In this document: in pieces, positions 1 through 20,000 of the stretch
Position numbering within the stretch: position 1 is the stretch's first letter
Layout: the number at the start of each line of letters is the position of its first letter
From: an uncultured virus (IMG/VR IMGVR_UViG_3300047444_000174)
Taxonomy: Duplodnaviria; Heunggongvirae; Uroviricota; Caudoviricetes
Length of the DNA: 20,000 nt
Strand: one strand, 5' to 3'
IMG/VR virus record: IMGVR_UViG_3300047444_000174
The notes under the pieces: model-generated
Databases searched by the model: none
Seen by the model: only the letters and a program-made list of their open reading frames with translations
What the model was told of the DNA's origin: nothing
Made by a program: the position numbers and the translations under genes

Positions 1-78
1 CAGATGCTTGGCAAATACTCCAGGCTGATTGCAAACCTCTTTGAGCCGCGCCAGTTCTTTGTTGGTCCAGTACTTCAT
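1..78 (-). CDS. Hypothetical phage protein, 5' part only (MKYWTNKELARLKEVCNQPGVFAKHL...), runs off window
   Basis: ATG at 78 overlaps the upstream TGA (ATGA), GGAGG RBS upstream, open to window edge. Confidence 0.65.
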   Translation of the reverse strand, partial: MKYWTNKELARLKEVCNQPGVFAKHL

Positions 79-551
79 GCTGCCTCCCGATGCTTCCAGT
101 ACTCGCGCTCGACAATCTTCGTAGCGGCATCGACTTCGCCAATCGTCGCCATGCGGAGCTGTTGTCCCCACAGTGCGATCGCTTCTTCGACGGCTGCCTG
201 GTCAGTTTCCGAAGCGAATTGCAGCTTGCCGGTTGACTCGTAGCCGGGGATCATGCGGCGCATCGCTTCGTGTGCCGCGTTGAATGTGTCGAGCGCTTCG
301 GCCCCGAGCCCCCCCTTTGCGAAAAGCCACGCCTGATTCAAGCAGTTAGCGAGTGTGTCCCACTGGCTTTTCTGGCCGTAGCCGCGCGTCACAGCATCGA
401 GCGACGTCAGCGCCGCCATTTCGAATTCGCCCGCAAACACCTCATTGACGTCTTGGCGCAGCACCTTGAAACGCTCGAGCGCGATCATGCAGGAGTTCGG
501 GTTGACCATGCGCGGGCGGTAGGCCTTGCGCGGTTTTTGACTGCGGCTCAT
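75..551 (-). CDS. Hypothetical phage protein, 158 aa (MSRSQKPRKAYRPR...)
   Basis: ATG at 551 in ATGA overlap with GGAGG RBS; C-terminal part of track ORF 75..860. Confidence 0.8.
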   Translation of the reverse strand: MSRSQKPRKAYRPRMVNPNSCMIALERFKVLRQDVNEVFAGEFEMAALTSLDAVTRGYGQKSQWDTLANCLNQAWLFAKGGLGAEALDTFNAAHEAMRRMIPGYESTGKLQFASETDQAAVEEAIALWGQQLRMATIGEVDAATKIVEREYWKHREAA

Positions 552-860
552 GCGGCCTCCAGCATCGGTTGTTTGGTGAGACGTTGTCGGGCTGCCTCTT
601 GCATGCCGCGCAGCGTTTCCATTGCGCGAAAGATTGGGGGGGGTGCCGCCGTCTTCAGGGTTAGCCAGACGCCAGAGCGAATCAGAGCGGGATTTGCCCT
701 GCTCGGCCAGAACCACCTGGTATCGTCCAAGCATCAAAAGCAGGGTCTGGCCGATACTCGTGTCAGTGACGTCGAGTTCTCCGGCGATCTGCCAGCCGTA
801 AGCCCCGTTCGGACTTGCGCGAAGTATTTCGAGAACGAGTGGAATTTTTGGTGCAGTCAT
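548..860 (-). pseudogene. Small wHTH-like phage protein, apparently frameshifted at a C8 run (636-643)
   Basis: MTAPKIPLVLEILRASPNG...GGTPP in one frame; removing one C gives ...PPIFRAMETLRGMQEAARQRLTKQPMLEAA* ending in ATGA overlap with the next gene. Confidence 0.6.
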
Positions 861-864
861 CGAT

Positions 865-1149
865 TTAATCCCCCATCAAGATCGCGATAGCCTGTTCCGC
901 CGATTCCACGACGTGAGCCTCGCCTTTCCATGTTCCAAACCAGATCGCCTCGTCGTCAGTCAACCTCCGGGCGCTTGGTGGCTTGGTGCCGTCTTTCAAC
1001 TCGAACAGATAATTCTTTGCGCGCCAGCCAACGACCAGATCCACAAACCCATTTCCGATTTGGTGTGTCGGAGTGACGCTCGCTCCAATCTTGCGAAGCG
1101 CTGCCACGATTTCCGATTGGTTCGCATCGACTTTTGCAATCCGCCTCAC
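865..1149 (-). CDS. VRR-NUC / PD-(D/E)XK nuclease (Holliday-junction resolvase-like)
   Basis: KVDANQSEIVAALR...GFVDLVVG...FELKDG...LTDDE...W motif pattern; GTG start in GTGA overlap. Confidence 0.8.
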   Translation of the reverse strand: MRRIAKVDANQSEIVAALRKIGASVTPTHQIGNGFVDLVVGWRAKNYLFELKDGTKPPSARRLTDDEAIWFGTWKGEAHVVESAEQAIAILMGD

Positions 1150-1310
1150 TTGCGCTCCTTCCAAAACCCAGTTAGCCCGTCTTTTAATTGCCGCTCTGCC
1201 GCTTCTCCGAATACCTTGCGCATGTCGGCCAGATACTCACGGCGCTGCGGTAATGTCCATTCGGCGATTTCTTCGATTACCTCGCGTAGCCGCGCCGAGT
1301 CGTGAATCAT
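1146..1310 (-). CDS. Small hypothetical protein, 54 aa (MIHDSARLREVIEEIAEWTLPQRREYLADMRKVFGEAAERQLKDGLTGFWKERK); not in ORF track
   Basis: Exactly fills the gap, with ATGA overlap at the primase stop and GTGA overlap at the VRR-NUC start. Confidence 0.75.
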   Translation of the reverse strand: MIHDSARLREVIEEIAEWTLPQRREYLADMRKVFGEAAERQLKDGLTGFWKERK

Positions 1311-2203
1311 TCATCGGCCCAGTCCGTCCCGACCTTCTCCGGAATGAATATCTCTGTCGTGAGTCCGCTTAATGCGAGGCGATTCGCAAGCGCGAAGGCT
1401 GCGCTCTGGCCGGTATAGTTGGCGTCGTTATCGCCAAAGACGATCACGTGCTTGACGCCTTCCGGCACTTCCCAATCGCGCATACCACCAGCGGAGATTG
1501 CGGCCCACGTCGGCACGTCGAATCGCACGGACGCCCGCAGCGCGGTTTCGATCCCTTCGGCAATCCCAAGGCACTCGTACACTTCAGTCAGGCGTATGGC
1601 GCCGGTTTTGATCGTGCCGGCCATGACCTTCTTCGGCTCGCCGACCGGGGCCTTGCCGCCGTTCCCATCCAGCCAGGTGCGATGCATGGTCGATGCCTTG
1701 CCGTCCGGCATCGTCACCGTGGCGAGCATCGCCGGGAATGAATGCGTTGCGTCATAGCGAAGATTCGGGTGATATCGAATCGCGCTCGAGACAGTCTCGA
1801 TGCCGGTTCGGCGGTTCAGATAGGCCCACACCGGATCGCCCTGGGTTACTGGCTTGGATTCGGTCCAGGCCCGCTTCAATGCCGCGCGCTTCTGCTCATC
1901 GCTGAACTCCTGGCGAGGACCGTCCTGTTTCGAGACACCCAGGACGCGCTCAACTTCGCGGGCAGCCTGCACAAATGACCAACCGTTGAGTTTCTGGATC
2001 AGCGCAAAGCCATCGCCGGCACCATCGTTCGAGCAAAACCACGTACCGCGCCCGTCTTTGTTGTCAAACCTCCAGCGGTCTTTCCCGCCGCATAGCGGGC
2101 AAGGACCGTGCTTCTTCGACAGGAACTCAGGAGCGATGCCCAGCGACGTCAGAATCGATTCCCAACGTCCCACGCACAGGTCGCCGATCTTTTCACTACG
2201 CAT
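1307..2203 (-). CDS. Primase: P4-alpha-type Zn ribbon + TOPRIM domain
   Basis: HGPCPLCGGKDRWRFD Zn ribbon; GIAEGIETAL and FGDND TOPRIM motifs. Confidence 0.9.
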   Translation of the reverse strand: MRSEKIGDLCVGRWESILTSLGIAPEFLSKKHGPCPLCGGKDRWRFDNKDGRGTWFCSNDGAGDGFALIQKLNGWSFVQAAREVERVLGVSKQDGPRQEFSDEQKRAALKRAWTESKPVTQGDPVWAYLNRRTGIETVSSAIRYHPNLRYDATHSFPAMLATVTMPDGKASTMHRTWLDGNGGKAPVGEPKKVMAGTIKTGAIRLTEVYECLGIAEGIETALRASVRFDVPTWAAISAGGMRDWEVPEGVKHVIVFGDNDANYTGQSAAFALANRLALSGLTTEIFIPEKVGTDWADE

Positions 2204-3851
2204 GCTTCATCCCCTTGGCGAAAGCGATGTTGCGGGACTGGATGAATTTCTTCGTTTCGGCGGACGGCTCACAAGCGAGGTGCGTCATGCTGTTCGGCCA
2301 CACGCCGTAGCGGTCGCGGTAGACGTGTGCAACGCGACCGTCCGACCATCCCTTCATCGACTGGTAGCCGAGCAGTTCGGAATAGAACTGCTGCTTTTCG
2401 GCCATCGTCGCTTTGACCTTCTTCGCGCCACGCTCCTGCTTGACGAGCTCGCCGTCTGCAGCGTGGATCGTGTTTTGTTTTTCCGGTGCGAAGCCGCATT
2501 GCGGGCACTTGTGCGCCGTCTTCATGAACGAGCATTTCCCGCAAGCTGTCGGCAGCTTTTCTTCTTTCTTCTTCGACGTCGATTGCTTTTTCGGCTTGCC
2601 GTCGTCCAGCTCGAGCGGCAGATCGTCAGTCGGGAAGCCTAGGTGTTTCACGGTGCCAGAGTGGTCAAGAATCAGAGCCCGCGTCTTGCCTTCAGACGGG
2701 CGCAATACGCGGCCCGCCATCTGCACGTAGCGGATCAGGCTTTTCGTCGGGCGGGCCAGAATCAGGGTTCGGCAGAAGGGCGCATCCCAGCCTTCGGCGA
2801 GCAGCGAAGCGTTGCTGATGATGGTCGTTTGACCGCTCTCAAAGCGTTTCAGGGCATCGCGGCGGGCGTCCGTGTCGTCGTAGCAATCGATGTGCTCCGC
2901 ACTTACGCCGGCAGCAAGGAACTGCTCGACGATGTGCTTGCTGTGGGCGATGTTGGATGCGAAGACGACCGTAGGCGTACCCTTCGCGAGGCGCATCCAG
3001 TGCGAGACGATATCGCCGATCAGTTCTGGCTTGTCGGTCGCGTTGCCGACGTCCATGTCCGAAAAGTCGAGTTCGCCGAACTTGTTGCGAACCTGCTTGA
3101 TGCCGGTCATGTCCGGTTCGGACGGCGCGTAGATATCGCAGTCGACCAGGAATCCTTCGTCGATCAGTTCGCGGATGCTCGACGCGACGACCATGCGTTC
3201 GAACAGCGGGCCGCCGAGCTTGTCGTAGACCTTGCCCAGACCTTTGGCGAAGGGCGACGCAGACAGGCCGATGACGGGCTTCCCGGCGAACGTTTCGATG
3301 ATGCCGCGGTATTCCTTCGAACCGGCGACACCGTGCGCCTCGTCGATGATGATGAAATCGACGTCGGGGATGCCGCGCTTCGCGATGGTCTGGATCGAGC
3401 AAACCAGCACGTGTTCATACTCGCGGCGGCTGTTTTGCCCCTGAATCACACCGTGCGAGATGCCGTACTTGTTGAAGGTGCGTGATGCTTGCTCGACGAG
3501 CTGGATGCGGTTAGCGAGGAACGCAACGCGCTTGCCCTTGAGCCGCGCACCCTTGACCAAGCCAACGGACAAGGCGGTCTTGCCGCAGCCGGTCGGGCCG
3601 TAGAGCATCTGGCGCAGGTAACCCTCTCCCAAGCCAAGGCGCAGGGCTTGAATCGCAGCGGCCTGATACGGGCGCAGTTCGAGTTCGGCCGCCGCTACAG
3701 TGGTAGTAGTAAGGTTAGTAGTTACTCCTTGGCTAGGTGTAGTTAATCCATTCCCTTCCCTTCCATTCCCTTCCGTCCATGAAGACTCAAAGATTGCTCC
3801 GTGAGTATCGTAGGAGTACTCATTGACCGCGTGATTAAAAAGAGCATTCAT
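2196..3851 (-). CDS. SF2 DEAD/DEAH-box helicase (RadD/YejH-like) with C-terminal Zn finger; start uncertain, may be fused to upstream Rep
   Basis: LRPYQ, GPTGCGKT (Walker A), IIIDEAH, SAS, QMAGRVLR, CGKC...CPQC. Confidence 0.92.
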   Translation of the reverse strand: MNALFNHAVNEYSYDTHGAIFESSWTEGNGREGNGLTTPSQGVTTNLTTTTVAAAELELRPYQAAAIQALRLGLGEGYLRQMLYGPTGCGKTALSVGLVKGARLKGKRVAFLANRIQLVEQASRTFNKYGISHGVIQGQNSRREYEHVLVCSIQTIAKRGIPDVDFIIIDEAHGVAGSKEYRGIIETFAGKPVIGLSASPFAKGLGKVYDKLGGPLFERMVVASSIRELIDEGFLVDCDIYAPSEPDMTGIKQVRNKFGELDFSDMDVGNATDKPELIGDIVSHWMRLAKGTPTVVFASNIAHSKHIVEQFLAAGVSAEHIDCYDDTDARRDALKRFESGQTTIISNASLLAEGWDAPFCRTLILARPTKSLIRYVQMAGRVLRPSEGKTRALILDHSGTVKHLGFPTDDLPLELDDGKPKKQSTSKKKEEKLPTACGKCSFMKTAHKCPQCGFAPEKQNTIHAADGELVKQERGAKKVKATMAEKQQFYSELLGYQSMKGWSDGRVAHVYRDRYGVWPNSMTHLACEPSAETKKFIQSRNIAFAKGMKHA

Positions 3852-3985
3852 TTCACTGAAATTCCGGTGTGGGGATCGCCGACTTAGAGGGGCGATTGAT
3901 GACTTGATGTTTCTTGAATCCGTGAATATGGAGAAAAATCTCTCCATCACTCACTGAGTACTCACTGAGCAATCCGTGAGTTAGC
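3748..3985. repeat. Putative replication origin: iteron-like repeats and purine-rich tract at the Rep/helicase junction
   Basis: CTCACTGAG-TA-CTCACTGAG (3950-3969), TCCGTGAG at 3798 and 3973, GAGTACTCA at 3814 and 3956, TCCATTCCCTTCC repeated within 3747-3773. Confidence 0.5.
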
Positions 3986-4185
3986 AACTCTTGAATGAGC
4001 TTGTCGCAGTCGAGCGAATCTGCCGGAAAAATCTGCATCTTCAGCTTCTTTGCCGAGCGCTGAAGATTGCCGTTGTCGTCTGCGAAATTCCAGCAACCGA
4101 TGAACAGCAAGCGCGCCCCGAACGACAACTCGACGATCTTCTCGTCAGTCCAAAAGTCCGGCTTGATCGTGCGGATGCGAGCCAC
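3853..4185 (-). CDS. Phage replication initiator N-terminal (wHTH) domain, 110 aa
   Basis: MARIRTIKPDFWTDEKI...ARLLFIGCWNFADDNG...FKKHQVINRPS, a typical N-terminus of lambdoid Rep/replisome organisers. Confidence 0.8.
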   Translation of the reverse strand: MARIRTIKPDFWTDEKIVELSFGARLLFIGCWNFADDNGNLQRSAKKLKMQIFPADSLDCDKLIQELLTHGLLSEYSVSDGEIFLHIHGFKKHQVINRPSKSAIPTPEFQ

Positions 4186-4188
4186 TAA

Positions 4189-4374
4189 CTACCCCTTCAA
4201 TTTGCCAACACAAGCCGTAGCCGTCACATCGCGCAGATACGCCGCGATCTCGGCCTTGAGTTCCTTGCCCAACTGCATCCGCACCTCGATCGCCGATGCG
4301 ACGGTGATGCGGGCTATGAGTTCGTTGATGGCGAACAACGACAGATCAAGCGCTCGAGAATCGGATGCGTTCAT
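4189..4374 (-). CDS. Hypothetical protein, 61 aa (MNASDSRALDLSLF...)
   Basis: ATGA-coupled start; stop 3 nt before rep GTG. Confidence 0.6.
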   Translation of the reverse strand: MNASDSRALDLSLFAINELIARITVASAIEVRMQLGKELKAEIAAYLRDVTATACVGKLKG

Positions 4375-4460
4375 TGCGTTCTCACGATCAGTTCGCAGGA
4401 GGCCCATACGATCAGACAGCACAGGCAGAAAAGGGACGTAAAGAAGATCAGAGCTCGCAT
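4371..4460 (-). CDS. 29-aa hydrophobic Cys-rich peptide (MRALIFFTSLFCLCCLIVWASCELIVRTQ); not in ORF track
   Basis: TAATG overlap with the cII-like stop and ATGA overlap with the next gene; one TM-like segment. Confidence 0.6.
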   Translation of the reverse strand: MRALIFFTSLFCLCCLIVWASCELIVRTQ

Positions 4461-4813
4461 TAAGCCGCCCTCGCTGCCGCAAGTTGTTCCTCGAGTTGCC
4501 GGATCTTGGCGTCTTTCGACTCCACCAGATCACAGCCCGCATTCATTGCCTCGTACTGGACCGGAGCGCGGTTCCCGCACAGCCGCATGAGCGCCAGCCG
4601 CTTGTGAGTCGGGAACCCCGCCTGGCCCTGCATCATGCGAGAGAAATGCCCTTTGTCGATTGACAGTTCCTTGCTGATGTACTCGTGCGTGAATCGACTC
4701 AGTTGAATGCACAACCGGATCGCATCCAGCTCGTCGTCGCACATGTTCAAAAGCTCGACCGGAACGTTCTGAAGCTTCTTAGGCTCACCATGAACTGCCA
4801 ATTCGCGTTGCAT
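4460..4813 (-). CDS. CII-like HTH transcriptional regulator
   Basis: Directly downstream of cro; HTH-like THEYISKELSIDKGHFSRMMQG; C-terminal coiled segment; AAGGG RBS. Confidence 0.7.
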   Translation of the reverse strand: MQRELAVHGEPKKLQNVPVELLNMCDDELDAIRLCIQLSRFTHEYISKELSIDKGHFSRMMQGQAGFPTHKRLALMRLCGNRAPVQYEAMNAGCDLVESKDAKIRQLEEQLAAARAA

Positions 4814-4862
4814 TTGATTTCCCTTGTTGAGGGTTGACTGGAGTTGACGGTCCCTGATAAAC

Positions 4863-4893
4863 AAAAATGGAGTCATATCAACGCACTCCATTT
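4863..4893 (-). terminator. tR1-like hairpin between cro and the cII-like gene
   Basis: AAATGGAGT...ACTCCATTT followed by TTGTTT on the minus strand. Confidence 0.55.
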
Positions 4894-4940
4894 CTTGAAC
4901 CGGCCCAACTTATGAACAACCCCCAACTGCTTGGTTATGT

Positions 4941-4956
4941 GTTGTTGTTAAACTGC
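4941..4956 (-). promoter_or_regulatory. boxA-like (nutR-like) element
   Basis: GCAGTTTAACAAC right after the cro stop; shares TTTAACAAC with the PL-side element at 7694-7706. Confidence 0.4.
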
Positions 4957-5292
4957 TTAGTCGCGCCGCTTTGCTTCCTTGGTTTTCCGACTCGACGCCC
5001 CGCCCGGATTGTTTTGGGCGTCGTCGCTGGCCTTGACTCGCTCTACAATGTCGCTATCGGCGATCGACTGCGCCGAGCTGCGGATGTAGGCCCAATCGAC
5101 ATCGGGGCGCAGGTCTTCGACACGAACCGCACCCGCAGAAGCCTTCTCGATCTCAATGGCCAAAGACTCAGCACACCGACGTTGCTTGTAGGCGATCTGC
5201 CAGAGATATGCGACGGAGGTTCCGACCTTAGTGGCGAACGCATCGCGCTCGACCTTGGCCAGTCCTTTGAAGTAGGTGTGAAAGGTATCCAT
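4957..5292 (-). CDS. cro: Cro/YdaS-like repressor
   Basis: ERDAFATKVGTSVAYLWQIAYKQRR HTH and IEKAS...EDLRPDVDWAYIR motif; divergent from cI. Confidence 0.88.
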   Translation of the reverse strand: MDTFHTYFKGLAKVERDAFATKVGTSVAYLWQIAYKQRRCAESLAIEIEKASAGAVRVEDLRPDVDWAYIRSSAQSIADSDIVERVKASDDAQNNPGGASSRKTKEAKRRD

Positions 5293-5299
5293 GGGTTTA

Positions 5300-5328
5300 A
5301 CGATAGCATTTGCTCTCGCAAAGCGCAA
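5300..5328 (-). promoter_or_regulatory. PR promoter (-35 TTGCGC, 17 bp, -10 TATCGT)
   Basis: Sigma70-like boxes with 17-bp spacer, closely similar to PL; -10 ends 7 nt before the cro ATG. Confidence 0.7.
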
Positions 5329-5376
5329 GCACTTGCTCGCAAAACAATAGGATTTGCTATCACAGCAAATGCTAGT
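5302..5376. promoter_or_regulatory. OR operators (consensus GATAGCAnnTGCTATC)
   Basis: GATAGCATTTGCTCTC 5302-5317, GCAAGCACTTGCTCGC 5325-5340, AATAGGATTTGCTATC 5346-5361, CACAGCAAATGCTAGT 5361-5376. Confidence 0.75.
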
Positions 5377-5395
5377 TTTCGGGTTTAATTTGGCC

Positions 5396-6193
5396 ATGGA
5401 TATCCACGCACATCGCCGGAACAGGCTCCAAGAGCTTGTCGACAAAGAGGCAGACGGAACGGCCGCAGAATTTGCACGGAAACATAATCTGGACGCAACG
5501 CGGATCAGGCAGCTCTTAAGCGCTACCTATCGCAACGGAAGAGGCTTTGGAGAGGGGGCAGCAAGAAATCTCGAGACGGCACTCGGGCTTGACCACCCTT
5601 ACTTCGACTTGGGGCTTGAGAGCGCTATTGCCTCTCAGCATATTTCCAATATTTCCGATGCATCAATCAGCGCACTAAACACGGGCAACATTGGTCAATC
5701 AAAAAGCGCAGTCGCCGTTAGTCTGGATGAAGGAGACCTACCCAATCCAACATCCGATGAGTTCGCTTTCGTGCCCCAATTAGATATCGCCGCGGCCTGC
5801 GGCAACGGCCGGTTTGAAGACCATGTGGTAGTCAAGGGTGGAATGGCGTTCAAGCGCTCGAAGCTGCGCGAACTGGGCGTTCCAGAAAACGCCGCGAGAC
5901 TTATTGTCGCCGCCGGCGGGAGCATGTGGCCAAAGATTCAGGACGGACGTGACGTCCTCATAAATACCGCAGATATCGAGCCCGAGGATGGCAAGGTCTA
6001 CGCTATATGTATGCCGCATGATGGGCTCGTATTGAAGCGCCTTGTATGGGAATATCACCCGCAGGTCGGCGCGGAAGTTTGGGTCATCAAGAGCGACAAT
6101 CCGGACAAGACCACCTTCCCCGACAAGATTCTGCCGCCCGACGATCGGACGCGCATCGCTGGACGTGCGGTTTGGACGGACAGCGTGCTTTAG
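5396..6193 (+). CDS. cI: CI-like repressor with S24 autopeptidase domain
   Basis: N-terminal HTH (RRNRLQEL...GEGAARNLETALGL), AACG cleavage-site region, catalytic GGSMWP (Ser) and LKRL (Lys). Confidence 0.93.
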   Translation: MDIHAHRRNRLQELVDKEADGTAAEFARKHNLDATRIRQLLSATYRNGRGFGEGAARNLETALGLDHPYFDLGLESAIASQHISNISDASISALNTGNIGQSKSAVAVSLDEGDLPNPTSDEFAFVPQLDIAAACGNGRFEDHVVVKGGMAFKRSKLRELGVPENAARLIVAAGGSMWPKIQDGRDVLINTADIEPEDGKVYAICMPHDGLVLKRLVWEYHPQVGAEVWVIKSDNPDKTTFPDKILPPDDRTRIAGRAVWTDSVL

Positions 6194-6250
6194 TCCATTT
6201 TTGGACGCTAGGCTATGGCAGGCCTCTATAGAAAATGCAGAACTCACGCG

Positions 6251-6256
6251 TATAAT
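6251..6256 (+). promoter_or_regulatory. Perfect -10 box (TATAAT) upstream of the two-gene accessory module
   Basis: TATAAT 40 nt before ATG 6297; GGAG RBS; no clear -35. Confidence 0.5.
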
Positions 6257-6296
6257 GAGTGTCGTACCAACCATCAACCACCAACCGGAGAAAGCA

Positions 6297-6515
6297 ATGA
6301 AGGAACTGCTGGACGTCTTGGCTGGCGTTGGTTCCGCTCTGAACGCATTCGGCTCTGTGCCGCAGTATGACGTTCCCCGCAGGGGCGATCAGGCGCGCGA
6401 TTTCGCCTTGATCGGAGGGGATATTCGTCGCGCTACAGATCGAGTCGAAAAAACAGCACACAAAGCACTGACAGAGCGCAATGGGACGACAAACAACCGC
6501 ACAGGTGAAAGGTAA
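6297..6515 (+). CDS. Small hypothetical protein, 72 aa, upstream partner of the DUF2335-like gene
   Basis: GGAG RBS; DQARDFALIGGDIRRA segment; overlaps the downstream gene by 35 nt. Confidence 0.65.
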   Translation: MKELLDVLAGVGSALNAFGSVPQYDVPRRGDQARDFALIGGDIRRATDRVEKTAHKALTERNGTTNNRTGER

Positions 6516-6882
6516 GGATCACAGCCTGACCGTTTCTCATCATGAAACGGATGCGCCGCTCTTGCCGATGGTGCAGATCGAGCGCCTCAAAGAGATCCTT
6601 CCCGATAAAGTAGATTGGGTTTTTGAGCAGGCCAAGGCAGAGGGTGATTTCCGCCGCAGTGAAACGAGCCGCGTGAACTGGTTCAAGTTCATTGATCGTA
6701 TGGCCGGCATCGTGTCCGGGTTTTTAATTGGGGTCATCGGATTAGGCGTCGCCGCCTATCTGTCAATGCATGGCCATGACACCGTGGCCGGCATAATCGG
6801 CGGAACAACCGTCGTGGGCTTAGTGTCCGTGTTTGTGATTGGCCAGATTAAAGCCCCATCTCAACGCCAGAACAATAAGTAA
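6481..6882 (+). CDS. DUF2335-like membrane protein (2 TM)
   Basis: PLLPMVQIERLKEILPDKVDWVFEQAKAEGDFRR followed by two hydrophobic Gly-rich helices. Confidence 0.75.
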   Translation: MGRQTTAQVKGKDHSLTVSHHETDAPLLPMVQIERLKEILPDKVDWVFEQAKAEGDFRRSETSRVNWFKFIDRMAGIVSGFLIGVIGLGVAAYLSMHGHDTVAGIIGGTTVVGLVSVFVIGQIKAPSQRQNNK

Positions 6883-6885
6883 TCG

Positions 6886-6909
6886 AAGCCCAGCCCCGCT
6901 GGGCTTTTT
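6886..6909 (+). terminator. Intrinsic terminator between convergent genes
   Basis: AAGCCCAGC-CCC-GCTGGGCTT-TTT. Confidence 0.75.
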
Positions 6910-7109
6910 CATTTCCGCCTCTGCGCGAACCCCTCCCTCCACAACGTAGCGCCGACTGACGTCAATAGCGCCAGGTCGTCTCCCTCGAACCTCTCCCAGT
7001 TCTCTGCCAGCCAGCCCGCGAAGCCTGCGCACGCCTCATCAAGCGGCACGTCAGCTCGGCCTTCGATGTTCAGCCGCTCGAAGATGGTGATTACGTCTGC
7101 TGGCGTCAT
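6909..7109 (-). CDS. Small acidic hypothetical protein, 66 aa
   Basis: AGGAG RBS, TAGACT -10-like box upstream; ends at the terminator. Confidence 0.7.
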   Translation of the reverse strand: MTPADVITIFERLNIEGRADVPLDEACAGFAGWLAENWERFEGDDLALLTSVGATLWREGFAQRRK

Positions 7110-7151
7110 ATCTAGCTCCTATCCAACTCCCAGTCTAGCCCCGTAGGCAGC

Positions 7152-7215
7152 GATAAAAAAATTTATCAACAAGCGATAGCTTTTGCTTGCGTTAAACGAG
7201 AGCGTTTGCTATTGT
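7152..7215 (+). promoter_or_regulatory. OL operators and PL promoter (-35 TTGCGT 7187-7192, -10 TATTGT 7210-7215)
   Basis: GATAGCTTTTGCTTGC 7175-7190 and GAGAGCGTTTGCTATT 7198-7213 match the OR consensus; weak GATAAAAAAATTTATC 7152-7167; 23-bp period as for OR1/OR2. Confidence 0.75.
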
Positions 7216-7266
7216 TCATCCATCGAAGCAAGCAACACCGCACCAACCACTAACCGGAGAGCGAGC

Positions 7267-7494
7267 ATGAGCCAGAACGCACGTACGCAGGGGATCGCAG
7301 CATTCAATGATGTAGCGAAGCCGGTGTACCAGAATCCGTACGCTTTCTCTGCAGACCCGAATTCCGACTATGAGCAGTTTCGCCTTGGATATTTCGTGGC
7401 GCGGCACGAAGGCCATCAAAGCGTTATCCAAAACATGCGCGGCGCGGAACTGCCAGCCGGATACATCAAAGGGTCGCAGCGTTACACCGCATAA
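7267..7494 (+). CDS. First PL gene, hypothetical 75 aa
   Basis: GGAG RBS; ATG about 50 nt after the PL -10. Confidence 0.7.
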   Translation: MSQNARTQGIAAFNDVAKPVYQNPYAFSADPNSDYEQFRLGYFVARHEGHQSVIQNMRGAELPAGYIKGSQRYTA

Positions 7495-7535
7495 AGCTCA
7501 AAACCGCCGCAGAGCACCGCGGCAACAGGAAGGAA

Positions 7536-7638
7536 GGTCGAAACCCGGGCCAAACCTAGTGCATGAGTGCACACGCTATAGGCGAGTACCTAACAGTACG
7601 CACCCGGGTCTGAGCGTAACGCGCTCACTGACGAGACC
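7536..7638 (+). ncRNA. Type II hammerhead ribozyme (predicted cleavage after C7610)
   Basis: GGTC(II)-GAAA-CCCGGG(III)...CCCGGG-TC|TGAGCG(I)-TAACG-CGCTCA-CTGACGA-GACC(II); all core nucleotides and three stems present. Confidence 0.88.
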
Positions 7639-7693
7639 GTGAATAACCGCAGTAGAGGAACACAGGCGCACGGCGTCGCCTGGTGGGGCAAGA

Positions 7694-7706
7694 GATCTTT
7701 AACAAC
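7694..7706 (+). promoter_or_regulatory. boxA-like (nutL-like) element
   Basis: GATCTTTAACAAC resembles boxA GCTCTTTAACA and directly precedes a long hairpin, as lambda nutL precedes its RNase III site. Confidence 0.6.
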
Positions 7707-8386
7707 GTAGTGGTTTGAGTTTGATCAGAGCTGGCGGCTTGTGTCCGTACGCGGAACATGACGAGCAGTTGGCCATGATAGTCGCCAGCCCTGATCACAT
7801 TCGAACCACTGCAACAGAAGGCATACCAGTAATGGCGGGGCCAACGCGCTACCCCGGAAAAGATCGGCGCCTATCAGTGATCCGCCTGGTCGACAGATTC
7901 GACTATAGAACGGATCGCTGATTGATAACCGCCGCACCTAGGCCGGAGCCAGCATAGCTGGGAGTAGTCGGATTGGTGCGGCAAAGCAGTTTTTCGTGAA
8001 TGGCGTTGTGCGGCGTGGAGTGACACGCACAGTAGGCGTAGAAGGCGTTGCCCGCTTGCGGCCAATGTGCATCGCATGCGGGGCGTTGGAGCCGAAGACA
8101 CCCGGGTGGAGCTTAAGTGCTTTGAAGCTGCGGGGCATACAGAGCTGGGCTGGTGACCCAGACACAGCGCCATTCACGAAGAGCTGCAGCATTGAGGCGA
8201 GAGCATTGAACTCCCTGCATAGCTGAGTATCTGCTGTAGCGAACCGCGAGACCGCGTTCTCGTGCAGTAACTCCGGCTCATAGGCTCCCTGCACAGTACC
8301 AGTGCTCTTTCTTGAATGCTGAAGCTTCTAGCGATTCTCCTTACGGTTGCCGATTCTCGCGAGTCGGTAGCGATAAGGGGAATTGC
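7707..8386 (+). ncRNA. Array of long stem-closed RNA modules in the PL leader
   Basis: Stems 7707-7812, 7873-7922, 7931-7982, 7986-8187, 8188-8320, 8331-8386; most mismatches are G-U on the + strand. Confidence 0.7.
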
Positions 8387-8438
8387 GCATCGGCGTATTG
8401 ACGCCTGTTAGTACAACGAATTGGATCAGGAGACTGAA

Positions 8439-8651
8439 ATGAGCAAATGGTTCGAAGTGAACGTTACGACTTGGAAGCGGGTGCTCGTCGAAGTCGAGGA
8501 TGACGAGACCGCAGAAGACGCCGTTGATATCGCTGTCAACGAGCATTTGATCGGCAAAGACGGCGAAGCATCTGCGCATAGCGACGAACCGCTGGATGGC
8601 CTGAAGCTGGCAAGCGCACGGCGCCATGCAGACGAAGTAATGACGCTTTAG
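8439..8651 (+). CDS. Small acidic hypothetical protein, 70 aa
   Basis: AGGAG RBS; MSKWFEVNVTTWKRVLVEVEDDETAEDAVDIA. Confidence 0.8.
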   Translation: MSKWFEVNVTTWKRVLVEVEDDETAEDAVDIAVNEHLIGKDGEASAHSDEPLDGLKLASARRHADEVMTL

Positions 8652-8660
8652 GAGCCCACT

Positions 8661-8801
8661 ATGTTCTACAGCGACTATGGAATCCGTGTCTACCAGAGAC
8701 GCGCATCCAACTACATTTTGCGTTTCGCGGCGCACTTCGACCAGTACCTGAATGCGCGATTTGTCCGCTCGATCGGCTACGACGAAATCTGCTGGTGCTG
8801 A
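8661..8801 (+). CDS. Small hypothetical protein, 46 aa (MFYSDYGIRVYQRRASNYILRFAAHFDQYLNARFVRSIGYDEICWC); not in ORF track
   Basis: AGGAG RBS; fills the gap between neighbours. Confidence 0.7.
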   Translation: MFYSDYGIRVYQRRASNYILRFAAHFDQYLNARFVRSIGYDEICWC

Positions 8802-8803
8802 CC

Positions 8804-9022
8804 ATGACCACCTCAGACGCATGGCGCAACCGCCCCCTCACAGTTCGCACCCTCGAGCACTGCGATAGCTGCGGCACGTTGAAGGAAGACGTCAAGCAGC
8901 GCGAGGCAGCTAACTACTACCCGCGCTGGTCGATCAAGCTCAAATCGTGCGTCGGCTGTTTTGAGGCGGCCAAGTCCAAGGCTAGTGCCGAGGCGGTCAA
9001 CGAGATTTATGGCTACTGCTGA
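8804..9022 (+). CDS. Small Zn-finger protein (CDSC...CVGC)
   Basis: Two CxxC pairs; 2 nt after upstream stop. Confidence 0.7.
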   Translation: MTTSDAWRNRPLTVRTLEHCDSCGTLKEDVKQREAANYYPRWSIKLKSCVGCFEAAKSKASAEAVNEIYGYC

Positions 9023-9071
9023 CTCACAAACGCATCACGAACCCGCTTCACGACTCATATACGAGGCAATT

Positions 9072-9212
9072 ATGAACATCAACATTCACTACGTCTGGGC
9101 CGGGATCATCGCCTGGAGCGCGCTGTCATTGCTTGCGACGGCCTTCATCCGCGGCGCCAGCGACCGACTCGATGATTCGCCGAAGCGGAAAACTAAGTTG
9201 GGGGTGCAGTGA
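9072..9212 (+). CDS. Small single-TM membrane protein, 46 aa
   Basis: GAGG RBS; hydrophobic N-terminus then FIRGAS and basic tail. Confidence 0.65.
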   Translation: MNINIHYVWAGIIAWSALSLLATAFIRGASDRLDDSPKRKTKLGVQ

Positions 9213-9481
9213 TGGCTGATCAATTGAAAGTCTGGTGGATTCCGCAGATCCCCGGCGCGTCGTTCGAAGTGCGGGTCGCCAGCGTGGACGAGGCGAAGAA
9301 GATTCTGACCGTGCTGGCCGACTACGACATTTTCCAGTACGAGAACCGCATCAAGGGCGACTACTGCAATGCGGGTGGCCTGGTGACGCTGGAAGACGGC
9401 GAGTGGACCGACTGGGAAAACGACGAAGGCGACAGCATCGACGACGTTATGCGGGAGGAAGCATGCGACCAACAGAGCTAG
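9212..9481 (+). CDS. P22 gp17-like protein (anti-exclusion family)
   Basis: LKVWWIPQIPG..F.V.VASVDEA...L.VLADYD.FQYEN.IK.DYCNAGGL...WTDW matches the P22 gene 17 family pattern. Confidence 0.82.
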   Translation: MADQLKVWWIPQIPGASFEVRVASVDEAKKILTVLADYDIFQYENRIKGDYCNAGGLVTLEDGEWTDWENDEGDSIDDVMREEACDQQS

Positions 9482-9594
9482 ATGACTGGGCCTACTGGGC
9501 TGAAGTCGCCAACGAAGTGATGGGCGGACAGAAGCAGGGCGAATGGCTCGCCTGGCTTCGCTTCAGAGGGAAGGTGCTGGGGCCGTTTGATTGA
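9463..9594 (+). CDS. Small Trp-rich hypothetical protein, 43 aa (MRPTELDDWAYWAEV...)
   Basis: GGAGG RBS before ATG 9463. Confidence 0.55.
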   Translation: MRPTELDDWAYWAEVANEVMGGQKQGEWLAWLRFRGKVLGPFD

Positions 9595-9646
9595 TCAAGA
9601 GAAGCCAGCGCGGCTCCAACAGCGCCTATCCGGGTGGGATGCCAGG

Positions 9647-9765
9647 GCCCTGATGGCTAGGTAGCGTGGAGCTTAGGCGGGTGAAGGTAGTTAAGTAAGC
9701 CGCCGATCTGAGAAGCGCTTGAAAACTGGCAGATATGACAGGCTGCCGGTCCTAGCCATGAGGGC
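9647..9765 (+). ncRNA. Stem-closed structured RNA module
   Basis: GCCCTGATGGCTAGG 9647-9661 pairs with CCTAGCCATGAGGGC 9751-9765 (14/15); internal hairpin ACTGGCAG/CTGCCGGT. Confidence 0.5.
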
Positions 9766-9798
9766 GTAACAAACCTTCAACTATTGAGGATGCCTAAC

Positions 9799-9993
9799 AT
9801 GGGTAAATTTGCAAATCAATCGGCCTACCGCGAATTCGAGCGCCAACAGAACCGCAAGCAAGACGCCTACTTCGAACCTGACGCTGAGCCAACCGACGAG
9901 GATCTCGCATCGCAGCATGACGACGATTACTGGCGGCGGCTGGATGCGGGGGCGCGGCGGCATGTGTGGGGCGAGATGGGGAGGATGGGATGA
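9799..9993 (+). CDS. Small acidic hypothetical protein
   Basis: GAGG RBS; ATGA overlap with the next gene. Confidence 0.65.
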   Translation: MGKFANQSAYREFERQQNRKQDAYFEPDAEPTDEDLASQHDDDYWRRLDAGARRHVWGEMGRMG

Positions 9994-10283
9994 ACGACTG
10001 GAACAACTTCAAGGCGTCATTCGCACAGAAGTGCAACGATGCGGAGCCTGCAATGAGCGAGATCAAAGACGGTGGACCGGCGTTTCCCGGTCCGGACCAA
10101 GCTGAGCAAACGGTCGACATCAACGAAGGCATGACGCTGCGCGACTACTTCGCAGCGAAGGCGATGCAGGCCGTCGTACTGAAGCAGAACGAATTGCACG
10201 ACATCCAGGCGATGTACGACCGATTAGCGCTGCATGCGTACAAGGTAGCCGATGCGATGCTGAAGGCTAGAGGTGAATCATGA
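9990..10283 (+). CDS. Conserved phage protein (GGPAFP...GMTLRDYFAAKAMQ...AYKVADAMLKAR family)
   Basis: Widespread phage motif GMTLRDYFAAKAMQ. Confidence 0.85.
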   Translation: MNDWNNFKASFAQKCNDAEPAMSEIKDGGPAFPGPDQAEQTVDINEGMTLRDYFAAKAMQAVVLKQNELHDIQAMYDRLALHAYKVADAMLKARGES

Positions 10284-10468
10284 GCCTGACCTACTTTCGC
10301 ACTGAAGACGCGATCGTGACTATCTCCGACATCGCTCGCCAGAAACTCGCCACCGAGCAGCGCGACATTCGCCACGATCAGCAGAGGGCGGAGATATTGA
10401 CGTGGGGCTTGGCTATCTCGGTCGCAATCATTGCGGCGGTGGTTATCAAATATTTGATGGGCGGTTAG
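10280..10468 (+). CDS. Small protein with C-terminal TM helix
   Basis: GAGG RBS, ATGA overlap; ILTWGLAISVAIIAAVVIKYL. Confidence 0.7.
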   Translation: MSLTYFRTEDAIVTISDIARQKLATEQRDIRHDQQRAEILTWGLAISVAIIAAVVIKYLMGG

Positions 10469-10729
10469 ATGGAAGGACTGACTCTCGACGACCTGAAAAT
10501 GCTTCGCCACATGCTCGGCATGACGTATCTACCTCGTGACTGGGGATTCCGCAACTACTACGCGACCAGCGGCGGCAGTGCGATGGAGGCGCTAGATCGC
10601 CTCGCGACGCTAGGCTACGTAGTGAAGGGCCACACCAGCGACAGCATGCATTACTACCACGCAACCGAGGCCGGGTGCATAGCCGCCGGGTTGAACGAAA
10701 AGCAAATCAAACGTGCTTTCGAGGATTGA
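10469..10729 (+). CDS. Hypothetical protein, possible wHTH (LRHMLG...FRNYY...YYHATEAG)
   Basis: Abuts the upstream stop; recurring phage motif. Confidence 0.75.
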   Translation: MEGLTLDDLKMLRHMLGMTYLPRDWGFRNYYATSGGSAMEALDRLATLGYVVKGHTSDSMHYYHATEAGCIAAGLNEKQIKRAFED

Positions 10730-10730
10730 A

Positions 10731-10916
10731 ATGAACATTCCGAAAATGACCGATCTGCGCCATGTCGACACCGGCCTGACCGCCGAACAGCGCCTGGGCG
10801 CTCTGAACGAATCGAAGGCCATGAAGGCTATCAAGTCGCTCGGGAATCGCTGGCTTTTGGCGAAGGACTACGACGGCCACTATCAGCCGGAGTTGCATGC
10901 GCGGGGTGCTGCATGA
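10731..10916 (+). CDS. Small hypothetical protein (AIKSLGNRWLLA motif)
   Basis: GAGG RBS; ATGA overlap downstream. Confidence 0.7.
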   Translation: MNIPKMTDLRHVDTGLTAEQRLGALNESKAMKAIKSLGNRWLLAKDYDGHYQPELHARGAA

Positions 10917-11230
10917 AGAAGCGCTACCAGTTGGAGTATTCCGGCTCAAGCCGCATGGTTATCGAGATTGACGACGTCGTTTTCACTGACGCGCATTTCA
11001 AGGAGTGCAGTGATTTCTGGTCCAACAAGCCGAATTTCAAAGACTGGCTTGGGATGGTCTATCTGATCGCTCTGCGCGAAAGCATCGCTTCGTGGAACTC
11101 GACGGCCAGTCTACGCGAGGGGAAGGAAGAGGGATTCCCGAAGATGGACGGCAGCGAGGGAATCACGATCATCAGTTTCGACGATTTCGAGTTTGACGAC
11201 TTCGAGATTGAGTGCCGGGAGGTGACATGA
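10913..11230 (+). CDS. DUF2528-like phage protein
   Basis: MVIEID...FW...EGFPKMDGSEGITI motif. Confidence 0.7.
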   Translation: MKKRYQLEYSGSSRMVIEIDDVVFTDAHFKECSDFWSNKPNFKDWLGMVYLIALRESIASWNSTASLREGKEEGFPKMDGSEGITIISFDDFEFDDFEIECREVT

Positions 11231-11418
11231 CCCGCTACGACAACGCTCTTCACGTCATGGAGCTGCAAGGCGGCTCGTTCGTGAAGTCACTGGCCAACTG
11301 CTACCTCATGGCCGATCCATTCAACAAAGCAAAGCTGCGCGAAACGTTCGCCGGGTACTTCGATGTGTATGAGGCGAGGTTCGAGCAGTGGAAGGAACAA
11401 CATAAGGAGGCTGCGTGA
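11227..11418 (+). CDS. Small conserved phage protein (GGSFVKSLA...ADPFNKAKL..TF)
   Basis: GGAGG RBS; overlap-coupled on both sides. Confidence 0.75.
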   Translation: MTRYDNALHVMELQGGSFVKSLANCYLMADPFNKAKLRETFAGYFDVYEARFEQWKEQHKEAA

Positions 11419-11882
11419 GAGAAATCCCGCTTACGCGAGGCTTGGTGGCCTTGGTTGACGACGCGGATTATGAGGAATTGGCGAAGCACAAGTGGTTTTG
11501 TGATAGCCGCGGATACGTGGCGCGGAAGGTTCCCCATCCTCTCAAGCGCCAGGTAACCGAGCTAATGCATCGCGTAATTCTGGGCCTGGAATATGGCGAT
11601 CCTCGGCAAGGAGACCACAGGAATCGCAATCGACTGGACAATCAAAGGTCCAATCTTCGGCTTGCGAGCAATGGAGAAAACCAGCGCAATAAAGGCGACT
11701 ATGCAACAAACACATCGGGGGTTAGGGGCGTGTATTGGTACAAACCAACCCAGCGATGGAAGGCGCAAATTAATGTAGATGGAAAGAAAAAGCACCTTGG
11801 GTATTTCCAGTCCATTGATGACGCATCAGAGGCATATAAACAGGCTGTACGCCAACTGCATGGCGAATTTGGCGCCGTTTAG
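11415..11882 (+). CDS. HNH endonuclease with AP2 domain
   Basis: IPLTRG..ALVDD.DY, MHRVI, DHRNRNRLDNQRSNLR, NTSGVRGV...HLGYF...HGEF. Confidence 0.92.
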   Translation: MREIPLTRGLVALVDDADYEELAKHKWFCDSRGYVARKVPHPLKRQVTELMHRVILGLEYGDPRQGDHRNRNRLDNQRSNLRLASNGENQRNKGDYATNTSGVRGVYWYKPTQRWKAQINVDGKKKHLGYFQSIDDASEAYKQAVRQLHGEFGAV

Positions 11883-11891
11883 GGGAATATT

Positions 11892-13094
11892 ATGAAAACC
11901 GAAATCGCGGTTGCTGAGCAGCCGCAACAACTGATCACAATCGAGCCGACAAGGTACGTCGAGTTGGTTTTCGAACCGTTCGCCAAGCGCCTTGCGAATG
12001 CGAAGACGCTTGCCGAGGCCGCGGAGTTCGACGTGACGACGACAGCAGGCATGGCGGTCGCCGTGAAGCACCGCGCAACGTTCCGCGACATTCGTGTCGC
12101 CAGCGAGAAGGCTCGCAAGGAGCGTAAGGCTCCGATTCTGGAAATCGGCAAGTTGCTGGATAGCCGCCAGAAGGAAATCGAGGCGGAGATAGAGCCCTTC
12201 GAATCTCGCTTCGACGCTGCGATCAAGGCCGAGGAAAAGCGCAAGGACGACGAGAAGATCGCGAAGGCTTTGGCTGAGTCGGCGCGCATCACGGCGATCC
12301 GCAAACGCATCGCCGAAACGCAGGCGATCCCCGCGATGCTGGTCGGCAAGTCGTCCGAGACCATTGCCGCCGCGATTGAAAGTCTGGAGGCGGTGGAGAT
12401 CACGCTGGAGACTCACGCTGAGTTTGCCGGTGAAGGCGAAGTCGCGAAACTCGCCACCATCCACAAGCTGTGGGAAATGTTCAAGGCGCAGCAGGATCAT
12501 GAGGCGCAGCAAGTCCGTATCGCTGCTGAACGTGAGGCGCTTGAGAGGCAGCGTGCGGAGTTGGCGGAGCAGGAACGCCAAGCCGCAGCAGCCCGAGCAG
12601 AGCAGGAAGCACGAGACCGGGCAGAACGTGAGCGGGTCGAGGCTGAGCAGCGGGCGGCGCAGGAGCGGGCGGCGGCAGCAATGCGTGCCGAGCAGGCAGC
12701 GCATCAAGCAAGGATGGCGGCGCAGCAGGCGGAATTGGATCGGCAGCAGGCCGAAATCGCCGCCGAACGCCAACGCCAGGCCGACGAAGCGGCGCGCGCC
12801 GAGCGGGAGAAGCAGGAAGAGATTGCAGCGGAGGCCGAGCGAGTTGCGGCGGAAGAGCGGCGGAAGCGGGAAGAAGCTGAGGCGGCGGCTCGCGCGGAAG
12901 AGGAACGCATTCAAGCGGAGAAGGATGCCGCAGAGGCGGAACGTCAGCGCCGTGAGCGCGTGGAATTTGAGAAGAATGGGCCGGCGGACGTCGAGATCGT
13001 TGCCGTACTGGCCGACCACTACGAAGTAAGTCCTGACGTGGCGCGCGCTTGGCTTGGCCGTCACATGTGGGCATTGATGGAGAAGGCGGCATGA
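11892..13094 (+). CDS. Long coiled-coil (Ala/Glu/Arg/Gln-rich) phage protein upstream of the recombination genes
   Basis: EKARKERKAPILEIGKLLD N-terminal motif; ~180-aa helical low-complexity tract. Confidence 0.88.
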   Translation: MKTEIAVAEQPQQLITIEPTRYVELVFEPFAKRLANAKTLAEAAEFDVTTTAGMAVAVKHRATFRDIRVASEKARKERKAPILEIGKLLDSRQKEIEAEIEPFESRFDAAIKAEEKRKDDEKIAKALAESARITAIRKRIAETQAIPAMLVGKSSETIAAAIESLEAVEITLETHAEFAGEGEVAKLATIHKLWEMFKAQQDHEAQQVRIAAEREALERQRAELAEQERQAAAARAEQEARDRAERERVEAEQRAAQERAAAAMRAEQAAHQARMAAQQAELDRQQAEIAAERQRQADEAARAEREKQEEIAAEAERVAAEERRKREEAEAAARAEEERIQAEKDAAEAERQRRERVEFEKNGPADVEIVAVLADHYEVSPDVARAWLGRHMWALMEKAA

Positions 13095-13294
13095 GCGAAG
13101 CAGTCGAGATTTTCGGCGCCATTAAGGACCACAAGAAGGCGCTGCGAGCGAAGTTCGGAATCAACTGTCCGCAGTGCGCAATCAAACGCCCGAAAGCGCA
13201 TCCGACGATCCTTCTGCCCCAGCAACGTTGCCGGGTGGATGGATATGTTGATCCGCGCCCGGAACTCACGCAAGAAGAATGGAGTTCGGTATGA
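13091..13294 (+). CDS. Small Cys-containing hypothetical protein, 67 aa
   Basis: ATGA overlaps on both sides; CPQC...C. Confidence 0.75.
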   Translation: MSEAVEIFGAIKDHKKALRAKFGINCPQCAIKRPKAHPTILLPQQRCRVDGYVDPRPELTQEEWSSV

Positions 13295-14310
13295 GTAACG
13301 CCGTCGCATTAATCACGGACGAGATTTACGGTGTCCGCGCCAGCTTCGAGGCCGTAAGCGTCGATCGATCGATTAACTTCGAGCGCGAGGCTGGCTTTGC
13401 TATTCAGATGATCACCGCCAGCGACTACGCCCTCGGCGTTGCAATGGGCAACAAGCAGTCGGTCATCGATGCCGTCACGAATGTGGCCGCCATCGGGATC
13501 AGCCTGAATCCTGCCAAGAAGCAAGCGTACCTAGTCCCCCGAAAGAACAAGATTTGTCTGGACCTTTCGTACATGGGCCTGATCGACCTCGCCATTCAGG
13601 AGGGCGGCATCAAGTGGGCGCAGGCCCAACTGGTCTACGAGAAAGATACGTTCGCGCTTAACGGCATGGACAAGATGCCGCTACACCAGTTCAACCCGTT
13701 TGGAAAGGACCGCGGCGAGATCGTGGGCGTTTATGTGGTCGTGAAGACAGCGGACGGAGAATACTTGACGCACACGATGACCATTGCCGACGCCTATGCA
13801 ATCCGCGACAGATCGGACTCTTGGAAGAAGCAGCAACCCGGCAAGCGCGGTCCGTGGGAAAGCGACCCTGGCGAGATGATCAAGAAGACGTGCGTCAAGC
13901 AGGCGTCGAAGTACTGGCCCAAGACGGATCGTCTGGACAAGGCGATCCACTATCTGAACACGGACGGCGGGGAGGGTCTAGCGGAATTGCGACCACAGGC
14001 GCCAGGAGGTTGTGCGCCAGATGTGCTGACGGCGTGGTGCAACAAGGCGAAAGAAGCGCCGAGTGAAGCAGCGCTGCAAACGGTATGGGAAGGCGGCCTC
14101 GCGATCATCAATGCCAGTGGCGACCGCGCTGCGTACAACACGTTCAAGGCGACCGTGAAGAACCGTAAGGACGAGCTAACAAAGGTTCCGAACGACGGTA
14201 AGACGATCGACATGCCGCCCGCCGCACCTCAGCGCGAACCGGGTTCCGATGATGCCGATTTTCAAGCTGACTTTCAACGTCAGATGGCCAAAGAAGGAGC
14301 CGCGCAATGA
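13291..14310 (+). CDS. recT: RecT/Red-beta family single-strand annealing protein
   Basis: [28 protein letters not shown]...EMIKKTCVK; adjacent to exonuclease. Confidence 0.92.
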
Positions 14311-14954
14311 TTCCGTACATCCTATCTGATCATGCCCAGGGCACCCCGGAGTGGAAAGCAGATCGTGCCGGTCGAGCGACCGGCTCCAAGGCATCCGCGG
14401 TACAAGCCAAGGGGAAGAGCGGCGCAGAGGCAGCTACGCGCGCCGACTACCGCGTTCAACTCTCATTGGAGCGCTTGCTGGGTGAGCCGTGCGACGACGA
14501 ATTCACGTCGCGCGACATTCAGAACGGTATTGAGCGCGAGCCATTCGCCCGCATGGCTTTCGAGGCCCGAACCGGGTTGTTCGTCCAGGAGGCAGGCTTC
14601 GCTTACTGGGAAAAGCTAATGGTGGGCTGCAGTGTTGATGGATTCTCGGAAGAGGGTCAACGACGCGGCTTTGCCGAAATCAAATGCCCCAAGAGCAAAA
14701 CGCATCTTGAGTATCTGACCGGTAACCGACTACCTCCGGTCTATCGACCGCAGGTATTGCACAACTTCCTTGTGACGGGCTGCGACTACGCAGACTTCAT
14801 TTCCTTCGATCCGAAGATGCCCGAGAAACTTCAACTGTTCGTGTTTAGGGTTGAGCGTGACGAGGATGAAATCCGCGAATACGAAGTTCAGTTGCGTCAG
14901 TTTCTGATGGAAGTCGATGCGACGCACAAGCAACTGGCTTTGATGGCCGCCTAA
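14307..14954 (+). CDS. YqaJ/lambda-exonuclease family alkaline exonuclease
   Basis: QGTPEW...R.G..TGS, G.EREP.AR, SVDG, EIKCP, QV, DFISFDP. Confidence 0.92.
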   Translation: MIPYILSDHAQGTPEWKADRAGRATGSKASAVQAKGKSGAEAATRADYRVQLSLERLLGEPCDDEFTSRDIQNGIEREPFARMAFEARTGLFVQEAGFAYWEKLMVGCSVDGFSEEGQRRGFAEIKCPKSKTHLEYLTGNRLPPVYRPQVLHNFLVTGCDYADFISFDPKMPEKLQLFVFRVERDEDEIREYEVQLRQFLMEVDATHKQLALMAA

Positions 14955-15076
14955 CCCCTCACGCGCCCGCAGCATCAGATGAAGCCACCGGCGTGAATCT
15001 CTGAGTAAGTCTGTTGGTGCGCCCCTCGCATCAATTCCCCGGGCGTTATTGGTCCTCCGCTTGGGGGCGTGTGTTT

Positions 15077-15100
15077 GGCCCGCTTCGGCGGGGCTTTTTT
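15077..15100 (+). terminator. Intrinsic terminator
   Basis: CCCGC-TTCG-GCGGG followed by GCTTTTTT. Confidence 0.8.
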
Positions 15101-15112
15101 ATGAGAGACATC

Positions 15113-15529
15113 ATGAATGCAAAAGAACTTGCTGCCCAACTGAACAGCATCCAGTACCCGGTTCGCATCCCGAAAACGCTCACCGATGCAGCAAAGGCTG
15201 ACGGACTTGTCATTGTTTACGGCGCCAGCGACGACTTGATGGAGTTCGAAGGAGCAATTTATGGCGAGGTCGGTGTGTATGACGGCGGAACGGCTTTCGT
15301 CGACGCGAAAGGCCTGTTGCCCGATCGGGACAGCATTGAGGACGACGACGACTTGAAAGACTATTTTGCACGCCAGCCCAATGCCAAGCCGATTGAGGCG
15401 CAGTGGTCAGAAGGTGCGTACTCGTGGATGTACAAGACCGAGATACCTCACGAAACGTTTGAGGTGTTAGAGGACGGTGAGCCACCGTATTGCCGCGGCA
15501 TCGTGTTCGCGCTAGCCGACGTCAAGTAG
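15113..15529 (+). CDS. Conserved phage protein (GLVIVYGASDDLMEFEGAI...CRGIVF)
   Basis: Recurring phage/prophage motif; function unknown. Confidence 0.82.
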   Translation: MNAKELAAQLNSIQYPVRIPKTLTDAAKADGLVIVYGASDDLMEFEGAIYGEVGVYDGGTAFVDAKGLLPDRDSIEDDDDLKDYFARQPNAKPIEAQWSEGAYSWMYKTEIPHETFEVLEDGEPPYCRGIVFALADVK

Positions 15530-15585
15530 GCATATCTGCCACCCGAATAAACGGCGTTTATGCGCCATTTGATAGAGCTGGAGCT

Positions 15586-15930
15586 ATGAACATCTACCGC
15601 TATCAGTTTGTCAGTCACTGTCCGAACAACGACCGTCCGATCATTTACTCACTGGAGATCGAGACGGATTCGGCGATTCAGGTCGAGCATATCGTCACTG
15701 CCTGTTCACTGCACAGGCGTGCATTTCACGAGGCCATCGCGGACGAGTTGCATCAGCGGTTCAATGGGCGGCACGTCCTGAAAGCTCATCACCATGGTGT
15801 AGATATTGAAACTCGACGAGGCTTTGATGACCCGAGTCACGGTCGGCTGATGCAGCGCGTTCAAATTGGCACGACCGTCTACGAGAAGGGTGTCGAAGCC
15901 ATTCGCGCAATTAAAGCCATTTCACACTAA
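15586..15930 (+). CDS. QueF-like (QueF-L) T-fold protein
   Basis: F.SHCPNND N-terminal Cys-Pro, FHEAIADEL His-Glu motif, HHGVDIET strand; GGAG RBS. Confidence 0.62.
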   Translation: MNIYRYQFVSHCPNNDRPIIYSLEIETDSAIQVEHIVTACSLHRRAFHEAIADELHQRFNGRHVLKAHHHGVDIETRRGFDDPSHGRLMQRVQIGTTVYEKGVEAIRAIKAISH

Positions 15931-15939
15931 GGAGATTTC

Positions 15940-16311
15940 ATGCTCGTTTATCTTTGCGGTCCCATCAATGGTTGCACCGATGCCGAATGCAACGACTGGC
16001 GCTCGTATGCGAAAAGCCGCTTGTCCGACACGCTGGACCCGATGCGCCGCGACTACCGCGGACGCGAAGCGGAGTCCGTCAATGAAATAGTCGAACTAGA
16101 CAAGATCGATGTGCAGGAATGCGATGTCGTAATCGCGAACTGCCCGAAACCCAGCGTCGGCACCAGCATGGAAGTGTTCTATGCATGGGAATTGGGCAAG
16201 AAAATTGCCGCAATCGCACCAGAGCCGGTGAGCCCATGGCTGCGCTATCACAGCACCCGGGTGTTCGGAACGATCAAAGAAGCAATTGACTGGATCGAGG
16301 CGCTTGCATGA
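15940..16311 (+). CDS. Nucleoside 2-deoxyribosyltransferase / nucleotide N-glycosidase family protein
   Basis: VYLCGPI, DPMRR, D...V.ECDVV, SVGTSMEVFYAWELGK (catalytic Glu); AAGGAG RBS. Confidence 0.85.
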   Translation: MLVYLCGPINGCTDAECNDWRSYAKSRLSDTLDPMRRDYRGREAESVNEIVELDKIDVQECDVVIANCPKPSVGTSMEVFYAWELGKKIAAIAPEPVSPWLRYHSTRVFGTIKEAIDWIEALA

Positions 16312-17066
16312 TTCCGTATCATGGGTTGCCAATCACGCCAGCAACTGCCGCCGCGCGAGCCATCTCCGGCGGGCATGCGTTCATCTCGTTTCGCCACCCG
16401 GACCAATTATCGCTTGCTCTTGATATTGCTCAGTCGTTCGCGGTGGACAACGGAGCTTTTTCAGCATGGCGAAGCGGCAACCCTGTTACGGACTGGAGTC
16501 GGTATTACGAGTGGGTGGCAGAGCTTCACCGCTACCCACCGTTCGATTTTGCAGTTATTCCCGATGTCATCGACGGGGACGAGGCCGCAAACGATGCGCT
16601 TATCACCGAATGGCCGTGGCGCGAACACGCTCCTTGGGTGGGCGCCCCGGTGTGGCACTTACATGAAAGCCTTGAACGCCTGCAACGACTGGCGATGGAA
16701 TGGCCGCGCATCTGTCTCGGCAGTTCTGGGGAATTCGCTACGGTCGGGTCGACATCTTGGTACATGCGAATGGCGGAGGCAATGGATGTCATTTGTGATC
16801 GAGACGGACGGCCAGTGTGCAAGATTCATGGTTTGCGCATGCTGAACCCGGACATCTTCACCCGCTTCCCCTTCGCCAGCGTCGATAGCACCAACATCGG
16901 CCAGAACATCGGAATCGACTCGGCATGGCGCGGCACTTATCCGCCGGCGACGAAAGAGTCACGCGCGATGGTGATGCGCGAGCGGATCGAGAAAGAGCAG
17001 TCGCCGATCTTTTGGGATCGATCCGCTGCGCCGATTCAGGCCGGGCTAGACCTGTTCGCCGCCTAA
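16308..17066 (+). CDS. tRNA-guanine transglycosylase-fold protein, DpdA-like (deazapurine DNA modification)
   Basis: DNGAFSAW, VIPDVI, PVWH, CLGSSG, IHGL, SVDST motifs of the TGT/DpdA barrel. Confidence 0.68.
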   Translation: MIPYHGLPITPATAAARAISGGHAFISFRHPDQLSLALDIAQSFAVDNGAFSAWRSGNPVTDWSRYYEWVAELHRYPPFDFAVIPDVIDGDEAANDALITEWPWREHAPWVGAPVWHLHESLERLQRLAMEWPRICLGSSGEFATVGSTSWYMRMAEAMDVICDRDGRPVCKIHGLRMLNPDIFTRFPFASVDSTNIGQNIGIDSAWRGTYPPATKESRAMVMRERIEKEQSPIFWDRSAAPIQAGLDLFAA

Positions 17067-17113
17067 CCCCATCCGCGCAGCGCGCGAAGCAATCGAACAA
17101 GGAGTGAGAGACC

Positions 17114-17596
17114 ATGAGCAATGAAGACGCAGTGCCGAAAGACGATCAACAGCAAACATTCGGCCCAAATTCTGAACCGCACGGCTGGGCGGTTATGGAA
17201 GTGCTCACACGCGATATGTACGGCGCGCTTCGGAGTCGCACGACGATTCGCGCGAAAGATGGCTTCCTCGACATGGCAATTGAAGAATACGTCGGGACGC
17301 AGGGTCGTGCAAAGCGTACAGACGTGCGTCTGCACGGCGAAGCGCTCGAAGTATTGCGCTCGATTCTCACCCGGCCGGTCGCCGCACCCGTCGCCCCCAC
17401 CGCCGAGCAGGCAGAGGGAGTGCTGGTGGATGCGGATCGGTATCAGTGGCTGCGCCGCCGCGCCGTGATGGTCGATTACAGCGACGAGACCGTTACCAAG
17501 TTGACGCTTTTCAAAAACGAAGGCCCGACAGGCGAATTCCTCGACGACTGGATCGACGGAGAATGTGCTGCTTCATCTACCGGGGAGCAGGCATGA
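17114..17596 (+). CDS. Hypothetical mosaic phage protein (DADRYQWLR motif)
   Basis: AAGGAG RBS; ATGA overlap downstream. Confidence 0.75.
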   Translation: MSNEDAVPKDDQQQTFGPNSEPHGWAVMEVLTRDMYGALRSRTTIRAKDGFLDMAIEEYVGTQGRAKRTDVRLHGEALEVLRSILTRPVAAPVAPTAEQAEGVLVDADRYQWLRRRAVMVDYSDETVTKLTLFKNEGPTGEFLDDWIDGECAASSTGEQA

Positions 17597-18117
17597 ACTC
17601 ACACGTGTGCGCGTTCTATGCAAGCAAGTTGGCATATGACCCACTGACCGGCACTGTGATCCGCAAGGATGGACGCTTCGCAGGAGTGCCAGTAACGAGC
17701 CGAACCTACAAGGGTTACGGTTCATGGAATAGCGGCGGTAAAACCCGCGTGCTCCATCGGGTCGTTTGGGCAATCTTTTACGGCAATGAATCGAGCCTGT
17801 CCATCGACCATATCAACGGTGACAAGTTCGACAACCGCATCGAGAACCTGCGCGAGTGCACGAATGCCCAGAACAATCAAAACAAGGGTATCGGCGCGAA
17901 GAACACGACCGGCTACAAAGGCGTCACGTTTTCTTCGCATGAGCAGAAATTCGTATCGTTCGTGAACGTCAATGGCAAGCCAAAACGAACTGGCTATTTC
18001 GACACGCCAGAAGAAGCCGCACACGCCTACAACAAGGCGGCGATCAAACACCACGGCGAATTCGCTCGGCTGAATGTGCCCGGCCTTCCTGCAAACCTGA
18101 CAGCGAGACAATCATGA
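17593..18117 (+). CDS. HNH endonuclease with AP2 domain
   Basis: YDPLTG, HRVVW, IDHINGDKFDNRIENLR, NTTGYKGV, AAHAYNKAA..HHGEFARLN. Confidence 0.92.
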   Translation: MNSHVCAFYASKLAYDPLTGTVIRKDGRFAGVPVTSRTYKGYGSWNSGGKTRVLHRVVWAIFYGNESSLSIDHINGDKFDNRIENLRECTNAQNNQNKGIGAKNTTGYKGVTFSSHEQKFVSFVNVNGKPKRTGYFDTPEEAAHAYNKAAIKHHGEFARLNVPGLPANLTARQS

Positions 18118-19139
18118 GCAACAAAGACGACGAACTGCTATCTGCAAGCAAACCTGCCGCGCTCGAAGGGTGGAAGATGGTGCCGGTTGAGCCGACGCCC
18201 GAGATGATTCTAAAAGGCGGAATAATCACCCTTGGGATGCCGCTCAACGAACGCTCCGTCAAATGCATCTATGCCGCTATGTTGTCCGTTTCGCCAGACG
18301 CTGCCGAGCCAGCGCAATCGGGGGAGCGGGAAGCGTCAGCCTACGAGACGCTTTTACAAGCTCTTGGCTATCCGTGGCTTCCGTGTCCCATCTGCAAAGG
18401 AACAGAAGGCTGCGACCATCCGTACCCTGAACGTGCGCGCGCCGCGCTATCCGCCCCGCAACCATCCCAGCCCGTGGAGGATGGGGAGACTTCGTCGGAC
18501 GCGGCGCGGATCGAGCGCTTGCGCAAAGGGCTGTTCGAAGCCCGCGACGCGATGCGCGTCATGAGCAATTGGGTGAAGAAGTCAGACCCTGCTGGCCATA
18601 GCTGGGCCGCACAGATGGTTGATCGTGCGAATGACATTTTGAGTCACGCGCCGACTGCTGCCGTGGTGCTGGACGATAAGCGGGCGGCATGGAACACCGC
18701 GTACGAGAAAGGCTACGCGGATGGATGGAGCAAAGGCCCATATGCCCGCGCCGCATCCCCGCAAGCCACCGTGTACTCGCTGTTCTCGTCATCCGATCGG
18801 CGCAATTTCGGACACCTTTCACCACAAGAGTTCGTCAACGCGGTCATCGAGGCAGTGCGGGCGCAAGCCACGGCGACGCAGCCCTGTATCGCGCCTGGCT
18901 GTTATCAGTGGGATGGCACCGATTCGTGCACGTGCCAGAAGGCCACGGCGACGCAGCCAGCACAGACGGACGATCGTAGCGCGATTCTCGAAGAAGCCGC
19001 AAAGGTATGCGACGCACGCGAGGACTGGTACCTGGAAGATGACTGTCGCGGTCAAGCTTGCGCAGCGGCCGGTTGCGCAAAAGATATTCGCGCCCTCCTG
19101 ACCGCCGCGCAGCCAGCAAGCGGAGCCGACCATGAGTGA
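18114..19139 (+). CDS. Ead/Ea22-like mosaic phage protein
   Basis: GWKMVPVEPTPEM, Ala/Pro/Gln linkers, Cys modules, AILEEAAKVC...IRAL. Confidence 0.8.
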   Translation: MSNKDDELLSASKPAALEGWKMVPVEPTPEMILKGGIITLGMPLNERSVKCIYAAMLSVSPDAAEPAQSGEREASAYETLLQALGYPWLPCPICKGTEGCDHPYPERARAALSAPQPSQPVEDGETSSDAARIERLRKGLFEARDAMRVMSNWVKKSDPAGHSWAAQMVDRANDILSHAPTAAVVLDDKRAAWNTAYEKGYADGWSKGPYARAASPQATVYSLFSSSDRRNFGHLSPQEFVNAVIEAVRAQATATQPCIAPGCYQWDGTDSCTCQKATATQPAQTDDRSAILEEAAKVCDAREDWYLEDDCRGQACAAAGCAKDIRALLTAAQPASGADHE

Positions 19140-19638
19140 GCGCGAACAGTTCGAGGCGGAAATTCGGCTCCGCATCGCCTACGATCCATCGACAGGAAAG
19201 TTGTATTGGAAGAAAAGCCCAAATCGAAACTTGCCGATAGGAAGAGAGATCGGGAAGCCCAACTCTTGGGGGCACCTCAGTTTTGGATTCCGCGGCAGGA
19301 CATGGATGGCCCATCGCGTCGCATGGCTTCTGCACTACGGGTCTTGGCCAGAGAATCAGATTGATCACATCAACGGAATCAAGGCCGACAATCGCATCGA
19401 AAACCTGAGAGACGTCAGCCAGAGCATCAATCTGCAAAATCAGCGCGCTCCACATCGAAACAACAAGTCTGGATTCTTGGGCGTGACGCTTAGGGGGGAT
19501 GGCCGTCCCAACCCGTACAGGGCATGCATAAAGATCAACGGGAAGAATATTAATCTGGGGAGCTTCTCTAGTGCGGAAGAGGCACACGCCGTCTACCTCG
19601 AATCGAAGCGAAAGATTCATGCAGGAGGAATGCTGTGA
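19132..19638 (+). CDS. HNH endonuclease with AP2 domain
   Basis: YDPSTG, AHRVAW, IDHINGIKADNRIENLR, NKSGFLGV, LGSF...EEAH. Confidence 0.92.
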   Translation: MSEREQFEAEIRLRIAYDPSTGKLYWKKSPNRNLPIGREIGKPNSWGHLSFGFRGRTWMAHRVAWLLHYGSWPENQIDHINGIKADNRIENLRDVSQSINLQNQRAPHRNNKSGFLGVTLRGDGRPNPYRACIKINGKNINLGSFSSAEEAHAVYLESKRKIHAGGML

Positions 19639-19889
19639 CTGACGACGACATCAAGCGCATGCATCTGGAAACGACAGGCTTCGATCTGGATGCGAGTGAG
19701 TCGGCGTTAATCGACTTCGCCCGCGTCATCGAGCAAGCATCCCGCCGCGCTGCGCTGGAGGAAGCGTGGACTATCTGCAATGCCAACGCAGCGAAGCTCA
19801 AAGACTCGAAGGAAACGGCATCCGGATATGTCGCATGCGTTCTGACTGCCGATGACATACGCGCGCTTGCCAAGGGAGACAAAGTATGA
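19635..19889 (+). CDS. Hypothetical protein (FARVIE...RAALEEA...IRAL)
   Basis: GGAGG RBS, GTGA overlap. Confidence 0.75.
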   Translation: MTDDDIKRMHLETTGFDLDASESALIDFARVIEQASRRAALEEAWTICNANAAKLKDSKETASGYVACVLTADDIRALAKGDKV

Positions 19890-20000
19890 GTGACCTGATT
19901 AAGCGGCTGCATGAAGCCGACCTCTCGGCCATCAAAAAGGCCTGCGAAATTCTCGACGGCCTGCCACAAGATGCCATTGACGGTGGCTGGACTGCGCGCG
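19886..20000 (+). CDS. Ead/Ea22-like protein, 5' part (MSDLIKRLHEADLSAIKKACEILDGLPQDAIDGGWTAR...)
   Basis: GGAG RBS, ATGA overlap; open to window edge. Confidence 0.7.
   Translation, partial: MSDLIKRLHEADLSAIKKACEILDGLPQDAIDGGWTAR

Follow-up and report, generated by a model that had tools for sequence, protein, structure and literature searches.

A predicted type II hammerhead ribozyme ahead of a boxA-like site in the early-left operon of a temperate rhizosphere phage

Positions 7536-7638 (plus strand) of the DNA analysed here, a 20-kb stretch of phage sequence referred to throughout as the window, contain a type II hammerhead ribozyme motif with a complete core. We put at about three in four the probability that this is a functional hammerhead of the PL-like operon of Burkholderia and Paraburkholderia temperate phages, cutting between C7610 and U7611 and acting in an insulator-like manner; the cut in the cell, the fate of both products and the insulator role are the parts of this reading that we infer. 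Membership of the window in a phage hammerhead family with an experimentally active member is supported by sequence comparison. The original prediction had noted that hammerheads occur in some phage intergenic regions, and type II hammerheads between genes of phages and prophages are indeed already known, one member of the present subfamily having been assayed (Perreault et al. 2011, PMC3088659). The locus is unusual mainly for a 53-nt insert in stem III and for its place directly ahead of a likely antitermination signal. Coordinates of the ribozyme and of its surroundings are given in Table 1.

Table 1. Features of the predicted hammerhead and its neighbourhood in the window
Feature	Position	Strand	Basis or remark
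Two operator-like repeats, ATAGC-N-TTTGCTAT	7173-7190, 7198-7213	+	Repeat families D2, I1, I3, I6
First early-left ORF, 75 aa	7267-7494	+	ATG at 7267 after GGAGAG
Decayed older hammerhead 5' half: stem II strand, AAAA for GAAA, GCCGC..GCGGC hairpin	7495-7524	+	
Lineage-specific 82-nt segment	7525-7606	+	Absent from L033 and L024; homology resumes at 7607
Type II hammerhead ribozyme	7536-7638	+	Letters, minimum-energy fold
Stem II 5' strand, GGUC	7536-7539	+	Pairs with GACC 7635-7638
Core G12 A13 A14 and A15.1 (GAAA)	7540-7543	+	Invariant in 19/19 aligned sequences
Stem III 5' arm (A15.1 and CCCGGG)	7543-7549	+	Letters, fold; covariation in family
53-nt insert at stem III tip, three small hairpins predicted	7550-7602	+	Fold of stem III alone
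Stem III 3' arm (CCCGGG and U16.1)	7603-7609	+	Letters, fold, covariation
C17, predicted cut between 7610 and 7611	7610	+	Hammerhead consensus position
Stem I hairpin UGAGCG/CGCUCA, loop UAACG	7611-7627	+	Arms 7611-16/7622-27; letters, fold
Core C3 U4 G5 A6 C7 G8 A9 (CUGACGA)	7628-7634	+	Letters
Stem II 3' strand, GACC	7635-7638	+	Letters, fold, covariation
Hairpin CAGGCG..CGCCUG between ribozyme and boxA-like site	7664-7683	+	Conserved in L024, L006, L033
boxA-like site, GATCTTTAACAA	7694-7705	+	58 nt downstream of ribozyme
Structured, apparently non-coding RNA region	7707-8190	+	Outside ribozyme; would be headed by the cut

Along the plus strand the motif reads GGUC, GAAA, CCCGGG, the 53-nt insert, CCCGGG, UC, UGAGCG, UAACG, CGCUCA, CUGACGA and GACC, and all letters and coordinates given in the original prediction were recovered at their positions. 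The consensus set out by Perreault et al. (2011, PMC3088659) comprises C3 U4 G5 A6 N7 G8 A9 G12 A13 A14 A15.1 U16.1 H17, together with the absence of mispairs next to the core and of multiple mispairs in short stems. Every one of these core positions is present in 7536-7638, with C at H17; this base, C7610, is position 17 of the consensus, so that the predicted cut lies directly after it, where it had been expected. The pairs bordering the core are standard (U7611-A7627, C7539-G7635 and, within stem III, A7543-U7609) and all stems are perfect. The topology is that of type II, stems I and III being closed by loops and stem II being open.

Folding of the RNA from 7530 to 7645 returned exactly the three-way hammerhead junction as the minimum-energy structure (-38.3 kcal/mol; z = -2.17, with equally good folds in 5/200 shuffles), with an extra U7617.G7621 pair in stem I. 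The three stems of the hammerhead account for 0.37-0.48 of the ensemble in local contexts, compared with 0.43-0.50 for the relative L024. In wide contexts the share of the hammerhead fold is only 0.002-0.2, falling to 0.002 for 7440-7720; stem II is just 4 bp long, and its strand is paired elsewhere in a 281-nt fold. A descriptor scan of both strands found the type II hammerhead to be unique in the window. The same scan of 1000 random windows of equal size, generated as first-order Markov sequences, gave no strict match (as good as the observed one) and a single relaxed match (stems of at least 4/3/5). The segment CTGANGA taken alone occurs in the window at chance frequency, with 11 copies found against 11.6 expected, and the signal therefore resides in the whole arrangement.

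Comparative searches recovered 20 distinct relatives in Burkholderia and Paraburkholderia phages, prophages and metagenomes, giving 21 sequences with the window. A permissive scan found the published Bcep176 hammerhead (L003, 12168-12237) and a weak blastn match led to a second hammerhead in phage BcepC6B; a search pattern built from these two and the window then matched 2 loci in GTDB genomes (Burkholderia aenigmatica and Paraburkholderia antibiotica), 12 loci in IMG/VR and 3 loci in metagenomes. Four loci (L022, L024, L033 and L036) were reached by routes independent of the ribozyme sequence. The supplements of PMC3088659 that were searched contained neither BcepC6B nor accession numbers. 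Most relatives came through this pattern, which constrained the core together with some positions of stems I and II, so that covariation counts as a test only where positions were left free: at the two outer pairs of stem II, in the centre of stem I and in all of stem III except two pairs. These free positions covary. In an alignment of 19 sequences (A1), 95.8% of 331 cells pair and double changes occur in 13/18 pairs; none of 500 shuffles reached any of five measures, and slid registers paired at 22-56%. Covariation extends to five of the seven pairs of stem III, six of the seven pairs of stem I and stem II pairs 1-105 (GC 16/AU 3) and 2-104 (GC 15/AU 3/GU 1).

Across the family, the C, U and G and the final GA of the CUGANGA segment are invariant. 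The nearly identical L024 locus (~95% over 7600-8020) differs from the window by a compensatory G-C to U-A double change in stem I, which together with the intact core and the covariation shows selection on the RNA fold beyond identity of the DNA. When the window was left out and a covariance model (R1) was trained on the 20 relatives, its sole match in the window was exactly 7536-7638, spanning all 70 model positions (65.2 bits, E 1.3e-18). Collectively, the complete core, the fold, the covariation and the leave-one-out model agree with the complete type II hammerhead with canonical core that had been predicted. Searching genomes with the family model, with 33 candidates scored per genome, gave as a floor at least 4/151 genomes matching at E up to 0.001, among which at least two (G002 and G081) have the full core by eye.

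An identical ribozyme, insert included, is present in contigs X2 and X3 of two other rhizosphere samples. IMG/VR returned no match to close DNA patterns of the window's own form or to a long-insert family pattern, and a purine/pyrimidine-degenerate long-insert pattern found none in GTDB genomes or JGI metagenomes. The whole window had no megablast match among INPHARED phages, and blastn of 7000-8300 retrieved only a neighbouring small gene, in seven Burkholderia phages, with no adjoining ribozyme in L001 and L002.

A scan against the Rfam hammerhead models, proposed as a check alongside the original prediction, came back empty: the window gave 0 hits at the gathering cut-off, the hammerhead models of clan CL00010 included. 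The best match was to Hammerhead_3, partial and mis-registered, with 17.4 bits against a cut-off of 48.5; Hammerhead_II (RF02276) scored below this value in a lax E-value scan, and such scans otherwise returned just noise. A RAGATH-16 match on L024 (E 0.48) was likewise dismissed as noise. Three phage loci and the searched loci of 17 relatives also gave no gathering hit. Since even relatives whose stem III is minimal are missed, the silence of Rfam is a blind spot of its models and no evidence against the motif.

The majority of type II hammerheads form a pseudoknot of at least 4 pairs between loop I and the 3' tail, and removal of the tertiary contact is reported to lower rates by orders of magnitude (Perreault et al., PMC3088659). 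In the window, loop UAACG and tail GUGAAUAA give by eye at most 2-3 pairs, short of a pseudoknot of 4, and inspection of the family table showed loop I and the tail not to covary, so that the ribozyme could be slow to cleave at cellular Mg2+. The U and middle A of loop I are invariant in all 19 aligned sequences, and the base before stem II is an A in every one of the 21 family members, which is a hint in the sequences of another tertiary contact.

The insert at the tip of stem III was folded with stem III alone (z = -1.93; 12/200 shuffles as good). Two of the three helices originally proposed for it, GUGCA/UGCAC (7559-63/7568-72) and GUAC/GUAC (7586-89/7596-99), occur in the minimum-energy fold, but CCUA/UAGG is replaced there by CGCU/GGCG (7574-77/7581-84). 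Its branching is thus a prediction from one sequence that lacks comparative support. Searches of IMG/VR, GTDB genomes, JGI metagenomes and the 39 sequences compared turned up no homologue of the insert, and the core AGGTCGAAAC was the sole match of 7525-7606 to those 39. An 8-mer of the insert shared with L024, CCTAACAG, was considered as a possible relic of a second hammerhead and set aside as within chance by our own estimate. Across the family, stem III ranges from a tetraloop to 53 nt, with loops of 18-27 nt and, in L019 and L021, 45-53 nt of unrelated sequence; it takes the form ACCGC-UCCG-GCGGU in L036 and in the nearest relatives, L024 and L006. Long stem III arms are ordinary in this family. 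We read the insert as a probable lineage-specific expansion of a length-tolerant stem III, one that would add at most 3'-end structure to the upstream message and could protect that end.

The lineage-specific segment that carries the insert also brings the stem II strand, the GAAA and the 5' arm of stem III. Directly upstream, at 7495-7524, lies what remains of an older 5' half, in which the essential G12 has changed to A. It is identical at 26/30 positions to the corresponding half of the L033 hammerhead; their local alignment scores 40, whereas no score above 25 arose in 2000 shuffles. The insertion of 82 nt beside this older half indicates that the present ribozyme is a hybrid, apparently formed from a newly acquired 5' half and a resident 3' half.

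The window, which comes from a rhizosphere metagenome, represents the early region of a temperate phage. Leftward replication genes occupy 1307-4185 on the minus strand, and a cI-like S24 repressor gene (5354-6193, plus strand) precedes a membrane-protein gene and a bidirectional terminator (6885-6907). The operator-like motif that precedes the first early-left ORF also occurs three times between the cI-like and cro-like genes (5301-5316, 5345-5360 and 5357-5372). The interval 7173-7213 is likely a repressor-controlled early-left (PL-like) promoter region, the promoter itself being presumed; a consensus promoter scan gave no sigma-70 site. Its repeats, together with the early-gene order on the plus strand downstream (small genes, RecT, exonuclease and HNH genes), bear out the earlier assignment of the ribozyme to a PL transcript. 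The product of the 75-aa ORF had no match in Pfam or PHROG, and among 5.8 billion proteins it matched only itself and one 56-aa fragment. No tRNA genes were found in the window.

Beyond the boxA-like site extends a structured, apparently non-coding stretch of about 800 nt; about 730 nt there carry no codon signal. The part delimited in Table 1 comprises a long hairpin (7707-7813), a covarying block (7816-8005) and a helix joining 7986-8010 with 8163-8187. Minus-strand ORFs at 7874-8294 were rejected as genes, as they show no codon-position GC signal and match no family; their sole database relative, P0004, has the central block in common and differs at both ends, and a conserved RNA or DNA block therefore fits better than a protein. 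Among 24 sequencing runs, nearly all of rhizosphere metagenome DNA, the single RNA run holds 4% of the sampled words; the lone RNA contig covers 7826-7992 with 13 differences and derives from a relative.

The boxA mentioned in the original prediction was located as the boxA-like sequence TCTTTAACAA at 7696-7705, the only such site in the window with up to 1 mismatch allowed; the full site in Table 1 presumably resembles the rrn/nut boxA consensus. The sequence TCTTTAAC follows the hammerhead by 35-60 nt in 7/21 loci (the window, L024, L022, L005, L014, L033 and L036), a count biased by the three loci that were found via the downstream region; among ribozyme-found loci it is 3/17 plus L006, where the sequence lies at +264, after an extra small gene. 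This 8-mer has only 12 occurrences in 344 kb, both strands searched. The elements expected of a nut-like arrangement were also sought: a conserved hairpin precedes the boxA-like site where a boxB was looked for (Table 1), and the first-gene products of the window and L024, examined as N-type antiterminators, matched no family.

In 15/21 loci an upstream frame stops between 1 nt inside and 8 nt before the hammerhead. The ribozyme is present in 4/13 IMG/VR loci that share a downstream 20-mer and is therefore dispensable for the downstream region. Four loci (L028, L031, L038 and L034) have by eye no gene between promoter and boxA, and no ribozyme; several relatives that do have such a gene carry a different conserved hairpin element in the ribozyme's place. 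The window ceases to match L024 at 7286 and matches it again from 7607, a point within the ribozyme, the gene in between being a different one; contigs from other samples join 7262 to 7607, 7265 to 7646 and 7217 to 7646. We read 'gene plus ribozyme' as a putative cassette inserted ahead of the boxA region, in which the cut would restore a short, hairpin-headed 5' end to the boxA RNA. A further step, taken tentatively and with the odds leaning against it, is that in a group of Burkholderia-type temperate phages the hammerhead might be a functional partner of the antitermination region, trimming the nascent transcript at the stop codon of the inserted gene wherever there is one. After such a cut the boxA RNA would again start ~60 nt from a 5' end, as in relatives that have no inserted gene.

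In the mechanism that we propose, the ribozyme would be transcribed within the repressor-controlled early-left operon, directly after the first small gene, and the three-way junction would form once the 3' strand of stem II (7635-7638) leaves the polymerase. The RNA would then cut itself between C7610 and U7611. Hammerheads cut after C17, leaving a 2',3'-cyclic phosphate upstream and a 5'-OH downstream (PMC10250234), and by this chemistry the cut would separate the first gene from the boxA region, as originally envisaged, and leave a 5'-OH. The upstream product would be the mRNA of the 75-aa gene, ending in the cyclic phosphate right after the long stem III with its insert; both the relic hairpin (7505-7523) and the 53-nt insert would remain on it. 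The downstream product would bear its 5'-OH on the first base of stem I, ~60 nt ahead of the boxA-like site, and would continue into the structured RNA and the early-left genes. Such a cut would uncouple the inserted first gene from the antitermination region. Both products would gain structured, nuclease-resistant ends, as with a ribozyme insulator: the stem III cluster might stabilize the upstream message, and the 5'-OH stem I hairpin might protect the downstream RNA or insulate boxA.

Several known systems bear on this proposal. The intergenic hammerhead of Bcep176 self-cleaves in vitro with k_obs below 0.1 per min, a slowness that its authors ascribe to an A6C core change (Perreault et al. 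2011, PMC3088659). It shares with the window the type II arrangement, the stem II 5' strand with GAAAC, a 6-bp stem I and a 5-nt U..G loop, as well as a location immediately behind a stop codon in a temperate Burkholderia phage's early-left operon, and both belong to one family alignment with covariation. The two differ in that Bcep176 has the A6C variant, an 18-nt stem III loop and no boxA within 100 nt downstream, whereas the window has the standard A6 core, a boxA-like site at +58 and the 53-nt insert. The pseudoknotted type II hammerheads described in that study have the same permutation, core and phage or prophage setting beside genes; in contrast to them, the window and its relatives show no drawable pseudoknot of at least 4 pairs, and the window and the 17 relatives' loci searched fall below the Rfam cut-offs. 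Clustered prophage hammerheads that flank genes have been proposed to cut polycistronic RNA into separate messages (PMC3088659). Like the present ribozyme, they are found between the genes that a long phage transcript spans and directly follow an ORF; the 20-kb window, however, holds a single ribozyme, and this one precedes a boxA-like site and structured RNA, whereas those of many relatives precede the ribosome-binding site of the next gene. Engineered ribozyme insulators use a hammerhead behind a promoter or gene to give a defined 5' end. A use related to these insulators has been described (PMC10250234). As with them, the cut would remove variable upstream RNA and leave a hairpin-headed RNA with a 5'-OH; unlike them, the ribozyme of the window is natural and of a different type, and its insulator role is putative.

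Alternative explanations were weighed against a functional, insulator-like hammerhead. The motif might persist as a junction for gene swapping, hitch-hiking at a cassette boundary, more than through any benefit of cleavage. Much of the locus speaks for such a history: the break and resumption of homology with L024 around a different gene, the joins at 7607 and 7646 in contigs of other samples, the decayed 5' half at 7495-7524, upstream genes that vary among loci with the ribozyme directly after the stop codon in 15/21, and its absence from the four phages that have no gene between promoter and boxA. We nevertheless consider it rather improbable as the main cause, since the intact core, the covarying stems and the compensatory change relative to L024 point to selection on the RNA fold, and the presence of a working 5' half after the older one had decayed argues for maintained function. 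Swapping at this boundary and cleavage are compatible, and the former is no exclusive alternative to the best explanation. Distinctly unlikely is that the ribozyme is intact yet effectively inactive in the cell and serves only as a stable RNA structure such as a pause or protective hairpin cluster, with either the missing contact between loop I and the tail or misfolds favoured by the insert and relic hairpin as the cause. The missing pseudoknot (by eye), the 4-bp stem II, the ensemble share of 0.002 over 7440-7720, the slow cleavage of the tested relative Bcep176 and the rate losses published for removal of the tertiary contact (both PMC3088659) would fit such a state. Against it, the slowness of Bcep176 is ascribed there to a change that the window does not have, the invariant loop I and pre-stem II bases suggest another tertiary contact, co-transcriptional folding favours the local fold, and conservation of all 11 core bases would not be expected of a mere hairpin cluster.

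The remaining two alternatives carry little weight. The original prediction had suggested that the insert could be a regulatory domain, that is, a sensor switching the ribozyme on or off; the three small hairpins that the insert is predicted to form by itself are compatible with this, and Perreault et al. speculate in general terms that some hammerheads could be allosterically regulated (PMC3088659). The idea found no support and we regard it as very unlikely indeed: with no homologue in the collections searched the insert shows neither conservation nor covariation, its fold is only marginally better than those of shuffles, it occupies the outer end of stem III at a distance from the core, and relatives make do with any kind of stem III, be it a tetraloop or, in L021, 53 nt unrelated in sequence. 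A chance likeness to a hammerhead in GC-rich phage DNA could appeal to the expected frequency of CTGANGA and to the lack of a significant Rfam match, but it is already refuted by the absence of strict matches in 1000 random windows, the covariation of the family and the E value of the leave-one-out model. The functional hammerhead of the PL-like operon thus remains our preferred reading.

The window adds one further member, confirmed by comparison, to the type II hammerheads reported from phages and prophages in 2011, and current Rfam models miss the whole Burkholderia-phage subfamily to which it belongs. The locus also illustrates ribozyme evolution by exchange of halves, with a decayed older half beside the working one. 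In several divergent phages the ribozyme holds a fixed place: it directly follows the stop codon of a first gene that can be swapped, and a boxA-like site comes 35-60 nt later. We found no paper tying a natural hammerhead to boxA or antitermination in the open literature searched. If the tentative reading of a partnership with the antitermination region is true, the ribozyme would be a natural transcript insulator, which could serve the assembly or persistence of a termination-resistant polymerase complex, or could keep ribosomes, Rho or 5'-end-dependent RNases on the upstream message away from that complex. If functional, the link to boxA would give a hammerhead of bacterial viruses a concrete, testable role, something largely missing for this ribozyme class.

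At the junction between gene and boxA region, five related loci (L006, L029, L035, L037 and L027) lack the hammerhead and carry another conserved element directly 3' of the stop codon. CUGUUCGUAGCG opens this element and CAGUGCGAAUAGCAC closes it, with a variable hairpin that shows covariation in between; CAGUGCGAAUAGCAC could itself fold into a small stem-loop of 4 bp capped by GAAUA. In L027, the only sequence with this change, UUCG..CGAA is replaced by UCC..GGA, both sides being altered together. Comparison with Rfam returned no matches to the junction element, which is a candidate processing site or protein-binding hairpin and could fill the role that the ribozyme has elsewhere.

Features of the window and related loci discussed in the text
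Feature	Location	Strand	Basis or remark
Conserved non-hammerhead element	L006 ~2790-2835	-	also in L029, L035, L037, L027
First gene, 81-aa protein	L024 4585-4830	-	different gene, replaces the window's 75-aa ORF
Structured region	window 7707-8438, notably 7816-8005 and 7986-8187	+	folding, alignment
Long hairpin, ~107 nt, almost perfect	window 7707-7813	+	3' of boxA-like site
ORF, 118 aa	window 7938-8294	-	single database relative, P0004
HNH endonuclease gene, phrog_99	window 11415-11882	+	PHROG
Queuine tRNA-ribosyltransferase-like gene	window 16308-17066		early-left operon
HNH endonuclease gene, phrog_99	window 17446-18117	+	PHROG
HNH endonuclease gene, phrog_99	window 19132-19638	+	PHROG

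The first gene itself is exchanged in L024, a close relative, where the encoded protein matched no PHROG and has an N-terminal start rich in Lys/Arg, which we take to be reminiscent of N-type antiterminators. Among the other genes of the operon, the three encoding HNH endonucleases share one PHROG.

When 281 nt were folded, the 5' strand of ribozyme stem II, GAAGGUC (7533-7539), paired not with GACC but with GAUCUUU (7694-7700), where the boxA-like site begins; this pairing may be noise, since the fold as a whole was not better than shuffles (z = 0.26).

Across the ~730 nt downstream of the boxA-like site (7707-8438), codon-position signal is absent and the + strand folds very strongly (-374.5 kcal/mol; with 20 shuffles as the reference, z = -8.75), more so than the - strand (-316, z = -5.0). 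Alignment of block 7811-8020 with six IMG/VR relatives revealed compensatory changes in 21 of its 48 predicted pairs, with G.U pairs kept. The hairpin at the 5' end of the region is an optional insertion, given that in four related loci (L032-L035) boxA runs directly into the next block without it; its match to a microRNA precursor (26.8 bits, E 0.075) was dismissed as spurious. The minus-strand ORF is probably a false call atop the conserved RNA block; 90% identity to P0004, a 182-aa JGI 'hypothetical protein', is confined to a central 80-residue block, the ends being unlike. Rfam gave no family match for the region at E values up to 5, and it looks like an undescribed structured RNA lying 3' of boxA in these phages, which, as a guess, may form part of the antitermination apparatus.

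Follow-up and report, generated by a model that had tools for sequence, protein, structure and literature searches.

A modular array of structured RNAs in the early-left leader of a temperate Paraburkholderia-type phage

The region from position 7694 to position 8386 of the DNA analysed here (20,000 nucleotides, called the window throughout, the final 20 kb of a virus record that is 66,471 bases long) is a non-coding leader that heads the early-left (PL) operon of a temperate phage of Paraburkholderia type. We think it somewhat probable (roughly 55%) that the leader is an array of exchangeable structured non-coding RNA modules, likely cut by the host into stable RNAs that would act in trans, one of them tRNA-shaped with a variable insert. 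This reading is built on the observed folds, their covariation, the strand on which they form, the swapping of modules and of their cargo, the tRNA geometry of one module (module D) and the match of the boxA to that of a host rRNA leader.

Replication genes lie to the left of the cro/cI pair, and on its right the plus strand carries small genes, recT and an exonuclease, as assigned with PHROGs, which also placed integrase, terminase, major head and tail sheath genes elsewhere in the same virus record. Given this set of cro, cI, integrase and head/tail genes, the phage is temperate and lambda-like. Rhizosphere metagenomes contain the DNA of the window, and since 12 of 213 genomes of the genus of Paraburkholderia dilworthii match 7600-8420, the phage host is probably a Paraburkholderia. 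A blastn comparison of 7150-8450 with cultured phages gave zero matches. The features around the array are the following:

4957..5445, minus strand: cro-like repressor ORF (PHROG 35, E 3e-13)
5354..6193, plus strand: CI-like repressor ORF (PHROG 4, E 7e-28)
7176..7215, plus strand: predicted PL promoter, TTGCGT-17-TATTGT (7187-7215), read from the sequence and from its position
7267..7494, plus strand: 75-aa ORF 3' of the promoter, with no PHROG
7536..7638, plus strand: predicted type II hammerhead ribozyme, its stem III carrying a branched insert (the minimum free energy, MFE, structure is the hammerhead fold)
7663..7682, plus strand: small hairpin ahead of boxA, in a boxB-like position, read from the sequence
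7694..7705, plus strand: boxA-like site that shares 11/12 bases with boxA in the rRNA leader of a Paraburkholderia genome (G041)
8428..8651, plus strand: ribosome-binding site and first early gene (ATG 8439, 70 aa), from the sequence and the PHROGs scan, the operon running on to recT and the exonuclease

Some other genes of the window are worth recording. A moron-type membrane protein gene (6481-6882, plus strand, PHROG 3996), missing in some relatives (joint 6206-6897), converges with a conserved 66-aa gene (6909-7109, minus strand, PHROG 21839) at a common terminator-like hairpin (6884-6907). Among three adjacent genes at 15490-17066 are ORFs resembling a deoxyribosyltransferase and a queuine tRNA-ribosyltransferase, which hints at modified DNA bases, and the same operon holds three HNH endonuclease genes (PHROG 99; 11415-11882, 17446-18117 and 19132-19638). 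On the minus strand (2196-4185), a helicase ORF is overlapped in another frame by the N-terminal ORF of a replication initiator (3853-4185), possibly one fused gene split by a frameshift or a sequencing error.

The predicted PL promoter overlaps operator-like repeats resembling those between cro and cI, and is missing from the output of the consensus promoter scan (7187-7215). The 75-aa ORF that follows it matches only itself and one 56-aa fragment, relatives carry unrelated ORFs in its place, and neither PHROGs nor the similarity search recognised it as an N-type antiterminator; likewise, none of the ORFs scanned with PHROGs could be recognised as N-like. N proteins are difficult to detect. 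The hammerhead has the CUGANGA and GAAA core, an NUH site, three stems and an open stem II, with a core that is invariant in 13 of 13 sequences and a stem I that covaries at all six of its six pairs; self-cleavage is predicted, at a site after C7610 (GUC). One relative (L354) matches RF02276 below threshold, and degenerate hammerhead remnants are seen in some others (e.g., L134 and L141). In L141, a tRNA-Leu-like sequence with an enlarged central part, enclosed by a short closing stem, lies upstream of boxA, between it and the hammerhead remnant, and was not called by ARAGORN. A hairpin related to that at 7663-7682 is present in 15 distinct copies. The hairpin of the window precedes boxA, the order in lambda nut being boxA and then boxB. 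As for the boxA that the earlier note had placed ahead of the array, a boxA-like sequence is indeed found at 7694-7705, where the window reads GATCTTTAACAA, and the Paraburkholderia rRNA leader reads GATCTTTAAAAA ahead of the 16S gene.

Relatives of the leader were located by way of cI, of a small gene nearby and of DNA patterns. Before counting, 35 loci, most of them from a single search, were dropped that had the F-like motif (see module F below) only or were short; 49 rows were kept, and the set of 30 used below comprises the distinct leaders with a boxA match (8 rows without a match to the boxA pattern, duplicates and L356 being excluded). Because leaders were chosen by similarity and by the boxA pattern, the module frequencies and the conservation of boxA are biased. 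One of the DNA search patterns gave mostly chance matches (about 9 of 120 related), and the hammerhead pattern yielded one related leader among the loci fetched from genomes; another pattern matched 387 of 401 genomes and was too loose, and a further one matched 0 of 5, so that no claim is built on either. In the relatives, the promoter comes first, in many cases followed by a small variable ORF and in many by a hammerhead (within 260 nt in 12 of the 30 leaders); then come a small hairpin, boxA, the modules in a variable row and, last, the first early gene. A prophage of P. dilworthii (L167/L323) carries such a leader. Separate from these leaders, about 25 viral loci (L282-L321) share an F-like hairpin motif and are otherwise dissimilar to the window, possibly as another leader family.

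The array folds strongly, and more so on the plus strand than on the minus strand. All six stems that the earlier note had listed are present in the MFE fold of 7690-8390, which has a folding z of -8.93 on the plus strand and -3.78 on the minus strand (20 shuffles each), and inverted repeats were found at 7709-7739/7780-7810, 7986-8010/8163-8187 and 8182-8208/8300-8326. The 25-bp stem 7986-8010/8163-8187 consists, as had been claimed, of 22 Watson-Crick and 3 G-U pairs. The bias towards G-U pairs, from which an RNA of the plus strand had been proposed, extends to the relatives: over the long stems of the 30 leaders, there are 141 G-U against 23 A-C appositions, an excess that points to RNA of the plus strand. 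The view that no convincing ORF lies here also holds, as the five ORFs inside the array have zero PHROGs matches (also 7625-7798 and 7370-7642), and four of the five run into in-frame stops in relatives; the ORF at 7996-8226 (plus strand) could be aligned to two relatives only, neither with a stop and one gapped. Rfam gave only chance-level hits on the window (MIR5229, E 0.075; anti-hemB, E 0.98; E up to 1), with its models of tRNA, c4, IsrK and CRISPR-repeat RNA among those unmatched there, and ARAGORN found nothing in the window or the whole genome. The sole RNA record is one 171-nt contig with 13 differences from the window, in which strand and ends are not visible and which is not counted as support. 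The modules, all on the plus strand, are:

7707..7812, plus strand: module A, a long stem (33 positions, by stem count) with a 40-nt interior (z -9.1)
7826..7870, plus strand: module B, a small hairpin and an H-type pseudoknot (7836-7839/7853-7856 and 7846-7849/7867-7870), from covariation
7873..7922, plus strand: module B', a 12-bp stem with an inner hairpin (z -5.9)
7931..7982, plus strand: module C, a hairpin whose helices vary freely while its internal loop (GAGC opposite GGWGUWG) is conserved, from covariation
7986..8187, plus strand: module D, a 25-bp closing stem around a tRNA-shaped RNA (z -5.3, scaffold scans)
8188..8320, plus strand: module E, a long stem, irregular and variable at its tip, with C-rich internal loops of two-fold symmetry (z -3.5, alignment of 6)
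8331..8386, plus strand: module F, a 24-bp hairpin (26 positions) with a 2x2 internal loop and without a U-tract (z -8.1)

Folded singly with 200 shuffles each, the modules gave z values of -9.1 (7706-7812), -5.9 (7871-7928), -3.75 (7931-7982), -5.3 (7986-8187), -3.5 (8188-8322) and -8.1 (8331-8386). The stretch 7817-7876 folded alone is not above its shuffles (z +0.34); because the folding program cannot draw pseudoknots, the support for this stretch is the covariation of the pseudoknot (7826-7870), which is absent from the six stems of the earlier note. Covariation in homologous leaders, the check that had been proposed, is present in modules B, C and F, with counts that are inflated by kinship among the sequences: both sides changed at 5 of 11 pairs in module B (9 distinct sequences, 100% of cells paired, changes across all three helices, four of the five due to the variant that the window itself has), at 16 of 18 pairs in module C (15 sequences) and at 4 of 21 pairs in module F (12 sequences). 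Slid-partner controls for modules B and C lie far below the observed pairing. Module F is the final module before the first early gene in all 10 of the 30 leaders that have it. Module B holds AAAGAUC, which is complementary to boxA in the MFE fold; a boxA/module B switch was considered and rejected, as no compensating change was seen across relatives.

The modules vary independently among related phages, a point that the earlier note had put up for testing, with no module 3' of boxA common to all 30 leaders and with a mosaic order. Long stems are a general property of the leaders, which contain 47 stems of at least 18 positions, against 2 in one shuffle of each leader. In 11 leaders, a D-type closing stem with hardly any change encloses interiors that range from 77 to 153 nt, and the family of the module A stem has interiors of 62-156 nt in relatives (tRNA-shaped in L156 and L331), the cargo of the long stems being exchangeable. 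Other stems starting with GCAGT covary along their length and enclose different cargo classes, and in contigs from independent metagenomes the match covers the two arms of stem A and of stem D but leaves out what lies between them. Two cultured phages (phi644-2 and vB_PL1) have a structured leader, sites resembling a promoter and boxA, and a closing stem around a scaffold; none of these is annotated. Rfam hits on the relatives were restricted to tRNA, tmRNA-end, int-alpA and hammerhead models. A recurring module containing GGAAAG(A)CGG, which we take to be reminiscent of c4-type RNAs, is present in the leaders L137, L138, L145, L151 and L331, with no gathering-level Rfam hit in the copies scanned.

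Judged from its sequence, the cargo of module D has tRNA geometry. An acceptor-like stem (8005-8011/8162-8168) is paired at 6 of 7 positions, with the mismatch at the seventh pair, and is followed after a 2-nt linker by a D-like arm (8013-8028), while a T-like arm (8145-8161) is stacked on the acceptor and a variable insert of 116 nt (8029-8144) replaces the anticodon arm. A tRNA shape is not present in modules A, B, B', C, E and F of the window. When 33 of the 47 stems were entered in a cargo test and the 31 with interiors of at least 55 nt were counted, 22 of 31 cargoes had a T-like hairpin at most 3 nt from the 3' arm (mean of 3.6 and maximum of 9 in shuffles), and a D-like hairpin was found at the 5' arm in 18 of 31 (shuffles: mean 5.3, max 11). 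The T-like loops are mostly without the T-psi-C consensus. A scan with the D-like arm alone retrieved 120 viral stretches (109 distinct), of which 68 were anchored without using acceptor positions 1-4. At these four positions, which lie outside the search pattern, 239 of 272 cells pair, against 95 in shuffles (max 128), and the tetramer is fully paired in 60 of the 68 anchored copies, with 32 different tetramers.

The same slot in relatives holds a second scaffold, paired in 74 of 95 anchored copies against 7.4 in shuffles. This second tRNA-shaped scaffold (L362-L481, e.g., L367 at about 1195-1345) has D-like and T-like loops that are mutually complementary and inserts of very different lengths; it is widespread, also in cultured phages of several hosts, and has no Rfam match. 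From exact patterns alone, the two scaffolds are estimated to occur in about 170 and 180 viral contigs. In some relatives, the slot contains RNAs that ARAGORN or Rfam calls tRNA, without a readable anticodon, and in other phages tRNA-shaped scaffolds are free of long stems. In module D, G-CCA stands at 8169-8172, with the CCA paired within the long stem. An encoded CCA at the end of each cargo was considered and rejected (5 of 81 in a first count, with 4 of 60 among window-scaffold copies), N-CCA being encoded after the acceptor in these 4 of 60 copies and in 12 of 74 copies of the second scaffold; the CCA end could be added by a host enzyme.

Signals for processing and transcription were considered as well. 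According to PMC6212723, RNase III acts on duplexes some 22 bp long and has WSSW and A-U preferences, and the stems of modules A, D and F have 33, 25 and 26 positions and match this motif in the simplified form W-N-W-S-S-W-N-W. Across the leaders, the simplified motif occurs in 17 of 47 stems against 11.1 in shuffled ones, a weak excess (p 0.04, the stems not being independent). A terminator of the GC-hairpin and T5 type, looked for with a simple pattern, is absent from 30 of 30 leaders. According to PMC13753749, boxA recruits NusB and S10 in E. coli and suffices for the antitermination complex of rRNA transcription.

The processing route that we infer, in which every enzymatic step is conditional, would begin with transcription from PL after induction or infection. 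The hammerhead would then cut after C7610 and free the array from the small upstream mRNA, and boxA would load the host NusB/NusE complex of rRNA type, so that the polymerase could cross 700 untranslated bases without termination by Rho. RNase III would cut the 20-30-bp stems of modules A, D, E and F; its cleavage of module F would at the same time create the 5' end of the downstream early mRNA. RNase P and 3' exonucleases would trim the tRNA-shaped cargo, whose acceptor and T-like arms may protect its ends, with the insert displayed at the anticodon position. In the last and weakest step, the displayed inserts might act in host takeover or counter-defence, either as decoys or as regulators that base-pair; hypervariable inserts on constant scaffolds would follow from such a role. 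An antisense target was not found within the phage's own genome, where the best reverse match outside the array has an E of 0.71. An effector role is suggested by the position in the early operon, by the constant scaffolds with variable inserts, and by the precedent of DicF, PreS and c4, and the roles may differ from module to module.

Another reading, possible if rather unlikely, is that the leader acts mainly in cis, with boxA and some modules (B, C and E) forming an RNA-based antitermination or polymerase-modifying element and with stems that set the 5' end and stability of the early mRNA, the released RNAs being by-products. The host-type boxA at the head of the array would suit such a role, as would the lack of a recognised N-like gene in the ORFs scanned, the place of module B directly behind boxA in many relatives, its complementarity to boxA through AAAGAUC, and the last position of module F wherever it is present. 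However, the variable rows described above contain no module after boxA that is shared by all 30 leaders, which is a poor fit to a required cis element; the pairing of boxA with module B lacks compensating changes, and the tRNA-shaped scaffolds also occur outside long stems in other phages. Quite improbable, in our opinion, is that remnants of tRNA genes and mobile RNAs collect at a tolerant site, with the shared stems as recombination points and the cargo without a selected function; tRNA-like shapes without an anticodon, the degenerate hammerheads of some relatives and the mosaic order of modules would all agree with this, but the non-tRNA-like modules show strong covariation and conserved loop motifs, acceptor pairing is preserved across 32 different tetramers, and the layout is preserved in cultured phages. 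Finally, five ORFs of 68-118 codons overlap the array, yet they have no PHROG hits, four of their five frames are broken by stops in relatives and the G-U excess over A-C points to RNA of the plus strand, so that small proteins, or stems acting as DNA hairpins, are a very remote explanation.

Early-left operons are the site of host-takeover genes of temperate phages, and their long "empty" leaders are unannotated. Should such leaders prove to be operons for stable RNAs built on tRNA-shaped scaffolds, then phage effectors of a widespread class have so far escaped notice. The defined modules of the array lend themselves to individual deletion, exchange and pull-down, and the array offers natural designs for stable RNA display together with three unnamed motifs, i.e., the pseudoknot of module B, the internal loop of module C and the symmetric loops of module E. 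To speculate, and we doubt it more than we believe it by a wide measure, temperate phages of Proteobacteria might possess a natural tRNA-scaffold display, in which rRNA-style operon slots are loaded with interchangeable, diversifying inserts that serve as RNA-only anti-defence or host-takeover effectors, for example as decoys for tRNA-cutting or RNA-sensing defences; if true, such a display would be to RNA what anti-defence islands are to genes.

Neither the leaders nor the scaffolds are described in the literature searched, in which few subscription papers were covered, and six of the supplementary files of Fremin 2023 (PMC10690425) gave no motif hit, single modules possibly being listed in its files 1, 2 and 4. 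Type II hammerheads are known from prophage operons (RF02276; Perreault 2011, PMC3088659), and the hammerhead at 7536-7638 shares their intact core, type II topology and phage setting; unlike them, it has a branched insert in stem III and no Rfam hit in the window, and it is a neighbour of the array, not part of it. PreS (LPR1) of lambda is described in bioRxiv 2024.10.31.621285 as a trans-acting sRNA from the early-left operon, whereas the array lacks a U-tailed terminator of Hfq type. The UG27 loci are, according to bioRxiv 2026.09.22.753630, prophage arrays of structurally conserved, sequence-diverse RNAs, whereas the array has units of several kinds; no reverse transcriptase was found among 78 ORFs scanned with PHROGs (43 plus 35 of 66).

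The tRNA (RF00005) resembles module D in its acceptor-like stem stacked on a T-like arm, its 2-nt linker and its D-like arm, whereas module D has no anticodon arm, mostly lacks T-psi-C in its kind and rarely has an encoded CCA. Among phage RNAs, the CI RNA of P4 is matured by RNase P. The c4 RNA of P1/P7 is cited as an RNase P substrate (PMC4919922); the window differs from it in having no Rfam c4 match and no antisense target found in the phage genome. The closest precedent in the literature searched is the DicF/dicBF operon of the E. coli prophage Qin, which, like the array, is a non-coding stretch in an operon under a prophage repressor; when folded here, DicF sits inside a long closing stem, as in the layout of the array. 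Sequence homology to dicF is absent, with no Rfam match in the window and no motif shared with the Qin region, which matches none of the motifs for boxA, either scaffold, the start of the D stem, the T-loop and the hammerhead, and dicBF has one characterised sRNA where the array has six or more swappable modules. The rrn leader, with its boxB-boxA, Nus antitermination and RNase III stems, resembles the array in a boxA that is 11/12 identical and is followed by long stems enclosing structured RNAs, whereas the array belongs to a phage operon under a CI-type repressor and carries small variable cargo instead of rRNA, its Nus loading being predicted. The array is a conserved, modular phage RNA operon of unnamed modules, outside every catalogued family, which resembles the processed RNA polycistrons of phages and whose layout is nearer to an rRNA/tRNA processing operon than to the nutL of lambda.
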